Origin: an uncultured Clostridia bacterium | Lineage (GTDB): Bacteria; Bacillota; Clostridia; Oscillospirales; QAMX01 | Assembly: GCA_944376195.1 (NCBI GenBank) | Contig: CALWBW010000007.1 | Coordinates: 3,230-67,229 of the forward strand | Direction of reading: 5' to 3' | DNA length: 64,000 nucleotides | Part shown: in pieces, positions 1 to 64,000 of the stretch | Position numbering within the stretch: the stretch's first letter is position 1 | Layout: every line of letters starts with the position of its first letter | Program-made: the position numbers and the translations under genes | The notes under the pieces: model-generated | Databases searched by the model: none | What the model was told of the DNA's origin: nothing | Seen by the model: the letters and a program-made list of their open reading frames with translations, nothing else

Positions 1-764
1 ATCAAACTGCGGATGACGCTGTATTTTTCAATATCCTCATCCACTCGGGCCTTACGGCGCATCCCCGCCGTATCAATAATAACATATTTGCCGTGCTCAT
101 TCTCGAAAGAACTGTCGATTGCATCGCGCGTCGTACCCGCAATATTGCTGACGATCACCCGCTCCTCACCCAAAATGCAGTTCACCAGCGAACTTTTGCC
201 GGAATTCGGTTTTCCGATCACCGCCACCTTGATTTCCTCCCCGCGTTCTTCCTCGTCCTCCTCGGGGGGAAAATGGGCAAAACAGGCGTCGAGCATATCG
301 CCGGTCCCATGGCCATGGAGCGCAGACAGCGCAATCGGCTCGCCCAGTCCCATTCCATAGAACTCATAAAAATCAGCCGGCGGTTCGCCCACGGTATCAA
401 TCTTGTTCACGCACAGCACAATCGGCTTTCCGCTGCGCTGGAGCATCACCGCCACATCGTCGTCCGCCGCCGTCACGCCGGACTTGATATCCGTAATAAA
501 AACAATGACATCCGCGCTTTCAATGGCCAAATTAGCCTGCCGGCGCATAAATTTCAACATTTCATCCCCGGTATGCGGTTCGATGCCGCCCGTGTCAATC
601 ACGATGAAATCCCGGCCGCGCCAATTGCTTTCGCCATAAATTCTATCCCGCGTGACGCCCGGCTGATCGTCCACAATGGACATCTTGCGTCCCGTGAGCC
701 TGTTAAAGAGGAGGGACTTGCCCACATTGGGACGTCCCACAATTGCAACGATTGGTTTTGCCAT
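1..764 (-). CDS. der: GTPase Der/EngA, N-terminal ~254 codons (3' end lies beyond the left edge)
   Basis: Reverse translation from ATG (cat at 762-764) reads [23 protein letters not shown]...[10 protein letters not shown] second G domain follows: [20 protein letters not shown]...[10 protein letters not shown]. Tandem GTPase domains are diagnostic of Der. Absent from the ORF track because it runs off the edge. Confidence 0.9.
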
Positions 765-837
765 ATGCCGCCGCCCGTTATCCGGGCACTCCCTTCTCAA
801 ATCCATTTTTCAACATCTCAATCTTCCGACGTGCGAA

Positions 838-2148
838 TCACAGCGACGCGAAAACCGCCTCTGCAAACGAACGGCCATCCGTCTTCACCGGAATTACCGG
901 CACGCCGAGCGCCGCCGAAAGGTCGTCCACCGTCATATCGTCCAGGAAAACGCGCTCGCCATACTTCAGCATCACCTCCGGAATCAACACCCGTCTGCCC
1001 AGCGGCTTCCCGCGGAGTGTTTCCAGAAGGTCCCGGCCCGTCACCAGGCCGGCTACCGTGATCTGGCTGCCGAAAAACCGGTTTTCCACTGCATAAACCG
1101 GACACGCACATTCGTAATTATTATCGCACGAATCCAGCAAAAGCGCAACCATTTTGCGCATAAAACTTTCCGCCGCAATCCCCGTCGCCAGGGAAAAAGG
1201 CACAATTTCCGCCCCGTGCGGAACCTCTGCGGCTGCTTCCCGCACTTCGTCCTCAAAAGACGCCATCAGCCCCACACCGTTTTCAATCTGGGGAAAATCC
1301 TCGTAATAATCAACTGCCGGAATCGGGAGCCCGGCCTTCAAATAAAATTCGTCCGCGCAATAGATCACCCGCGTTCCGTAGCGTTCCAGGCACATTTCGC
1401 CAAACCGGTCTGCCGTTTCTATGATTTCCCGTGCCTTTTCCGCGTCAACCGGACGCAGGGGGCAAAGCCCCTCCCGGTGGTCGGACAGCCCCACCGGCAC
1501 AATCGAAACGCTGGGAACAGCCGGGAACAGCAAAATCAAATCATGCAGCGTCTTTTCCAAAAGTACTCCGTCATTGTACCCCGGGCAGAGAACAATCTGG
1601 CAGTTCATTTGAATCCGATACTCCGCAAGCCGGCGCATCACGGCAAGGCACTCGCCCGCGCGGGGATTGCGCAGCATACGCACCCGTGCTTCCGGATCCG
1701 TCACATGGACGCTGACGTTCACCGGGCTGATACGCATTTCACAGATCCGGTCCAGATCGTGCGCCGTCAGGTTGGTCAAGCTGATATAGTTTCCCATCAG
1801 AAACGACATCCGCACATCGTCATCCTTAAAATAAAGCGTTTCGCGCATTCCTTTGGGAAGCTGGTCGATAAAACAGAAGACGCAGTGATTGGCGCAATGC
1901 CGCGCCTTGTCCATCAGGTAATCCTCAAACTCGATCCCCAGTTCCTCGCCTTCTTCTTTCCGTATCCGCACGGTATGTTCCCGCCCGTCCGGCCGCAGCA
2001 CACGAACGCGCAAATGCGCGTCATACGTATAATATTTGAGGTCGATCACGTCATGAATCTCATGTCCATCTATCGACACGATTTCATCCCCCACGCACAG
2101 CTTGGCGCGCGCTGCGGGGCTTCCCTCTTCTATTTTACAAATTTTCAA
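838..2148 (-). CDS. DUF512-type radical-SAM protein with N-terminal PDZ domain
   Basis: 436-aa ORF. PDZ-like N-terminus (GSPAARAKLCVGDEIVSIDGHEI). CxxxCxxC cluster (CANHCVFC). Sits immediately upstream of der, as is typical in Clostridia. Confidence 0.8.
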   Translation of the reverse strand: MKICKIEEGSPAARAKLCVGDEIVSIDGHEIHDVIDLKYYTYDAHLRVRVLRPDGREHTVRIRKEEGEELGIEFEDYLMDKARHCANHCVFCFIDQLPKGMRETLYFKDDDVRMSFLMGNYISLTNLTAHDLDRICEMRISPVNVSVHVTDPEARVRMLRNPRAGECLAVMRRLAEYRIQMNCQIVLCPGYNDGVLLEKTLHDLILLFPAVPSVSIVPVGLSDHREGLCPLRPVDAEKAREIIETADRFGEMCLERYGTRVIYCADEFYLKAGLPIPAVDYYEDFPQIENGVGLMASFEDEVREAAAEVPHGAEIVPFSLATGIAAESFMRKMVALLLDSCDNNYECACPVYAVENRFFGSQITVAGLVTGRDLLETLRGKPLGRRVLIPEVMLKYGERVFLDDMTVDDLSAALGVPVIPVKTDGRSFAEAVFASL

Positions 2149-2188
2149 ACGTGTTTGCCTCCCTTCTCCTTTAAGCCGGACAAGACAT

Positions 2189-2217
2189 AAAAAAACGGGA
2201 AGGCTGACCGCCTTCCC
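2189..2217 (-). terminator. Intrinsic terminator after rpmF
   Basis: On the minus strand: GGGAAGGC-ggtca-GCCTTCCC followed by a T-run (A-run 2189-2195 on plus). Confidence 0.6.
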
Positions 2218-2228
2218 CTTCTTTGCAG

Positions 2229-2420
2229 TTATTTTGCTGCCTCGGCTACCTTCACGACCTCACGGCCATTGTAGTAACCGCAAGCCTTGCACATCCTGTG
2301 GGACAGAACGGCCTGGCCGCAATTCGGGCACTTGACAAGACCCGGCATCTCGAGCTTCCAATGCGCGCTGCGACGCTTGTCTCTCCTCGTTTTCGATACT
2401 CTTCTCTTAGGCTCAGCCAT
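2229..2420 (-). CDS. rpmF: 50S ribosomal protein L32
   Basis: [23 protein letters not shown]...[24 protein letters not shown] lies 8 nt upstream of the ATG at 2420. The track start at 2429 is a GTG inside the RBS. Confidence 0.93.
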
Positions 2421-2492
2421 GTATGACACCTCCTTGGCAAATCATCAAAAGGGGTTTTTCGCGCTATATATCCAGTTAAACAGGATCAAAAA

Positions 2493-2996
2493 TTACGCAT
2501 CGCGCCGGAACAGATCCGCCAGCGCAGCAAACCGTTCATCCACTTCAGGCGGACAATTACAGGGGCCTTCATTTAGATCCGCCCCGCAGCGGGGACAAAG
2601 GCCCTTGCAGTCTTCCCGGCAGAGAACACTCATCTGCGCTTCTAACACAATGGTCTCCCGCGCAACCTCGTCCAGATCCACCGTCCCGTTTTCCAGCACC
2701 AGGATCTCGTCGCTGTCCTCTTCCTTTTCCACGCTGTCCGCCATGGGACGCTCCACAAAAAGCGTGACAGGCAGATCAAGCGGCTTCAGGCAACGCGCGC
2801 AGCGCGTCACTACATGAAAGGAAAGCTCCATGTGCAACAAAAGCAAATCTGCACGGTTCTGCGCAAAGCCCGACACCCGAACAGGCGACGGAATGGGATA
2901 TTCCCCATAAAGCTCAAGCCCCGACAAATCCAGCTCATAATCGAAAGGGATCGCCTCCCCGGATACCGCCCGGATCGGCATGATATCCAGCCGCAT
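2493..2996 (-). CDS. yceD: YceD/DUF177 family protein (large-subunit rRNA accumulation protein)
   Basis: 167 aa, acidic. C-terminal Cys cluster CREDCKGLCPRCGADLNEGPCNC. Conserved position directly upstream of rpmF. Confidence 0.85.
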   Translation of the reverse strand: MRLDIMPIRAVSGEAIPFDYELDLSGLELYGEYPIPSPVRVSGFAQNRADLLLLHMELSFHVVTRCARCLKPLDLPVTLFVERPMADSVEKEEDSDEILVLENGTVDLDEVARETIVLEAQMSVLCREDCKGLCPRCGADLNEGPCNCPPEVDERFAALADLFRRDA

Positions 2997-3024
2997 AATT
3001 CACCTCTCAAAGCGCTACCTAAGC

Positions 3025-3053
3025 ATTATAACGCAAGGTTACCCGTTTGTCAA
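3025..3053 (-). promoter_or_regulatory. Sigma-A-type promoter for yceD-rpmF
   Basis: Minus strand reads TTGACA-17 nt-TATAAT (tgtcaa 3048-3053, attata 3025-3030 on plus). Confidence 0.6.
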
Positions 3054-3172
3054 TGCTTATTTCCACCGTTTCCCCGGTTTTTCAAGGCCTTTTCCGGGAA
3101 AATCCGCACAAATTTATACGGCGGCGCCCGTCGCAACACGGATTACCTCCCTGCGCCGAACGGATTTGCGAG

Positions 3173-3206
3173 AAAAAACCGCGCACCTTTTTGCGGATGC
3201 GCGGTT
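3173..3206 (-). terminator. Intrinsic terminator downstream of tRNA-Gln
   Basis: Minus strand: AACCGCGCA-loop-TGCGCGGTT followed by TTTTTT. Confidence 0.55.
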
Positions 3207-3231
3207 CCCACCAGCCGCTTACACGGCTTCT

Positions 3232-3305
3232 TGGCTGCGTGACTAGGATTCGAACCCAGACAAACTGATCCAGAGTCAGTTGTGCTACCCTTACACAATC
3301 ACGCA
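3232..3305 (-). tRNA. tRNA-Gln (anticodon CUG)
   Basis: 74-nt cloverleaf folded by hand. Acceptor TGCGTGA/TCACGCA (U1-A72), G73, encoded CCA. Anticodon stem ACTGA/TCAGT with loop CTCTGGA. T-arm CTGGG-TTCGAAT-CCTAG. Confidence 0.9.
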
Positions 3306-3317
3306 ATGGCAAAAGTA

Positions 3318-3346
3318 ATTATACTGTCGTCTTTTCATTTTGTCAA
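3318..3346 (-). promoter_or_regulatory. Sigma-A-type promoter for tRNA-Gln
   Basis: Minus strand TTGACA-17 nt-TATAAT. The -10 ends 12 nt before the mature tRNA 5' end. Confidence 0.6.
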
Positions 3347-3399
3347 GGGGGTTTTCAAAAAATTCTTGAATTTTTCGTTTTTTCTCTTGGAAATATTGC

Positions 3400-3428
3400 T
3401 TGCATTTTTCAAAGAGTTGTGTTATGAT
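3400..3428 (+). promoter_or_regulatory. Sigma-A-type promoter for rpmB (divergent from the tRNA-Gln promoter)
   Basis: TTGCAT (3400-3405)-17 nt-TATGAT (3423-3428). Confidence 0.55.
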
Positions 3429-3568
3429 AAAAAGCACTGTGGATATGAAGAGCTGTTTGAATACCGTTTTTCACGTTTTCAAACTGGCTTTTTCCCGCAA
3501 AAAAGAGCTCGTTCGTGTCTTTATACATGAAGGAAGCAATGGAAACCCACCAAGTAGGAGGTGTCATC

Positions 3569-3757
3569 ATGGCAAAGTGCCAGTTTTGCGGCAAGGGCGT
3601 AACCTTTGGCATCACCGTGTCGCACTCGCACATCCGCACCAACCGCACCTTCAAACCGAATGTCAAGCGTGTCAAGGCTCTTGTAAACGGTACGCCGAAG
3701 CATGTTTACGTCTGCACCAGATGCCTGCGTTCGGGTAAGGTTCAGCGCGCGGTCTAA
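3569..3757 (+). CDS. rpmB: 50S ribosomal protein L28
   Basis: MAKCQFCGKGVTFGITVSHSHIRTNRTFKPNVKRV... GGAGG lies upstream of the ATG at 3569. The track ORF begins further upstream at 3515. Confidence 0.93.
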   Translation: MAKCQFCGKGVTFGITVSHSHIRTNRTFKPNVKRVKALVNGTPKHVYVCTRCLRSGKVQRAV

Positions 3758-3891
3758 AGACAGCGGAAAAGCCGATTGTTCCGGCGGTCGGGGTAAAAGT
3801 GAGCCGGAAGACAAGACGGATAGTCCTCTGCCGTAAGACGCCCGCAGGCGGGCGCGGGTACGAATGTCTGAGATGAAGGGAGGAAACACCT

Positions 3892-4230
3892 GTGGATTTG
3901 ATTAAAGCCATGACACAAAGTCAGCTCAAGGAAATTCCGGAAATCTGCATTGGCGACACGCTTCGCATTCATAATAAGATTAAGGAAGGTTCCCGCGAAA
4001 GAATCCAGCTCTTTGAAGGCACGCTCATTGCAAGAAAGCATGGCGGCATCAGCGAGACCATCACGCTTCGCCGTATGTCTTACGGAATCGGTGTCGAGAA
4101 AACGTTCCCGCTCCATTCCCCCAACATTGCCAAGATTGAGGTTGTTCGCCGCGGTAAAGTCCGTCGTGCGAAACTCTACTATCTGCGTGGCAGGGTCGGT
4201 AAAGCGGCAAAGGTCAAACAGGATATCTAA
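3892..4230 (+). CDS. rplS: 50S ribosomal protein L19
   Basis: GTG start preceded by GAAGGGAGG. Sequence [51 protein letters not shown] is typical L19. Confidence 0.93.
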
Positions 4231-4294
4231 CTCAACCGGGTTTGAGCATTGGAGGGGGGCGGAAGCCTCCCTCTGTTGCATTTGGAGGAATTTG

Positions 4295-5032
4295 ATGAAA
4301 CAGGACGAAAACCACGGTTTCTCCCCCGGGGATAACCGCGAACCCGAACCGTCCGTGTCCTCCCATATGGCGGAGGACGGGCGTGAAATTCTTGAAGCCG
4401 AACACCGTCTGCCGGACCGGAATGAACCCGTCGGAGAAGAAAACCCGACGCCGTCTCCCCAGGGGGAACCGGAAGACCGGCTTCCGCCGGAGGAAGGAAA
4501 AAAGCCTTTTGATATTCGCCGCGAACTGTTTGATTGGTCGGAGTCCTTTGTAACGGCCATTTTAATCATCGTGGTGCTGTTTGCGTTTTTTGTACGGTCG
4601 ATCGGCGTCGATGGTTCCAGTATGATCGACACCCTGCACGACGGCGACTATCTCATCGTCAGCAACCTGTTCTATGACCCCCAGCCGGGGGACATCGTCG
4701 TACTCACCAAGAAAACGTTTATGACGGATTCCATCGTCAAACGGATTATCGCCGTGGGCGGTCAGACGATTGACATGGACTTTGAAACCGGGGAAGTCTG
4801 GGTGGACGGAGAATTGCTGGACGAACCCTATGTGCACGAACAGATGTGGAAGCACGAGGACATGACATTTCCCGCGACTGTGCCGGAGGGCTGCGTGTTT
4901 GTCATGGGCGATAATCGGAACGGTTCGACCGACAGCCGCAATGCCCTGCTCGGTATGGTGGACGAACGGTACATTGTCGGGCATGTGCTTTTCCGGATCT
5001 GGCCGCTGAACGCCTTTGGCACAGTAGACTGA
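4295..5032 (+). CDS. lepB: Signal peptidase I
   Basis: Ser box [10 protein letters not shown], Lys box [10 protein letters not shown], and [14 protein letters not shown] at 4295 follows GGAGGA. The longer track ORF (from 3950) overlaps rplS and is rejected. Confidence 0.88.
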
Positions 5033-5057
5033 ACCAAAACGAGGGAATGGAGTTTTC

Positions 5058-5921
5058 ATGGATATTCAGTGGTATCCCGGCCACATGACAAAGACCCGGC
5101 GCATGTTGGAGGCGGAACTGGCTTCCGTGGACGCGGTATGCGAGGTCGTGGACGCGCGGATTCCCGCCGCAAGCCGCAATCCGGATATCGACGCCATCGC
5201 GGGACGGTTGCCGCGTCTCATTGCGCTCAACCGCGTCGACCAGGCTGATCCCGCAGCCACGGCGCGTTGGCGCGCCTGGCTTGAAGGGAAAGGATACCGT
5301 GTCATCGAGACGGACGGAAAGTCCGGCGCCGGCGTCCGGGCCTTTGAACCGGCCGCCCGCGCTCTGCTTGCGGAAAAATTGGCGCGGTATGCCGCCCGCG
5401 GGCAGAACCGGGTAATGAAGCTCATGATTGTCGGCGTACCGAACGTCGGCAAATCCTCGCTCATCAATCGGCTGTCCGGGAAAAAGTCCGCCAAAACGGA
5501 GGATCGCCCCGGCGTCACGCGCTCCAAGCAGTGGATTCCCGTCTCGGATCACATTCTGCTGCTTGACACGCCCGGCATTCTCTGGCCCAAATTTGAAGAT
5601 GAAAAAACCGGGCTATTCCTCGCCTTTACAGGCGCTGTTCGGGATGATATTATGGACATGGAAACGCTTGCCTGGCATTTCATGCAAACGCTTACCCGTG
5701 TCGCGCCGCAGGCAATTTCCTCCCGTTACGGCATTCAGCTTTCCGGCGATGCCTGGGAAGATGTGCAGGCCTGTGCGCGGAAACGCGGATTCCTCATTTC
5801 CGGCGGTGAAGCAGACACAGAACGCATGTCCCGCGTACTGCTGGACGAATATCGGGCCGGAAAATTGGGCCGCATTACACTGGAATTTCCGGAGGACGTC
5901 CATGAAAGCAGCGCAGACTGA
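5058..5921 (+). CDS. rbgA: Ribosome biogenesis GTPase A (YlqF/RbgA)
   Basis: [13 protein letters not shown] start. Circularly permuted G motifs (LNRVD..., then [24 protein letters not shown]). Confidence 0.9.
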
Positions 5922-6519
5922 CCTTTGGATATGGGAACGCGAGGCGAAAGCCGAGGGGTTTTCCGTCATTTGCGGCGTAGACGAGGCAGGACGCGGCCCG
6001 CTTGCGGGACCGGTTTATGCTGCGGCGGTGATTCTGCCCTTTGGCGAGGAAATTGCGGGGTTAAACGATTCCAAAAAGCTCTCAGAACGTCAGCGGGAAT
6101 CCCTATATGAAGAAATCCACGCCCGGGCACTTGCCTATGCCACGGCATCGGCAGACGAACACGAGATCGATGAACTGAATATTTTAAACGCCGCGCTGCT
6201 TGCCATGCGCCGCGCGGTCGCAGCACTATCCCTGCGTCCGGAACTGGTGCTGGTAGACGGCAACAGAGACCCGGGATTCCCGGACGTCTCCGCGCGTACC
6301 CTGGTAAAGGGAGATGCGCGTTCGGCCTCTATTGCCGCGGCATCCATTTTGGCAAAAGTGGAACGAGACCGGTTCATGCTGCAAATGGCGCAGCGCTATC
6401 CGGAGTATCAATTTGCGCGCCACAAGGGATATCCCACGGCGCTTCACTACGAACTTTTGGAAAAATACGGTCCCTGCCCTATCCATCGCCGCAGTTTCCG
6501 CCTGGAAAAACGCCGATGA
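5902..6519 (+). CDS. rnhB: Ribonuclease HII
   Basis: [41 protein letters not shown] at 5902 is in frame with track ORF 5428..6519 and overlaps the rbgA end by 20 nt. Confidence 0.92.
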
Positions 6520-6887
6520 AAAACAGGGAAACCGGGCGTTTCGGCGAAAACGAAGCGTGCCGTTATCTCATGGAAAAAGGATATGAGATCATCGCGCGGA
6601 ATTACCGCTCCCGTTTCGGGGAGATCGACTTGATTGCGCGCCGCGACGGTACCGTCGTCTTCGTCGAAGTCAAGACCCGCAGGGACAGTGCATTTGCAGA
6701 GGCCGCACAGGCCGTAGGGCCGGCCAAACAGGAAAAATTGCGGAAAACCGCGCTGATGTGGCTCTCGGAACAGGGAGAACAGCCCGCGCGTTTTGACGTG
6801 ATTGAAGTCTATACGGGCGTTCCGCGCAGAACCGCATGGGGAGAGACATACCGCCCGCAGATTCGTCATATGGAAAATGCGTTTTAA
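6516..6887 (+). CDS. yraN: YraN family (UPF0102) endonuclease-like protein
   Basis: 123 aa. GENEACRYLMEKGYEIIARNYR..GEIDLIA...VVFVEVKTR. Conserved rnhB-yraN order, with an ATGA overlap with rnhB. Confidence 0.85.
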   Translation: MKNRETGRFGENEACRYLMEKGYEIIARNYRSRFGEIDLIARRDGTVVFVEVKTRRDSAFAEAAQAVGPAKQEKLRKTALMWLSEQGEQPARFDVIEVYTGVPRRTAWGETYRPQIRHMENAF

Positions 6888-6912
6888 CCAGGCAACGGGA
6901 AAGGAAGGATTT

Positions 6913-7902
6913 ATGCTTCCCTATTTTGACGCGCACTGTGATACCATTGCCGCCATAGCCCATCTCGGCGGCGAACTTTTGCACAATGACTACCATGTCG
7001 ACCTGACGCGGTTGGAAACTTACGCGCCGCGTGCACAGGTATTCGCGCTTTTCGGCAATATCGGCGCGCAGGTGCAGGCCACGTGCAAAACCGAACAGGA
7101 GTTTGTAGACCGCGTCCGTGCCGGAGAAGTGCGGCCGGACGAAAGCGCCGCGGCGCTTTATCAAACGCTTCTTCATACCTTCCGTGTCTGTATGGCGGAA
7201 AACGACGAACGCGTCCTCCACTGCCGGACGGCAGCGGATCTCGACCGCGCCGCGCGCGAGGGAAAAACCGCCGTTCTGCTCGCCGTGGAGGGATCAGAGC
7301 TGCTCTATGGGCTGACGCCCGAGGACGCATACGAAGACGGCGTGCGTATTGTCACGCTTACCTGGAATTATGCAAACGATTTTGGGGGAAGCTGTGTTAC
7401 AGGCGGCGGATTGACCGCAAAAGGCCGTGAATTTGTCCGGCGTGCGGGAGAATTGGGCATCGTCATTGATGTGTCGCACGGTTCCGACGAACTCTTTTTC
7501 GACGTGGCGGAAGCCGCAGGCGGGCCTTTTATCGCGAGCCACTCCAATTCCCGCGCCGTGCACCCGCACCGCAGGAATCTGACGGACGAACAGTTCCGCA
7601 TACTTGTACAAAAGGGCGGCGTCGCCGGTATCAATCTGTATGCGGAATTTCTTACGGCAGGAACTTGCCGGATTTCGGACGTTGTCCGCCATATGGAACA
7701 TTTTCTCAGCTTAGGCGGTGAACACGCGCTATGTTTGGGCGGCGATTTAGATGGTTGCCGCGACCTGCCGGAGGGGATCTCCGGCGTACAGGATGTCCGG
7801 CTGCTTGCCGACGAACTGGCCCGGCTTGGGTACTCGGACAGCCTGATAGCCGATATTTTTTATAATAACCTGTCCCGCGTCCTGCACGAGGTGATAGGCT
7901 GA
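6913..7902 (+). CDS. Membrane-dipeptidase family (peptidase M19) protein
   Basis: FDAHCDT, VIDVSHGS, IASHSNSRAV..HRRNLTDEQ. ATG at 6913 follows AAGGAAGGA. Confidence 0.85.
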   Translation: MLPYFDAHCDTIAAIAHLGGELLHNDYHVDLTRLETYAPRAQVFALFGNIGAQVQATCKTEQEFVDRVRAGEVRPDESAAALYQTLLHTFRVCMAENDERVLHCRTAADLDRAAREGKTAVLLAVEGSELLYGLTPEDAYEDGVRIVTLTWNYANDFGGSCVTGGGLTAKGREFVRRAGELGIVIDVSHGSDELFFDVAEAAGGPFIASHSNSRAVHPHRRNLTDEQFRILVQKGGVAGINLYAEFLTAGTCRISDVVRHMEHFLSLGGEHALCLGGDLDGCRDLPEGISGVQDVRLLADELARLGYSDSLIADIFYNNLSRVLHEVIG

Positions 7903-7917
7903 TAAGGTGGGATCTAT

Positions 7918-9414
7918 ATGAATTACACAAGTACTCGCAGCGCCATGATCGCTTCCTCCGCACAGGCCATTGCTTCCGGGATCGCGCCGGACGGCGGACT
8001 TTTTACTCCGACCAGCGTTCCGGCACTGACGGAGGCCGACCTGGTAAGTTTTCAGAAACTCCCGTATTCTGAGCTTGCCGCGGAAGTTCTTTCGCGTTTC
8101 ATGGACGATTTTACAAAAGAGGAACTGTTGTCCTATGCCCAGGCGGCTTATGACACAGGGCGTTTTCTGCGTCCCGGTACGGACAGCCGCGAAGCCGCCG
8201 GTCTTGTAGAACTGAACCAGGGCGAAGAGCTTTTGGAACTTTTCTATGGCCCGACTGCCGCGTTTAAGGATATGGCGCTTCAGATCATGCCGCGCCTTTT
8301 GACCGCGTCGCTGAAAAAGCTGGGAGAACAGCGCAGCGTATGCATCCTGGTGGCCACGTCCGGCGATACCGGGAAGGCAGCGCTCGAGGGGTTCCGTGAT
8401 GTGGAAGGCACGCGGATCGGCGTCTATTTCCCGGATGGCGGCGTCAGTGAAATTCAGCGCATGCAAATGGAAACCCAGGAAGGCGGCAATGTCGCAGTCT
8501 GGGCTGTGCGCGGGAATTTTGACGATTGCCAGACCGGCGTCAAAAAGATTTTTGCCAGCGAGGAGGCAAACCGCGCCATTGGCGACGCGGGAATCTTGCT
8601 TTCCTCCGCCAATTCCATCAACTGGGGGCGGCTTGCCCCGCAAATCGTCTATTATATCTGGGCCTACCTGCGGCTCTGCGAACGCGGAACCATTCGCATG
8701 GGCGACCCCGTTAACGTCTGCGTGCCGACTGGAAATTTTGGCAATATCCTGGCGGCCTACCTGGCGCGCCGGATGGGGTTGCCGTTTGCACGGCTGATCT
8801 GCGCGTCAAACGCCAATAACGTTTTGACGGACTTCATCAAAACCGGCGTTTACGACCGCAACCGCGACTTCCACCGTACGCTTTCCCCGTCGATGGATAT
8901 CCTGATTTCCTCCAACGTGGAACGTCTGCTCTACTACCTTTCAAACGGCAATTGCGCTTACGTCGCCGGAAAAATGCGTGAATTGGCCGAAACCGGCCGC
9001 TATACGCTGGAAGGCCGCGTCCTCGCCGAATTGCAGAGCGTCTTTACGGCTGGTTTCTGCGATGACGAGGCAACTGCACACACCATTCGAGAAGTCTGGG
9101 AAGGCAACCACCATCTCATCGATACGCATACTGCGGTCGGCGTGCGCGTTCTGCGCGACATGGCGCCCGGCGGCGTGACAATTCTGGCTTCCACCGCGTC
9201 TGCCTACAAGTTTGCCGACGGCGTCCTAGCGGCGCTTGACGGCGAGCATTACGACGGGTTTGACGCAATCGACCGTCTGGCCTACCTGACGGGTTCTCCC
9301 GTCCCCCTGCCGCTGGAATCCCTGCGCGGCAGCGCCGTCCGTTTCGATACGGTGATCGACCGCAGCCGCATGGAATCTGTTGCGGTCAATTTCTGCCAGT
9401 TCTTTGATTTATAA
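7918..9414 (+). CDS. thrC: Threonine synthase (long form)
   Basis: 498 aa. MNYTSTRS start. PLP-lysine motif GPTAAFKDMALQ. SGDTGKAA, SSANSINWGRL. Confidence 0.9.
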   Translation: MNYTSTRSAMIASSAQAIASGIAPDGGLFTPTSVPALTEADLVSFQKLPYSELAAEVLSRFMDDFTKEELLSYAQAAYDTGRFLRPGTDSREAAGLVELNQGEELLELFYGPTAAFKDMALQIMPRLLTASLKKLGEQRSVCILVATSGDTGKAALEGFRDVEGTRIGVYFPDGGVSEIQRMQMETQEGGNVAVWAVRGNFDDCQTGVKKIFASEEANRAIGDAGILLSSANSINWGRLAPQIVYYIWAYLRLCERGTIRMGDPVNVCVPTGNFGNILAAYLARRMGLPFARLICASNANNVLTDFIKTGVYDRNRDFHRTLSPSMDILISSNVERLLYYLSNGNCAYVAGKMRELAETGRYTLEGRVLAELQSVFTAGFCDDEATAHTIREVWEGNHHLIDTHTAVGVRVLRDMAPGGVTILASTASAYKFADGVLAALDGEHYDGFDAIDRLAYLTGSPVPLPLESLRGSAVRFDTVIDRSRMESVAVNFCQFFDL

Positions 9415-9426
9415 GGAGCGCAGCGC

Positions 9427-10125
9427 GTGGCGTTATATACGATAGCGGACCTCCACCTTTCGCTCGGGACCGATAAACCCATGGATGTGTTCGGCGGATT
9501 CTGGCAGGGATATCAGGAAAAACTGGAAAAGAATTTTTCCTGCCTGTCGGACGAGGACACCCTGGTAATCCCGGGCGACCTCTCCTGGGGAATTGATCTG
9601 GAGGAAGCACTTCCCGATTTCCGTTTTCTTGACGCGCTCCCGGGCCGGAAACTGCTCGTGAAAGGCAACCACGACCTGTGGTGGGGAACCGTTGCCAAAA
9701 TGCGCCGGTTTTTCGCCGCAAATGCCATTACAAGCATTGAATTTCTGCATAACAACTATCATATGTATCACGATACGGCGCTTTGCGGCACGCGCGGCTG
9801 GTTTTTTGAGGAGGAGACCGGCGGCGCGCATGACGAAAAAATTATGAACCGAGAAATTGGAAGGTTAAAAACCTCCCTGGATGCGGCAAAAAACGCGGGG
9901 GCGGCGCGCATATACTGTTTCATGCACTACCCTCCGATTTTCGGAAAGTATGAATGCCCGCAGATTGTAAAAATGCTCGCAGAATACGGCGTTTCCCGAT
10001 GCTTTTACGGGCATTTGCATGCCCAGAGTCACAAAAGAGCATTTGAAGGACTGTACGGAGGCGTGGAGTATGTGCTTGTATCCGCGGATTATTTGAATTT
10101 TGCCCCTGTTTTGGTTATGAACTAA
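9427..10125 (+). CDS. Metallophosphoesterase family protein
   Basis: GTG start. DLHLS, VIPGDLSWG, VKGNHD, HYPP, GHLH metal-ligand motifs of calcineurin-like phosphoesterases. Confidence 0.75.
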   Translation: MALYTIADLHLSLGTDKPMDVFGGFWQGYQEKLEKNFSCLSDEDTLVIPGDLSWGIDLEEALPDFRFLDALPGRKLLVKGNHDLWWGTVAKMRRFFAANAITSIEFLHNNYHMYHDTALCGTRGWFFEEETGGAHDEKIMNREIGRLKTSLDAAKNAGAARIYCFMHYPPIFGKYECPQIVKMLAEYGVSRCFYGHLHAQSHKRAFEGLYGGVEYVLVSADYLNFAPVLVMN

Positions 10126-10133
10126 AAAAATAG

Positions 10134-10163
10134 TTGGCATAATCAAGAGAAATGTTGTATAAT
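10134..10163 (+). promoter_or_regulatory. Candidate sigma-A promoter for tig
   Basis: TTGGCA-18 nt-TATAAT. Confidence 0.45.
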
Positions 10164-10244
10164 AAAATTTAGCAGAAAACTGCGTAAAATGAAGTCCACC
10201 GGAAAGGAGTCGCACCGTCGCGCAGCGTTACGGTGCGGGATAGT

Positions 10245-11522
10245 ATGGAACTGAAGAAAAACGAAAAAGTCAATGGTTATACAGTAGAGCTGGAGATTGG
10301 CGTCGGACACGATGAATTTGAAGCCGCCCGCGAACAGGCGTATCGCAAAAACGTCGGAAAAATCACCATCCCCGGTTTCCGCCGCGGCAAAGCGCCCCGC
10401 AAAATGATCGAAAAAATGTACGGCTCCAACGTGTTTGATGAGGACGCCGTCAACATCGCGTTCCCCGCAGCTTATGAAGCCGCGATCGAAGAGGCCGGCG
10501 TCACGCCCGTCGACCAGGCTCAGCTTGATATCGTGGACCTTTCCGACGACGGCTTTACGTTCAAAGCAGTCGTTACCATCCGTCCGTCCATTGATGCCGG
10601 CGATTATAAATCCATCCGTATTGAAAAGCATCAGCATGAAATCACGGATGAGGACGTCGACGCAGAAATCCGCCGTATGGCGGAGCGCAACAGCCGGATC
10701 GAAACGGTTGAGCGCGAAGCGGCTTCCGGCGATACCGTCAATATCGATTACGAGGGATCTGTCGACGGCGTACCGTTTGACGGCGGCCGTGCGGAAGGCT
10801 ATGACCTCCGTCTGGGTTCTGGCACGTTTATCCCCGGATTTGAGGATCAAATCATCGGACACAAAGCAGGCGATGAATTCGATGTCAACGTCACCTTCCC
10901 GGAAGAGTATCACTCCGCTGATCTGGCCGGCAAGAAAGCCGTTTTCAAAACGGTGCTTCACGAAGTAAAGGAAACCATTCTGCCTGAGATCGACGACGAG
11001 TTTGCCAAGGACGTTTCCGAGCACGATACGCTCGAGGAACTGAAAAAAGAAACCCGCGAGAATCTGGAAAAGGCAAATGAAGCGCATATCGAGCAGGAGT
11101 TTGAAGCTGATTTGATGGAAAAGCTTGCGACCCTGGTCACCGATGAAATCCCCGAAGTCATGTACGAAAACGCCATCGATAATATGGTGCAGGATTTTGC
11201 CTACCGCATGAGCATGCAGGGCATCAGCCTGGAGCAGTATCTGAGCATGACCGGTTCCACCATGGAACAGTTCCGCGCGAACTTCCACGATCGTGCCGTC
11301 CAGCAGGTGAAGGTTGGCCTGGAGCTGGAGGCAGTTGCAAAAGCCGAAGGCTTTGACGCTACAGAGGAAGAAATCGACGCCGAGTATGAAAAACTTGCTA
11401 CTGAACAAATGCCTGTGGAGCAGGTAAAAACCTATTTGAACGCCGCGTCTGTACGCAGCGATATTATCACGGAAAAAACCATTAATCTCCTCAAGGAAAT
11501 CGCGGCACAACCAGCTGAATAA
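10245..11522 (+). CDS. tig: Trigger factor
   Basis: IPGFRRGKAPRKMIEKMYG ribosome-binding signature. FKBP-type PPIase middle domain (DYEGSVDGVPFDGG). The start could be GTG 10233 or ATG 10245. Confidence 0.92.
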   Translation: MELKKNEKVNGYTVELEIGVGHDEFEAAREQAYRKNVGKITIPGFRRGKAPRKMIEKMYGSNVFDEDAVNIAFPAAYEAAIEEAGVTPVDQAQLDIVDLSDDGFTFKAVVTIRPSIDAGDYKSIRIEKHQHEITDEDVDAEIRRMAERNSRIETVEREAASGDTVNIDYEGSVDGVPFDGGRAEGYDLRLGSGTFIPGFEDQIIGHKAGDEFDVNVTFPEEYHSADLAGKKAVFKTVLHEVKETILPEIDDEFAKDVSEHDTLEELKKETRENLEKANEAHIEQEFEADLMEKLATLVTDEIPEVMYENAIDNMVQDFAYRMSMQGISLEQYLSMTGSTMEQFRANFHDRAVQQVKVGLELEAVAKAEGFDATEEEIDAEYEKLATEQMPVEQVKTYLNAASVRSDIITEKTINLLKEIAAQPAE

Positions 11523-11594
11523 AGAGAAATCCCCGCATGCGCGTATGTATGTGTCCAATTTTCCGTACATACTTTTAAAAAGGAGCGATACAGC

Positions 11595-12179
11595 ATGAGT
11601 TTAGTCCCAATGGTCATTGAGCAGACGAACCGCGGAGAGCGTTCGTTTGATATTTTCTCTCGTCTTTTAAACGACCGCATTGTGTTTTTAAGCGAAGAAG
11701 TAAACGACACGACTGCGTCACTTGTGGTTGCCCAGCTTCTCTATCTGGAGAGCCAGGATCCCGATCGCGACATCAGCTTTTATATCAACAGCCCCGGCGG
11801 TTCCATCACGGCCGGCATGGCGATTTTTGATACCATGCGCTATATTAAAGCGGATGTTTCCACAATCTGCGTCGGCATGGCCGCCAGCATGGGCTCCTTC
11901 CTGCTGGCCGCCGGTACCAAGGGCAAACGCTTTGCCCTGCCGAACTCTGAAATTCTCATCCATCAGCCTCTGATGGGCGGATTGCAGGGGCAGGCATCGG
12001 ATATAAAGATTCATTCCGACCATTTAATCCGCACACGCGAAAAAATGAACCGTATCCTGAGCGAAATGACCGGCCAGTCCTATGAGACCATCTGCCGGGA
12101 TACCGACCGGGATCATTATATGACGGCGGAAGAAGCCATGCAGTATGGCATCATAGACCGCGTCATCACACAGCGATAA
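11595..12179 (+). CDS. clpP: ATP-dependent Clp protease proteolytic subunit
   Basis: [47 protein letters not shown] (catalytic Ser), IHQP (His). Confidence 0.96.
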
Positions 12180-12228
12180 CCATTTACCGGAAGGATTTCC
12201 GGACGTAATACCAGTTCTGAGGTGTCAA

Positions 12229-13539
12229 ATGGCAAAAAACGACGACCAGCGGAATTTACGATGCAGTTTCTGCGGAAAAAGACAGGATCAGGTGGAAAGG
12301 CTCATCGTAGGTCCCAACGCATACATCTGTGACGAGTGCATTGGACTGTGTGTGGAAATTCTGAATGAGGGTAAGGACGACAATCCGGTCTCCCGGCGGC
12401 ACAGCGAAACTTCCGCCCCGCCGGTGCTGATGCGTCCGCGGGAAATCAAACAGGTGCTCGACGAGTACGTAATTGGGCAGGATCGTGCCAAAATCGCGCT
12501 GTCTGTTGCAGTTTATAACCATTATAAGCGTATTTACTATGGTTCGCGTGATAACGACGGCGTGGAAATCCAGAAGTCCAATGTGCTGTTGCTGGGCCCC
12601 ACCGGCTGTGGAAAAACCTTTCTGGCACAGACGCTGGCCCGTGTCCTGAAGGTCCCATTCGCCATTGCGGACGCGACAACCCTCACAGAAGCGGGCTATG
12701 TCGGCGAAGATGTGGAAAACATCCTCCTGCGCCTGATTCAGGCAGCGGATTTTAATGTGGAGCTGGCACAGCGCGGCATCATTTATATTGATGAAATCGA
12801 TAAAATTGCCCGCAAAAGTGAAAATGTTTCCATCACGCGCGACGTATCCGGCGAAGGCGTGCAGCAGGCGCTTTTGAAGATTTTGGAAGGTACCGTTGCG
12901 AACGTTCCGCCCAACGGCGGACGTAAGCATCCGCATCAGGATTTCATTCAAATCGATACCTCGCAAATTCTTTTCATCTGCGGCGGCGCGTTTGACGGGC
13001 TTGATAAAATTATTGAAGCGCGTATGAATCAGTCCAGTCTCGGTTTCGGCGCAGAAATCCGTACCAAGGTAGAACGCAGCTCCGGCGATATCCTCAAGGA
13101 TATTGAACCGCACGATATTTTGAAATACGGCATCATTCCCGAACTGGTCGGGCGTTTGCCTGTTATCACAACGCTTGAACCGCTTTCCCGGGATATGCTG
13201 GTGCGGGTACTCACTGAGCCGAAAAACTCCTTTGTGCAGCAGTATAAGAAATTGCTGCGGTTGGATGGCATTGAGCTGGATTTTGAGCAGGAAGCATTGG
13301 AGGCCATTGCCGACCTCGCTGTAAGCCGGGGAACGGGCGCGCGCGGCTTGCGCTCCATCATTGAAAACGTGATGGGGGAAATCATGTACGACGCGCCGTC
13401 TGATCCCACCATTGTAAAAATCACCGTGACCCGCGAGTGTGTGGACGGCAGCGAACCGCCCATCATGGTGCGCGATCCCTCCCTGCAGGACGGCGGACAG
13501 CGCCGCAGCCTGCCGCCTCGCCGGAACACGGCATCATAA
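12229..13539 (+). CDS. clpX: ATP-dependent Clp protease ATP-binding subunit ClpX
   Basis: Zn finger CSFCGK...CDEC. Walker [29 protein letters not shown]. Confidence 0.96.
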
Positions 13540-13541
13540 GG

Positions 13542-13669
13542 AAATCAGAGACCGCCTTGATCAAGACGCGGCCGAGACAGGGGATCTCTGCCGCGGCCGC
13601 GTCTTTATGAATAGGCCCGGCTTGCCGGAACCGGGGAAAGGTTCCGTGCGCCGCCGTCTCTGATTTTTT
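13542..13669 (+). terminator. Compound three-helix element closing on a T-run between clpX and lon
   Basis: Outer helix AAATCAGAGAC (13542-13552) / GTCTCTGATTT (13656-13666), then TTT. It encloses a 12-bp hairpin (13563-13574/13594-13605) and a 7-bp hairpin (13626-13632/13640-13646). Confidence 0.45.
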
Positions 13670-13701
13670 CCTATTCCCAAATATTTTTTGAGGACTGAGA
13701 C

Positions 13702-16131
13702 ATGAATCAAACTATTACGCTGATGCCTCTGCTGCCGCTGCGCGGTTTGGTACTTTACCCCGAAATGATCCTGCACTTTGATCTGGGACGGGAGAGTTCT
13801 ATTCGCGCCGCTGAATATGCCATGAGCAATCATACGCCGGTATTCCTGGTAGCGCAGCGCGACATCAAGGACGAAAACCCGGATTTTGACGCGCTTTACC
13901 GAATCGGCACTGTCGCGCAGGTGCGTCAAATTCTTCGTCTTCCCGGAAATGATGTTCGAATCCTGGTGGAAGGAGAAAGCCGTGCGCGCCTGCTCGGCGT
14001 TATGGAAGACGATTCTTTAAAAAAAGCGGAAATTGAGGTGCTCGATACCATTCCCGCGCCCATTGGAAATGCGCGCACAGAGGCGCTCTATCGCAGAATT
14101 CAGGAGACGTTTGAGTCTTATGCGGCTCTTGCGCCGCGCATGACGCCGGAAGTCGTGATGAACGTACTGGGCGCCGAAGATTTAGGACGCCTGTCCGACT
14201 ATATTGCGCAGAGCATCCAGCTCCGCTATCAGGTGAAGCAGCGGATTTTGGAGCTCATCGATCCCATCCGCCGCGCCATGGAAATGATCTCCCTCTTGAA
14301 AGAAGAACTCGAGATTTTAACCATCGGACAACGAATTTCGCAAAAGGTTCGCGCCCAGATGGATAAAAATCAGCGCGACTATTTTCTGCGTGAGCAGCTT
14401 CGCGCCATAGAAGAAGAGCTGGGAGAGTTCGACGAAGACGATGACGATGATTCCTATCGTGAACGGATTCTGGCGCTCGGTTTGGAAAAAGAAAGTGAAG
14501 AGCATCTGCTGAAAGAAGCAAAGCGCCTCACCCGAATGCAGCCTTCCTCTCCGGAAAGCAACGTCATACATACGTATCTTGATACCGTGCTGGAACTCCC
14601 GTGGAATAAACGGGATCGTGAGCGCGCGGACCTGACAGCCGCCCGGCGGATTTTGGACCGCGATCATTACGGCATGGAAAAAGTCAAGGAACGTATTTTG
14701 GAATTCATGGCCGTACGGAAACTGAATCCCGGTTTGAAAGGCCAAATCATCTGCCTGATCGGCCCGCCAGGCGTTGGGAAAACTTCCGTCGGCGTCTCCA
14801 TCGCCGAAGCGCTTGGCCGGAAATACGCCCGCCTGTCGCTCGGCGGCGTGCGGGACGAAGCCGATATCCGCGGCCACCGGAAAACGTATATCGGCGCCAT
14901 GCCGGGACGCATTATGGCCGCCCTGGCGCGCGCGGGCAGCGCCAACGCGCTTTTACTCCTCGACGAAGTCGACAAACTGGGCGCCGATTATCGCGGCGAT
15001 CCCTCGGCGGCGCTTCTGGAGGTGCTGGACCCGGAGCAAAACCGCGCCTTCCGCGATCATTATATCGAACTCCCCTTTGATCTCTCCGATGTGCTCTTTA
15101 TTGTCACCGCGAATACGGCGGACACCATTCCGCGTCCCCTTCTTGACCGAATGGAAGTCATCGAAATGCCCGGTTATACAGACGAAGAAAAACTGCACAT
15201 TGCAAAAGACCATCTTTTCCCACGTCAGCTGACGCGTCACGGCCTCAAGAAAACGCAGCTTCGTATTCAAGACGCCGCGTTTTCCGCCATTGCCGCGCGC
15301 TATACGCGTGAATCCGGCGTCCGGCAGCTGGAACGGGAAATCGCGAAAATCTGCCGCCATACGGCAAAACTTGTCGCGGACAACCCCGAACGGAAACGAA
15401 CCCCCGCCACGCCTCCCAATCTCTCCGATCTTCTGGGCATTCCCATTTTCCAGCCTGTTTATGTCAGCCAGGCGGACGAATGCGGTGTGGTCAATGGCCT
15501 GGCCTGGACCTCGGTGGGCGGCGAAATGCTGGAGGTGGAAGTCAATGTCGTGGATGGCAGCGGAAAAACGGAGCTCACCGGAAATCTCGGAAACGTGATG
15601 AAAGAATCCGCGTATGCGGGAATCTCCTACATCCGCAGCCGGGCCAAAGCGTTGGGCATTGACCCGGATTTTTATAAAAAATACGACATGCACATTCATT
15701 TTCCGGAAAGCGCCATTCCGAAAGACGGCCCTTCCGCCGGGATTACCATCACCACCGCCCTGGTCTCTGCCTTAACCGGCCGTCCGGTACGGCACGAAGT
15801 GGCCATGACGGGCGAAGTTACTTTGCGTGGACGCGTCCTGCCCATCGGCGGCCTGCGGGAAAAGACCATGGCTGCCTATCGCGCGGGAATCCGTACCGTT
15901 ATCATTCCGGAGGCAAACCGCAAAGATCTGGAAGATCTCGTCCCGGCCGTACGGGAACACCTGCAATTTGTGTTGGCGTCCCATATGGACCGCGTCTTGG
16001 AAGAAGCGCTCGTTATCCCCTGCCCTGCCTCGGATGCGCCATTGGACCTTTCCGATACGCCGGCGCAGGCGGTAGATCCTCTGGCAGAGCCTGCCTCCCA
16101 TTCTACCTATGCCGATACCTTGAAACATTGA
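13702..16131 (+). CDS. lon: Lon protease (LonA)
   Basis: 809 aa. N-terminal LON domain. Walker [10 protein letters not shown]. Catalytic [10 protein letters not shown]. Confidence 0.95.
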
Positions 16132-16141
16132 GGGAACCAAC

Positions 16142-16732
16142 GTGATTCATCTTCAAAAAGCAGAATTTCTGCGTTCCGCCGCCGACCTTTCCGGACTGCC
16201 CAGAGACGGCCTTCCGCAAATTGTCTTTGCAGGACGGTCAAATGTGGGGAAGTCCTCTGTCATCAACTGCCTGTTGGGACGAAAAAACTTGGCGCGCACC
16301 AGTTCCGTTCCGGGAAAAACCGCCAATATCAATCTCTATGCCATCGACGGACAGCTTTACTTCACCGATTTGCCGGGATATGGGTTCGCGCAGGTAAGTC
16401 AAAATGAGCGCCGCCGCTGGGGAGAACTGATGGACCGGTACTTCGCCGGCTGCCGGGATATTGCGCTGGGTGTACTGGTTGTCGACCTTCGTCACAAACC
16501 GACGACGGACGACGTAGCCATGGCCTCTGTCTTCCGGCAACTCTCGCTGCCTTTTGTGGTCTGCGCAAACAAAGCGGACAAACTGGGCAAAACGCAGCTT
16601 GAAAACTGCCGCAACCTTGTCGCGGAGACGTTGGACGTCGCGGCGGATCGGCTGATCTTGTTTTCCGCCCTGAAAGGGATGGGAAAGCAGGAACTTTTGA
16701 CGCAAATTTTTGCACATATCCCCAATACATGA
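16142..16732 (+). CDS. engB: Ribosome biogenesis GTP-binding protein YihA/YsxC (EngB)
   Basis: GTG start after GAGGGA. GRSNVGKSSVINCL, PGKTANINLY, DLPGYGFA, NKADK. Conserved lon-engB order. Confidence 0.9.
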   Translation: MIHLQKAEFLRSAADLSGLPRDGLPQIVFAGRSNVGKSSVINCLLGRKNLARTSSVPGKTANINLYAIDGQLYFTDLPGYGFAQVSQNERRRWGELMDRYFAGCRDIALGVLVVDLRHKPTTDDVAMASVFRQLSLPFVVCANKADKLGKTQLENCRNLVAETLDVAADRLILFSALKGMGKQELLTQIFAHIPNT

Positions 16733-16737
16733 GAAAT

Positions 16738-16780
16738 ACGGATTTGCACTCGGAAAACCGGCGCAAATCCGTACTTTTTT
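16738..16780 (+). terminator. Intrinsic terminator after engB
   Basis: ACGGATTTGC-loop-GCAAATCCGT followed by acTTTTTT. Confidence 0.7.
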
Positions 16781-16871
16781 GCCGCAATTTCCCGTTTGTT
16801 TTCGCTTAGCACCGAAAAATCGGAAAAAATCGCCAAAATTCGACGCAATCATCCCCAGGAAAATGTAACAG

Positions 16872-16900
16872 TTGTATCAAAGCTGCGCCTATGTTATAAT
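16872..16900 (+). promoter_or_regulatory. Sigma-A promoter (extended -10) for the MoxR operon
   Basis: TTGTAT-17 nt-TATAAT, with TGt immediately upstream of the -10. Confidence 0.55.
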
Positions 16901-16978
16901 AAGGAAAATATATTTGGTCCCCGGTTGCCGTGCCGGACAGCTTTTCACAACACCATCTTGCAGCATGGAGGTCGTTTT

Positions 16979-17935
16979 ATGGAATTACGCGAAATCAGAG
17001 ACTTGTGTGAAAAAATTCGAACCAATATCAACCATGTCATCATCGGAAAGGAAGACGTGATCGATCATCTTTTGATTGCCATGGTGGCTTCCGGGCATAT
17101 TCTTCTGGAGGACGTCCCCGGCACAGGGAAAACCATGTTGGCCAAGTCTACCGCCAAATCCTTATCCTGCGATTTCAAACGAATCCAATTCACACCCGAC
17201 CTGCTCCCCTCCGATCTCTCCGGCATCAATTTTTATGATCAGAAGGCCGGCGAATTCCGCTTCCGTCCCGGCGCGATATTCACCAACATTTTGCTGGGAG
17301 ACGAAATCAACCGCGCCACGCCGCGTACCCAGTCGGCGCTTTTAGAGTGCATGGAGGAACGGCAGGTCACCATCGATGGTGTGACGACACCGCTTGCAGC
17401 GCCCTTTATGGTCATCGCCACGCAAAACCCGGTGGAAACCCAGGGCACATTCCCGCTGCCCGAAGCGCAGCTTGACCGTTTTCTGATCAAAACCGATATG
17501 GGATATCCCTCCACGGAGGACGGCGTCAGCATACTCTCCCGATTCAAGTCTGAAAACCCGCTGGATGCCATGGAACCGGTCGCGACCGCAGCCGACATCA
17601 TCGCGGCGCAGCAGTCCTATACCGCCGTCCATGTGTCACAGGGGATGTTAACTTATATTGTGCAAATTGCGGAGGAAACACGCCGCCATCCGGATATCAT
17701 CCTGGGCGTCAGCCCACGCGGCACGCAGGCGCTCTTGAAAACCGTGCAGGTACATGCGATCCTCGCCGGACGTGATTTTGTCACACCGGACGATGTCAAG
17801 GCTATGATCCGTCCTGTTTTTGGGCACCGTATCATGCTGAAAAACAGTGCGCGTGTGAAAAAAGGCATGAATTTTGAAATTTTGGACTTCATTCTCTCCC
17901 GTGTGACCGTCCCGACGGAAGATCTCGAACACTGA
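16979..17935 (+). CDS. MoxR-family AAA+ ATPase
   Basis: Walker A EDVPGTGKT. Walker B LLGDEINRA. ATQNPVETQGTFPLPEAQLDRF. ATG at 16979 after GGAGG (track ORF starts at 16796). Confidence 0.9.
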   Translation: MELREIRDLCEKIRTNINHVIIGKEDVIDHLLIAMVASGHILLEDVPGTGKTMLAKSTAKSLSCDFKRIQFTPDLLPSDLSGINFYDQKAGEFRFRPGAIFTNILLGDEINRATPRTQSALLECMEERQVTIDGVTTPLAAPFMVIATQNPVETQGTFPLPEAQLDRFLIKTDMGYPSTEDGVSILSRFKSENPLDAMEPVATAADIIAAQQSYTAVHVSQGMLTYIVQIAEETRRHPDIILGVSPRGTQALLKTVQVHAILAGRDFVTPDDVKAMIRPVFGHRIMLKNSARVKKGMNFEILDFILSRVTVPTEDLEH

Positions 17936-17960
17936 GCGCGTCCCGGAAGGAGGTCAGATC

Positions 17961-19124
17961 ATGTGGATCATTTCCCTTTTTTTCGCGCTGATCCTCGTTG
18001 CGGGGCTCCAAGTGTGGATTTTTTCACGCTTCAGCTTCAAACGGTTGACCTATCATCGTTCGTTTACGCCAAACGTTGTAAACGAAGGCGATACGGTAAC
18101 CATGCTGGAAACCATTCGCAATGAAAAGCTGCTCCCGCTCCCCTGGGTCCGTATTGAAGCGGGAATCAGCTCCAATCTGATTTTTAGCGCGCAAAATACC
18201 CGCCGGAACAGCAGCCAGACACCGGACGCGCAAACCGCGCAGGACAATACCCAGGCCGCCGTGCGAAGCGATGCGCGTCAGTATCACCGCAGTATTTTTG
18301 CGCTTGGCCCCTATTCCCATGTCACACGCCGCCATAAGGTCACCTGTCCGCACCGCGGCTACTATTACATTCCCAGCGTTGCGGTCACCTCGGGCGATCT
18401 TCTGGGCCTTTCCAAGGGGAAATCTCACGAAATTGAGACGGACTCTCTGGTCGTAGTGTATCCCACGACAGTACCCATTGCGGACATTTTAAACAACCAG
18501 ACCAGCTTTACCGGAGACGTCGTCGTACGGCGCTGGATCGTTGACGATCCCTTCATGATCCGCGGCGTGCGTGCCTATACCGGTTTGGAACCCTATAACC
18601 GCATCAACTGGAAAGCAACCGCCAAGACCGGAGAAATGCAGGTACACGATTTCGACTTCACCTCCGACATCCAGCTCATGATCTTCGTGAATATCGACAT
18701 TTCCGCGGACCAGTGGGGCGCCGTAGTAGATGAAGCGCGCGCAGAACACGCGCTTTCCCTCGCGGCTTCCGTCGCACAGTATGCAATTGAAAACGGGATT
18801 GAAACTGGGTTCTCCACCAATGCCCGCATTTTGGACGATCAGGAAACCGTTGCGTATATCGAGCCGCGTTCCGGCAGTACACAGATCACGGAAATTTTTG
18901 ATCTCATCGCAAAGCTTACGCTTATCCGGGTTGTCAGCTTCGGCACGCTTCTGCGCCAAGTGGTTTCCCAAGGCCTGAACAACTTGGACCTTCTTCTCAT
19001 CACCGCATATACGGACGAACTTATCGACCAGCAAATTGAATTTCTTCGCACAGCCGGAAACCATGTGGAGATTCTCTCGCCGGAGGCTGTTGAGTCTCCC
19101 GTATCGGAGGAGGTGCCGTCATGA
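17961..19124 (+). CDS. DUF58 domain-containing protein (MoxR partner)
   Basis: N-terminal TM helix. Size and position directly after MoxR. GGAAGGAGG RBS. Confidence 0.8.
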   Translation: MWIISLFFALILVAGLQVWIFSRFSFKRLTYHRSFTPNVVNEGDTVTMLETIRNEKLLPLPWVRIEAGISSNLIFSAQNTRRNSSQTPDAQTAQDNTQAAVRSDARQYHRSIFALGPYSHVTRRHKVTCPHRGYYYIPSVAVTSGDLLGLSKGKSHEIETDSLVVVYPTTVPIADILNNQTSFTGDVVVRRWIVDDPFMIRGVRAYTGLEPYNRINWKATAKTGEMQVHDFDFTSDIQLMIFVNIDISADQWGAVVDEARAEHALSLAASVAQYAIENGIETGFSTNARILDDQETVAYIEPRSGSTQITEIFDLIAKLTLIRVVSFGTLLRQVVSQGLNNLDLLLITAYTDELIDQQIEFLRTAGNHVEILSPEAVESPVSEEVPS

Positions 19125-20437
19125 TTCGCAAAAATCCTACCTTCCATGCGCTTCTGCATATTCTGGCAGAGTATTGTATGGTATTCCCGCTTCTGTATCT
19201 GATCAGCACCTTTATGACCGGCGTCATGTCCACCATTTTTCTGGTTATGATCCTCTGCTTTGCTCTGCTTGGATTTTTCACCAGAAGATTCATTCCTGTC
19301 CCGTGGCTGCAGCTGGCAATCGGGCTGCCTGCGTGTTTCCTTTTGGCGATCTGGCTCGGCCTGACCTTTGGTTCTCGCGCAGAACCTGTTACTTATATTT
19401 TTCCGGCCGTTCTGTCGCCGCTTGTCTTTTATCGCGGCAAACAACATGCGCAAAACGATTGGAACGCCATTTTGCCGACTTACGCGCCCTGCTTTATCAT
19501 GATACTCAATTTTATCGTAATGGCGCTCGTCAATTATCTCGGCGCGCTCACGCCTTTTGCCGCCGTTTTGACGCCGGCAGGCATTCTTTCGCTCCTCTTT
19601 TCCTTCTTTGCCATGAACCATCTCAATCGCCGGAATCTCGCAGACAATCAACGGGCAGGAAGCCGAATTGCCACTGCGGTATCCAAAAGCCTCTCGCTGC
19701 AAAATCAAATTTTGCTCACCGTCCTGCTGGTCCTGGGCGCGCTGCTTTCCTGTATGCCCTGGCTGCTGACAGCTGCCGGCTACCTTTTTCAGTTCGTCAG
19801 TTTCCTCGTGGGACTGCTGCTGAATCTGATTTTGGCGCTGGTGCCACCCCTCCAGGGGAGCGTCTCAGAGCAGGATTCTGTACAAAACCCCATGGTGGGC
19901 GAAATCAACACCGCCTGGGACGGGTTCTTCAAGGTACTGGCCGGCATTTTCTTTGTGCTGGTCCTTGCGGTATTGCTCATCCTGCTCTTCCTCATCCTTC
20001 GCAAACTGATCAAGCTTCTGCGTTCTATCCTTCACAATATGCTGAAACAGGATGGCCTGATCGGCAACGGCGGTGAAAGTTTTGAAGACACGCAGGAATC
20101 CACCATTGACTTCCGCGACTTGCCGCGAAAATACTATGACAATTTTAAGAAAAAGTTCGCGCAGCTCCGGCGCGGAAAGCGCTGGAACGAGCTCCAGACG
20201 GAAAGCGAACGCGTGCGGTATCTCTACCGCAGCTCGTTAAAGCGCGCGGAGAAATCCGGTTACCACCACAAGACTTCCTATACGCCGCATGAGGCATTGG
20301 ATGAAGCGGCGCAGGATCTGCCGCAAATCCAGCCCGTTCGGGAAGATCTGGCCGCGCAGTATGATCTGGTCCGGTATGCAGAGCGGGAACCGGCCCCCGG
20401 CAACGCCGAGCGGATCCGGGAACAATCCGGGCTTTAA
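19121..20437 (+). CDS. Polytopic membrane protein with C-terminal DUF4129-like cytoplasmic domain
   Basis: ATGA overlap with the DUF58 gene. About 7-8 hydrophobic helices. The soluble tail ...YTPHEALDEAAQ...LAAQYDLVRYAEREP resembles DUF4129. No transglutaminase Cys-His-Asp core recognised. Confidence 0.6.
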   Translation: MIRKNPTFHALLHILAEYCMVFPLLYLISTFMTGVMSTIFLVMILCFALLGFFTRRFIPVPWLQLAIGLPACFLLAIWLGLTFGSRAEPVTYIFPAVLSPLVFYRGKQHAQNDWNAILPTYAPCFIMILNFIVMALVNYLGALTPFAAVLTPAGILSLLFSFFAMNHLNRRNLADNQRAGSRIATAVSKSLSLQNQILLTVLLVLGALLSCMPWLLTAAGYLFQFVSFLVGLLLNLILALVPPLQGSVSEQDSVQNPMVGEINTAWDGFFKVLAGIFFVLVLAVLLILLFLILRKLIKLLRSILHNMLKQDGLIGNGGESFEDTQESTIDFRDLPRKYYDNFKKKFAQLRRGKRWNELQTESERVRYLYRSSLKRAEKSGYHHKTSYTPHEALDEAAQDLPQIQPVREDLAAQYDLVRYAEREPAPGNAERIREQSGL

Positions 20438-20461
20438 ACCACGTTGTTTTTCTTCCTGTAT

Positions 20462-20503
20462 AAAAAAGACGGCGGGAACTTCTTGGTTCCCGCCGTCTTT
20501 TTT
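20462..20503. terminator. Bidirectional intrinsic terminator
   Basis: AAAAAA-GACGGCGGGAAC-ttcttg-GTTCCCGCCGTC-TTTTTT, between convergent genes. Confidence 0.75.
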
Positions 20504-20507
20504 CCTG

Positions 20508-21776
20508 TCATGCCGTATGCGCGTCGATATGCGAAAGGAGGATGCGCTCCGCCTCGTCGTTCCATAAACCGCCGCCAGACGCAACTGCCTGCGCCAGAGC
20601 CGCAAAAAGCGGATCGTGCTTGCCAAGGCGCGGGAAATCCGCAATTGCCGTCAATGGCAGGTCGGCATGCGTATAAATCAGCTTCTTTCCGCCCGGAATT
20701 TCCGGCAAACGGCGCGTCGTCTCCGGAACGCAGGACAGTCCGCCGATGTGCGTCACCATGGAAGCGGGCGTAATCTTCCCCTCCGCCATCAGGTCAAGCG
20801 ACTCGCGCATGTCCGACGTATTGCCGCCCGATGTCCCCACCACATGATGCGCCGAATAGTGCACATCGAAAAAGTTGAGTGACGCGGAAAAGGAAGTATC
20901 CGCCGGACCCGAGAAAAAGTTCAGGCATCCATCCTGCCCAAGCAGCCGGTCGCCCAGCTCCACCACTTCCCGCACCGGTGCGAATACGATTACATCGTCA
21001 AAATACCCGCCCGCTTTTTCCCGAAGTAACGCCGCGGGGTCTTCCATCCCACGCGTATTTACATAAGCGAGCCTCACGCCCTGGCGCGCGGCTTCCTCCA
21101 CCGTATAGATGCTTTGGGCACGGGCAAGACGTTCTTCGTCTATGTCCGTCACGACCAGCACCGCAGGCCTGCGGCCGCAGTGCAGCGCATAGTCAATCGC
21201 GCCCAAACCCATCGGTCCCGCCGACGCCAGAAGCGCCATTCGTCCGCCCTCGCGGATTCCCATCTCGTGCGTATAGGAGAACGGCCTTGTATGATACATT
21301 GCGTGAAAGGTGCCGGCAATGCAGCTCATGGGTTCGGAGAGCGAGCCGCCGAAATAGTTCCCGCCGCGGTACGGAAGCAGGCAGTCCTGTTCCATGACGC
21401 ACGCGGGCAGCACCACATATTCCGCACTGCCCCCGACATAGGGAAATGAATATCCCGGCGTGCGATAGGGGGCGTCGGGTAAATTTAACGCCACCTGCAC
21501 GGTAAAACGTTCGCCTGGGGCATAGCGTCCCTGCCAGCGCCTCCCGATTTGGAGCAGCTCCCCGCAGAATTCATGCCCAATCATCACCGGGTGATCTGCC
21601 ACATCATCCGGCACTCGTTTGTGCGCCGCACCCAAAACGCAGGCCTTATAGGACGACATGCAGATGGAATCCGTCACAATTTTAGCCAAAATTTCCTCTT
21701 CTGTAATTTCCGGCAACGAAACCGTTTCCAGACGCAGGTCTCCGGCCCCATGGAGCCTCACCGCTTTCGTCAGCAC
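20508..21776 (-). CDS. Zinc-type (MDR family) alcohol/polyol-phosphate dehydrogenase
   Basis: GHEFCGE, and Rossmann-like ASAGPMGLGAID. The start is probably GTG at 21776 or 21785, next to GGAGG. The ORF-track N-terminal extension to 22013 crosses the divergent promoter region. Confidence 0.8.
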   Translation of the reverse strand: MLTKAVRLHGAGDLRLETVSLPEITEEEILAKIVTDSICMSSYKACVLGAAHKRVPDDVADHPVMIGHEFCGELLQIGRRWQGRYAPGERFTVQVALNLPDAPYRTPGYSFPYVGGSAEYVVLPACVMEQDCLLPYRGGNYFGGSLSEPMSCIAGTFHAMYHTRPFSYTHEMGIREGGRMALLASAGPMGLGAIDYALHCGRRPAVLVVTDIDEERLARAQSIYTVEEAARQGVRLAYVNTRGMEDPAALLREKAGGYFDDVIVFAPVREVVELGDRLLGQDGCLNFFSGPADTSFSASLNFFDVHYSAHHVVGTSGGNTSDMRESLDLMAEGKITPASMVTHIGGLSCVPETTRRLPEIPGGKKLIYTHADLPLTAIADFPRLGKHDPLFAALAQAVASGGGLWNDEAERILLSHIDAHTA

Positions 21777-21993
21777 AGTCTTCACCTCCGCAGATCTTTT
21801 CGTCCCGATTATACGCCCATCGCCGGGCAAAAGCAAAACGTTTTTTAAAATTTCATCCCGGAAGCTGTCAAAGTCCCGGCCTGTTGTGTTATAATGAATT
21901 GTATTTTGATGTACACAGCACGCAGGCGGCATATAAAACTGCGATCCCGTCGGCGACGCGTTTTGGAACATTTTTTGAAAAGGAGGCTGTCTG

Positions 21994-22863
21994 ATGAAAA
22001 ACACCGCCCTCAATCTTCTGAAGGGTTTTTGCTATCTAGCCCTTTATCTGGCCTGTCAAACGGTCGCAACCTATCTCTTTTTATTTGCCGCATCCTTTTT
22101 TCTGGGGATGCAAAACCCTGCGCTGTTAGAGACGGATGCCGGCATGAATACGCTGATCGAGCAGGTCTACGACGCCACCCTTTCCCAGTCCTCGCTCATT
22201 CTCATTCTGGCCACAGCGATTTTCCTCTTGATCCTGACGGTCTTTTTCCGTGCCCGCGGCAAACGGTTGACGCAGGAAACCTGGCTCATCCCCGTACGCG
22301 TACAATCCCTCTGGCCGGTTGTGCTTTTAGGCGTCTCCTTGGCGGTTTTTATCTGTTACGCCATTGCCTGGATACCCTGGCCGGAAAATCTGCTCCAATC
22401 GTATGAGGAACTGTACGCCGTTTCCAACGACGACGGTGTGATTTGCTTTCTGGCCACAATTCTCTTTGCGCCGATTCTGGAGGAACTTACCTTCCGCGGC
22501 TTGATGTTTACGCGCTTCTGCCGGGCCATGCCGGCGCCCGCGGCACTGATTTTGACTTCCACCATCTTTGGCGCCATGCATGGTACGCTTCTATGGGCGT
22601 CTTACGGGTTCATCGGCGGCGTTGCCATGACGCTGGTTTTTATGAAATACCGTTCGCTCCTGGCGCCCATGTTGATGCACGCCGTTTTCAATCTCGTCGG
22701 CGGCTATCTGATTGCCTGGATGGTGTTTCCCTCCGCACTCTATGACATTGCCTGTTTTGGCCTTTCACTTGCGGTTTTGGCCGGCACAGGGCTCTACCTG
22801 TACCGGATGCCGCGCAGCCGGATTGACCGTGTGCCGTTTTCCGATTCTTCTTCGGCCCTGTAA
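21994..22863 (+). CDS. CPBP family intramembrane glutamic endopeptidase (CAAX protease/Abi family)
   Basis: Polytopic. Motifs EELTFRG, FGAMH, HAVFN. Confidence 0.85.
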   Translation: MKNTALNLLKGFCYLALYLACQTVATYLFLFAASFFLGMQNPALLETDAGMNTLIEQVYDATLSQSSLILILATAIFLLILTVFFRARGKRLTQETWLIPVRVQSLWPVVLLGVSLAVFICYAIAWIPWPENLLQSYEELYAVSNDDGVICFLATILFAPILEELTFRGLMFTRFCRAMPAPAALILTSTIFGAMHGTLLWASYGFIGGVAMTLVFMKYRSLLAPMLMHAVFNLVGGYLIAWMVFPSALYDIACFGLSLAVLAGTGLYLYRMPRSRIDRVPFSDSSSAL

Positions 22864-22880
22864 CCCCATGCTTCGGATGG

Positions 22881-22918
22881 AAAAACGCCCGCCCGGAAGC
22901 ATCCCGGACGGGCGTTTC
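22881..22918. terminator. Hairpin terminator between convergent CPBP and trxA genes
   Basis: ACGCCCGCCCGG-loop-CCGGACGGGCGT with one bulge, flanked by an A-run and a T-run. Confidence 0.55.
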
Positions 22919-22923
22919 AAACT

Positions 22924-23229
22924 TTATTTCCTCAGCAGCGTTAAAAGCGCCTCTTTGCTCTGCACGCCGATCGCGCTGGCCGTAACGGTCCCGTTTTGAA
23001 ATACCGCAACAGTCGGTACGCTCATCACCCCATAGCGCGCAGCCAGTTCCGGGCTTTCGTCCACGTCCACGCTGCCCACCTTAAAACCATCTGCCTCGCG
23101 TCCCAGCTCCGCAATCACGGGATCCAACATACGGCACGGCCCGCACCACGACGCGCGAAAATCCACCAGCACCGGCTCCCGGGCGGAAAGCACTTCCTGT
23201 TGAAAATTTTCCTGTGTGAATACCATCAT
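22924..23229 (-). CDS. trxA: Thioredoxin
   Basis: VLVDFRASWCGPCRML active site. About 101 aa from ATG 23229 (AAAGGA 7 nt upstream). Confidence 0.9.
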   Translation of the reverse strand: MMVFTQENFQQEVLSAREPVLVDFRASWCGPCRMLDPVIAELGREADGFKVGSVDVDESPELAARYGVMSVPTVAVFQNGTVTASAIGVQSKEALLTLLRK

Positions 23230-23374
23230 TCCTTCATCCTTTCGCAATTGGTCCTACGACGACGACGCGCTCCGCGACAAACGGTGTGCAGCCGCGTCCT
23301 CTTTGCCAGCATCTCCGCAAATTCACACTTTTATACGCGGAAGGAATCCCTGACTTTTTTCTTTGGAGGCTGTC

Positions 23375-24595
23375 ATGCGAACGATTGAACTGCTTGCGCC
23401 GGCCGGCGATTTGGAATGCCTGGAGACTGCGCTATATTTTGGCGCGGATGCCGTCTATGTCGGCGGACCGATGCTGCAACTCCGCGCGGCAAACGTGGGC
23501 CTTACGATGGCGCAGCTCGCCCAAGCCGTCGAGACGGCACATCATGCCGGGCGGAAGCTCTACGTCACAGTAAACTGCTTTGCGCAAAATGAAGAAATTT
23601 CGGAAGCCGGGCCCTATGCGCGGGAACTGTCCGCGCTTGGGGCGGACGCCGTCATAGTCTCCGATCTCGGCCTGATTTCTGAAATTCGAAAAGCGGCGCC
23701 GTCACTGCCGATTCACGTCAGTACGCAGGCCAACTGCTGTAATTATGCCGCCGCACAGGTTTATCACGCGCTTGGTGTTTCCCGCATCGTCCTTGCGCGC
23801 GAGATGACGCTTCCCGCCATTGCCGAATTACGGAGACAGGTCCCGGAAGAGTTGGAACTGGAGACGTTTGTCCATGGCGCCATGTGCATGGCGTACTCAG
23901 GCCGCTGCATGATCAGCGCCTACCTGACGGGACGAAGCGGCAACCGCGGTGCCTGTGCGCAGCCCTGCCGCTGGCGTTACACGCTTCAGGAGGAAACACG
24001 CCCGGGGGAATATTTCCCGGTATGGGAAGACGAACGCGGCGCTGCCCTGCTCAGTTCGCGTGATTTATGCGCCATATCGTTTCTGGACCGTCTGGCAGAG
24101 GCCGGCGTCACCTCCTTCAAAATTGAGGGCCGCATGAAATCTCCCTTTTATGTTGCCACAGTGGTACGCGCCTACCGCCAGGCTCTGGACGCCCTCGCGC
24201 GCGGGGAAATGCCGGACCTTCCCACGCTTTTCGCAGAACTGCATACAGTCAGCCACCGTACGTTTTCGCGTGGATTTTATTTCGGGGAAATCCCCTCCGA
24301 ATCTGCCGCGGACGATGGGTATGCGCAGGATTGCGTCTTCGCCGGGGTAGTACGCGCGGCAGAACCGGGGTTCATCACCTTCGAGCAGCGCAACCGGATT
24401 CGTTCGGGTGACCGGGTGGAGGTTCTCTCCCCCTCGCGCGCCGGCGACGCGTTCACCATGGGAACCATGACAGACCCGCAGGGACTCCCCACCGACGACG
24501 CGCGTCTCCCCGCGGCGCTCTATCGCGCAGCCTGTCCGTTTCCGCTTTCGCCAGGCGATATTCTGCGGCTGCGGCGTTCCAAAACACGTACTTAA
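23375..24595 (+). CDS. Peptidase U32 family protein
   Basis: MRTIELLAPAGDLECLETALYFGADAVYVGG start, typical of U32. Conserved Cys cluster (GAMCMAYSGRC...GACAQPCRW). Confidence 0.85.
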   Translation: MRTIELLAPAGDLECLETALYFGADAVYVGGPMLQLRAANVGLTMAQLAQAVETAHHAGRKLYVTVNCFAQNEEISEAGPYARELSALGADAVIVSDLGLISEIRKAAPSLPIHVSTQANCCNYAAAQVYHALGVSRIVLAREMTLPAIAELRRQVPEELELETFVHGAMCMAYSGRCMISAYLTGRSGNRGACAQPCRWRYTLQEETRPGEYFPVWEDERGAALLSSRDLCAISFLDRLAEAGVTSFKIEGRMKSPFYVATVVRAYRQALDALARGEMPDLPTLFAELHTVSHRTFSRGFYFGEIPSESAADDGYAQDCVFAGVVRAAEPGFITFEQRNRIRSGDRVEVLSPSRAGDAFTMGTMTDPQGLPTDDARLPAALYRAACPFPLSPGDILRLRRSKTRT

Positions 24596-24603
24596 ATACC
24601 AAA

Positions 24604-24640
24604 CCCCCGCACGCCAACTCTTTGGCGTGCGGGGGTTTTT
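24604..24640. terminator. Bidirectional intrinsic terminator
   Basis: CCCCCGCACGCC-aactcttt-GGCGTGCGGGGG-TTTTT. Confidence 0.8.
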
Positions 24641-24650
24641 AGACTATTTT

Positions 24651-26426
24651 TTAATCAAGCTGGGATGTATACAATTCATAATACCGGCCATGCAAGGCAA
24701 GCAGTTCCTCGTGTGTACCATTCTCCACGATTTGTTTGTCCGCAACATAGAGAATCCGGCAATTCTTAATGGTGGACAGACGGTGCGCAATGATGAAGGA
24801 GGTACGTCCCTTTAACAGCGCCTGCAATCCCTGCTGTACCAGCAGCTCTGTTTTGGTGTCGATGGCTGAAGTCGCTTCATCCAGAATTAAAATCCGCGGA
24901 TCGGCAAGCAGCGTACGCGCGAAACTGATCAGCTGACGCTGACCGGCGGAAAGCGACGCACCGCGCTCTTTCACTTCCGTGCGGTATCCGTCCGGCAGCT
25001 GACTGATAAAGTCATCCGCATGGACCGCACGCGCCGCCGCATACACTTCTTCATCCGTGGCGTCCAGACGGCCGTACCGGATGTTATCCATGATGGTGCC
25101 GGTGAACAGGAACGTGTCCTGCAGCATCATACCCATCTGCGAACGCAGGGAGGAAATCGTAACGTCATAGATGGAATGTCCGTCTATCGTGATGGACCCC
25201 TCCTGAATGTCATAGAATCGGGCAAGGAGACTGACCACCGTACTCTTGCCTGCGCCCGTAGGCCCGACCAACGCGATGGACTCACCGGGTTCCGCGCATA
25301 AATTCATGTGTTCCAACACATTGACGTCTTTTTCATAGGCAAATGTCACGTCGCGGAATTCCACGCGGCCTTTCACCTGCGGGAGGTCATAGGCGCCCTC
25401 GTGGTCGTCAATGGAAATCGGCTCATCCAATACCTGGAAAATACGTTCCAGATACGCCGTCGTGTTAATCAGGTTGTTATACAAATTGCCGAGCGTCTGG
25501 ATCGGCGTCCAGAAACGGAACACATAACCGATAAACACTAAGATTGTACCGAGCGAAATATCTGCAAAGATATTGGCCGCCGCCGAATAGTAAATCCCCA
25601 ACTTGACCGTGTTGGAGAGCAGGGAAATCACCGGCCAAATGGTCCCGCTGATTAGAACCGCTTTCATCCAGGCATTTCGCACTTCCTGCGCCAGTCCGCT
25701 ATAAATTTCATAGTTGACGGCTTCACGGTCAAAGCTCTGCGTGACCTTCATGCCATTGATGGACTCATGTAAGTAGGCGTTGATATTGGAATTTTTATTG
25801 GAGAGTTTTTGCCTGGCGCGGCGCTGTGGGGATTTTACCAGCACAATGAAGATGACGAAGATCGGCATGGTCGTCAATGTCAGCAACGTCAGCTTGGTGC
25901 TTGTGATAAACATGAAAATAATGATTGCCGTCAGGCTGAAAAGTTCCAGAATAATATTGACGATACCGTTTGAGAGAAAATCTGCCACGGAGTTGACGTA
26001 GTTCACCACGCGGGTCAGGATTTTCCCGTGTGGACGGGAGTCATAATAATCAAACGGTAGTTTCTGCAAATGTTCAAACAGGTCGCGGCGAATTTCTGAA
26101 ATAATCGTCTGTCCCACGCGGTTGGTAATCAGGACACGCCAGCGGTTAATCAGGATAATCAGCGCCACAATCACGACAAAACAAGCCGCCATGATAAACA
26201 GCCCGCGCACGTTCCCGGCTGGAATGTACTCATCTACCACCAATCCGGAGAACTGCGGCGTAATCAGGCTCAAAATCGTGGAAATCACGCTGAGGAACAG
26301 TGCAAAAAGCAAGCTTTTTCCATAGCGCTTTATGTACTTGAAGGACCGTTTCAGATGAGTCGCGTCAAATGGAGTATCCAGTTCCTCGTCTACGTTAAAT
26401 TTGTTTCGTTTTTTCCGGACGTCCAT
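24651..26426 (-). CDS. ABC exporter fused permease/ATPase, subunit 2 of a heterodimer (canonical Walker B, degenerate signature)
   Basis: Six-TM domain plus NBD. GPTGAGKST. ILILDEATSAID. Signature LSAGQRQLISFART is non-canonical. Confidence 0.9.
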   Translation of the reverse strand: MDVRKKRNKFNVDEELDTPFDATHLKRSFKYIKRYGKSLLFALFLSVISTILSLITPQFSGLVVDEYIPAGNVRGLFIMAACFVVIVALIILINRWRVLITNRVGQTIISEIRRDLFEHLQKLPFDYYDSRPHGKILTRVVNYVNSVADFLSNGIVNIILELFSLTAIIIFMFITSTKLTLLTLTTMPIFVIFIVLVKSPQRRARQKLSNKNSNINAYLHESINGMKVTQSFDREAVNYEIYSGLAQEVRNAWMKAVLISGTIWPVISLLSNTVKLGIYYSAAANIFADISLGTILVFIGYVFRFWTPIQTLGNLYNNLINTTAYLERIFQVLDEPISIDDHEGAYDLPQVKGRVEFRDVTFAYEKDVNVLEHMNLCAEPGESIALVGPTGAGKSTVVSLLARFYDIQEGSITIDGHSIYDVTISSLRSQMGMMLQDTFLFTGTIMDNIRYGRLDATDEEVYAAARAVHADDFISQLPDGYRTEVKERGASLSAGQRQLISFARTLLADPRILILDEATSAIDTKTELLVQQGLQALLKGRTSFIIAHRLSTIKNCRILYVADKQIVENGTHEELLALHGRYYELYTSQLD

Positions 26427-28171
26427 CAGTTGACACCCCCTTCTTCGGTGATGCCGTTTTGCAGGCAGTACACGCTGTAGTAATAACCGCGTTTTTTCAG
26501 CAGCTCCTCATGCGTCCCATACTCAGACACACGGCCGTTTTCCAGAATATAAATACAGTCGGCCTCCTTGACGGAGGAAATTCGCTGCGCGACAATCAGC
26601 GTTGTCGCCTTCTTCTTTCTGGCACGCAGCCGCTCCTGGATATAAGCCTCCGTATCCATATCAACGGCGGAGGTCGTGTCGTCCAGAATCAAGATCGGCG
26701 TATCATACGCCAGCGCGCGAGCCAACGCAATACGCTGTTTCTGTCCGCCGGAAAGGCCGACGCCGCGTTCTCCGATGACCGTTTCATATCCGTCCGGCGT
26801 ACGGCGGATAAAGCCGTCCGCGTCCGCGTCTTTTGCACAGGCAATCACGCGTTCCTCCGGCATTTCCGGATCACCATAGGAAATATTGGCGTCAATCGTC
26901 TCGGAAAACAGGAACACATCCTGCATACTCATTCCCACAATCCCGTGCAGCGCGTTCAGCTCATACTTTCGCACATCGACGCCGTCGATAAACACCCCGC
27001 CTTTTGAGACGTCCATAAACCGGGGAATCAGGGAAATCAATGTCGTTTTGCCGCAGCCCGTCGGCCCCATGATGCCGATGGTTTGCCCCGCCTTTGCCTT
27101 CAGATTGATATCCATCAATACCGGCGCTTTGCCCGACGGATATTTGTATTCTACATGGCGAAACTCGATTTCACCTTTGGGCGAATCCGGGATGTAGGGC
27201 TGTGCCTGATTTTCAATATCCGGCTTGGCATAGTAAATCGTCATGATTTTTTCCGCGGAAGCCAGAAAACGCTGATAGTCGTTGATGACCGTACCGATCA
27301 TATTCATGGGACCATTCAAGCCCCACGCAAGGGATAAAAACAAACTCAAATCACCCAGCGTCATGGTGCCATTAATGCAGAAAATGCCGCCGAACAAAAG
27401 CAGGATCACCGTTAGGCAGTTGGAAAAGCCGTCCAGAATCGGCGCGTACCGCTGCCAGGTACGAACCGTATTGATGGAAGCGTTGCGGAACGCCTGATTT
27501 TTTTCCTCAAACCGCTCAATTTCATAATCCTCGCGCACAAACGCCTTTACGACACGATTACCCGAAATATTTTCCTGCACCAGGGTATTCAACTGAGACA
27601 CGCACTCACGCACACGGTCATGCGCCGGACGCATATTGCGCCGTACCTTAATCGTCAGGAAAACCGTGAACGGGGTAAACACAAGCGCCATCAGGGCAAG
27701 CTGCCAGTTGTAAAAAAGGAAAATCACCAGCGTCGCGATAAAAGTCAGGAAGTTGGTGATTGATTGGGGAATCAGAAAAATTGTAAAATGCCGCACCCAA
27801 TCCAGGTCGCCGGTCAATTTCATCATCAAATCGCCGGTGCGGTTTGCTCCGTAATAATTCTGATCCATTTTCTGAAGTTTTGCATAGAGCTGCTTTCGCA
27901 AATCGCGCTCCGTATTCTGTGAGCCCAATTCCAACAACAGCTGCGACGTGTACGTGCAGATGACAAAAAGCACTGCACAGGCAATCGCGCCGATACACAA
28001 CGGCATCAATTTTTCCGCCTGTCCGCCCTCAATGACATCGTCAATAATCTGCGCATACAGGATCGGTCCAATGACATTGAATCCGACGCACAACATGCTG
28101 AGCAACATGCCCACGACCATTTTCCCCGTGTTTTCACGCGCGGTACTCATGACCCATCTCACAGGACCCAT
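26426..28171 (-). CDS. ABC exporter fused permease/ATPase, subunit 1 of a heterodimer (Walker B Asp in place of the catalytic Glu)
   Basis: GPTGCGKTT. Canonical LSGGQKQRIALARA. Walker B ILILDDTTSAVD (D in place of the catalytic E). 1-nt ATGA overlap with subunit 2. Confidence 0.9.
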   Translation of the reverse strand: MGPVRWVMSTARENTGKMVVGMLLSMLCVGFNVIGPILYAQIIDDVIEGGQAEKLMPLCIGAIACAVLFVICTYTSQLLLELGSQNTERDLRKQLYAKLQKMDQNYYGANRTGDLMMKLTGDLDWVRHFTIFLIPQSITNFLTFIATLVIFLFYNWQLALMALVFTPFTVFLTIKVRRNMRPAHDRVRECVSQLNTLVQENISGNRVVKAFVREDYEIERFEEKNQAFRNASINTVRTWQRYAPILDGFSNCLTVILLLFGGIFCINGTMTLGDLSLFLSLAWGLNGPMNMIGTVINDYQRFLASAEKIMTIYYAKPDIENQAQPYIPDSPKGEIEFRHVEYKYPSGKAPVLMDINLKAKAGQTIGIMGPTGCGKTTLISLIPRFMDVSKGGVFIDGVDVRKYELNALHGIVGMSMQDVFLFSETIDANISYGDPEMPEERVIACAKDADADGFIRRTPDGYETVIGERGVGLSGGQKQRIALARALAYDTPILILDDTTSAVDMDTEAYIQERLRARKKKATTLIVAQRISSVKEADCIYILENGRVSEYGTHEELLKKRGYYYSVYCLQNGITEEGGVN

Positions 28172-28279
28172 GTGACATTACCTCCTCACTTTTCTCCCTG
28201 TTTTAGGGGCGCACCCGGCATCTGGCCACCGCATCCGCTTGGAAGGCCGCGCGTTGCAGCGCTGCCACTCTCCACCGGG

Positions 28280-28301
28280 AAAAAGCCGACGGAAAGCCGG
28301 C
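28280..28301 (-). terminator. Possible attenuator hairpin in the exporter leader
   Basis: Minus strand GCCGGC-tttcc-GTCGGC followed by TTTTT. Located about 40 nt after the predicted TSS and about 110 nt before the start codon. Confidence 0.35.
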
Positions 28302-28344
28302 GCTCCTATTGCGGCACCACACCGCCATTTTTCTATTATGGTTA

Positions 28345-28373
28345 ATGATACGCGCCATTTTTGGAAATGTCAA
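28345..28373 (-). promoter_or_regulatory. Sigma-A promoter for the ABC exporter operon
   Basis: Minus strand TTGACA-17 nt-TATCAT. Confidence 0.5.
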
Positions 28374-28575
28374 GGAATGAAAGGCGTCATATTTCGCAAT
28401 TATTCCACCACATTTTCTGTATTTGTTTATATTTTAGCAATAATTTTACCGAATTTCAGCCAAATAAACAGAAATTACAGAATTAACCCTTTGGGGCTTT
28501 TTTGACACGGAAGTCAAGCAGTATTTACTTTTATGGTTTAATATGATAAAATATTACGGAGAGGGGGCGCCGGCC

Positions 28576-28875
28576 ATGAACGATAAATTACGAACAGAAC
28601 AAATGGACGCGCTTTTCAACGCGATCCTTTCCTTGAAAAACAAAGATGAGTGCTATGCTTTTTTTGAAGATTTATGTACAGTCACGGAACTGAAAGCGAT
28701 GGAACAGCGGTTTGAAGTGGCGCTCCTGCTGTCAAAGGGGCATGTATATGGCGACGTTGTCCGCACCACCGGCGCATCCACGGCAACCATCAGCCGTGTC
28801 AACCGCAGTTTGAACTACGGCAGCGACGGATACCGAACCGTAATTGCGAGGCTTGAAGAAAATGGAAGCCTATAG
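28576..28875 (+). CDS. TrpR-like YerC/YecD family protein
   Basis: 99 aa from ATG 28576 (GGAGAGGGGG upstream). ...TELKAMEQRFEVALLL..G..Y..V...TGASTATISRVNRSLNYG is the YerC/YecD helix-turn-helix signature. Confidence 0.8.
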   Translation: MNDKLRTEQMDALFNAILSLKNKDECYAFFEDLCTVTELKAMEQRFEVALLLSKGHVYGDVVRTTGASTATISRVNRSLNYGSDGYRTVIARLEENGSL

Positions 28876-29602
28876 CGCACTGGCGCCTTATTATGATGCG
28901 TTCAACCGCGATGTACCGTATGACGGGATATTGCGGTTTTATCAGCGGCTTTTTGCCCGCGCGGGTATTTCCCCGCAGCTGGTTTTGGATCTGGCCTGCG
29001 GCACCGGCGCCATGAGCATCCGTCTGGCGGCAGCGGGGTATGAAGTCATTGCAGCGGACGCATCCTCGCAAATGCTTTCCATTGCCTCCGCCCGGCCGGT
29101 TCCGGAAAATGCCATTGCGCCTATCTACCTCTGCCAGCGGATGGAGCGGCTTGATCTTTACGGCACGATCGATGCAGCCGTCTGCTGCCTGGACGGTGTC
29201 GGTTATGTCACAAAACCGGAAACGCTCGCCCGCGCTTTTTCGCGCGTCCGTCTTTTTTTAAATCCCGGCGGTGTCTTTATTTTCGACGTCAACAGTGCCT
29301 ACCGTCTGCGGCATTTGGACGAGCAGGCGTTTACGCGGGAGTGCGAACGCGCCTTTTGTGTATACCAGGCGGATTACTCCGAAAAAACCAAACTGCTCAC
29401 CTATACACTGGACCTGTTTGAGCAGGAAGGCCGTCTATACCGTCGTTCGACGGAATACCATAGAGAGCGTGCCTACGAAGCGCAGGAATTGATATCGATG
29501 CTGCTGTCCGCCGGATTTTCCGAGGTGGAACTTTTTGGCGATTGCCGGGAGGCTCCGCCCGAACCGGATGAAGGCAGACTCTTTTTTCTTGCCAAAACCT
29601 GA
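28862..29602 (+). CDS. Class I SAM-dependent methyltransferase
   Basis: Motif I VLDLACGTG. About 246 aa. The start overlaps the yerC-like stop by 14 nt. Confidence 0.8.
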   Translation: MEAYSALAPYYDAFNRDVPYDGILRFYQRLFARAGISPQLVLDLACGTGAMSIRLAAAGYEVIAADASSQMLSIASARPVPENAIAPIYLCQRMERLDLYGTIDAAVCCLDGVGYVTKPETLARAFSRVRLFLNPGGVFIFDVNSAYRLRHLDEQAFTRECERAFCVYQADYSEKTKLLTYTLDLFEQEGRLYRRSTEYHRERAYEAQELISMLLSAGFSEVELFGDCREAPPEPDEGRLFFLAKT

Positions 29603-29631
29603 AAAAACGCCCCGAAGTCCGGGGCGTTTTT
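29602..29631. terminator. Bidirectional intrinsic terminator
   Basis: AAAAAA-CGCCCCG-aagtc-CGGGGCG-TTTTT. Confidence 0.75.
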
Positions 29632-29633
29632 CT

Positions 29634-30158
29634 TTATGCTTCTTTTACCGCTTTATAATAGACCTGGTTAATCTCCACGGCGATTTCCTCATACTGATTG
29701 TCGTCTTTCAGCCGGAAAACGCGGGTGCCTTCATCCAGGCCTACCGCGTCGCCGTCCTCAGCGGGCGTGTCCGTCACAATGCTGGTAATGCTGAAAAGCT
29801 CTACGCCCACTTCGTCTGCGCTCAACGTCTCATTCGTCACTTCATATAAGTTGCCGTTGTACATCACCCGACGGACCTCGGAAGTTCCATTCGGTTTATC
29901 GTCCTCATCCTTAATATTGTTGTCCGGAACAGTTCCGACATCGTTATCTTTGTCGGGATTGTTGGTTTGATTGTCTTCGTGATTGGTGTCGTTATTGGTG
30001 TTTCCGTTGTTCATACCGCCGTTATTCGTTCCACCGTTGTTATTTTCATTTTCCGTGGTTCCCGGCGTCTGATTGGTGTCGTTGTTTTTGCCGTCGTCCA
30101 TGCAGGCCGTCAGGGACAGCGCCAGCAGGGCCGCCATCAAAAGTGCTGCTAGTCTCAT
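29634..30158 (-). CDS. Lipoprotein with an Asn/Thr/Gly-rich linker, function unknown
   Basis: Lipobox LSLTAC. About 75 aa of N/T/G/D low complexity. A ~80-aa C-terminal globular part. AAGGAGAG RBS. Confidence 0.7.
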   Translation of the reverse strand: MRLAALLMAALLALSLTACMDDGKNNDTNQTPGTTENENNNGGTNNGGMNNGNTNNDTNHEDNQTNNPDKDNDVGTVPDNNIKDEDDKPNGTSEVRRVMYNGNLYEVTNETLSADEVGVELFSITSIVTDTPAEDGDAVGLDEGTRVFRLKDDNQYEEIAVEINQVYYKAVKEA

Positions 30159-30273
30159 TTTAAAAACTCTCCTTTTTCAGTTTTCACGCATAGTATTTCC
30201 GGTATCTGGGACATTTTATGCCGTCAAATTTAACCAAAATCAAGAAAAAGCCGTCCTCTTTTTCCGCATAGCC

Positions 30274-30302
30274 TTGCATCACCCAAAATCTGATGGTATA
30301 CT
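30274..30302 (+). promoter_or_regulatory. Sigma-A promoter for the ECF S-component gene and prfA
   Basis: TTGCAT-17 nt-TATACT. Only about 40 nt of leader, so no room for a riboswitch. Confidence 0.55.
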
Positions 30303-30343
30303 GATACCGGTTTATTTTCAAAATATAAAAAGGAGGGACGATT

Positions 30344-30883
30344 ATGAATTCCGCAAAGATACGGAAACTCGTCCTGGCGGCGTTTTTTGCCGCCGTTATA
30401 TTCTTTGGCACATTTTTAATTAAAATCCCCATCCCCAATGGATATATTCACTTCGGCGATGGGTTTATCTCTATTGCCGCGGCGCTGCTCCCGTTGCCGT
30501 ATGCGATGGCTGCCGCCGCAGTCGGCGGACTGCTCTCCGATTTGATCGCCGGGTTTGCCGCGTATGCGCCCTTTACCGCAGCTGTAAAGCTTTTGATTGC
30601 GCTGGTTGTTGGACTGATTCTCCGCAAAAACGTCTTTGTCGGACGGCTGCTCGGACAAACCACAGAAAAGGGCGGGTTTTTCCCGCTTATAATTGCCTGT
30701 CTGGCAGGCGGCGCTGTCAATGCCGGCGGATATTTCATCACCGATTGCATTCTCTATAGTTTTGCGGCAGCCATCTCCGCGCTCCCGCTCAACTGTCTGC
30801 AATCTGCCTTTGGAATCGCCGTATTCTTCCTGTTCCTCCCGGCTTTTGCAAAGGCTTTTGCCCGTTTTCATTCGGAATCCTGA
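30344..30883 (+). CDS. ECF-transporter S-component-like membrane protein (substrate unknown)
   Basis: 179 aa, about 6 TM. N-terminal KLVLAAFFAAVIFFGTFLIKIPIPNGYIHFGDGFI is typical of ECF substrate-capture subunits. Confidence 0.65.
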   Translation: MNSAKIRKLVLAAFFAAVIFFGTFLIKIPIPNGYIHFGDGFISIAAALLPLPYAMAAAAVGGLLSDLIAGFAAYAPFTAAVKLLIALVVGLILRKNVFVGRLLGQTTEKGGFFPLIIACLAGGAVNAGGYFITDCILYSFAAAISALPLNCLQSAFGIAVFFLFLPAFAKAFARFHSES

Positions 30884-30904
30884 TTGTTTGAGGAAAGGAA
30901 CGCT

Positions 30905-31975
30905 ATGCTGGAAAAATTGTCCGGGATTGAAGAGCGGTTTCGCGCCATAGAGGCTCGGCTTTCGGAGCCGGACCTTTATGAGGATCCTGCGGAAGCCGCA
31001 AAACTGTTAAAGGAACAAAAAGAACTTACGCCCATCGTCGAAGCATATCGCGCCTACTGCCGCGCCGCGCAAACGGCGGAAGAAAGCCGCGAGCTGCTCT
31101 CCGGAGAGGATCCTGATTTGCGGGACTTGGCGGAAGAGGAACTGCGTGACGCACAGGCAGAGATGCAGCGCCGCGAGGAAGAGCTGAAACGCCTGCTGCT
31201 CCCCCGCGATCCGAACGACGACCGCAATGTCATTGTAGAAATCCGGGGCGGCGTCGGCGGGGAGGAAGCCGCCCTGTTTGCCGCAGACCTGTACCGTATG
31301 TACAGTATGTATGCGGAACGCAAAGGCTGGCGGATTGAGGTTTTGAATCTCAACGAAACGGAAATCGGCGGCATCAAGGAAATCAGTTTTCTGGTAAACG
31401 GACATGGCGCCTATTCCCGCTTGAAATTTGAATCCGGCGTCCATCGCGTCCAACGCGTCCCGGAAACGGAATCCGGCGGACGGATTCACACTTCCGCGGC
31501 ATCTGTCGCGGTGCTCCCTGAGGCAGACGAAGTGGAAGTGGAGATCAATCCCAACGACTTGCAGATTGATACCTACCGCTCCTCCGGCGCGGGCGGCCAG
31601 CACGTCAACAAAACCGAGTCCGCCATTCGGATTACGCATCTTCCCACGGGCATTGTGGTGGAGTGCCAGGATGAGCGCAGTCAGTTTAAAAACCGCGACC
31701 GTGCCATGAAGGTTCTGCGTTCCAAATTATACGAAGCCAAACGGGAAGAACAGAACTCCAAAATTGCTGCAGAACGCCGCAGCCAGGTGGGATCCGGGGA
31801 TCGCAGTGAACGAATCCGTACCTACAATTTCCCGCAGGGCCGCGTCAGCGATCATCGGATCGGACTGACGCTCCACAAGATTGACGCCATCCTCTCCGGT
31901 GATTTGGACGAATTAATCGACGCGCTCGTCACCGCCGATCAGGCCGAACGGCTGAAAGCCTCTGGGGAAGCGTAA
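30905..31975 (+). CDS. prfA: Peptide chain release factor 1
   Basis: PET(ES) tripeptide region [17 protein letters not shown] and GGQ motif [15 protein letters not shown]. Uninterrupted ORF. ATG 30905 after GAGGAAAGG. Confidence 0.93.
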
Positions 31976-32012
31976 GCCGTCCAAACAGAATACGGAAAAA
32001 CAGGCTTCGCCT

Positions 32013-32042
32013 GTATAAAAAAACGCCTCTCGGTCTACAATT
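32013..32042 (+). promoter_or_regulatory. Candidate sigma-F-type forespore promoter for spoIIR
   Basis: GTATA-15 nt-GTCTACAATT compared with my recalled consensus GYATA-15-GGnnAnAHTR. Partial match. Consensus quoted from memory. Confidence 0.3.
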
Positions 32043-32066
32043 CCAGTAAAGACCGGGAGGTGTTTT
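32026..32066 (+). terminator. Probable prfA terminator overlapping the spoIIR promoter
   Basis: CCTCTCGGTCT (32026-32036) pairs with AGACCGGGAGG (32050-32060): 11 bp with one G-U, followed by tgTTTT. Confidence 0.45.
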
Positions 32067-32069
32067 GGC

Positions 32070-32693
32070 ATGTTGAAACAAAAGACCCGCGCGTATCTTA
32101 CCCGCTTGGAAAGCGCGCTGTGCATTGGCCTGGCTGCCGCCATTCTGTTTGCCGCCGCCGGGATACAAATGCAAACGGCGTTGGCCGATAAAATGCTCCG
32201 CCTGCACGTCATTGCCAATTCCGACAGTGCAGAGGATCAGGCCCTGAAATTAAAAGTCCGCGACAGCGTTCTTGCCGAAGTGGAACGTCTTACCGCAGAC
32301 GCCGGAGATGTCGGCACAGCGCGTCAGGCCGTCGAATCGGAGCTGGATGTAATCCGGCAAGCGGCGGAAGAAACCGTTTTAGCGGAAGGATACGCCTATG
32401 ACGTCCGTCTTTCCCTGGGCGAAACCGATTTCCCCACTAAAGAATACGAGGGATTTGCGCTCCCGGCAGGCCGTTACGATGCGCTGCGCGTGATGATCGG
32501 GGAAGGCAAAGGGCAGAACTGGTGGTGCGTCCTGTTCCCGCCTTTTTGTACCACAGCCGCCTTTGAAGAAGAAGCCATAGCGGCCGGGCTGGACGAAGAG
32601 GAAATTCGCCTTATGAGTTCCGACGGGGAATACGAACTGCGCTTTCGTCTGATCGAATGGATTGCCCATCTGCGGGAAATTTTAGGGGTTTAA
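32070..32693 (+). CDS. spoIIR: Stage II sporulation protein R
   Basis: LRLHVIANSDSAEDQALKLKVRD... and GKGQNWWCVLFPPFC are SpoIIR hallmarks. N-terminal signal/anchor. Confidence 0.88.
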   Translation: MLKQKTRAYLTRLESALCIGLAAAILFAAAGIQMQTALADKMLRLHVIANSDSAEDQALKLKVRDSVLAEVERLTADAGDVGTARQAVESELDVIRQAAEETVLAEGYAYDVRLSLGETDFPTKEYEGFALPAGRYDALRVMIGEGKGQNWWCVLFPPFCTTAAFEEEAIAAGLDEEEIRLMSSDGEYELRFRLIEWIAHLREILGV

Positions 32694-32846
32694 AGGCGGT
32701 GTGCCGCCGCAAAGACGGCCGGCACTTTGCAAAAAGACCCTCGTATTCGTTGTGGAATCTCTATAAAACCCGACCCGCCTTAGGCTGGGTTTTCCCGGCA
32801 TTATGGAAATTTTCTGAAAGAGCGGGCGTTATGGAAGATTTTCCAC

Positions 32847-32874
32847 TTGACAAATCGTTGGACCATGTTATAAT
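32847..32874 (+). promoter_or_regulatory. Sigma-A promoter (extended -10) for the trp leader
   Basis: TTGACA (32847-32852)-16 nt-TATAAT (32869-32874), preceded by TGt. Confidence 0.6.
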
Positions 32875-32880
32875 AAAACC

Positions 32881-33170
32881 AATTTCATAACGAAAACCGT
32901 AGATTGAAAAGAGTAGTAGGGACATAGGTTTCCCACAGAGAGCCGCGGAGGGTGGGATCGCGGCGGAAGCAGTCCGTATGAATGGATTCAAGAGGGTGAA
33001 AAGAAAGGTGCTTCGGCGCTGAGTAATGTTCAACGGGGACTCCACCCGTTATCCGGGGAGCACGTATGATAGTACGTGAAAAAGAGCGGGCGTTTTTGAA
33101 CGTCAAATTAGGTGGTACCGCAGAAGTATTTTAAGCTTTTGTCCTAAATGCAGGACAAAAGCTTTTTTTG
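32881..33170 (+). promoter_or_regulatory. T-box riboswitch leader, Trp specifier (UGG)
   Basis: Stem I: base helix TTGAA/TTCAA, GA/K-turn (TGAAAAGAGTAG), AGAGA bulge (32936), distal loop GGGTGGGA. The specifier loop ends ...GAA-TGG-A (TGG 32983-32985). F-box CCGTTA. T-box AAATTAGGTGGTACCGC (33106-33122). Terminator AAGCTTTTGTCCT/AGGACAAAAGCTT plus T-run (33133-33170). Confidence 0.85.
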
Positions 33171-33221
33171 TTGCCGTTTTTCCCAGTCACCCAGTTTTCT
33201 TGAAGAAAGGATGTCAGTCAG

Positions 33222-34406
33222 ATGAAAAAAGGACGATTTTTAGACTTTGGTGGGCAGTACGCCCCCGAAACCATGATGAGCGCGCTCAACGAGCTTGAGG
33301 ATGCCTACGAGCGGTATCGCGCCGATCCGGGCTTCCGCGACGAGCTCTCCGCGCTGCTGCGCGACTACGCCGGACGTCCGTCACGGCTCACCTTTGCGGA
33401 AAAAATGACGCGGGATCTGGGCGGCGCAAAAATTTACCTGAAACGAGAAGATTTGAACCACACAGGTTCCCATAAAATCAACAATGTTTTAGGGCAGGTG
33501 CTGCTTGCCAAAAAAATGGGGAAAACGCGTGTGATTGCCGAAACCGGCGCGGGCCAGCACGGCGTTGCAACCGCCACGGTCGCAGCTTTGATGAATATGG
33601 AGTGCGAAATCTTCATGGGCGAGGAAGACACAAAACGCCAGGCACTGAATGTCTACCGCATGAATTTACTTGGTGCAAAAGTCCACGCCGTCACAAGCGG
33701 GACCGGGACGCTGAAGGACGCGGTCAACGAGACGATGCGTGAGTGGGTTTCGCGCATTGCGGATACCCATTACGTCCTGGGGTCCGTCATGGGACCGCAT
33801 CCCTTCCCCACAATTGTGCGCGACTTTCAGAAAATCATCGGCGAGGAAATCCGCCGTCAGGTATTCCGCGCGGAAGGCCGTCTTCCCGATGCCGTTATTG
33901 CCTGCGTGGGAGGCGGGAGCAATGCCATGGGCGCCTTTTATGATTTTCTAAACTACCCCACCGTCCGGTTGATCGGTTGTGAAGCCGCCGGCCGCGGTAT
34001 CCATACGCCGGAAACCGCCGCCACCATTGCAACCGGCAAACTCGGGATTTTTCACGGCATGAAGTCCTATTTCTGCCAGGATGAATACGGCCAAATCGCA
34101 CCGGTCTATTCCATTTCCGCCGGGCTGGATTATCCCGGCATCGGGCCGGAGCACGCCATGCTCTATGCCTCCGGCCGTGCGGAGTATGTCCCCGTTACCG
34201 ACGACGAGGCAGTCGCCGCTTTCCGGTACCTCTCCCGTATGGAGGGCATTATCCCGGCAATCGAAAGCGCACACGCCGTTGCCTACGCCATGCGTCTGGC
34301 ACCGGAAATGCGTCCGGATCAGATTCTGGTTGTCAATCTTTCAGGGCGGGGCGATAAAGACGTCGCAGCCATCGCCCGGTATCAAGGAGTGGAATTGTAT
34401 GAATAA
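33222..34406 (+). CDS. trpB: Tryptophan synthase beta chain
   Basis: [24 protein letters not shown] (PLP lysine), GGGSNAMG. Confidence 0.95.
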
Positions 34407-35169
34407 CATCAAACAGGCTTTTCAAAATGGCAAAGCTTTTATCGCCTTCCTGACCGGCGGCGATCCGGACCTTGCAACAACGGAAGCCCTTATTCCCGTC
34501 ATGGAGACCGCAGGCGCGGACCTCATCGAAATCGGCATTCCATTTTCCGACCCCATTGCCGAAGGGCCTGTGATTCAAGCGGCGAGCGAACGCGCGCTTG
34601 CCGCAGGCTGTACGGTGGATCGTCTCTTTGACATGGTGGCGCGGGTTCGGAAAACCGTCAAAATCCCGCTTTTATTTATGACTTATGCCAATCCCATTTT
34701 TGCTTACGGCGCCGAACGCTTTATGAAACGCTGCCGTGATTGCGGAATCGACGGAATCATCGTCCCCGATGTCCCCTTTGAAGAACGGGAAGAATTTCAG
34801 TCGGTCTGCCGGGCGTACGGGATCACGCAAATTTTTCTCGTCTCTCCCACCTCGCAAAAGCGCGTAGCGGAAATTGCGCGGGAGTCCGAAGGCTTCCTTT
34901 ACTGCGTTTCCTCGCTTGGCGTCACCGGCGTGCGTACGGAATTGCAAGATAATATCGCGGAAATCATCCGCACTGCGAAAAAGGTGACGGATACCCCGTG
35001 CGCCATCGGATTCGGAATTTCCACGCCGGAACAAGCCGCACACATGGCTTCCTACGCCGACGGTGTGATTGTCGGCAGCGCCATTGTTTCCCTCATCGCC
35101 GAACATGGACGAAACAGCGCCGACGCTGTTCGCGACTATGTCGCAAGCATGAAAAACGCCATTTCCTGA
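34399..35169 (+). CDS. trpA: Tryptophan synthase alpha chain
   Basis: [35 protein letters not shown] 34399 overlaps the trpB end by 8 nt. Confidence 0.93.
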
Positions 35170-35184
35170 CAGGAGGATACCAGC

Positions 35185-36216
35185 ATGTATCAAGAAATTC
35201 TCACCAAACTGACATCCCATACAGAATTATCGGATACGGAAATTTTTGATCTGATTTCCGCCATCCGCCGCGACGAGATCAGCGATGTGCAAATCGGCGG
35301 GTTTCAGGTCGCGCTGCTCATGAAATCCCCCACGCTGGGCGAAACATCCGCCATCGCGCGCGCCATGCGCGAAAACTGCGTGCGATTGAGCCCCCGCGTC
35401 TCAGAGCCTCTCATGGACACCTGCGGTACAGGCGGCGGACTCAGCACCTTCAACATCTCGACCGCTACCGCCATCGTGGCCGCCTCCGCCGGAATCCCGG
35501 TCGCCAAACACGGAAGCCGTTCCATTTCCAGCCTGTCCGGCAGCGCGGACGTACTGGAGGCGCTCGGCGTCAATATTAATCTTTCGCCGTCCGCCGTAGA
35601 ACGCATGATTGAGGACATCGGCATTGCCTTCCTCTATGCGCCGCTCTTCCACCCGGTCATGTGCAAAGTCCTCCCGCCAGAAACAGAATTGGGCATCAAG
35701 ACCATTTTCTACACCATTATCGGCCCCCTGATTAACCCCGCCTTTGCCTCCCGCCATATCCTGGGCGTTTACAAACCGGAACTTTTGGATATCGTCACTT
35801 CCGTTGCGCGTGACTTGGGATATACCGACGCGCTGTTCGTCCATGGCCTGGACGGTCTTGATGAAATTTCTCTGATGGGTAAAACCCGCGTCAACGAATT
35901 GCGCGGGAACCGCGTCCGTACTTATGAAATTGCGCCGGAAGACTTTGGCCTTTCCCGTTGCGCACTGGAAGACATCAAAACCGGCACGCCGGAGGAAAAC
36001 GCAGCCTGTATCCGCGGCGTTTTCTCCGGAAAAGTTACCGGTCCGCGCCGGGACGCCATTCTTTTCAACGCGGCGGGCGCGCTTCTCATCGGAAACCGCG
36101 CCGACTCTTTCCAGGAAGGCATTACGCTTGCGCGGGAACTCATTGATTCCGGAGCTGCCGAACGCAAGCTGCGGGATCTCTCCGAAGTCTCTCATTCCTA
36201 TCAGGGGGAATCGTGA
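35185..36216 (+). CDS. trpD: Anthranilate phosphoribosyltransferase (divergent motifs)
   Basis: DTCGTGGGLSTFNISTA, AKHGSRSISSLSGSADVLEALG, GPLINP. Fold and family are clear. The canonical GTGGDG and KHGN positions are altered. Confidence 0.8.
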   Translation: MYQEILTKLTSHTELSDTEIFDLISAIRRDEISDVQIGGFQVALLMKSPTLGETSAIARAMRENCVRLSPRVSEPLMDTCGTGGGLSTFNISTATAIVAASAGIPVAKHGSRSISSLSGSADVLEALGVNINLSPSAVERMIEDIGIAFLYAPLFHPVMCKVLPPETELGIKTIFYTIIGPLINPAFASRHILGVYKPELLDIVTSVARDLGYTDALFVHGLDGLDEISLMGKTRVNELRGNRVRTYEIAPEDFGLSRCALEDIKTGTPEENAACIRGVFSGKVTGPRRDAILFNAAGALLIGNRADSFQEGITLARELIDSGAAERKLRDLSEVSHSYQGES

Positions 36217-36923
36217 TGAACGGCCGGTTTTCCGAGGCGCTGTTGGGGCAACAAGCCGCCGGGTTTTTCCCGGTCATCCCGGATATGAAAGTGCGGTCTC
36301 CCGGCGAAGGGGCGCTTTTGGGAGATCGCCGGGTGGAAGACTATGCCGCCGGTTTGCAGGCGGCCGGCGCGTGCGTTTTTTCCGTCGTCACAGAGCGCAG
36401 CCGGTACGGCGGGTCGCCGGATCTTCTTTCCAAAGTAGCTGCACTCGGCCTGCCTGTCCTACGCAAGGATTTCCTCACCACAAGGGAGGAACTGCGGGAA
36501 TCCCTCGCCATGGGCGCCAGCGCAGTTCTGCTGATTGCGTCCTTTTATGAAGACGAAACCGAGCTTGCCGCGCTTTACGAGTATGCTTTGGAACTCGGGC
36601 TGGAGCCGCTTCTGGAAACGCATACCGAACAGGAACTCAACCTTGCGCATCGGCTCCATGCAAGACTGGTGGGAATCAATAACCGTGATATCCGCGTTTT
36701 CGAGCAGGATGACGGAACCGTAACCACCACGGAATCGCTTTGCCGGCTCGCGCCCGCACAGGCCTTTTTAATCAGCGAAAGCGGTATCCTTACGGCGCAG
36801 GACGCGCGGCGTGCAAAAAAAGCCGGCGCGGACGCCGTTTTGGTCGGCACCGCCCTGCTTCGTGCGCATGATCCGGCCGCCTGTTACCGGGCCCTTTCCG
36901 GGCAAACGGAACACACAGACTAA
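36213..36923 (+). CDS. trpC: Indole-3-glycerol phosphate synthase
   Basis: VLRKDFL, LLETHTEQE, VGINNRDI, ISESGI, LVGTALL. ATGA overlap with trpD. Confidence 0.85.
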   Translation: MMNGRFSEALLGQQAAGFFPVIPDMKVRSPGEGALLGDRRVEDYAAGLQAAGACVFSVVTERSRYGGSPDLLSKVAALGLPVLRKDFLTTREELRESLAMGASAVLLIASFYEDETELAALYEYALELGLEPLLETHTEQELNLAHRLHARLVGINNRDIRVFEQDDGTVTTTESLCRLAPAQAFLISESGILTAQDARRAKKAGADAVLVGTALLRAHDPAACYRALSGQTEHTD

Positions 36924-36942
36924 CATTATTTTCCGGGGAGAC

Positions 36943-37620
36943 ATGACGATGGTAAATTTGAAAATCTGCGGTCTGATGCGGGAAGAAGACGTTGCGTATT
37001 GCTGCGCATGCGGCGTGGATTTTGTGGGGTTCGTAGTGGAATATCCGCATCCGGTCCCGTGGAACCTCAGCGTCCCACGCGCGCGGACGCTGATGACACA
37101 TCTCTCCGGAAAGAGCCGGAGCGTACTTGTCACAGGCGGCGCGCCTCAGGAAATTTTACGCCGCGCCGCCGCGCTGCATCCGGATTTTTTGCAGCTTCAC
37201 GACCGGGAAACGCCGGAGGAAACCCGATATCTTGCATCGATGCTCCACGCACAGGGAATCGGCTGCATCAAAGCCATCCCGGTGCGGCCCGACGGCACGC
37301 CGGACGCGCCGGGATTTCAAACTGCTGAAGACATGGCGCAATGCTATGCGCAGACAGGCGCCGATTTTCTGCTGCTTGACGCGCGCTGTCCCTCCGCACC
37401 CACAGCAAACGGCGCAGCGCTGGACGCTGCATTATACCGCCGCGTCTGCCAGGCGGCCGCACTCCCGGTCATTTTGGCGGGCGGCCTGACGGTACACAAC
37501 CTGCCAAACATTCTGCGGCAAACCGGCGCGCACCATATCGACATTTTAAGCGGCGCAGAATATACTCCCGGCGTTAAAAATCACGAAGCGATCTTCCAGC
37601 TACGCCACCTCGCCGGATAA
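36943..37620 (+). CDS. trpF: Phosphoribosylanthranilate isomerase
   Basis: VNLKICGL start region, AGGL, DILSGAEYTPGVKN. ATG at 36943 or 36949 after GGGGAGA. Confidence 0.85.
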   Translation: MTMVNLKICGLMREEDVAYCCACGVDFVGFVVEYPHPVPWNLSVPRARTLMTHLSGKSRSVLVTGGAPQEILRRAAALHPDFLQLHDRETPEETRYLASMLHAQGIGCIKAIPVRPDGTPDAPGFQTAEDMAQCYAQTGADFLLLDARCPSAPTANGAALDAALYRRVCQAAALPVILAGGLTVHNLPNILRQTGAHHIDILSGAEYTPGVKNHEAIFQLRHLAG

Positions 37621-37627
37621 AGAAAAT

Positions 37628-37665
37628 GCCCCGGTCCTGACGGCAAACGCCGCCTCGACCGGGGC
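37628..37665. terminator. Hairpin terminator between trpF and the convergent membrane-protein gene
   Basis: GCCCCGGTC-20 nt loop-GACCGGGGC. The T-rich run is better on the minus side (aTTTTCTTT) than on the plus side (cTGTTTGT). Confidence 0.5.
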
Positions 37666-37676
37666 CTGTTTGTAGA

Positions 37677-38465
37677 TTATTCTCCTCGCCGTAAAACCGT
37701 GGGAACCATCGTACGGACAAACCAGCTTTTTGGATTGCCGCCGCAGAGCCGGATTGCCACACAATAGAGGATCCCGCCTGCCGCATTAGAAAGCATGTCG
37801 TTCATGGTGTCAATGTGTCCCAAATCCAGATAGCCGCCAACATCCAGCGGCACACCGTTGATCGTCACTTCCGTAATATTGTCGATTGTCTCCACAGCCA
37901 TCTGCGAAGGGTTGACCAGATATGAGCGAATGCTGTGCACCACCGTGTCGCACTGCATATCAAAATTCAGGAATGTGTCCATTGCGTACTCAAAAAATTC
38001 CCATACCACCGCCGCCGCAAGCGCAAAGGTCAGGGCGGAAAGCAGCCGCGAGGCCATGGAAATACCGGCTGCAGCTTCCCGGTTTAACACATCCAGCGCC
38101 ACATACCCCACCATGCCCATCAAAAAACCGCAGACCAGATGCAGCACCGTGTCAAAATGTGCAAAGCGCCGGTAGAAATCAAACACAGATCCCAATATTC
38201 CGCCTCCTGCTACGAAACACAAGAGGAAAATTTTAAAACCCACGGAAAAACGAACCTGAAATGCCCACTCGAGAAGACGAGGCGCCGGAATGGCAGCAAT
38301 CACCAGCAGACAGAGGAAAATATTTTCCGTATCTCCCGTTACGGCACAGTAGACCAGCGAGGCTGCGGCAAACAACACAATCACGCAGTAAGCCGCCTTC
38401 TCCGCCGCAGGAATATTCCGATATGCCTGCCGGAGTCCGTTTCGTTTTTCTTTGATCTGTTCCAA
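37677..38465 (-). CDS. Integral membrane protein, function unknown
   Basis: 262 aa, about 6 hydrophobic helices. No motif I can assign with confidence. Confidence 0.6.
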   Translation of the reverse strand: MEQIKEKRNGLRQAYRNIPAAEKAAYCVIVLFAAASLVYCAVTGDTENIFLCLLVIAAIPAPRLLEWAFQVRFSVGFKIFLLCFVAGGGILGSVFDFYRRFAHFDTVLHLVCGFLMGMVGYVALDVLNREAAAGISMASRLLSALTFALAAAVVWEFFEYAMDTFLNFDMQCDTVVHSIRSYLVNPSQMAVETIDNITEVTINGVPLDVGGYLDLGHIDTMNDMLSNAAGGILYCVAIRLCGGNPKSWFVRTMVPTVLRRGE

Positions 38466-38708
38466 AATGAGTCCCCCTCCTCACAAGGATTTCACCGCCG
38501 CATACGGTTTTCCTTTTTATCATACGACACCATTTGCTATTTTGCAACCCACCACGGCATCCAAACGTGCATTTTTCAAAAACACTAAGAAAATCTTAAA
38601 CTGCAAAATCCCGCCCGCAAAATGACAATGCAGGCGTCAAATTTACCAATTTACGTCCAATCAATTCAACAATTTGCACAAACATGTATATACAGGTCTA
38701 TATATCTA

Positions 38709-38737
38709 TTGCCAAGTTTCCCGCACCATGCTATACT
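38709..38737 (+). promoter_or_regulatory. Sigma-A promoter for the beta-helix protein gene
   Basis: TTGCCA-17 nt-TATACT, 30 nt upstream of AAAAGGAGGGG-ATG. Confidence 0.5.
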
Positions 38738-38767
38738 TGACCCACAAAGAAAAAGGAGGGGCTCAGC

Positions 38768-40792
38768 ATGGAATACGGAAACTCGATTTTCCTCACCAAA
38801 CCCAATGATCCCATTGCGGCGGTATTTACGCCGGAGGCATACGGCGCCTGTCCGGATGGAATCGGCGACAACACCGCCGCTTTGCAAAAGGCGATTGATG
38901 AGGTCGTGGAAAAGCACTACCACGGTATTATTTACATTCCGGAAGGAATTTACCGCTTTGCGGACACCGTTCAGCTCTGGCGCGGCATTCGTCTGTTCGG
39001 CTATGGCGCAAAACGTCCGGTTTTTGTCCTGGCAGACCACACGCCCGGCTATGAAGGGCCCAACACGAAGTACATCCTGCATTTCCGCGACGCGCAGCCC
39101 CGTGAGAATTATCCTCTGCGCGACGCGCAGAATACCTCCTTCTATGGCGGCGTGCGTAATATCGACTTCAACCTCGGCCATGGAAACGCGGGGGCGGTTG
39201 CCTGCCGCTACCGAATTGCGCAGCTCTGCTCTCTGGAGGATATCGACTTTTACATCAACGATGCCTACGCCGCCGTGGAAATGGTCGGCAACGAAATTGA
39301 ACGCTGCCGCTTCTTCGGCGGTACTTACGGAATTGTCACCGGTGAAACGGTCCCCTACTGGCAGTTTTATCTCGGTGATTCCATTTTCGACGGGCAGAAA
39401 CGCGCCTGTATTTCCTCTTACCGCGCAGGTTTGACCATGGTGCGCGATACCCTGCGCAACGCGCCCTATGGCGTATACGTCCCGAACAAGGAGACAGACA
39501 ACCACTACATTGAGGAGTTTGAGCGGCTTTACATGGAAGATTGCCGTCTTGAGAATCTCTCCTCAGCCGGCGTCTGCATGAACATGACCCGGTATCCCCA
39601 AAACTGGCTGCACGCTAGAAATGTCGTCTGTCGGGACACGCCGATGTACTACGAACCGTTTGGTTATCGGTTTAACCACCATATCATGGTCACGCCTGTC
39701 ACATCCGACTATCCGTGCTATTCCGTGAATATGGACATGGGCCTTAAGATCAGCGTTAACAATCAGGACGTCAACCGCCGCTTCGACATTCAATTTGAGA
39801 TTACAGAAGCGCAGTGGAGCGATGCGCCCGCGCCCGACTACGTGGAAATGCCGGCGCTTTCGGACTGTGTCAACATCCGTGAGCTCGGTGCGGTCGGAGA
39901 CGGTATTGCCGATGACACGGCGGTCTTTGAAAAAGCCATTGCGGAATACGACAACATTTATGTCCCGATGGGCGCTTATCGTCTCACCCGCGGCCTGACA
40001 CTGCGTGAAAAAACAGCGATTGTCGGCCTGCACTGTTTCTGCACCCGCTTCCTGATGGACGACGAATGCCCCGGGTTTACGGACGCTCTGCATCCGCAGT
40101 CCATGTTTATCGCGCCCAAGGGCGGACATAACCACGTCTGCGGCATCAGTTTTGACGGCGGCCGCAATCCCGGCCTGAACTCCGTCGAGTGGATGGCGGC
40201 GCCGGACTCGATTCTTGAGGACGTTCTTTTCCTGCACGGCGCCCGGATGCCGATGGGACCGCGCAAAAACGTCGTCGGCGGCCAGTCTGTGCGCGGCAAA
40301 AGACAGCGCAAGGGCCGCGACCGCAACCATACGATCTGGATCCATGACGGCGGAGCCGGGGTGTTTAAGAATATCTGGTCGCCTGATGTCTGGGCAAAGG
40401 ACGGGATCTATATCAACGATACCGAAGCGCCCGGCAAGATGTATCTCGTTTCCGTCGAGCACCATCTCGATATTGAAGTTGTTCTGGAGCGCGTAGCCAA
40501 CTGGAAGATTATTGCCCTTCAGACCGAAGAGGATTTGGGAAGCGAATATGCGGGTTCCGTCCGCTGCCGCGACTGCTTCGATGTGGAGTTCGTCAGCCTG
40601 TTCCAGTATCGTGTCCAGGCCATCGATATTCAATACCCGTATGCCAGCGTTGCAGAGAACTGTAAAAATTTACAGGTCAACGGCGTGCATGTCTTCTCCA
40701 TCGGTCCCACACCTTTCACAAATGCCTTCCTCATCGACGGCAAGACCGTCATTCAGGATCAGGAGATTGGCAGTCTGCACATTTCCTGCTAA
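38768..40792 (+). CDS. Pectate-lyase-superfamily (GH55/GH28-related) protein with two beta-helix cap motifs
   Basis: 674 aa. Two copies of the cap motif: GACPDGIGDNTAALQKAIDE (N-terminus) and LGAVGDGIADDTAVFEKAIAEY (near 39880-39950). No N-terminal signal peptide. Confidence 0.7.
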   Translation: MEYGNSIFLTKPNDPIAAVFTPEAYGACPDGIGDNTAALQKAIDEVVEKHYHGIIYIPEGIYRFADTVQLWRGIRLFGYGAKRPVFVLADHTPGYEGPNTKYILHFRDAQPRENYPLRDAQNTSFYGGVRNIDFNLGHGNAGAVACRYRIAQLCSLEDIDFYINDAYAAVEMVGNEIERCRFFGGTYGIVTGETVPYWQFYLGDSIFDGQKRACISSYRAGLTMVRDTLRNAPYGVYVPNKETDNHYIEEFERLYMEDCRLENLSSAGVCMNMTRYPQNWLHARNVVCRDTPMYYEPFGYRFNHHIMVTPVTSDYPCYSVNMDMGLKISVNNQDVNRRFDIQFEITEAQWSDAPAPDYVEMPALSDCVNIRELGAVGDGIADDTAVFEKAIAEYDNIYVPMGAYRLTRGLTLREKTAIVGLHCFCTRFLMDDECPGFTDALHPQSMFIAPKGGHNHVCGISFDGGRNPGLNSVEWMAAPDSILEDVLFLHGARMPMGPRKNVVGGQSVRGKRQRKGRDRNHTIWIHDGGAGVFKNIWSPDVWAKDGIYINDTEAPGKMYLVSVEHHLDIEVVLERVANWKIIALQTEEDLGSEYAGSVRCRDCFDVEFVSLFQYRVQAIDIQYPYASVAENCKNLQVNGVHVFSIGPTPFTNAFLIDGKTVIQDQEIGSLHISC

Positions 40793-40859
40793 GTGGGCAA
40801 TGCCGGATAAAAGGGCCGTCTTCGGAGGCTTTCCGAAACCAATTAGTAAAAAAGGCAAA

Positions 40860-40896
40860 CCGCCTGAGCAAAAAGAAATTGCTCAGGCGGTTTTTT
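40860..40896. terminator. Bidirectional intrinsic terminator
   Basis: CCGCCTGAGCAA-aaagaaa-TTGCTCAGGCGG-TTTTTT, with an A-run upstream. Confidence 0.8.
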
Positions 40897-40989
40897 CCCT
40901 GTCCCGGCAGTGTTTCAGAAACACAGCTTCCTCACATTCCCCAAAATAGCGGCTTTTAAAATCAGACTGTTCCAATATCCCGGGCACTT

Positions 40990-41748
40990 TTACACACGGG
41001 AAATCCGCATTAAGAGCGTATGCGGCAGAAGCTTTGCCAACACACGGTACACTTTGAACAACAGCAGCGGCGTATATTGTCCGCGTCCCTTTTCGCACCG
41101 GCGCAAGGAGACCTCCGCCACTTTTGCAGGCTGACAACGCGGCAGGCGCGCAAACGCGCGGCTGTTGCCCAAAATATTGCCGATTTTCAAAAACGGCGTA
41201 TCCATCGGGCAGGGATTCACTGCAAGTACGTGGATGCCGCGCGGCGAAAGCTCCGCACGCAATCCCTTTGCCAGGCTGGAGACATAGGCCTTGGTGGAAG
41301 CATACACCGTCATGCGCGGAGTCGGCACAAAAGACGCAATGGAGCTTATCAGGATGATCCCGCTCCCAGACGACATATAAGGGATTGTCTGCGCCGTCAA
41401 GAGCGTCAGCGCACGGACATTTACATCGCACATGGCCATATCGTCGGCCAGGTTAATCCGTTCAAAATCTCCGAGAAACCCCAATCCCGCGCAACCAACG
41501 AGCAAGCGCACATCCGGGCGCTCCGCTTCCAGCAGCAGCCGGTATTCCGAAAAACTCGCCGGATCTGCCAAATCCAGCGATAGGCAACGTACACGGCACC
41601 CCTGTATCTCCGTTTCCATCGCGCGCAGTCTGTCGCCGCGTCGGGCAATCAGCCACAATTCCTCCAAACCACCCGCAAACGTTTTCGCCCGGCGTGCAAA
41701 CTCTGCACCAAGGCCCGACGATGCGCCTGTTATTACGCCAATTTTCAT
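40990..41748 (-). CDS. SDR family oxidoreductase
   Basis: TGASSGLG cofactor motif, catalytic YASTKAYV (YxxxK), NVRAL. Confidence 0.88.
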   Translation of the reverse strand: MKIGVITGASSGLGAEFARRAKTFAGGLEELWLIARRGDRLRAMETEIQGCRVRCLSLDLADPASFSEYRLLLEAERPDVRLLVGCAGLGFLGDFERINLADDMAMCDVNVRALTLLTAQTIPYMSSGSGIILISSIASFVPTPRMTVYASTKAYVSSLAKGLRAELSPRGIHVLAVNPCPMDTPFLKIGNILGNSRAFARLPRCQPAKVAEVSLRRCEKGRGQYTPLLLFKVYRVLAKLLPHTLLMRISRV

Positions 41749-41770
41749 GTGTACCGCGCTCCTTCGCTCT

Positions 41771-42328
41771 TTATTCTACAAAAAACTCCACATACTCCAC
41801 TTTTCCGCTTTGAATTCCACAGGCAAACACACAGCCTTCGCTAGAATATTCCACCAGCACAGGCGTACGCCCGTCGTACAAAATTACCCCGTAATCTCCG
41901 CCGGATTCATATGTTCCGTAAAGCAGGCGGTAATGTTCGCCATCCGGACTGGTATACATCGTTTCCTCTCCGGATGACAGAAACAGCGGAACCAAATCTT
42001 CAATTTTCATGCCAATTGTCACACCGCGCGGTGCCTCCAGCGTATCGTCATAGAGGCAGACGGCATACACATATCCGCTCGCCGCCTCCGCGCAGAAGGA
42101 GTTTTTTCCGTAGCGGAATTCATTCGCCTGCACACCCTGAAAACTTGCAATCCGTTCTTCATCCGGCTGCCCGAATGTTTCAAAAATTTCCGACTCCGTC
42201 AGTGCAAAGACATGCGCAAGTTCTGAAAAGGAAAACGCCTCGGCGTCTGCCTCTTTCGGAAGATACGTACAGGCAGAAAATAAGAGCAGACAAAACACCG
42301 CGACGGCGGGAAAAAGAATTTTTCGCAT
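41771..42328 (-). CDS. Lipoprotein, function unknown
   Basis: Lipobox LLFSAC. 185 aa. 22-nt gap to the downstream SDR gene. Confidence 0.65.
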   Translation of the reverse strand: MRKILFPAVAVFCLLLFSACTYLPKEADAEAFSFSELAHVFALTESEIFETFGQPDEERIASFQGVQANEFRYGKNSFCAEAASGYVYAVCLYDDTLEAPRGVTIGMKIEDLVPLFLSSGEETMYTSPDGEHYRLLYGTYESGGDYGVILYDGRTPVLVEYSSEGCVFACGIQSGKVEYVEFFVE

Positions 42329-42448
42329 AGAATCCTCCCATCATTGTAATCGATACTCGTTACATTTCCAGCCAAACAAGCTGTTTTATTTTATCACAGA
42401 CAGTGGCTGCTTTCCATGTCGAAAATGCAAATTTTTATAGATATAGAG

Positions 42449-42484
42449 AAAAGCAAGCCGTTTTTCGCTTTAAAAACGGCTTGC
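42449..42484 (-). terminator. Intrinsic terminator after the P-type ATPase homologue
   Basis: 13-bp stem GCAAGCCGTTTTT/AAAAACGGCTTGC, followed by TTTT on the minus strand. Confidence 0.75.
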
Positions 42485-42491
42485 CTGTCTT

Positions 42492-45400
42492 TTATTCATG
42501 CTGTTTGGTTTCCTCTTCCGGCACAGCTTCTACTACTGTCTCCGTCCCCGGTGCAACTTCCACCTCCGGCACAGTTTCCACTACCGGCTCCGTTTCTGGT
42601 ACTACTTCTACTGTTGTCTCCACTTCCGGTATAGTTTCCACCTCCGGTGCGGTTTCCACTACCGGTGTAGGTGCCTCTTCCGGAGCAATTTCCACCGCCG
42701 TCTCCACTTCCGGCACAATCGCCTCTTTCGATGCAGCTTCCGTCCCCGGTGCAGCTTCCACTTCCGGTGTAAGTTCCTCTTCCGGAGCAGTTTCCACCTG
42801 AATGTGGGGCAGGCGCGCAGTTTCTTCCAACGTCTCCGCAGGAGCATCCGTCTGCTCCGTCTCATCCGGTTCCACAATTTCCGGTTCTCCGTCATCTTCC
42901 GGTCTTTCCTCTGCATTGCCGTCCGGCTGAGCTGCCGCCTGTGCCGAACGAACCTTCGCCGCTTTTTCCGCTGCGCGGGCAGCTTTCTTCGCGGCGCGCT
43001 TTTCGCGGCGTGAAGGTTCCACATCCTCCTGTGTCGGATCATCACCTTCAAATTTCTCAAATAACCGCTCCGTTAAGCTTCCTCCGGAAGACACACTTGC
43101 TTCCACGCTCCGCTCGCGGATATTGCGCGCCAGAATGGGCCGTAAGATTCCCTTGTAAAGTTCGCTCCAGATCAGAGAGAGTACTGCCGAACCAATTGCC
43201 AGCAGCCACTCCACGATGCCGACGGAAGCCGTATGGAACACGCCGTGCAAGGCAGGGACATACACCGCAGCGACCAGAAGAATTGCCACGCCAATCGTCA
43301 CCGCCACCAGCGCGTGATTGGTGAAGAACCCCAGACGGATCAGGCTGGTGCGCTCAGATCGGCAGGAGTAGGCAAGGGCCAAAAGAGAAAATGTCATGGT
43401 TAAAAACGCTGCTGTTTTGGCAAATCCATCGATCTCCGTCTCTCCCAATCCGGCCGAAACCGCATGGTTACTGGCCAGAAAATACGAAGAAACGATCAGC
43501 ACCGTCGGTAAAAACGCCTGGATAAAAGAGGAAACGATCGTAAGCCGTCCGTATGCCGGCGCAGTGGCCTTATGCGGAGGACGGCGCATGATATCCCGCT
43601 CTCCCGGTTCGCCGGCAATGACAAACGCGGGAATCAGCGCCAGGAATGCGTTCAGCCACGCAAGATGCAGGATGGAAAACTGTACGGGCGGCGTAGAAAC
43701 CAACATGGCAAACACCGTCAGCATCTCCGCAATCAGGCACGCAAAGGCGAATCCACAATAGGAGCGCAGCGCGATAAATCCGCGCCGGCTCTCCTCCACA
43801 GCACGCACAATGCCCGCATATCCCACGTCCTCAAGCACCATATCCGCACTGTCGCGCGTAAGCTCCGGCGCATTTGCACCGATGGATACGCCAATATCCG
43901 CCGCCATCAGAGCCGGCGCATCGGACGCGCGCGTTCCCGTCACAGCAACGGTACCGCCGGAATGTTTCAGTGCCGTCACAATTGCGCGTTTTTCAAGCGG
44001 CGATATTCTGGCGCAGACGCGCGTTCTGCGCATTTTTTCGCATAATTCTTCCAGCGGCATCGACTCAATCTGCCCGCCTTCAAAAATCTCTCCGGACATT
44101 CCCATGGAAAGCGCGAGATCCGAAGCCGTCGCCGGATCGTCGCCCGTCACAATCACCGTGCGAATGCCGGCGGCCAGACACAGGTTAAAGGCAGAGACGG
44201 ATTCGCCCGTCGCACGATTGTCGATTCCGCAGAGACCGGCAAACACCAGCTCCCGTTCCATTTCTTCCGCGTCGAAATGGGTGGGCATTTCCGGAAACTC
44301 CCGGTAAGCAACAGCAAGCACACGCAGTCCCTGCTCTGCCATACGATGCGCAACCTCCAGAATCTGTTTTCTGGTATGGTCGGACATCACATAAGCCGTC
44401 CCGCTCAAATTCACCGATGCGCACCGTTCCACAACCATATCCGGCGCGCCCTTCATATAGGCAATGGCCTGGCGGCCATGTTTGTGCACCGTCGTCATGC
44501 GGCGGCGTTCCGCCTCAAAGGGGAATTCCGCCACGCGCGGGAACATGGCCAACACGTCCGTTCGTACCAGGCCCGCCTTCGCAGCCAGCGTAACCAGCGC
44601 GGCCTCCGTCGGATCGCCGACATATCCCCACTCGCCCCGGCGTTCCTCGATATCGGAATCGCCGCACAGCGCGCCGCCTATCAGGGTGAGCGCCAGGCTG
44701 CGATTCCGGCTGACGTCAATTTCCCGTCCATCGGTATCCAAGAAGCGCCCGTCCGGCGCATAACCACGGCCGCGCACATCAATCAGATGGCCTCCCGTCC
44801 AGACCGCGGTCACCGTCATCTCGTCGGACGTTATGACGCCTGTTTTCTGTGCCACAATCGTATCGAGGGAGGAAAGCCTGTCCATGGCGTCCAAAGATTT
44901 CACCACGGTCCCCTGCAAAGCAAGGCGCCGGATCGCCGCCGCGGAAAGCGCCGCCTCCGTAATGCAGAAACTTGACGGAATCGCCGTAACGGCAAGCGTA
45001 ACCGCAAGCAGGATGGTGTTAGTCAGATTTTCAATGCTCATCGCCTGCACCAGCAGGCTGCTCAAAAGAATCACCGAGCTGCAAATGATACCAATTGTCA
45101 CAGCGCGTTTATTCTGCCGCGCAATGGTGCGGTTTAACGCACTGCGGCGTTCGTGCTCATAGGGAGAACGTACCGCAAACGGCGCGGCAATGTTGGCGCC
45201 GGTCGCGACGACAACCGCGCGTCCGCTTCCGGAGCGTACCACCGTTCCCGTATAACACATATTGAGGTGCGCGGAGAGATCCGTTCCCTCTTCCACCGTC
45301 ACGGACGCCGACTTTGCAGCGCCCATAAAGCCGCCGGGGAGAATGCTCTCATCCATCACAAGGTCTATCGTCTCCACAAGACGCATGTCGGCGCCGATGA

Positions 45401-45830
45401 TATCGCCTGCACGAAGCTGCACCAGATCCCCGGGCACCAGCCGCGTCGCCTCTACAATTTCCGGTATGCCATCGCGCACCACGGTCGTCATGGGCGCCGT
45501 CACCGTTTCAATAGAACTCAAAATTCTGCGAATTTTCGCCAGGGAATAACTCTTTAAACCCGCCGTAAACAACGCGCTGCCAAAAAGCACCGCGGCGGAC
45601 AGATAATCGCTTGTCAAAAGGCACAGCACAGCGGCCGCCGTCAAAATGGCCGCGGACGTCATCATTCCCCCGACGCTTCCGGAAACCACCTGTCTTTCCG
45701 GCTTTTTTGCGGGTTCATTCGCGCCGTACCGAGTACGCCGGGCGGCAGCTTCCGAGGCGGAAATGCCGGCGGCGGCGTTTGTATCCAGCTCCCGTAACGT
45801 TTCTTCTACGCTTTTTTCATACCAGGCCAT
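42492..45830 (-). CDS. P-type (P2-like) ATPase homologue with degenerate catalytic motifs and a long C-terminal repeat tail
   Basis: 1112 aa. Cation_ATPase_N-like start (SVEETLRELDT...GISASEAAARR..YG.NE). KGAPD and VTGDD retained. QKTGV replaces DKTGT (Q codon cag at 44847-44849). GGAGGA RBS. Confidence 0.85.
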   Translation of the reverse strand: MAWYEKSVEETLRELDTNAAAGISASEAAARRTRYGANEPAKKPERQVVSGSVGGMMTSAAILTAAAVLCLLTSDYLSAAVLFGSALFTAGLKSYSLAKIRRILSSIETVTAPMTTVVRDGIPEIVEATRLVPGDLVQLRAGDIIGADMRLVETIDLVMDESILPGGFMGAAKSASVTVEEGTDLSAHLNMCYTGTVVRSGSGRAVVVATGANIAAPFAVRSPYEHERRSALNRTIARQNKRAVTIGIICSSVILLSSLLVQAMSIENLTNTILLAVTLAVTAIPSSFCITEAALSAAAIRRLALQGTVVKSLDAMDRLSSLDTIVAQKTGVITSDEMTVTAVWTGGHLIDVRGRGYAPDGRFLDTDGREIDVSRNRSLALTLIGGALCGDSDIEERRGEWGYVGDPTEAALVTLAAKAGLVRTDVLAMFPRVAEFPFEAERRRMTTVHKHGRQAIAYMKGAPDMVVERCASVNLSGTAYVMSDHTRKQILEVAHRMAEQGLRVLAVAYREFPEMPTHFDAEEMERELVFAGLCGIDNRATGESVSAFNLCLAAGIRTVIVTGDDPATASDLALSMGMSGEIFEGGQIESMPLEELCEKMRRTRVCARISPLEKRAIVTALKHSGGTVAVTGTRASDAPALMAADIGVSIGANAPELTRDSADMVLEDVGYAGIVRAVEESRRGFIALRSYCGFAFACLIAEMLTVFAMLVSTPPVQFSILHLAWLNAFLALIPAFVIAGEPGERDIMRRPPHKATAPAYGRLTIVSSFIQAFLPTVLIVSSYFLASNHAVSAGLGETEIDGFAKTAAFLTMTFSLLALAYSCRSERTSLIRLGFFTNHALVAVTIGVAILLVAAVYVPALHGVFHTASVGIVEWLLAIGSAVLSLIWSELYKGILRPILARNIRERSVEASVSSGGSLTERLFEKFEGDDPTQEDVEPSRREKRAAKKAARAAEKAAKVRSAQAAAQPDGNAEERPEDDGEPEIVEPDETEQTDAPAETLEETARLPHIQVETAPEEELTPEVEAAPGTEAASKEAIVPEVETAVEIAPEEAPTPVVETAPEVETIPEVETTVEVVPETEPVVETVPEVEVAPGTETVVEAVPEEETKQHE
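42495..42800 (-). repeat. Imperfect in-frame tandem repeats encoding PEVET-like units
   Basis: Recurrent CTTCCGGNNCAGTTTCCAC-type units. The protein reads ...TAPEVETIPEVETTVEVVPETEPVVETVPEVEVAPGTETVVEAVPEEE. Confidence 0.6.
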
Positions 45831-46067
45831 GAAATCGATCCTCCATTCGACACAACACGCGCAGATCCCATATCGACATACCGCAAAACGCGGCTTTTTT
45901 TATTTTTGACAGAGCACGGTCTCATCGGGACAGGAGAAACCGCGCCGGATATACCACTTTTTATGATACCATACTCTTTTTTCGTTTTCAAACTATTTTC
46001 CCGAATTCATTTGTGATATAATCAATTTCAGAAATTCAAAATGCCATGAGATAAGGAGAACAGCCAT

Positions 46068-47246
46068 ATGACGGATTCCATTCTGCATCGCCCGCTCTCT
46101 GAGCTGACGGACATTTCCTTTTCCTGCGATTGCGGACATACCCACAGCATTCAAATCGGTACGCTTGCCGTAGGACCCGGCGCATCTTCGCGCGTCGCGG
46201 AAACGGCGAAGGCCTGCGCACCACGGCGCATCCTGCTCGTTGCGGACGTCCATACGTTTGACGTACTGGGCAGCCGTGTGTTGGAGCAACTGAAAGGCGC
46301 CGGGCTTGATGCCGACGCCTATGTATTCCCGGATAGTCACCTGCATCCGGACGCCTCCGCGGTCGGACGGCTGTTTTTGGAGGCCTCCGATGAAAAGGCG
46401 GGCTACAGCCTGCTCATTGCGGTTGGATCCGGCGTATTAAACGACATCACGCGGCTGGTCTCCGGACGGCTCGGCCTGCCGTATTACATTGTATGCACGG
46501 CACCGTCTATGGACGGCTATGCCGGAAGTTCCTCGCCGATTGTCTGCCGCGGCACAAAATTAAGCTTTTATTCTCATTACGCCGACGCCATTTTTGCCGA
46601 TACGGAAATTTTGAGCCGTGCGCCGCGTGAGATGATTGCGGCGGGATTCGGCGACGTACTGGGAAAATATACGGCTTTAGCAGACTGGGAGCTTGGGGAA
46701 CGCGAACGCGGCGAGTACCGCTGCGCGCTGATCTCCGACTTTATGCGCGGCGCCCTGGAAACCTGCGCAGCGTCTGCGGAGGGCGTCGCAGCGCGTGATC
46801 CCGCGGCTGTCGGGCACCTGACGGAGGCGCTCATCCTCTCCGGTATGGCGATGGGCCTGGCCGGCGTGACGCGGCCGGCCTCGGGATGTGAACACCACAT
46901 CGCGCACTATTGCGACATCGACGCCGTGGCGAATCACCGGGATTATCCGCTCCACGGCGCGTCGGTCGGCGTGGCGGAGCTGGCCATGCTGCGTTTTTAT
47001 GAATTTGCGCGGCGCGACGGCCTGACGGATTTGGAAACGCCGTCCGCCGACGAAGTACGCGCGCTGCTTTTGAAAGTCGGCGCACCGGTACGGCCTGACG
47101 AAATCGGCATTTCAAAGGAGCTCTTCTCCCGCGCCATCCGGGAAGCCATGAACCTGCGTCCTCAGTACTCCATGCTCCGGCATGTCGCCGCCGCGGGAAA
47201 ACTGGATACATACGCCGACGCTGTAGTAAAGGAACTGTGCGATTGA
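46068..47246 (+). CDS. sn-glycerol-1-phosphate dehydrogenase family protein (AraM/EgsA-like, iron-ADH superfamily)
   Basis: AVGSGVLNDITR, AAGFGDVLGKYTALADWEL, SGCEHHIAHY, LHGASVGV. Confidence 0.7.
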   Translation: MTDSILHRPLSELTDISFSCDCGHTHSIQIGTLAVGPGASSRVAETAKACAPRRILLVADVHTFDVLGSRVLEQLKGAGLDADAYVFPDSHLHPDASAVGRLFLEASDEKAGYSLLIAVGSGVLNDITRLVSGRLGLPYYIVCTAPSMDGYAGSSSPIVCRGTKLSFYSHYADAIFADTEILSRAPREMIAAGFGDVLGKYTALADWELGERERGEYRCALISDFMRGALETCAASAEGVAARDPAAVGHLTEALILSGMAMGLAGVTRPASGCEHHIAHYCDIDAVANHRDYPLHGASVGVAELAMLRFYEFARRDGLTDLETPSADEVRALLLKVGAPVRPDEIGISKELFSRAIREAMNLRPQYSMLRHVAAAGKLDTYADAVVKELCD

Positions 47247-48385
47247 AAACGTATGAATTTTGCGCGCCGTGCTTGATCGGCGTAGAGAGCATTGCGGCGG
47301 GGGAGTTCCGCCGCCTGGGATTTGAAAACGTGCGCTGCGAAGACGGCCGCGTATATTTTACGGGCGGGGACGATACGCTTGCCCGCGCCAATATCTGTTC
47401 GCGTTACTGCGAACGCATTTTAATCCGTCTGGCCTCCTTCCCGGCAGATAATTTCGATCTGCTTTTCGATGGGGTGCGCCAGATTGCCTGGGAAGACTAT
47501 CTTGCGCCGGGCATGGCGTTTCCGGTAAAAGGGTATAGCCTCCGTTCAAAACTGACCAGCATTCCCGCCTGTCAGCGCATCATCAAAAAAGCGGCGGCGG
47601 AACGGCTGATGTCCAAACGTCACACCGCCTGGCTCGAGGAATCAGGTCCGGCAGCGCGGATTCAATTTTCCCTGATCCGCGACCGCGCCGATATTTTTCT
47701 CGACACTACCGGCACGCCGCTTTTCAAACGCGGCTGGCGTACGGAAGGTGGCGTCGCGCCCATTCGCGAGACGCTGGCAGCCGCCATGGTGGATCTCTCC
47801 CGGTTCCGCGGGGACATGCACTTTTTAGATCCCCTGTGCGGCAGCGGTACAATTGCGATTGAGGCCGCGCTGAAGGCCCGCCGGCGCGCACCCGGTATTG
47901 AACGCCGGTTCGACGCCCAATGCTTCCCGTTTGTGAACCCCGCCGTGTGGAGCGCCGCACGGGAAGAGGCAAGAGCCGGGGAGATGCCCTCCCCCGCCGT
48001 GATTGAAGCCCGGGATATTGATCCCGCCTGCATTCGACGGGCCGAAGCAAATGCCCGCCGCGCCGGCGTGGCGGATATGATCCGTTTCTCCGTGGCGGAC
48101 GTGACAAAGTCGGACCTTTCCGCGTTTCGCGGCGTTTTGGTGACCAACCCGCCCTATGGCGAACGGCTGAGTGACCGGGAGAGCGTACATGCGCTTGCCC
48201 GCGGCCTGGGCCGTGCGCTGGGCTCTTTAGATGGCAAGAGCGTCTATGTCATCACGCCGGACCCGGAGTTTGAATCGTTTTTCGGGCATCGCGCAAACCG
48301 CAAACGCTGGCTTTATAACGGCATGATGAAATGCAGCCTCTATATGTATTTTCCCGCAAAAGCATCCGCACATGTACATGCATAA
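47237..48385 (+). CDS. THUMP-domain class I SAM-dependent RNA methyltransferase (RlmL/YpsC-like)
   Basis: THUMP N-terminus. DPLCGSGTI (motif I) and NPPYGERL (motif IV). GTG 47237 or TTG 47243 start, overlapping the upstream stop. Confidence 0.85.
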   Translation: MRLKTYEFCAPCLIGVESIAAGEFRRLGFENVRCEDGRVYFTGGDDTLARANICSRYCERILIRLASFPADNFDLLFDGVRQIAWEDYLAPGMAFPVKGYSLRSKLTSIPACQRIIKKAAAERLMSKRHTAWLEESGPAARIQFSLIRDRADIFLDTTGTPLFKRGWRTEGGVAPIRETLAAAMVDLSRFRGDMHFLDPLCGSGTIAIEAALKARRRAPGIERRFDAQCFPFVNPAVWSAAREEARAGEMPSPAVIEARDIDPACIRRAEANARRAGVADMIRFSVADVTKSDLSAFRGVLVTNPPYGERLSDRESVHALARGLGRALGSLDGKSVYVITPDPEFESFFGHRANRKRWLYNGMMKCSLYMYFPAKASAHVHA

Positions 48386-48388
48386 AAA

Positions 48389-48423
48389 CTGCCCGGCGCC
48401 TTAAAAGGCGCCGGGCAGTTTTT
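48389..48423 (+). terminator. Intrinsic terminator
   Basis: CTGCCCGGCGCC-ttaaaa-GGCGCCGGGCAG-TTTTT. Confidence 0.8.
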
Positions 48424-48520
48424 GTTTTCTCGCCGTTTCGAGGAAACCAGCATTTCTCCGAAGGGTACAGAGCATAGTGTACAAAAAAGCCTCGGTGAAA
48501 TTGTTGCAGATAGTTTCAAT

Positions 48521-48549
48521 TTGACAAACTTTTAAAGCGGCGTTACACT
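48521..48549 (+). promoter_or_regulatory. Sigma-A promoter for the aldo/keto reductase gene
   Basis: TTGACA-17 nt-TACACT. About 90-nt leader. Confidence 0.5.
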
Positions 48550-48642
48550 ATAGGTAACAACCTGCCCGGTCTGTAGGTTCCGCCATATTGGAAATCCGCA
48601 CGACCGGCAAACAAAAACGGATAGAAAGAGGGGACAGCAAGT

Positions 48643-49629
48643 ATGCAGTACAGAGAATTGGGCAAATCCGGTCTGATGGTCACGCCGCTGGCCTTAGGTG
48701 GATGGCCGCTCGGCGGCGGCGCAGAATGGGGGAAAAAGCTCCCGGATGAGACCTATTTGGATATGATCCGCTGCGCTTTGGACGGCGGCATTAATTTTGT
48801 CGACTCCGCCGTATTCTACGGCCACGGTCACTCCGAAGAACTGATCGGGCAAGCTATTAAGGGATATGACCGGGAAAAGCTAGTCCTTTCCACTAAACAG
48901 GTGGCGGGCCGGCTGACGCACGATACAGCGCGGGAAACTGTCGAGGCATGCCTGAAACGCCTTGACACGGACTATATCGACGTGTTCCTCGTTCACTGGC
49001 CGAATCCAGATGTGGACATTGCGGAAAATATGGAAGAACTGAACAAGCTGAAGGAATCCGGATTAATTCGGGCCATCGGCGTTTCCAACTATACGCTGGA
49101 GCACCTCAAACGTGCCCGTCAGTACGCCCAGGTCGACGTCATCCAGCCCTGCTACAGCCTCTTCTGGCGCTATCAGCTCGAGCGCGAAACTTTGCCCTAC
49201 TGCATGGAAAACAACATCGGCATTATGACGTACAGCTCCATCGGCCAGGGAATCCTGTCCGGACGGTTCTCCGCCGGTAAAGTACTGGACGAAGGCGACC
49301 AGCGTCAGAACATCATCCCGCTGTATTCCGACGAAGTCTTCCCGGTTGCCGTAAAGGCCGCAGAACGCATTGGAGAAATCGGCGCGAAATATGGGAAAAC
49401 AACCGTCCAGACCGCGATCAACTGGGTTATGAATACACCTGGCATCACGGCGGCGCTCGTCGGCGCGAAAACGCGTGCGCAGGAAGAAGAAAACCTCGGC
49501 GCACTGGGCTGGGAACTCTCCGCGGAAGACCGTAAGACAATCGGTGATATTGGTCTTATCGTTGCAAAACTCGTGGCGGACTGGGATACGCTCTTTGAAA
49601 AGGATCATCCCATGTTGAAATTAAAATAA
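48643..49629 (+). CDS. Aldo/keto reductase
   Basis: MQYRELGKSGLMVTPLALGGW, FVDSAVFYGHGHSEE, LVLSTK, DVFLVHWP. Confidence 0.9.
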   Translation: MQYRELGKSGLMVTPLALGGWPLGGGAEWGKKLPDETYLDMIRCALDGGINFVDSAVFYGHGHSEELIGQAIKGYDREKLVLSTKQVAGRLTHDTARETVEACLKRLDTDYIDVFLVHWPNPDVDIAENMEELNKLKESGLIRAIGVSNYTLEHLKRARQYAQVDVIQPCYSLFWRYQLERETLPYCMENNIGIMTYSSIGQGILSGRFSAGKVLDEGDQRQNIIPLYSDEVFPVAVKAAERIGEIGAKYGKTTVQTAINWVMNTPGITAALVGAKTRAQEEENLGALGWELSAEDRKTIGDIGLIVAKLVADWDTLFEKDHPMLKLK

Positions 49630-49640
49630 CGCCGTTTTCA

Positions 49641-49673
49641 AAAATCCCGCCTGTATTCTCAGGCGGGATTTTT
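49641..49673. terminator. Bidirectional intrinsic terminator
   Basis: AAAATCCCGCCTG-tattct-CAGGCGGGATTTT. Confidence 0.75.
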
Positions 49674-49699
49674 CATTTCTCTGCAACACCAACGCCTTA

Positions 49700-50596
49700 T
49701 CAGGAAAAGAACACCATTCCCAATGTTCCCAAGACGATGAGCGCAAGACCCCATATGGATTTTGCACTGATTTTTTCGTGCAAAATAAAAACAGAAAACG
49801 CAACAGACACCGCGATACTCAATTTATCGATGGGAACCACCACGCTGGCCAAACCGTCCTGCAGCGCCTTATAGTAACAAAGCCAAGACGCGCCGGTCGC
49901 GAATCCCGACAGCGTAATGAAAAGCAGTTCCCGCCGGGGGACCGCCTTCAGACATGCGGCCAACCCCACCGCCGCGTGTGCTGTCGTACGGCGTCCCGTA
50001 ACGGCAACCATGACCCACGACATCAGCAGCACCACGATGGTGCGCAGCGCAGTCGCAAGATTGGACTCCACGTTTTCCACTCCAATTTTACCCAATATGG
50101 AGGTCAGGGCTGCAAAAACGGCGGAAAGAGCCGCATAAAGGAACCAATTTCCCCCGACTGCACGGGTTGCGGTCTCTTTCTTTTCAATCATAAAGAACGT
50201 ACCCACCGCAATCAACGCCACGCCCAAAAGCTTCACGGCCAACGCTTCCGTCTCTCCAAACACCAGTATGGCAAGCAAAATGGTCAAGATGACACTGGAC
50301 TTGTCAACCGGGACCACGCGGTTGACGTCGCCCAGTTGCAAAGCGCGGAAGTAACAAAGCCACGACGCGCCGGTCGCCAGACCGGACAGAGCAAGGAAGC
50401 AGAAAGATTTTGCCGTAATCGAGGCAAGTTCTCCGAAGGATCCGACTATTGCCACCATAATCCAAGAAAAAATCAGGACGATCACGGTGCGCAGTGCCGT
50501 AGCAAGCGTAGAATCTGTCTTCTGAATGCCTATTTTAGCCAGTACAGAGGTGATCCCGGCGAAGAAAGCGGAACCAAACGCATAGAAAATCCACAT
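49700..50596 (-). CDS. EamA/DMT family transporter (two EamA halves)
   Basis: Both halves repeat ...SVLAKIG...ATALRT.VVL...GASWLCY(F/Y)(R/K)ALQ.G..S.V.P(V/I)DK.S... The start is probably ATG 50596 (AAGGA 8 nt upstream). Confidence 0.85.
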   Translation of the reverse strand: MWIFYAFGSAFFAGITSVLAKIGIQKTDSTLATALRTVIVLIFSWIMVAIVGSFGELASITAKSFCFLALSGLATGASWLCYFRALQLGDVNRVVPVDKSSVILTILLAILVFGETEALAVKLLGVALIAVGTFFMIEKKETATRAVGGNWFLYAALSAVFAALTSILGKIGVENVESNLATALRTIVVLLMSWVMVAVTGRRTTAHAAVGLAACLKAVPRRELLFITLSGFATGASWLCYYKALQDGLASVVVPIDKLSIAVSVAFSVFILHEKISAKSIWGLALIVLGTLGMVFFS

Positions 50597-50699
50597 AATC
50601 AACATCCTTTTCAAAGGCATTTGCAAACCACTTTTTGCGGGCAAACCGGCAAAAAGAATCCGCCGGAAAATCCAGCGGAATCCTTTTGTTGTTTTTTTA

Positions 50700-51761
50700 T
50701 TAATTTGAGGTTGTACCCGTCGTGGGCGTACCTGTCGTGGGCGTACCCGTTGTGGATGACCCCGTCGAGCTAGTGCCCGTCATCATAAATGCCGCAGCAG
50801 CCGTGGTGAAATCCACTTCGTAGAAAGTTTCGTAGTAAACGATATCGTAATCCGTCATCACATCCATCAAGTAATAGGAAAGCGACGTGTCAATGTAGGA
50901 ATCATACATAGTGCCATCTGCAAAGACAGAATCCAGATAATCCTCTTCGATGGGAAGTCGCTTATAAATAAAGAATCCGTTCGACGTTGTCACAACATCG
51001 CTGATTTCTCCAACTTCCAGGTTAAACAGCGCCTCATCGATTACATCGCTGCCGGAATCACCCTCGGCCAGATAATAACCGTCCTCCGGGTACTCCGCCA
51101 TATAGGCGTCGTCGCCATATTCCAGAATCAGATCCGTAAAATTTTCCCCGGCCACAGCACGATCATGCGCTTCCTCTGCCAGGGCATAGAGCGCGTCCTG
51201 ATCCTCCGTCGTCTCTACATCGGCCGTAGAAATAAAGATATGAACCTCGTGCGCATAAAGATCCGCATAGATCTGACGCACTTCTTCTTCCGACATATAT
51301 TCGGAACCGCCTTCGCCGTAGAGATACTCTTTCAATTTGTTGTACATCGGCGTGATTGCCAGAATCTCCCGGTACAGTTTGTCCGTCAGACCGATGGTTT
51401 TGAGGAATGCCGCATAGCCGGCCTGTCCGCCCAATTCGTCAATTTTGGCCTGACGCGCATCTTCAATCGACTGTTCGTCCTCTTCCGTCAGTTCCAACCC
51501 ATATTGTTCAAACAAACGGTAAATTGCCACATGCTGGCTGACATTGGTCAGCGCATAATAGGTCACCGTACTGTCTCCATACGTGGAATAATATGTGGCA
51601 TAGCTGTATCCATAATAATAAGCAAACGTACCCTGACGAATTTTCATACCGTCGATAATCATGACATACGGTTTTGTCGCGCAGCCTGAAACAAGAGACA
51701 ACGTTGCCGCAATGACAAGCAACATCGCCCAAACTCGGGTTTTTGTTTTCATCCTCATCAC
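50700..51761 (-). CDS. PrsA-like peptidyl-prolyl isomerase lipoprotein
   Basis: Lipobox LVSGC. SurA-N-like helical region. Parvulin-like ...HIFIST...GFFIYKRL. Thr/Gly/Pro C-terminal tail. Confidence 0.7.
   Translation of the reverse strand: MMRMKTKTRVWAMLLVIAATLSLVSGCATKPYVMIIDGMKIRQGTFAYYYGYSYATYYSTYGDSTVTYYALTNVSQHVAIYRLFEQYGLELTEEDEQSIEDARQAKIDELGGQAGYAAFLKTIGLTDKLYREILAITPMYNKLKEYLYGEGGSEYMSEEEVRQIYADLYAHEVHIFISTADVETTEDQDALYALAEEAHDRAVAGENFTDLILEYGDDAYMAEYPEDGYYLAEGDSGSDVIDEALFNLEVGEISDVVTTSNGFFIYKRLPIEEDYLDSVFADGTMYDSYIDTSLSYYLMDVMTDYDIVYYETFYEVDFTTAAAAFMMTGTSSTGSSTTGTPTTGTPTTGTTSN
50713..50757 (-). repeat. Three 15-nt tandem units encoding a TGTPT repeat
   Basis: GTACCCGTCGTGGGC / GTACCTGTCGTGGGC / GTACCCGTTGTGGAT. 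Confidence 0.6.
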
Positions 51762-51831
51762 CGTTTCCCATCGATTTTTATATAACAGTTCTCAAAATAT
51801 ATCATATTCCGGCAGCAAATTCAAGCATTAT

Positions 51832-52851
51832 TTATAAATTTTCCTCAAACACATGGAAAATTACTCCTCCGCCCAACACCCGTTCGCCATCATAAAGCAC
51901 GGCGCTTTGTCCCGGCGCCGGGACGCCGCAGTCCGGCGACACACGCAAAACGCAGCTCTCATTCGCGTCGGAAATGCATTCCGCCTCCCCCATCTTCCGG
52001 GAATGCCGTACGCGCGCGCCATAAAGTCTGCCCGGCGCCGGCAGTTCAAACCAGTTCATCTCCCCGATTTCCACAAGGCTTGCACGCGGCTCATGCGCCG
52101 GCGAAAGCGTAATCCGGTTTGTCTGCGGATCAATCGTGCGCACATACATGCGCTCTCCCGTCGCAACGCCCAGGCGCCGCCGCATTCCCACCGTATAGCG
52201 GTGGATTCCATGATGTACGCCAAGCACACGGCCCGTATCATCCACAAACTCTCCATCCGGCGGGCGAACACCGCGCGATTCAATATACTTCCAATGCATG
52301 CCGTCGGGCACGAAACAGATATCCATGCTGGCTGCGGCGCGGCTGGTCTCCGGAAACACCTCGCCCGCAACGGTCCGCACCTCTTCTTTAGAGACAAATG
52401 TGCCCAGCGGAAACAGGCATCGCGCAACCCACGCACGCGGCAGACGGTAAAGCAGATAACTCTGGTCATGCGGTCCCGCGCCGCGGTAAAGGAACCCTGC
52501 CTCTGCGCGCGCATAATGCCCGGTCGCCACAAAGGCACAACCGTGCGCATCCGCGTAATCAAAGAGCGCGCGGAATTTGACGCGGGGATTACACACAGCG
52601 CAGGGATTCGGCGTCCGTCCCGCAAGATAATCCGCGAAAAACGGCTTGATTACGCCCTGTTCAAACGGCTCGCGCATATCGGCCACAGCAAACGGAAGTC
52701 CCAACCGTTCCGCACATGCGCGCGCACGGTCGGGCGTTCCAAACCCATTGTCCATAAAAAGCGCATGAACTTCATATCCTCTGCGCTGCAGGAGAATCGC
52801 AGAAGCGGCGCTGTCCACGCCCCCGGATAATCCAAGCACCACTCTTTCCAA
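51832..52851 (-). CDS. mnmA: tRNA 2-thiouridine(34) synthase MnmA
   Basis: PP-loop LSGGVDSAAS, TPNPCAVCN, ATGHYAR. TTG start after AAGGGGGAAG. Confidence 0.92.
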   Translation of the reverse strand: MERVVLGLSGGVDSAASAILLQRRGYEVHALFMDNGFGTPDRARACAERLGLPFAVADMREPFEQGVIKPFFADYLAGRTPNPCAVCNPRVKFRALFDYADAHGCAFVATGHYARAEAGFLYRGAGPHDQSYLLYRLPRAWVARCLFPLGTFVSKEEVRTVAGEVFPETSRAAASMDICFVPDGMHWKYIESRGVRPPDGEFVDDTGRVLGVHHGIHRYTVGMRRRLGVATGERMYVRTIDPQTNRITLSPAHEPRASLVEIGEMNWFELPAPGRLYGARVRHSRKMGEAECISDANESCVLRVSPDCGVPAPGQSAVLYDGERVLGGGVIFHVFEENL

Positions 52852-52973
52852 TGCACTTCCCCCTTCTTGACACAGGCAACCGCTCTGTTATAATCTGATA
52901 TAGTATAGCACAGGCAGCCGGTTGACGCAAGCACGCCGGATCAAGCCGCCGTTTTGAGAGGAGGAGCCGCAGC

Positions 52974-53885
52974 ATGGGAAACAAACCTGGCCTGTCGGAG
53001 ACCATTTGTGCCGCAATATGTGCCTCAGGTGCAGCGGCATGCGGCACAGTTTCCCGCGCAGTGCTGGAACCCGTCATGACGGACGCCCAGCGCGCGCAGC
53101 TTGCATTGCGCGTCCCGGAATGGCGCACCGTTTTCTGCGCGGCCTTCCCCTATTTTGCCAATGTCCCCGCGCCGCGTCATGCCATATCGCGCTACGCCTG
53201 GGGCCTTGATTATCACAAAGTGCTCGCCCAGCGTCTGACGCCTGCGGCAGAACATCTGCGTGCTCTGGGTGCGCGTGCGGAAGTGCTGGTGGACGCCTCC
53301 CCGGTACCGGAGCGTGCGGCTGCGCTGTATGCCGGAATCGGCATATTGGGGGATCACGGACTTGTGATCGTCCCGCCCTACGGCAGCTATGTCTTTCTGG
53401 GCACCATTGTGACGGACGGCGAAGACCCGGACGCACCTCTTACACAAACTCCGGCCATTGCGCAGTGCGCTCACTGCGGCGCGTGCCGCGCGGCGTGCCC
53501 TTCCGGCGCACTGTCGCCGGAGGGATTTCATTCAGAGCGGTGTCTTTCGCATCTTTCGCAGAAAAAAGGGGACCTCTCCCCCTGGGAGCAGGCTCTGTTA
53601 CAGCAAAATGACTGCCTGTGGGGCTGCGACGCCTGTCAGGAGGCCTGTCCTTATAACCGGGGCCCGCGCGAGACGGCCCTCCCCGAATTTCGAGAAGCGC
53701 TCATCCAGACGCTTTCGCAGGGTCAGCTTAATGGTCTTTCCAATCGCGAATTCCAGCGCCGGTATGGGACGCGCGCATTTGCCTGGCGCGGGCCGGCCGT
53801 CCTGCGGCGCAATCTGGAACTTCTCGCAAAATCAGAGTCGGAAACACAGCGTGCCTTCCGGCACGAGAAAGGGAATGATCTATGA
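52974..53885 (+). CDS. queG: Epoxyqueuosine reductase
   Basis: ISRYAWGLDYH. Two ferredoxin-type clusters: CAHCGACRAACPSGA and CLWGCDACQEACPYN. Confidence 0.88.
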   Translation: MGNKPGLSETICAAICASGAAACGTVSRAVLEPVMTDAQRAQLALRVPEWRTVFCAAFPYFANVPAPRHAISRYAWGLDYHKVLAQRLTPAAEHLRALGARAEVLVDASPVPERAAALYAGIGILGDHGLVIVPPYGSYVFLGTIVTDGEDPDAPLTQTPAIAQCAHCGACRAACPSGALSPEGFHSERCLSHLSQKKGDLSPWEQALLQQNDCLWGCDACQEACPYNRGPRETALPEFREALIQTLSQGQLNGLSNREFQRRYGTRAFAWRGPAVLRRNLELLAKSESETQRAFRHEKGNDL

Positions 53886-54685
53886 AATGGAAACTTGGTG
53901 TCACCCAGTGGTCGCTGCCTTGCGCGGTAGCGGACTGCGTGGAAATGGCAGCGGCGCTCGGATTTGGCGCCGTGCAGGTGGACCTGGGCGCTGCGGAGGC
54001 AGGTTACCCGCTGACGGACACAGCTCTTCAAAACCGGCTGCTCTCGGATGCGGCGCGCTGCGGCGTAGAAATTGTCTCCGTCGTATGGAACGACCTGTGT
54101 AAAAACGGTTTTGTCCATGCGCCCGGCGATCCCCGCCGGGAGACGGCCTGGCAGACGATTGAGCGCGGTGTAGAAACCGCCGCGCGGATGGGCGTACGGT
54201 CCGTCTGTCTGCCCAGCTTTTTTGATAACGCCATGCGGGATGCGGACGGTTATGCCCGCACGGTCGAGACGCTGCGCCATGCGTGCCAACTTGCCGCGCC
54301 GCACGGGATTCTGGTCTATACGGAAAACGTTTTGGACACTGCGGCGTTAGAGATGTTCTTTCGCGATATCGGACAGGACAATCTGCGCCTGCTCTTCGAT
54401 TCTCAAAATTATGCCTTTATGGCCGGTCTTGACGCCGCCGCTGTTTTTCAGTCGGCCCAGGCGTATATCGAAGGCTTTCTGCACGTAAAGGACGGCATAG
54501 ATGGGCTGGGGACTTCCCCGCTTGGCAAAGGAAGCTCCGGGTTGAGCCGGACGCTGGACAGTATTGTCAAAAGCGGGTTCTCCGGTTATTACATTTTGGA
54601 AAATCACTATGATTCCCGGGAGGCCGCGGCAGCGGAAATTTCCGTCCTTCGTCATATGCTGGACAGCGCGGCTGTGCAGAATTGA
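53882..54685 (+). CDS. Sugar phosphate isomerase/epimerase (xylose-isomerase-like TIM barrel)
   Basis: 267 aa. Pattern ...GFGAVQVDL...VYTEN...ILENHY is typical of AP-endonuclease-2/TIM family proteins. ATGA overlap with queG. Confidence 0.75.
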   Translation: MKWKLGVTQWSLPCAVADCVEMAAALGFGAVQVDLGAAEAGYPLTDTALQNRLLSDAARCGVEIVSVVWNDLCKNGFVHAPGDPRRETAWQTIERGVETAARMGVRSVCLPSFFDNAMRDADGYARTVETLRHACQLAAPHGILVYTENVLDTAALEMFFRDIGQDNLRLLFDSQNYAFMAGLDAAAVFQSAQAYIEGFLHVKDGIDGLGTSPLGKGSSGLSRTLDSIVKSGFSGYYILENHYDSREAAAAEISVLRHMLDSAAVQN

Positions 54686-54705
54686 GATCTCGTTTCAACA
54701 AAAAA

Positions 54706-54742
54706 ACGCCCTCTGGAATTCTTTCATCCAGAGGGCGTTTTT
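54706..54742. terminator. Bidirectional intrinsic terminator
   Basis: AAAAAA-ACGCCCTCTGGA-loop-TCCAGAGGGCGT-TTTT. Confidence 0.8.
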
Positions 54743-54751
54743 GCGTTACGT

Positions 54752-56152
54752 TCAAGCGTTCTTTGCCTCGTCGGGTTCCCGAGAGTCCCCACCGTCCACA
54801 ATCAGGGAATAATTTTTCTCCCATTTGCCGCGGCGGTACCGGATATACACCAACAAGCTGCACAGCATCCAACCAATCGGGTACGCCAGCGCGGTGACGT
54901 AAATCGAGTCGAAGAGAATGGACGCCACAAAGAGGTAAATCTGACGGAACACCACAAAGCTGGAAAGCATGATGAGCATCGGTCCCGTTGAATCTCCCGC
55001 GCCGCGCAATGCACCGGAGAAAATCTGGTTCCAGCAGCACAGCACGTAAAACGGAGACATAAAGCGCACGAAAATAATACCGTAGTGCAGCACATCGGGA
55101 TCCTGATTAAAGAGCTGCAAAAGCTGCGAAGCGAAAATATTCAGCAAAACAGCAAGGCCCAGCGTTGTCCCAATGGCAATATAAAGCGAAGTACGCATGC
55201 CTTTTTTGGCGCGGTCCAGCTGATGCGCGCCAAGGTTCTGCCCCACAAACGTCGTAGACGCCAGAGACAGGCTCTGCATCGGGAGCATGACAAACTGGTC
55301 AATTTTGGAGTAGGACGTCCACCCCGCCATACAGGAGGAGCCAAACACGTTGATGTAAGACTGAACAAAGACGTTTGAGAAGGACGTAACCGCCTGTTGA
55401 AGGCCCGCCGGCAGACCAACACGGAAAATCACCTTGAGTATCGACTTGGAAGCACGAATCTCGCGCCAGACAATTCCGTAAGGCTCGCTCTTGTTTGAAA
55501 GTACAATCAAAATCAGTGCAGCGGACGCAAACTGCGCAATGATGGTGGCATACGCAACGCCTGCGATCCCCATGTTGAACTGCAAAACAAATAAAAGGTC
55601 GAGCACAATGTTCACCAGGGAGGAAAAACACAGGAAGTAGAGCGGACGCCGGGAGTCGCCAATGGCACGCAGGATACCGGACCCCACGTTGTATATCATC
55701 AGTCCGGAAACACCCGCGAAATAAATCCGCAGATACTGCACAGACTCCGAGAAAACATCGTCCGGCGTTTTCATAAACCGGAGCATGGCAGGCACGATTG
55801 CAATCCCGGCAAACGTAAAGACGATGCTCAGCACAAACGTCATCACAAGCGTCGTATGGACCGCAAGCCGCAGATTTTTATAGTCCCGCGCACCGTAGTA
55901 CTGCGAAATTACCACGCTCGCGCCGGTTGCCAGCCCCATAAAAAAGCCGACCAAGGTGTTGATGATCGGGCCTGTCGAACCCACCGCCGCCAGAGCCTGC
56001 GTACTGACAAAGTTTCCGACTACGATGGAGTCGACCGTGTTGTAAAGTTGTTGAAACAGGTTTCCGATCAAGAGCGGAATAGCGAAAAAAACAAGTTGTT
56101 TCCAGATCACGCCTTCCGTCATGATGGAGGAGGTTTTCCGCTTAAATAACAT
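54752..56152 (-). CDS. MATE family efflux transporter
   Basis: 466 aa, 12 TM. IPLLIGNLFQQLYNTVDSIVVG and GLATGASVVISQYYGA are MATE N-lobe signatures. Confidence 0.9.
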   Translation of the reverse strand: MLFKRKTSSIMTEGVIWKQLVFFAIPLLIGNLFQQLYNTVDSIVVGNFVSTQALAAVGSTGPIINTLVGFFMGLATGASVVISQYYGARDYKNLRLAVHTTLVMTFVLSIVFTFAGIAIVPAMLRFMKTPDDVFSESVQYLRIYFAGVSGLMIYNVGSGILRAIGDSRRPLYFLCFSSLVNIVLDLLFVLQFNMGIAGVAYATIIAQFASAALILIVLSNKSEPYGIVWREIRASKSILKVIFRVGLPAGLQQAVTSFSNVFVQSYINVFGSSCMAGWTSYSKIDQFVMLPMQSLSLASTTFVGQNLGAHQLDRAKKGMRTSLYIAIGTTLGLAVLLNIFASQLLQLFNQDPDVLHYGIIFVRFMSPFYVLCCWNQIFSGALRGAGDSTGPMLIMLSSFVVFRQIYLFVASILFDSIYVTALAYPIGWMLCSLLVYIRYRRGKWEKNYSLIVDGGDSREPDEAKNA

Positions 56153-56302
56153 GTCACTGCCCCTCGCTTGAAATAATTTACTCTTTGTATACCGTATACC
56201 TTGCGCGGAATTTTGTCAACCGGGATACTCACAAAAATCACGGATAAAAACGTCACGGAATTGTGCCCTTTTGTTGGAATTGTTACACGGTAAAACTTTT
56301 TC

Positions 56303-56331
56303 TTGCAAGATTCCTTGCTTTACGCTATGAT
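56303..56331 (+). promoter_or_regulatory. Sigma-A promoter for the TauE/SafE gene
   Basis: TTGCAA-17 nt-TATGAT. Confidence 0.5.
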
Positions 56332-56378
56332 GGATAGGAATAGTCGTTTTCCTTCCAGGCAGGCGGCAATTAAACAAA

Positions 56379-57134
56379 ATGGAAAGACAGGTAGCATCCA
56401 TGGAAATTTGGAATTATCTCTATGTCTTCGCGGCTTCCATCGGCGGAAGCATTGTACAAACCACGACCGGCTTTGGGTACGGGATTTTCGTCATGCTCTT
56501 TTTTCCCTTGTTTTTGCCGCTTTTGCAATCCTCCGCGCTTTCCGTCACCATCAGCATGTGTCTGAGCGCGTCGCTTTCCTGGAAATACCGCCGTCACGTC
56601 GATTACCGTTGCATGTGGCTTCCGCTGATCATTTATATCGTCGTATCCAACATTGCGGTCTGGCTGTCCACACAGGTCAATATCGGCGGACTCAAAGCCT
56701 ATTTTGGCCTTTTTTTAATTCTCATCGCCGCGTATTTCACCTTTTTTTCTCGGTTAATTCACCTCAAGCCCAATCCGGGAACCGCTACTATCTGCACCAC
56801 CATTTCCGGCGCGGCAAACGGCTTTTTCGGGATCGGCGGGCCGCCGATGGTCCTGTACTTCCTGGCCGTTTCCGGCGAGGATAAACTGAAATATCTTGCA
56901 ACCATCCAGGCGTTTTTCTTCCTGACGGGAATTAGTAACGTCATTTCCCGCGCGGCAAACGGGATCCTGACGGCAGACCTTCTACTTCTGGTCATTCCCG
57001 GCGTGCTCGGCCAATTGATCGGGCAGTTTATCGGCGTCAAAATCATCGGGCGCATTGAAATTGAACAACTTAAAAAAGTGATTTATTTTTTCCTGGCCGT
57101 GGCCGGCTTGTTGACGTTCCTAACAAATATTTGA
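56379..57134 (+). CDS. TauE/SafE family sulfite/anion exporter
   Basis: Polytopic. GGSIVQTTTGFGYG and GFFGIGGPPMVLYF repeats. Start is 56379 or 56400. Confidence 0.85.
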   Translation: MERQVASMEIWNYLYVFAASIGGSIVQTTTGFGYGIFVMLFFPLFLPLLQSSALSVTISMCLSASLSWKYRRHVDYRCMWLPLIIYIVVSNIAVWLSTQVNIGGLKAYFGLFLILIAAYFTFFSRLIHLKPNPGTATICTTISGAANGFFGIGGPPMVLYFLAVSGEDKLKYLATIQAFFFLTGISNVISRAANGILTADLLLLVIPGVLGQLIGQFIGVKIIGRIEIEQLKKVIYFFLAVAGLLTFLTNI

Positions 57135-57148
57135 CCCGCTCAACCTGC

Positions 57149-57183
57149 AAAAAACCCCCGTCTGCCTTTCAGAGCAGACGGGG
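57149..57183 (-). terminator. Second (backup) terminator downstream of tRNA-Arg
   Basis: 10-bp stem CCCCGTCTGC/GCAGACGGGG. The T-run is present only on the minus strand (A-run 57149-57154 on plus). Confidence 0.5.
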
Positions 57184-57226
57184 CATATTGGATACTCTGC
57201 GCCTTCCCCGCGCAAACGCATTTTGC

Positions 57227-57279
57227 AAAAAAACAGGACACAGATTTTGATTCATTACACATCAAAATCTGTGTCCTGT
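57227..57279 (-). terminator. Strong intrinsic terminator immediately after tRNA-Arg
   Basis: Perfect 19-bp stem (57233-57251 / 57261-57279), 9-nt loop, followed by TTTTTTT on the minus strand. Confidence 0.8.
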
Positions 57280-57282
57280 AAT

Positions 57283-57359
57283 TGGCGCGCTTGAAGGGAC
57301 TCGAACCCCTGACCTACTGGTTCGTAGCCAGTCACTCTATCCAGCTGAGCTACAAGCGC
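57283..57359 (-). tRNA. tRNA-Arg (anticodon ACG)
   Basis: 77 nt. Acceptor GCGCTTG/CAAGCGC, G73, encoded CCA. Anticodon arm ACTGG-CTACGAA-CCAGT. T-loop TTCGAGT. Confidence 0.9.
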
Positions 57360-57386
57360 AACTGCGTCTTTCTTAACGCGAGAGAT

Positions 57387-57415
57387 AGTATAGCACAGCC
57401 TCACATAAAAATCAA
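57387..57415 (-). promoter_or_regulatory. Sigma-A promoter for tRNA-Arg
   Basis: Minus strand TTGATT-17 nt-TATACT, about 28 nt upstream of the mature 5' end. Confidence 0.6.
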
Positions 57416-57642
57416 GAGTTTTTTCAAAAAAAACAAAAACCTTTTTGGCGCTTCCTGCGATGCTCCCAACCCGGCGCTTGCATAATTCCATGCAAAGCTT
57501 TACAATAAAAGAGGATGTGCTGTCCCGTTTGCCGGGGAGCGCATCCAAACGATACTCTTATATTAACAACACACTTATATTTGAGGGGGAACAGGAGGCC
57601 ATACCTCCCGTATTGCCTCCTGCTCTGCAAAGTGCCGCCCCA

Positions 57643-58011
57643 TTATTGCCAGCTGTGGATACTGGTGCCATGCATTCCCAATAGCAACTCCCTAACGCGG
57701 TCGCGTTCTTTTCCGTCAATTTCCAGTTCCAGCCTGGCTTCTCCGGAAAGCGGGATTTCCCCGCTGACGTGTCCGCCCATGGGATAAAACGCCACACCCG
57801 GCGTCATGACATTCATGGGGACCGCCATGCCTGTGTAAAATTCCGCGGCGGCGGGAAAATAAAATTCATCCGTCGGCAAATGCGGAGCCGGAGCCTCGCG
57901 ATTTGTCAGACTGGTCACATTTCGTTTTTGAATCACAATGCCCGCCTCGCTGATCCGGCGTGCCGCGAACTCAGCGTGGTCGGTACTTTCAAAAACAGCG
58001 CTGATTTTCAT
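57643..58011 (-). CDS. Hypothetical 122-aa protein
   Basis: ATG 58011 preceded by GGGAGGGATTGTG. No recognisable motif. The track ORF extension to 58185 overlaps the divergent DUF951 gene. Confidence 0.5.
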   Translation of the reverse strand: MKISAVFESTDHAEFAARRISEAGIVIQKRNVTSLTNREAPAPHLPTDEFYFPAAAEFYTGMAVPMNVMTPGVAFYPMGGHVSGEIPLSGEARLELEIDGKERDRVRELLLGMHGTSIHSWQ

Positions 58012-58076
58012 CACAATCCCTCCCGGGCTAGTATGCCCGAACTTTTCCGATTCCATAACAACCGGTGGTGAGAAAC

Positions 58077-58262
58077 ATGGATATCCGATTAAACGACATT
58101 CTGGAATTGAAAAAAGAACATCCCTGCGGAGGAAAAACCTGGCTGGTGCTGCGTGTAGGGATGGATTTTCGCCTTCGCTGCACAACCTGCGGGCATGAAG
58201 TCATGGTGCCGCGCCGCAAAATTGAAAAAAGCATCAAAAAAATTATCCGGGAGAATCCCTAG
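58077..58262 (+). CDS. DUF951 family small protein (YyzM-like)
   Basis: MDIRLNDILELKKEHPCGGKTWLVLRVGMDFRLRCTTCGHEVMVPRRKIEKSIKKI matches the DUF951 pattern (HPCG...C..CGH..M.PR). Confidence 0.85.
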   Translation: MDIRLNDILELKKEHPCGGKTWLVLRVGMDFRLRCTTCGHEVMVPRRKIEKSIKKIIRENP

Positions 58263-58370
58263 CCATTCTTTCTTGCAGACGGCAAAGTAAAATCCCGGCA
58301 TACTTCGCGGCATATCTCATCCGTCCGGTGCGTATAGATCTTTTAAGAACGGAAAGGACGGTTTGAACTT

Positions 58371-61229
58371 ATGAAGCAGTGCTGTTCCCTCTTGATTTCC
58401 CTTCTTTTGCTTGCTTGTTTTCTGTTTCCGAACGGCGGACAGGCATTCGCGGCAGAGTTGCCGGAAAGTGCGGACTTTCGCGCCGTCTGGGTCTCCACGG
58501 TCTTAAACCTGGATTATCCCGCCGCGCCCACTTCCGACGCGGGAACGCTGGCGCAGCTGGCGGACGTCATATTAGACGGCGCGGCGGAAATGGGATTTCG
58601 TGCGGTCATCTTACAGGTGCGTCCCGCGGCGGACGCCCTTTATCCTTCCGAAATTTTCCCCTGGTCGTATTATCTGACCGGCGAATCCGGGCAGGCGCCT
58701 TCCGACGGTTTCGATCCGCTTGCTTACTGGGTGGAAGCCGCGCACGCGCGCGGGCTCGAGCTTCATGCCTGGATTAATCCCTACCGGATCACCAAAAACA
58801 CCTCAGAACATCTCATTGAAAGCCTGGACCAGCTGCCGGAAGGTTCCCCTGCGCGCGAACACCCCGAATGGGTCGTCCAGTATGGCGGGGATTTTTATTT
58901 TGACCCCGCCCTTCCCGAGGTACGGGCACTTGTTGCAGACGGGGTTCGGGAAATTCTGGAACATTACGAAGTAGACGGCATCCATCTCGACGATTACTTC
59001 TATCCCGGTCAGGATTTTGACGATTCGGCCTCTTATGCCGCTTACGGCGAAGGCCGGGATCTTGCCGACTGGCGGCGGGAAAATGTCAATCAACTCATTC
59101 GCGATCTCCACGCCGTCGTCAGCGGATATCCGGACGCCGAATTTGGCGTCAGCCCCGCAGGTATCTGGGCAAACAGTACGACGGACAGCCGCGGCAGCGC
59201 GACTTCCGGCGGAGAAGCTTACACCCAACACTACGCCGACACCCGTCTCTGGGTAGAAGAAGCCATGCTGGACTACATCTGCCCGCAGATCTACTGGCAT
59301 ATCGGTCATCCTCTGGCAGATTACGCGGAATTGGTTTCCTGGTGGTCCGCGCTTTGCCGGGACTCCCCCGTCAAGCTTTATATCGGCATGGCCGCTTACC
59401 GCGTAGACGGGGAGAGGGAAGACAAAGCCTGGCAGGGATATGAGGAAATCCTGCGTCAGCTGGAACTCAACCGGGAAACGGGCGGCGTCGACGGCGTCGT
59501 GCTCTTCCGTTACGGCAGCCTTGCGGCAAATACGCCGCTTTCCGAAGCGCTTGCCGCCTGGTTTGAGGATCATCCGGTATATGCGCTTGCGGTGCGTCTG
59601 CCGGAACGCAATCTGACCACCGATTTATCTTCCTACTATCTCGGCGGTACGGCGGCGCCGGGCAGCGAACTGACCTGCAACGGCGAACCGGTGACCGCCA
59701 TCTCCTCCGACGGCTATTTCGGGATGCTTGTTGCGCTGGACTACGGTCCCAATATCTTTACTTTCACGCAAAACGGCGTAACCGTAAGCAGGACCATCAT
59801 CCGCACCGACACGCTGCCGGATTACAGCGCGGCGGGATGTCTGACGGCCGCCTTTCCGACCTCCGATTCCTATTTTTTACCCGGATACGAAATCGAACTG
59901 CGCTGCACCGCGCCTGTCGGCGCGTCCGTCAAAGCAGAATTCGGCGGACGGGTCTATGTGCTCCATCCGGATCACACGCCTTCGTCGCAATACACTTCCG
60001 CCGACACTACCGTATTCCGGGCAGTCGTCACCCTGCCGGGAAAGAGCAGCGGTTTGGACGACCTGGGGGCCCCTGTTTATACCATGCGCTGGCGGGGCGA
60101 ACGCCAGCGCATGGCCGCAGCGGGCCATCTTTACCTGGTGCGCGACGGTGAACCGCTCACCGTCCGTATGAACGGCACGGTATACGCCTATGAGACCGCT
60201 TCCACTTCCGGCGGCTGCGTCAACGAATACGCAGAGGGGATGTCGGACCAGGTGGACTATTTCAGCGGCGCATTTTTTAAGCTTTCCTCCGGTTACTGGG
60301 TAAGCGCGCAGGATGTAACAGTCCTGCCGGGCACGCTTTCCGATCCCACGCTCAAAAGCGTACGGCATACGCTTTATCAGGGATACGAGCAGATTGCCTT
60401 TCATAAAAAAGGCGGCGCGGCGGGATATGCCACCTATGACGCCAATACACGGACGGTGACGGTCTGCATTGCGCCGGTGGAAAACGCGCCGGCGCTTTCC
60501 CTGCGCGCAGGCTCGCTGTTCGCCACCTGCGAAGCTTCTTTGGAGGAAAACCGCGCCGTCTATCGCCTGACCCTGAAAGAAGACGTCTCGCTTGGCGGCT
60601 TTTATGTGGAAACAACCGCAAACGGTCTGGCGTTTATTGCCCGGGAAACACGCGCCGTGGCGGACGGAGCCTATCCGCTTCGCGCGCACACCATTGTGAT
60701 TGACGCCGGGCACGGCGGGCCGGCTTCCGGCACGCTGGGCCTTCTGGGGTCTGATTGGCCGGAAAAGGCCGTGAATCTGGAACTTGCCTCGGCGCTTGCG
60801 GATAAACTGCGCGGTCTCGGCGCCACAGTCATCGAAACCCGTACGGACGACACCGATGTCTCGCTGGAAGCGCGCGTGGCCTGCTCGCGCGCCGCACGCC
60901 CGGACCTTTTCCTCTCCATCCACTGCAATAATCTCTCCTCAGACACCGACATGACGTCGGTCGAGGGGTTTTCGCTCTACTACCGCGAAGACCTGTCTCG
61001 GGAAGCGGCGGAAACGCTCTTTGACACCTGCCTTTCGGAGACGTCCGGCGTACAACGCGGCCTGCATGAGCAGAATCTGTATGTCTGCCGGGGGAACTGG
61101 TGCCCGGCCATTCTCTTTGAGACCGCGTTCATGTCTAGTCCTCAGGATTTTGAAAACTTAACTGATCCCGCATGGCGCGACGCCATAACGGACGCGCTGG
61201 CGAAAGGGATTCTTGCCTGGTTCGCGTAA
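58371..61229 (+). CDS. Secreted fusion protein: glycoside-hydrolase-like 10 (DUF187/YngK-type) domain plus C-terminal N-acetylmuramoyl-L-alanine amidase (Amidase_3)
   Basis: Signal peptide ...GGQAFA/AE. FRAVWVSTV..., ILQVRPAADALYPSEIFPWSYYLTG, GLELHAWINPYR. C-terminus IVIDAGHGG...EKAVNLELA...DLFLSIHCNN. Confidence 0.85.
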   Translation: MKQCCSLLISLLLLACFLFPNGGQAFAAELPESADFRAVWVSTVLNLDYPAAPTSDAGTLAQLADVILDGAAEMGFRAVILQVRPAADALYPSEIFPWSYYLTGESGQAPSDGFDPLAYWVEAAHARGLELHAWINPYRITKNTSEHLIESLDQLPEGSPAREHPEWVVQYGGDFYFDPALPEVRALVADGVREILEHYEVDGIHLDDYFYPGQDFDDSASYAAYGEGRDLADWRRENVNQLIRDLHAVVSGYPDAEFGVSPAGIWANSTTDSRGSATSGGEAYTQHYADTRLWVEEAMLDYICPQIYWHIGHPLADYAELVSWWSALCRDSPVKLYIGMAAYRVDGEREDKAWQGYEEILRQLELNRETGGVDGVVLFRYGSLAANTPLSEALAAWFEDHPVYALAVRLPERNLTTDLSSYYLGGTAAPGSELTCNGEPVTAISSDGYFGMLVALDYGPNIFTFTQNGVTVSRTIIRTDTLPDYSAAGCLTAAFPTSDSYFLPGYEIELRCTAPVGASVKAEFGGRVYVLHPDHTPSSQYTSADTTVFRAVVTLPGKSSGLDDLGAPVYTMRWRGERQRMAAAGHLYLVRDGEPLTVRMNGTVYAYETASTSGGCVNEYAEGMSDQVDYFSGAFFKLSSGYWVSAQDVTVLPGTLSDPTLKSVRHTLYQGYEQIAFHKKGGAAGYATYDANTRTVTVCIAPVENAPALSLRAGSLFATCEASLEENRAVYRLTLKEDVSLGGFYVETTANGLAFIARETRAVADGAYPLRAHTIVIDAGHGGPASGTLGLLGSDWPEKAVNLELASALADKLRGLGATVIETRTDDTDVSLEARVACSRAARPDLFLSIHCNNLSSDTDMTSVEGFSLYYREDLSREAAETLFDTCLSETSGVQRGLHEQNLYVCRGNWCPAILFETAFMSSPQDFENLTDPAWRDAITDALAKGILAWFA

Positions 61230-61280
61230 CCGGCCGGCAGCGCATATCTGATTCTTACGAAAAGAAGGAGGCGGAAACGT

Positions 61281-62543
61281 TTGTATACGCCGCTTGCGGA
61301 CAGAATCCGTCCGAAAACGCTCGACGAAGTTGTCGGGCAGGAACATATTTTGGGAAAAGGCTGCATCCTGCGCCGTATCATTGAGAGCGGACGCGTGCCG
61401 AATCTGATTTTCTATGGGCCCTCGGGTACAGGCAAAACTACGGTCGCGGAAATCATCGCGCAGCGCACCAACCGCGCGCTGCGCAAGCTGAACGCCACCA
61501 CTGCCTCAACCGCGGATATCCGCGCCATTATTGAGGAATTAGATGGGTTCACCGGCCTGTCCGGCGTACTCCTCTATTTGGACGAAATTCAGTATTTTAA
61601 TAAAAAGCAGCAGCAGAGCCTTTTGGAATTTATTGAAGACGGCCGCATCACGCTGATCGCCTCGACAACTGAGAACCCCTATTTTGCCATTTTCGGCGCG
61701 GTGCTCTCGCGTTCCACCATCTTCGAATTTCACGCCGTCTCGCCTGCCGCCATGCGGCCCGCGCTGTCCCGCGCATTTGCGCTCGCCTATGGGGGTGCAG
61801 AGCATGTCCCACCCATAGAAGACGGCGTCGTGGACTATCTCTGTTCCGCTTCCGGCGGGGATGTACGCAAGGCGGTCAACGCCGTGGAACTGCTCTCCTC
61901 CGTCTCGCCGGACCGTGTCACGCTCGCCGACGCCGAAACCGTCGCCCAGCGCAGCGCCATGCGCTATGACCGGGACGGCGATGCTCATTACGATATTCTC
62001 TCTGCCCTGCAAAAATCCATCCGCGGTTCCGATCCGGACGCCGCCGTTCACTACCTGGCCCGGCTCCTGGAAGCGGGAGATCTGCTCTCCGCCTGCCGCC
62101 GTTTGATGGTCATCGCCGCGGAGGATATCGGGCTCGCCTACCCACAGGCCATTCCCATCGTAAAAGCCTGCGTGGATTCCGCAACGGCAGTGGGAATGCC
62201 GGAAGCAGCGCTTCCCCTGGCGGACGCGGCCATCCTGCTTGCCACCGCGCCGAAATCCAACTCCGGTCACAATGCGATTCTCGCAGCGCTCTCCGATATC
62301 CGCATGGGCCGCACCGGCGCAGTCCCGCGCCATCTGCAAAACGTCCATGCCGACGGCTATGGTTTTGAACGGGAGCAGGGCTATCTTTACCCCCATGATT
62401 TCCCTCACCACTGGACGCCGCAGCAATACCTCCCGGACGAACTTGCCGGCCGTGTCTATTACGAATATGGAGAAAATAAAACGGAACAGGCCGCGCGCGC
62501 CTACTGGGAGAAAATCAAAGGTGCTTCCGACTCCAAAACGTAA
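61281..62543 (+). CDS. rarA: Replication-associated recombination protein A (MgsA/RarA)
   Basis: TTG start after GAAGGAGG. PLADRIRPKTLDEVVGQEH, GPSGTGKTT, LYLDEIQYFNK, MgsA C-terminal domain (YD.HYD..SA..KS.RGSD). Confidence 0.92.
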   Translation: MYTPLADRIRPKTLDEVVGQEHILGKGCILRRIIESGRVPNLIFYGPSGTGKTTVAEIIAQRTNRALRKLNATTASTADIRAIIEELDGFTGLSGVLLYLDEIQYFNKKQQQSLLEFIEDGRITLIASTTENPYFAIFGAVLSRSTIFEFHAVSPAAMRPALSRAFALAYGGAEHVPPIEDGVVDYLCSASGGDVRKAVNAVELLSSVSPDRVTLADAETVAQRSAMRYDRDGDAHYDILSALQKSIRGSDPDAAVHYLARLLEAGDLLSACRRLMVIAAEDIGLAYPQAIPIVKACVDSATAVGMPEAALPLADAAILLATAPKSNSGHNAILAALSDIRMGRTGAVPRHLQNVHADGYGFEREQGYLYPHDFPHHWTPQQYLPDELAGRVYYEYGENKTEQAARAYWEKIKGASDSKT

Positions 62544-62615
62544 GCTCTCTCAAGAAAAACGGAGAATTTCCTGTTTTTCCAATCCATTCCGCCGGTATTT
62601 GTGCAATTTGCCCCA

Positions 62616-62644
62616 TTTACTTTACCATGCTAACATGTTATAAT
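62616..62644 (+). promoter_or_regulatory. Sigma-A promoter (extended -10) for the amino-acid ABC operon
   Basis: TTTACT-17 nt-TATAAT, preceded by TGt. Confidence 0.5.
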
Positions 62645-62698
62645 GCCGTTACGTCAGTGAGGCATTGACGAATCAACAACTTTTCAGGGGTATGGAAC

Positions 62699-63511
62699 AT
62701 GAAAAAGAAACTTCTCGCGATGTTATTGGCAGTACTGATGCTGACCGCACTGATGGCAGGTTGCCAGCAGGAACCCGCGGAAAGCGAAGAGGGTACGCGG
62801 ACCTTCACCGTCGGTTTCGACGCGGAATTCCCGCCCTATGGTTACATAGACGACAACGGCGATTATGACGGATTTGACCTGGCGCTTGCCGCGGAAGTCT
62901 GCGACCGTCTCGGCTGGGAACTGGAACTTCAGGCCATCGTCTGGGACTCCAAGGACGCAGAACTGGAGTCGGGCAATATCGACTGTATCTGGAACGGCTT
63001 TACAAAGAGCCCGGACCGTGAGGACGACTACACCTGGTCCGTCCCCTATGTGGATAACTCTCAGGTAATCGTCGTGCGCGATGACAGCGGCATTGCGTCG
63101 CTGGCAGATCTCGCGGGCAAAACGGTGATGGTACAGGCCGGTTCCTCCGCGCTCAGCGCGCTCGAGGGCGAGGACTGTGCGGAACTGACCGCGACTTTCG
63201 GCGAGCTTTTAGAGGTTGCCGACTATAACGCCGGCTTTATGGAGCTGGAAAACGGCACGATTGACGCACTTGCCATGGATATCGGCGTAGCGAACTATCA
63301 GATTGCCACGCGCGGCGGCGGGTACACGATTCTCGATGAATCCATCGCCACCGAGGTATACTGCGTTGGTTTCCTGCTGGGCAATACGGAGCTCATGTAT
63401 ACCGTGCAGGGTGTCCTGCTTGAAATGGCGGAAGACGGCACCATGCTGGAAATCGCGGAACAGTATGTGGACCGCGGTCTGGTCATCGATTCGCTCTGCC
63501 TGATCGACTAA
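62699..63511 (+). CDS. Amino-acid ABC transporter substrate-binding lipoprotein
   Basis: Lipobox LMAGC. Family-3 SBP pattern (FTVGFDAEFPPYGY, GFDLALA, DCIWNGFT). Confidence 0.88.
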   Translation: MKKKLLAMLLAVLMLTALMAGCQQEPAESEEGTRTFTVGFDAEFPPYGYIDDNGDYDGFDLALAAEVCDRLGWELELQAIVWDSKDAELESGNIDCIWNGFTKSPDREDDYTWSVPYVDNSQVIVVRDDSGIASLADLAGKTVMVQAGSSALSALEGEDCAELTATFGELLEVADYNAGFMELENGTIDALAMDIGVANYQIATRGGGYTILDESIATEVYCVGFLLGNTELMYTVQGVLLEMAEDGTMLEIAEQYVDRGLVIDSLCLID

Positions 63512-63575
63512 TTTTTGCTACACACGCGGGCGGGGGCTGCGGTTCCCGCCCATTTCACCTACCTGTGAGGTTCTT

Positions 63576-64000
63576 ATGACGTTTGCTACCATGGTATCCC
63601 AGTTGGCCGAGGGGCTGCTGGTTTCCGTTGAAATCTTTTTGCTGACGCTCGTCGGGTCACTCCCGCTCGGGCTTCTTGTTGCGTTTGGGCGCATGTCGAA
63701 ATGGAAGCCCCTGCGGCTGATTGTCCAGTTCTATATTTCGGTCATGCGCGGCACTCCGCTGGTTTTGCAGCTCATGGTGGTTTATTTCGGTCCGTCCATC
63801 CTGTTCGGCTGGAATATTCCGCGTTTTTCTTCGGTCATACTCGGGATGATTTTAAACTATGCGGCTTACTTTGCGGAAATTTACCGCGGCGGCATTGAAT
63901 CTATGCCGGCCGGCCAGCATGAAGCGGCTGCTGTGCTGGGTTATACGAAGGGACAGACATTCTTTAAAATCATCATGCCGCAGGTATTCAAGCGAATCCT
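63576..64000 (+). CDS. Amino-acid ABC transporter permease (5' part, runs off the right edge)
   Basis: Translation from ATG 63576: MTFATMVSQLAEGLLVSVEIFLLTL...ISVMRGTPLVLQLMVVYFG...YFAEIYRGGIESMPAGQHEAAAVLGY (HisM/GlnP-type EAA region). Absent from the ORF track because there is no stop in the window. Confidence 0.85.
   Translation, partial: MTFATMVSQLAEGLLVSVEIFLLTLVGSLPLGLLVAFGRMSKWKPLRLIVQFYISVMRGTPLVLQLMVVYFGPSILFGWNIPRFSSVILGMILNYAAYFAEIYRGGIESMPAGQHEAAAVLGYTKGQTFFKIIMPQVFKRI

Follow-up and report, generated by a model that had tools for sequence, protein, structure and literature searches.

The gene described here encodes a full-length homologue of a P-type Ca2+-pump that lacks the catalytic and ion-site residues of its family, and it is not a broken gene but, probably, a repurposed dead enzyme under selection. 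Its product is, with a probability of roughly 0.6, a maintained, non-catalytic pseudo-ATPase of the PMR1/LMCA1 type that probably binds nucleotide and works as a sensor or scaffold. The defining feature of P-type ATPases is an aspartyl-phosphate intermediate. An earlier note on this DNA had described an open reading frame of 1112 codons on the minus strand of the window (the whole 64-kb stretch that was analysed, to which all positions refer) with a good ribosome-binding site and a strong terminator, and the frame and both signals were recovered at 42492..45830, 45844-45840 and 42486-42451, respectively. Together with a promoter-like site these signals predict that the gene is expressed. The gene and its surroundings comprise the following features:

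42492..45830, minus strand: coding sequence (stop codon 42492-42494) of the dead, 1112-residue P-type ATPase homologue of P2A type
45840..45844, minus strand: ribosome-binding site GGAGG, 9 nt before the ATG, kept in the alignment of relatives
45963..45991, minus strand: promoter-like site (TTGAAA, 17-nt spacer, TG-extended TATCAT) inside a block of about 75 nt that is near-invariant across relatives
45945..46020 (approximate), no strand assigned: conserved divergent-promoter block, common to this gene and the Fe-ADH_2 gene, from the alignment of relatives; its plus strand carries TGATATAAT
42451..42486, minus strand: intrinsic terminator-like hairpin with a 15-bp stem, directly 3' of the stop codon
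46068..48385, plus strand: divergently transcribed syntenic marker pair, Fe-ADH_2 (46068-47246) and a THUMP/RlmL-like methyltransferase (47237-48385)

The protein scores above the gathering thresholds of Cation_ATPase_N, E1-E2_ATPase, Cation_ATPase and Cation_ATPase_C in Pfam, and the HAD/Hydrolase domain reaches only 21 bits, below its cutoff. The protein also exceeds the 62.3-bit cutoff of the superfamily model TIGR01494 (P-type ATPase, HAD-IC), at 156 bits. Of the two equivalog models, TIGR01522 (PMR1) gives 389 bits against a cutoff of 798.3 and TIGR01116 gives 292 bits against 703.4, as compared with 739 and 674 bits for the canonical sister P0016. The Listeria Ca2+-ATPase LMCA1 (6zhf) could be aligned residue by residue with HMMER (E=4e-92) and is, together with human SPCA1/PMR1-type pumps of the Golgi (7yai, 8iwr) and TIGR01522, closest to the protein in sequence and fold. 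An AF2 model (pLDDT 82, pTM 0.79, core >90) shows the A, P and N domains and ten transmembrane helices, the complete fold of a P2-ATPase; a structure prediction had been suggested in the earlier note, which had also read ten helices. Foldseek superimposed the model on E1-ATP-like states of SPCA1 with TM 0.83-0.86; a palytoxin-bound Na,K-ATPase structure was also among the fold matches. The layout, previously read as P2 (Ca2+/Mg2+-like), is thus P2A (PMR1/LMCA1/SPCA-like) and not of the Mg type according to profiles, LMCA1 alignment and fold matches. Domain order, ten helices, the nucleotide pocket of the N domain, TGD and the KTG of DKTGT are shared with P2A Ca2+-ATPases. In contrast to LMCA1 and SPCA, the protein has an added acidic C-terminal tail of ~220 residues and lacks the phospho-Asp, TGES, the PEGL Glu, DPPR, GDGVND and the Ca2+ ligands of M5, M6 and M8, as the following positions illustrate:

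45327..45338, minus strand: A-domain loop, residues 165-168, PGGF for TGES (DEGMLTGES aligns to DESILPGGF)
44967..44978, minus strand: M4, residues 285-288, PSSF for PEGL, ion-gating Glu gone (AIPEAL aligns to AIPSSF)
44835..44849, minus strand: former phosphorylation motif, residues 328-332, QKTGV for DKTGT (ICTDKTGTLT aligns to IVAQKTGVIT)
44208..44219, minus strand: residues 538-541, NRAT for DPPR/DPAR (DPPR aligns to DNRA with LMCA1)
44139..44147, minus strand: TGD motif, residues 562-564; G563 and D564 invariant, T562 replaced by Ser in three members
43920..43937, minus strand: hinge, residues 632-637, GTRASD for GDGVND; first Asp and Asn lost, last Asp (D637) kept
43635..43742, minus strand: former cation-site positions of M5-M6, ACLIAE for SCNIGE (697-702) and NAFLAL for NLVTDS (727-732)

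These losses were checked against LMCA1 and 84 canonical relatives, and the motif register given in the earlier note is borne out by profile and pairwise alignments, including that with LMCA1. The codon for Q328 is indeed CAG (44849-44847, minus strand), between gca (A) and aaa (K); since the exchange of Asp for Gln takes two base changes, a single sequencing error does not explain it. The claim of a replaced GDGxND hinge holds as well, with its position corrected from about 43918-43950 to 43920-43937. The TGES tetrapeptide pointed out within NRATGESV is present but without significance: it is limited to the window and its 99% relative, a coincidence, and other members of the clade have TSDS, TPES or TPDS at this site. 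Not listed before were the replacements of the M5, M6 and M8 ligands and of the DDNF and ITGTDV motifs. The M8 ligand position reads LLAL, with the ion ligand gone, and the one Glu left in M5 is not conserved in the clade. In M4, M5, M6 and M8, small or hydrophobic residues have taken the place of every carboxylate and amide ligand. The remodelled A-domain loop always begins with P-G-G in the clade; Phe follows in all members but P0001, which has Val. Both Mg2+-ligating Asp positions (D328, D633) are replaced. From Post-Albers enzymology and these losses, formation of E~P, ATP hydrolysis by the mechanism of the family, and occlusion and transport of Ca2+ are predicted to be lost.

The non-canonical residues were present in 15 of 15 protein clusters of the lineage, from 99% down to 40% identity; two subclades differ at the former phospho-Asp position, where one has Gln and the other Pro. 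The lineage is monophyletic (100% bootstrap, neighbour joining), and its hosts are uncultured gut-type Clostridia of narrow taxonomy with four GTDB species representatives. A search of 5.8 billion clusters added no members. An exhaustive read of 1.84 billion representative proteins returned only one such lineage, with three representatives at 1690-1951 bits and the next match at 690 bits. All members share one syntenic locus; the neighbouring Fe-ADH_2 is glycerol-1-phosphate-dehydrogenase-like, and the Fe-ADH_2/THUMP pair is taken here purely as genomic context of the pump homologue. No conserved partner gene was found at the locus, the downstream genes varying between subclades. The dN/dS of the core is 0.04-0.10 at dS 0.95-1.5, on par with the neighbouring housekeeping genes (Fe-ADH_2 0.10 and THUMP methyltransferase 0.07 for the same genome pair). 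Every domain is constrained, with omega of 0.04-0.11 in the A, N and P domains, 0.04-0.14 in the membrane domain and about 0-0.01 in the former phosphorylation segment. Codons of the replacement residues and of the tail motif have changed synonymously with the encoded amino acids preserved, the membrane domain has gained the invariant residues H722, A731, F736 and W888, and the promoter block is near-invariant among relatives despite a coding dS >1. Evolution of the pump homologue has been somewhat faster than that of the adjacent genes: between the window and the Pro subclade it is 45% identical, as compared with 64-65% for the neighbours. A pseudoenzyme, defined operationally, lacks catalytic residues and is under purifying selection, and both apply to this lineage. 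Register, orthologues, dN/dS, codon turnover and fold thus all agree with the earlier proposal of a maintained pseudo-enzyme instead of a decaying pseudogene, for which a survey of orthologues and an estimate of dN/dS had been suggested.

The part of the protein that was best retained is the N domain, which keeps 84% of the positions invariant in canonical pumps, compared to 62% in the A domain, 38% in the P domain and 21-37% in the membrane segments:

44241..44795, minus strand: N (nucleotide-binding) domain, residues ~346-530, with GDPTE405-409, F438, R442, R443, KGAP460-463 and R503 kept

The equivalent of SERCA K492, an invariant Lys in canonical pumps, is Arg in the lineage, and the equivalent of K684 is Arg in part of the Pro subclade. 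In the P domain the phosphate-contacting residues K329-T330-G331, G563-D564 and D637 are kept. Without D328 and D633, the usual coordination of Mg-ATP at this domain is impossible. Because the pocket of the N domain (F438, R443, K460, R503, E409) and the phosphate contacts of the P domain were kept selectively, ATP or ADP is most likely still bound without turnover. We assume that nucleotide would drive closure of the headpiece and that the membrane protein may in this way serve as a switch, sensor or scaffold. The output could be relayed by the PGGF loop, the membrane domain and a conserved cytoplasmic C-terminal module, in which a DPTQ motif and a basic helix precede a long tail that is polyanionic and disordered:

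43023..43061, minus strand: conserved tail motif FEKFEGDDPTQED, residues 924-936; F924, F927 and D931-P-T-Q934 invariant
42936..43016, minus strand: predicted basic amphipathic helix, residues 939-965 (mean pLDDT about 82-89)
42495..42935, minus strand: disordered polyanionic tail rich in E/A/V/P/T, with 18-nt (PEVETx) tandem repeats whose copy number differs among strains

The G-x-DPT(Q/L)-acidic motif recurs in the nearest canonical relatives, the tail-bearing clostridial P2A pumps P0016-P0021 (36-37% identity), as does an acidic C-terminal extension. They differ in that no catalytic or ion-site motif has been lost, the tails measure only 75-124 residues (174-475 residues with a net charge of -25 to -136 in the dead clade), the genes lie directly downstream of proB-proA and the host DNA has a lower GC content. 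A second, semi-degenerate and likewise tail-bearing set, group 2 (P0174, P0321-P0324, P0175, P0177; GADPTQEDE in P0175), resembles the dead clade in lacking the TGES Glu, the PEGL Glu, the GDGVND Asn and the M5, M6 and M8 ligands and in the K-to-R exchange at position 443. Database entries name these proteins 'HAD-IC family P-type ATPase' or 'Ca2+-transporting ATPase'. Group 2 differs from the dead clade by keeping the Asp (DKTGT, with DKSGT, DMAGT and DRTGT variants), by TGE or TAE in place of TGD, by its proBA locus and by an identity to the window protein of only ~30%. A gap of 15-40 nt separates the canonical and group-2 genes from proB and proA, the genes of proline synthesis, which lie upstream of them. 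Group 2 and the dead clade cluster at 100% bootstrap in a tree by neighbour joining only, in which long-branch attraction is possible. The dead clade presumably arose inside this tail-bearing, proBA-linked subfamily of clostridial Ca2+-pumps, probably through an intermediate in which ion site and TGES Glu were already gone, as in extant group 2, and which was then relocated or duplicated to the Fe-ADH_2/THUMP locus with loss of the Asp.

Other explanations have to be weighed against this reading. A recently dead pump whose frame is open by chance, be it a decaying pseudogene, a strain-specific lesion or a sequencing artefact, would account for the missing catalytic residues and for the few split copies in databases, e.g. 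P0007 (777 aa) and P0125 (272 aa). However, neighbouring genes on the contig of this copy are also split, so that an assembly error is likely, and the clade-wide substitutions, the low omega, the codon turnover, the conserved promoter and the two base changes required at Q328 leave hardly any room for this explanation, which we regard as effectively ruled out. A pump that is still driven by ATP through non-canonical chemistry, with another nucleophile or by direct hydrolysis, is equally improbable. The retained KTG, TGD and last hinge Asp would fit it, as would D336, an Asp found in 80% of the members in place of the canonical Asn eight residues past the phospho-Asp. D336 is not invariant, however, the nucleophile site is Gln or Pro depending on the subclade, and both Mg2+ ligands, the TGES Glu and the whole ion site are gone. 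A P-type or HAD enzyme that dispenses with the Asp nucleophile is not known to us.

More weight is due to the possibility that the C-terminal module is the working part and the dead body a stable ten-helix anchor that displays DPTQ, basic helix and tail on the cytoplasmic side of the membrane, with nucleotide binding being irrelevant; ionic-strength or osmotic sensing, buffering of divalent cations or recruitment of a partner are possible roles. The motif is invariant and predates the loss of catalysis (the DPT(Q/L) core is already found in the canonical sisters), the tails are longer than in these sisters, and the proBA linkage of the relatives hints at osmotic stress. A mere anchor, however, would need neither the constraint on the A, N and P domains nor a retained N domain nor an invariant PGGF, and the sequence past the motif evolves fastest (omega about 0.2, with repeat indels), and we therefore consider this explanation unlikely. 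Somewhat less probable still is a regulatory or structural partner that would form a hetero-oligomer with, and modulate, an active tail-bearing pump, canonical or of group 2, within one cell, by analogy with degenerate subunits of other ATPase families. Paralogues could coexist, as the tail-bearing DPTQ pumps occupy a separate locus, and a contig of the dead clade and one of group 2 both occur in metagenome 3300031555. On the other side, the tetranucleotide correlation of these two contigs (r=0.79) fits one host as well as two, no paralogous P2A pump lies within the 64-kb window, and P2A pumps are generally described as monomers. Quite improbable, finally, is a passive channel or facilitator, or a lipid handler resembling P4-flippases, that would function without ATP-driven cycling. 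The membrane domain is constrained and has gained invariant residues, the uncharged M4 sequence PSSF/PAGL resembles the PISL motif of P4-flippases, and pumps are convertible to channels, as in the palytoxin-bound Na,K-ATPase. The ligands of the ion path, however, have become Ala, Leu, Phe, Gly or Ser with no new conserved polar cluster, and no CDC50-like partner was found. Of the roles guessed at in the earlier note (sensor, scaffold or channel-like), a nucleotide-binding sensor or scaffold is favoured over a cation channel, because the former ligand positions in all four helices are now small or hydrophobic.

A precedent for a retained but degenerate P-type module is found in eukaryotes. In P4-ATPase/guanylate-cyclase chimeras (P4GC) of ciliates, gregarines and cryptosporidia and in haemosporidian P4GC-beta the flippase module is degenerate (PMC13466520); some lineages carry changes at the DKTGT Asp and at the A-domain Glu (LDGET), yet the module persists, and it has been suggested to have a supporting or regulatory function (PMC13466520; PMC7858053). 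These chimeras are of the P4 lipid flippase type and are fused to a cyclase as output, whereas the window protein is bacterial, P2A and stand-alone, without a recognisable output domain: Pfam and NCBIfam detected P2-type pump domains only and no cyclase domain, and the tail is of low complexity. The searchable literature yielded no bacterial lineage that keeps the whole machine without nucleophile, phosphatase loop and ion site, in line with the earlier statement that no characterised bacterial P-type ATPase family lacks the phospho-Asp. We tentatively put forward, as a possibility with the odds against it, that P-type 'pseudo-pumps' have here their first stand-alone family in prokaryotes, one in which a Ca2+-ATPase scaffold was converted to a non-hydrolysing, nucleotide-binding sensor or switch, possibly for energy or, via DPTQ and tail, ionic/osmotic state, with the intermediates still alive.

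A full-length dead pump that is kept by selection means that the P-type fold is useful beyond transport, and the lineage offers a natural 'locked' P-type ATPase for nucleotide-driven domain motion uncoupled from chemistry. Canonical sisters, group 2 and the dead clade form a graded series from pump to pseudoenzyme. If true, each step of the conversion, from the canonical proBA pump via the Asp-keeping form without ion site and TGES to the relocated, Asp-less form, could be reconstructed and put to the test. Note that the labels 'Ca2+-transporting ATPase' and 'HAD-IC family P-type ATPase' given by annotation pipelines overstate how far these gut Clostridia can export cations in inventories of metabolism and transporters.

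The 1112-codon open frame on the minus strand at 42492-45830 encodes a P-type ATPase homologue, here called the dead pump, with the Pfam domains N-terminal cation-ATPase, E1-E2 (A/M), Cation_ATPase (the N-domain family) and C-terminal membrane domain; the HAD/Hydrolase model of the P domain reached 21 bits, under its cutoff. Among the NCBIfam models the PMR1-type and SERCA-type Ca2+-ATPases are nearest, far below their equivalog cutoffs (389 vs 798 bits), and only the generic P-type model TIGR01494 is passed. Among solved structures the Listeria Ca2+-ATPase LMCA1 is closest (E=4e-92), and the printed alignment with it fixes the motif register: TGES reads PGGF, PEAL reads PSSF, DKTGT reads QKTGV, DPPR reads DNRA and GDGVND reads GTRASD, and TGD is retained. 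The earlier note had described this ORF, its motif losses and their register, with motif coordinates correct within a few codons, and Pfam and the LMCA1 alignment confirm the description. The codon of Gln328, the former phospho-Asp position, is indeed CAG (44849-44847), and the ribosome binding site and strong terminator reported from the sequence are found as GGAGG and a 15-bp-stem hairpin, together with a TG-extended promoter-like site. A TGES tetrapeptide flagged in the P domain (NRATGESV) is dismissed as a strain coincidence, because it is not conserved among the relatives.

Searching 5.8 billion protein clusters yielded these relatives, which are graded by identity to the dead pump at 99, ~80, ~63, ~45 and then ~36%. 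The same losses are seen in the alignment in 15 of the 15 nearest clusters (P0001-P0015, the dead clade), so the non-canonical residues do not represent the strain-specific lesion that the earlier note had considered. In the A-domain loop PGG is invariant and followed by F, except in P0001 (V); the former Asp position holds Gln in P0001-P0010 and Pro in P0011-P0015, and the Glu of PEGL is missing throughout. DPPR is replaced by NR(A/V) or NPA, GDGVND by G(T/S)xA(S/A)D except in P0011 (ANQAAD), and the M5 Asn, M6 Thr-Asp and M8 Glu by hydrophobic or small residues. All motifs are canonical in the next relatives out, the tail-bearing clostridial pumps P0016-P0021 (the canonical sisters), and in 78 further homologues. 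A profile of the dead clade retrieves precisely these 15 clusters at 1520-1958 bits and then falls to 881 bits; when HMMER was run exhaustively on 1.84 billion representatives, three came out at 1690-1951 bits and the next at 690 bits. Bootstrap support for the monophyly of the clade is 100%, and its stem is long. As judged from these alignments, the dead pump is a lineage and no lesion. Among the GTDB genomes, four species representatives carry it, each of them an uncultured MAG of the Clostridia/Oscillospirales type: 'Ca. Allobutyricicoccus pentlandensis', an Oscillospiraceae MAG, a 'Clostridiaceae' MAG and a Hadza-labelled Eubacteriales MAG.

Retention of residues was scored for the dead clade against 84 canonical relatives.

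Canonical-invariant positions retained in the dead clade, by region
N domain: 84%
A domain: 62%
P domain: 38%
M5-M10: 37%
M3-M4: 25%
N-terminus/M1-M2: 21%

Functions were assigned via SERCA positions known from established structural work on P-type ATPases (F487, K492, K515, R560, D351, T353, D627, K684, D703, N706 and D707, and further E183, E309, N768, E771, T799, D800 and E908). The N-domain pocket is kept (GDPTE405-409, F438, R442, KGAP460-463, R503), with an invariant Arg for the canonical Lys at 443, and so are the phosphate-contacting residues of the P domain (K329-T330-G331, G563-D564, D637). The nucleophile D328, T332, the Mg2+ ligand D633 and N636 are lost, as are the TGES Glu, DPPR, the ITGTDV and DDNF motifs and all ion ligands. 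AlphaFold2, supplied with a 99-sequence alignment, predicts a complete pump (mean pLDDT 82, core >90, pTM 0.79) with ten TM helices and M4 unwound at P285; compared with SPCA1, the model gives TM values of 0.83-0.86 to E1-ATP-like states and about 0.6 to E2P states.

Seven loci were codon-aligned to estimate selection as dN/dS (Nei-Gojobori). In the pairs with the least saturation (dS 0.95-1.5) the 900-residue core has a dN/dS of 0.04-0.10 in both subclades, i.e. those with Gln or Pro at position 328. All domains are constrained, with values of 0.04-0.12 (A), 0.04-0.11 (N), 0.04-0.08 (P) and 0.04-0.14 (membrane), and the stretch surrounding the lost phosphorylation site is constrained most (about 0-0.01). 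Compared over the same two genomes, the adjacent Fe-ADH_2 and THUMP genes gave 0.10 and 0.07. The replacement residues are fixed despite codon turnover: P165 (CCC/CCG), G167 (GGC/GGG/GGA), F168 (TTT/TTC), Q328 (CAG/CAA) and P328 (CCG/CCC). By these codon statistics the dead pump is under selection, and the core values and conserved replacement residues back the earlier preference for a maintained pseudo-enzyme over a decaying pseudogene. Decay had also been considered for one 'split' database copy and was rejected; this copy is most likely an assembly artefact, because the neighbouring genes on its contig are split as well. On the contig of GCA_965643355.1 (L011) the THUMP methyltransferase and an aldo-keto reductase are fragmented along with the dead-pump gene, which points to an indel-prone assembly.

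The protein continues beyond M10 with LFEKFEGDDPTQE, a conserved segment whose F924, F927 and D931-P-T-Q934 do not vary within the dead clade. A predicted basic helix (939-965) follows, and then a disordered polyanionic region rich in E/A/V/P/T, with a net charge of -38 in the window and -25 to -136 across the clade. It is partly made of 18-nt tandem repeats encoding PEVETx units (42510-42797), and a 16-residue repeat indel separates it from the tail of the 98-99% identical P0001; tail length thus varies among strains. A 132-aa Ser/Thr/Gly-rich ORF at 42403-42801 (+) is an antisense shadow of these repeats and no gene. Since DPT(Q/L) and an acidic tail, though a shorter one, occur in the canonical sisters too, the tail module is, on this sequence comparison, older than the loss of catalysis.

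Both in the window and on all the dead-clade contigs examined, the pump gene is divergent from an Fe-ADH_2 (glycerol-1-phosphate-dehydrogenase-like) gene and a THUMP/RlmL-like methyltransferase gene, and this constant neighbourhood indicates vertical inheritance at a single locus. Within the intergenic region 45831-46067 a block of ~75 nt (~45945-46020) is nearly invariant in an alignment of six genomes, even in a 62%-identity relative whose synonymous sites are saturated. It covers the -35/extended -10 of the pump and, back to back, TGATATAAT for the divergent Fe-ADH_2 gene; conservation of the whole spacer suggests an operator for some regulator. The pump 5' UTR has a small GCCGCG-TTTT-GCGG hairpin after an A-run (~45875-45893), partly conserved in relatives and without an Rfam match; an upstream riboswitch or leader RNA (e.g. 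an M-box) was sought, and Rfam gave no match at E<=1 throughout 41500-46500. NAD(P)-dependent glycerol-1-phosphate dehydrogenase, the family closest to the Fe-ADH_2 protein, is an archaeal-lipid-type enzyme family that is found in some Bacillota too. A second, canonical pump is absent from the window, whose other large ORFs encode Lon protease and the GHL10/amidase protein. A conserved downstream partner was likewise rejected: the 185-aa gene that follows the pump is kept in its closest relatives only (loci L001 and L011) and is unrelated to the downstream gene of the Pro subclade.

Features of the window around and beyond the dead-pump gene
3232-3305, tRNA-Gln(CTG)
13702-16131 (+), Lon protease
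38768-40792 (+), pectate-lyase-like (RHGA) protein
41771-42328 (-), 185-aa protein, lipoprotein-like signal (…LLLFSAC…), no Pfam or NCBIfam family
46068-47246 (+), Fe-ADH_2 protein, 182 bits to its closest family, under the 413-bit cutoff
57283-57359, tRNA-Arg(ACG)
58371-61229 (+), GHL10 + N-acetylmuramoyl-L-alanine amidase fusion, 952 aa

The next-best representatives beyond the dead clade, P0174, P0175 and P0177, form with P0321-P0324 a seven-cluster group of semi-degenerate relatives (group 2). These retain the Asp (DKTGT, with DKSGT, DMAGT and DRTGT variants), lack the Glu of both TGES and PEGL, the Asn of GDGVND and every M5/M6/M8 ligand, have TGE or TAE where TGD stands in canonical pumps, and share the K-to-R exchange at 443 with the dead clade. 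They are tail-bearing (GADPTQEDE in P0175) and are encoded 36-40 nt downstream of proB-proA, where the canonical sisters (L005, L006) are also found.

Coordinates of group 2 genes (P0323, P0175)
L012:8001-11204
L014:8001-11024
L015:2507-5530

A neighbour-joining tree places group 2 and the dead clade together in 100/100 bootstraps, a grouping that is only probable because both are long branches. A canonical sister at the dead-pump locus was rejected, as it lies after proBA instead. When a contig of the dead clade was compared with a group-2 contig from the same metagenome, the tetranucleotide correlation was r=0.79, a value uninformative on same-organism origin. The simplest history would comprise three steps: the ion site and the dephosphorylation loop would have disappeared from a tail-bearing, proBA-linked pump; of its descendants, one would have remained at proBA as group 2; the other would have moved or been duplicated to the Fe-ADH_2/THUMP locus and lost the Asp too, giving the dead clade.

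From the chemistry of the family it follows that the dead pump is predicted to be incapable of phosphorylation, of P-type ATP hydrolysis and of Ca2+ binding or occlusion. Selection has preserved the fold in its entirety, most of all the nucleotide-binding domain, a new, invariant loop in the A domain and the tail module, and we therefore propose a nucleotide-binding, non-hydrolysing protein. That it is a selected non-pump we hold at a probability of about 0.9; a pseudogene and a non-canonical active pump are both essentially excluded. It would bind nucleotide without hydrolysis, as a membrane sensor, switch or scaffold, and nucleotide sensing specifically is put forward as a tentative role. 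Foremost among the rival readings, the pump body would anchor a polyanionic tail that carries the function and, given the linkage of its relatives to proBA, may sense ionic strength or osmolarity. A regulatory partner of an active paralogue ranks next, followed by a passive conduit or lipid handler.

Sequence and fold make the dead pump a member of the P-type ATPase superfamily, nearest to P2A; it lacks the defining catalytic features and stays below the equivalog thresholds of Ca2+-ATPases, and should thus not be classed among the latter. Annotation pipelines name members of both degenerate groups (P0141, P0323) 'Ca2+-transporting ATPase' or 'HAD-IC family P-type ATPase', likely a functional misannotation. 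In the literature searched we found no description of a bacterial P-type ATPase lineage without the phospho-Asp, an absence that is no proof. Closest among described concepts is a degenerate flippase module found in alveolate P4-ATPase/guanylate-cyclase chimeras (PMC13466520); unlike the dead pump, this module is of eukaryotic origin, belongs to the P4 type and is joined covalently to its own output enzyme. Within the limits set by its narrow distribution in uncultured organisms and a function predicted from sequence and model, the dead pump is of interest to specialists on P-type ATPases and on pseudoenzymes.
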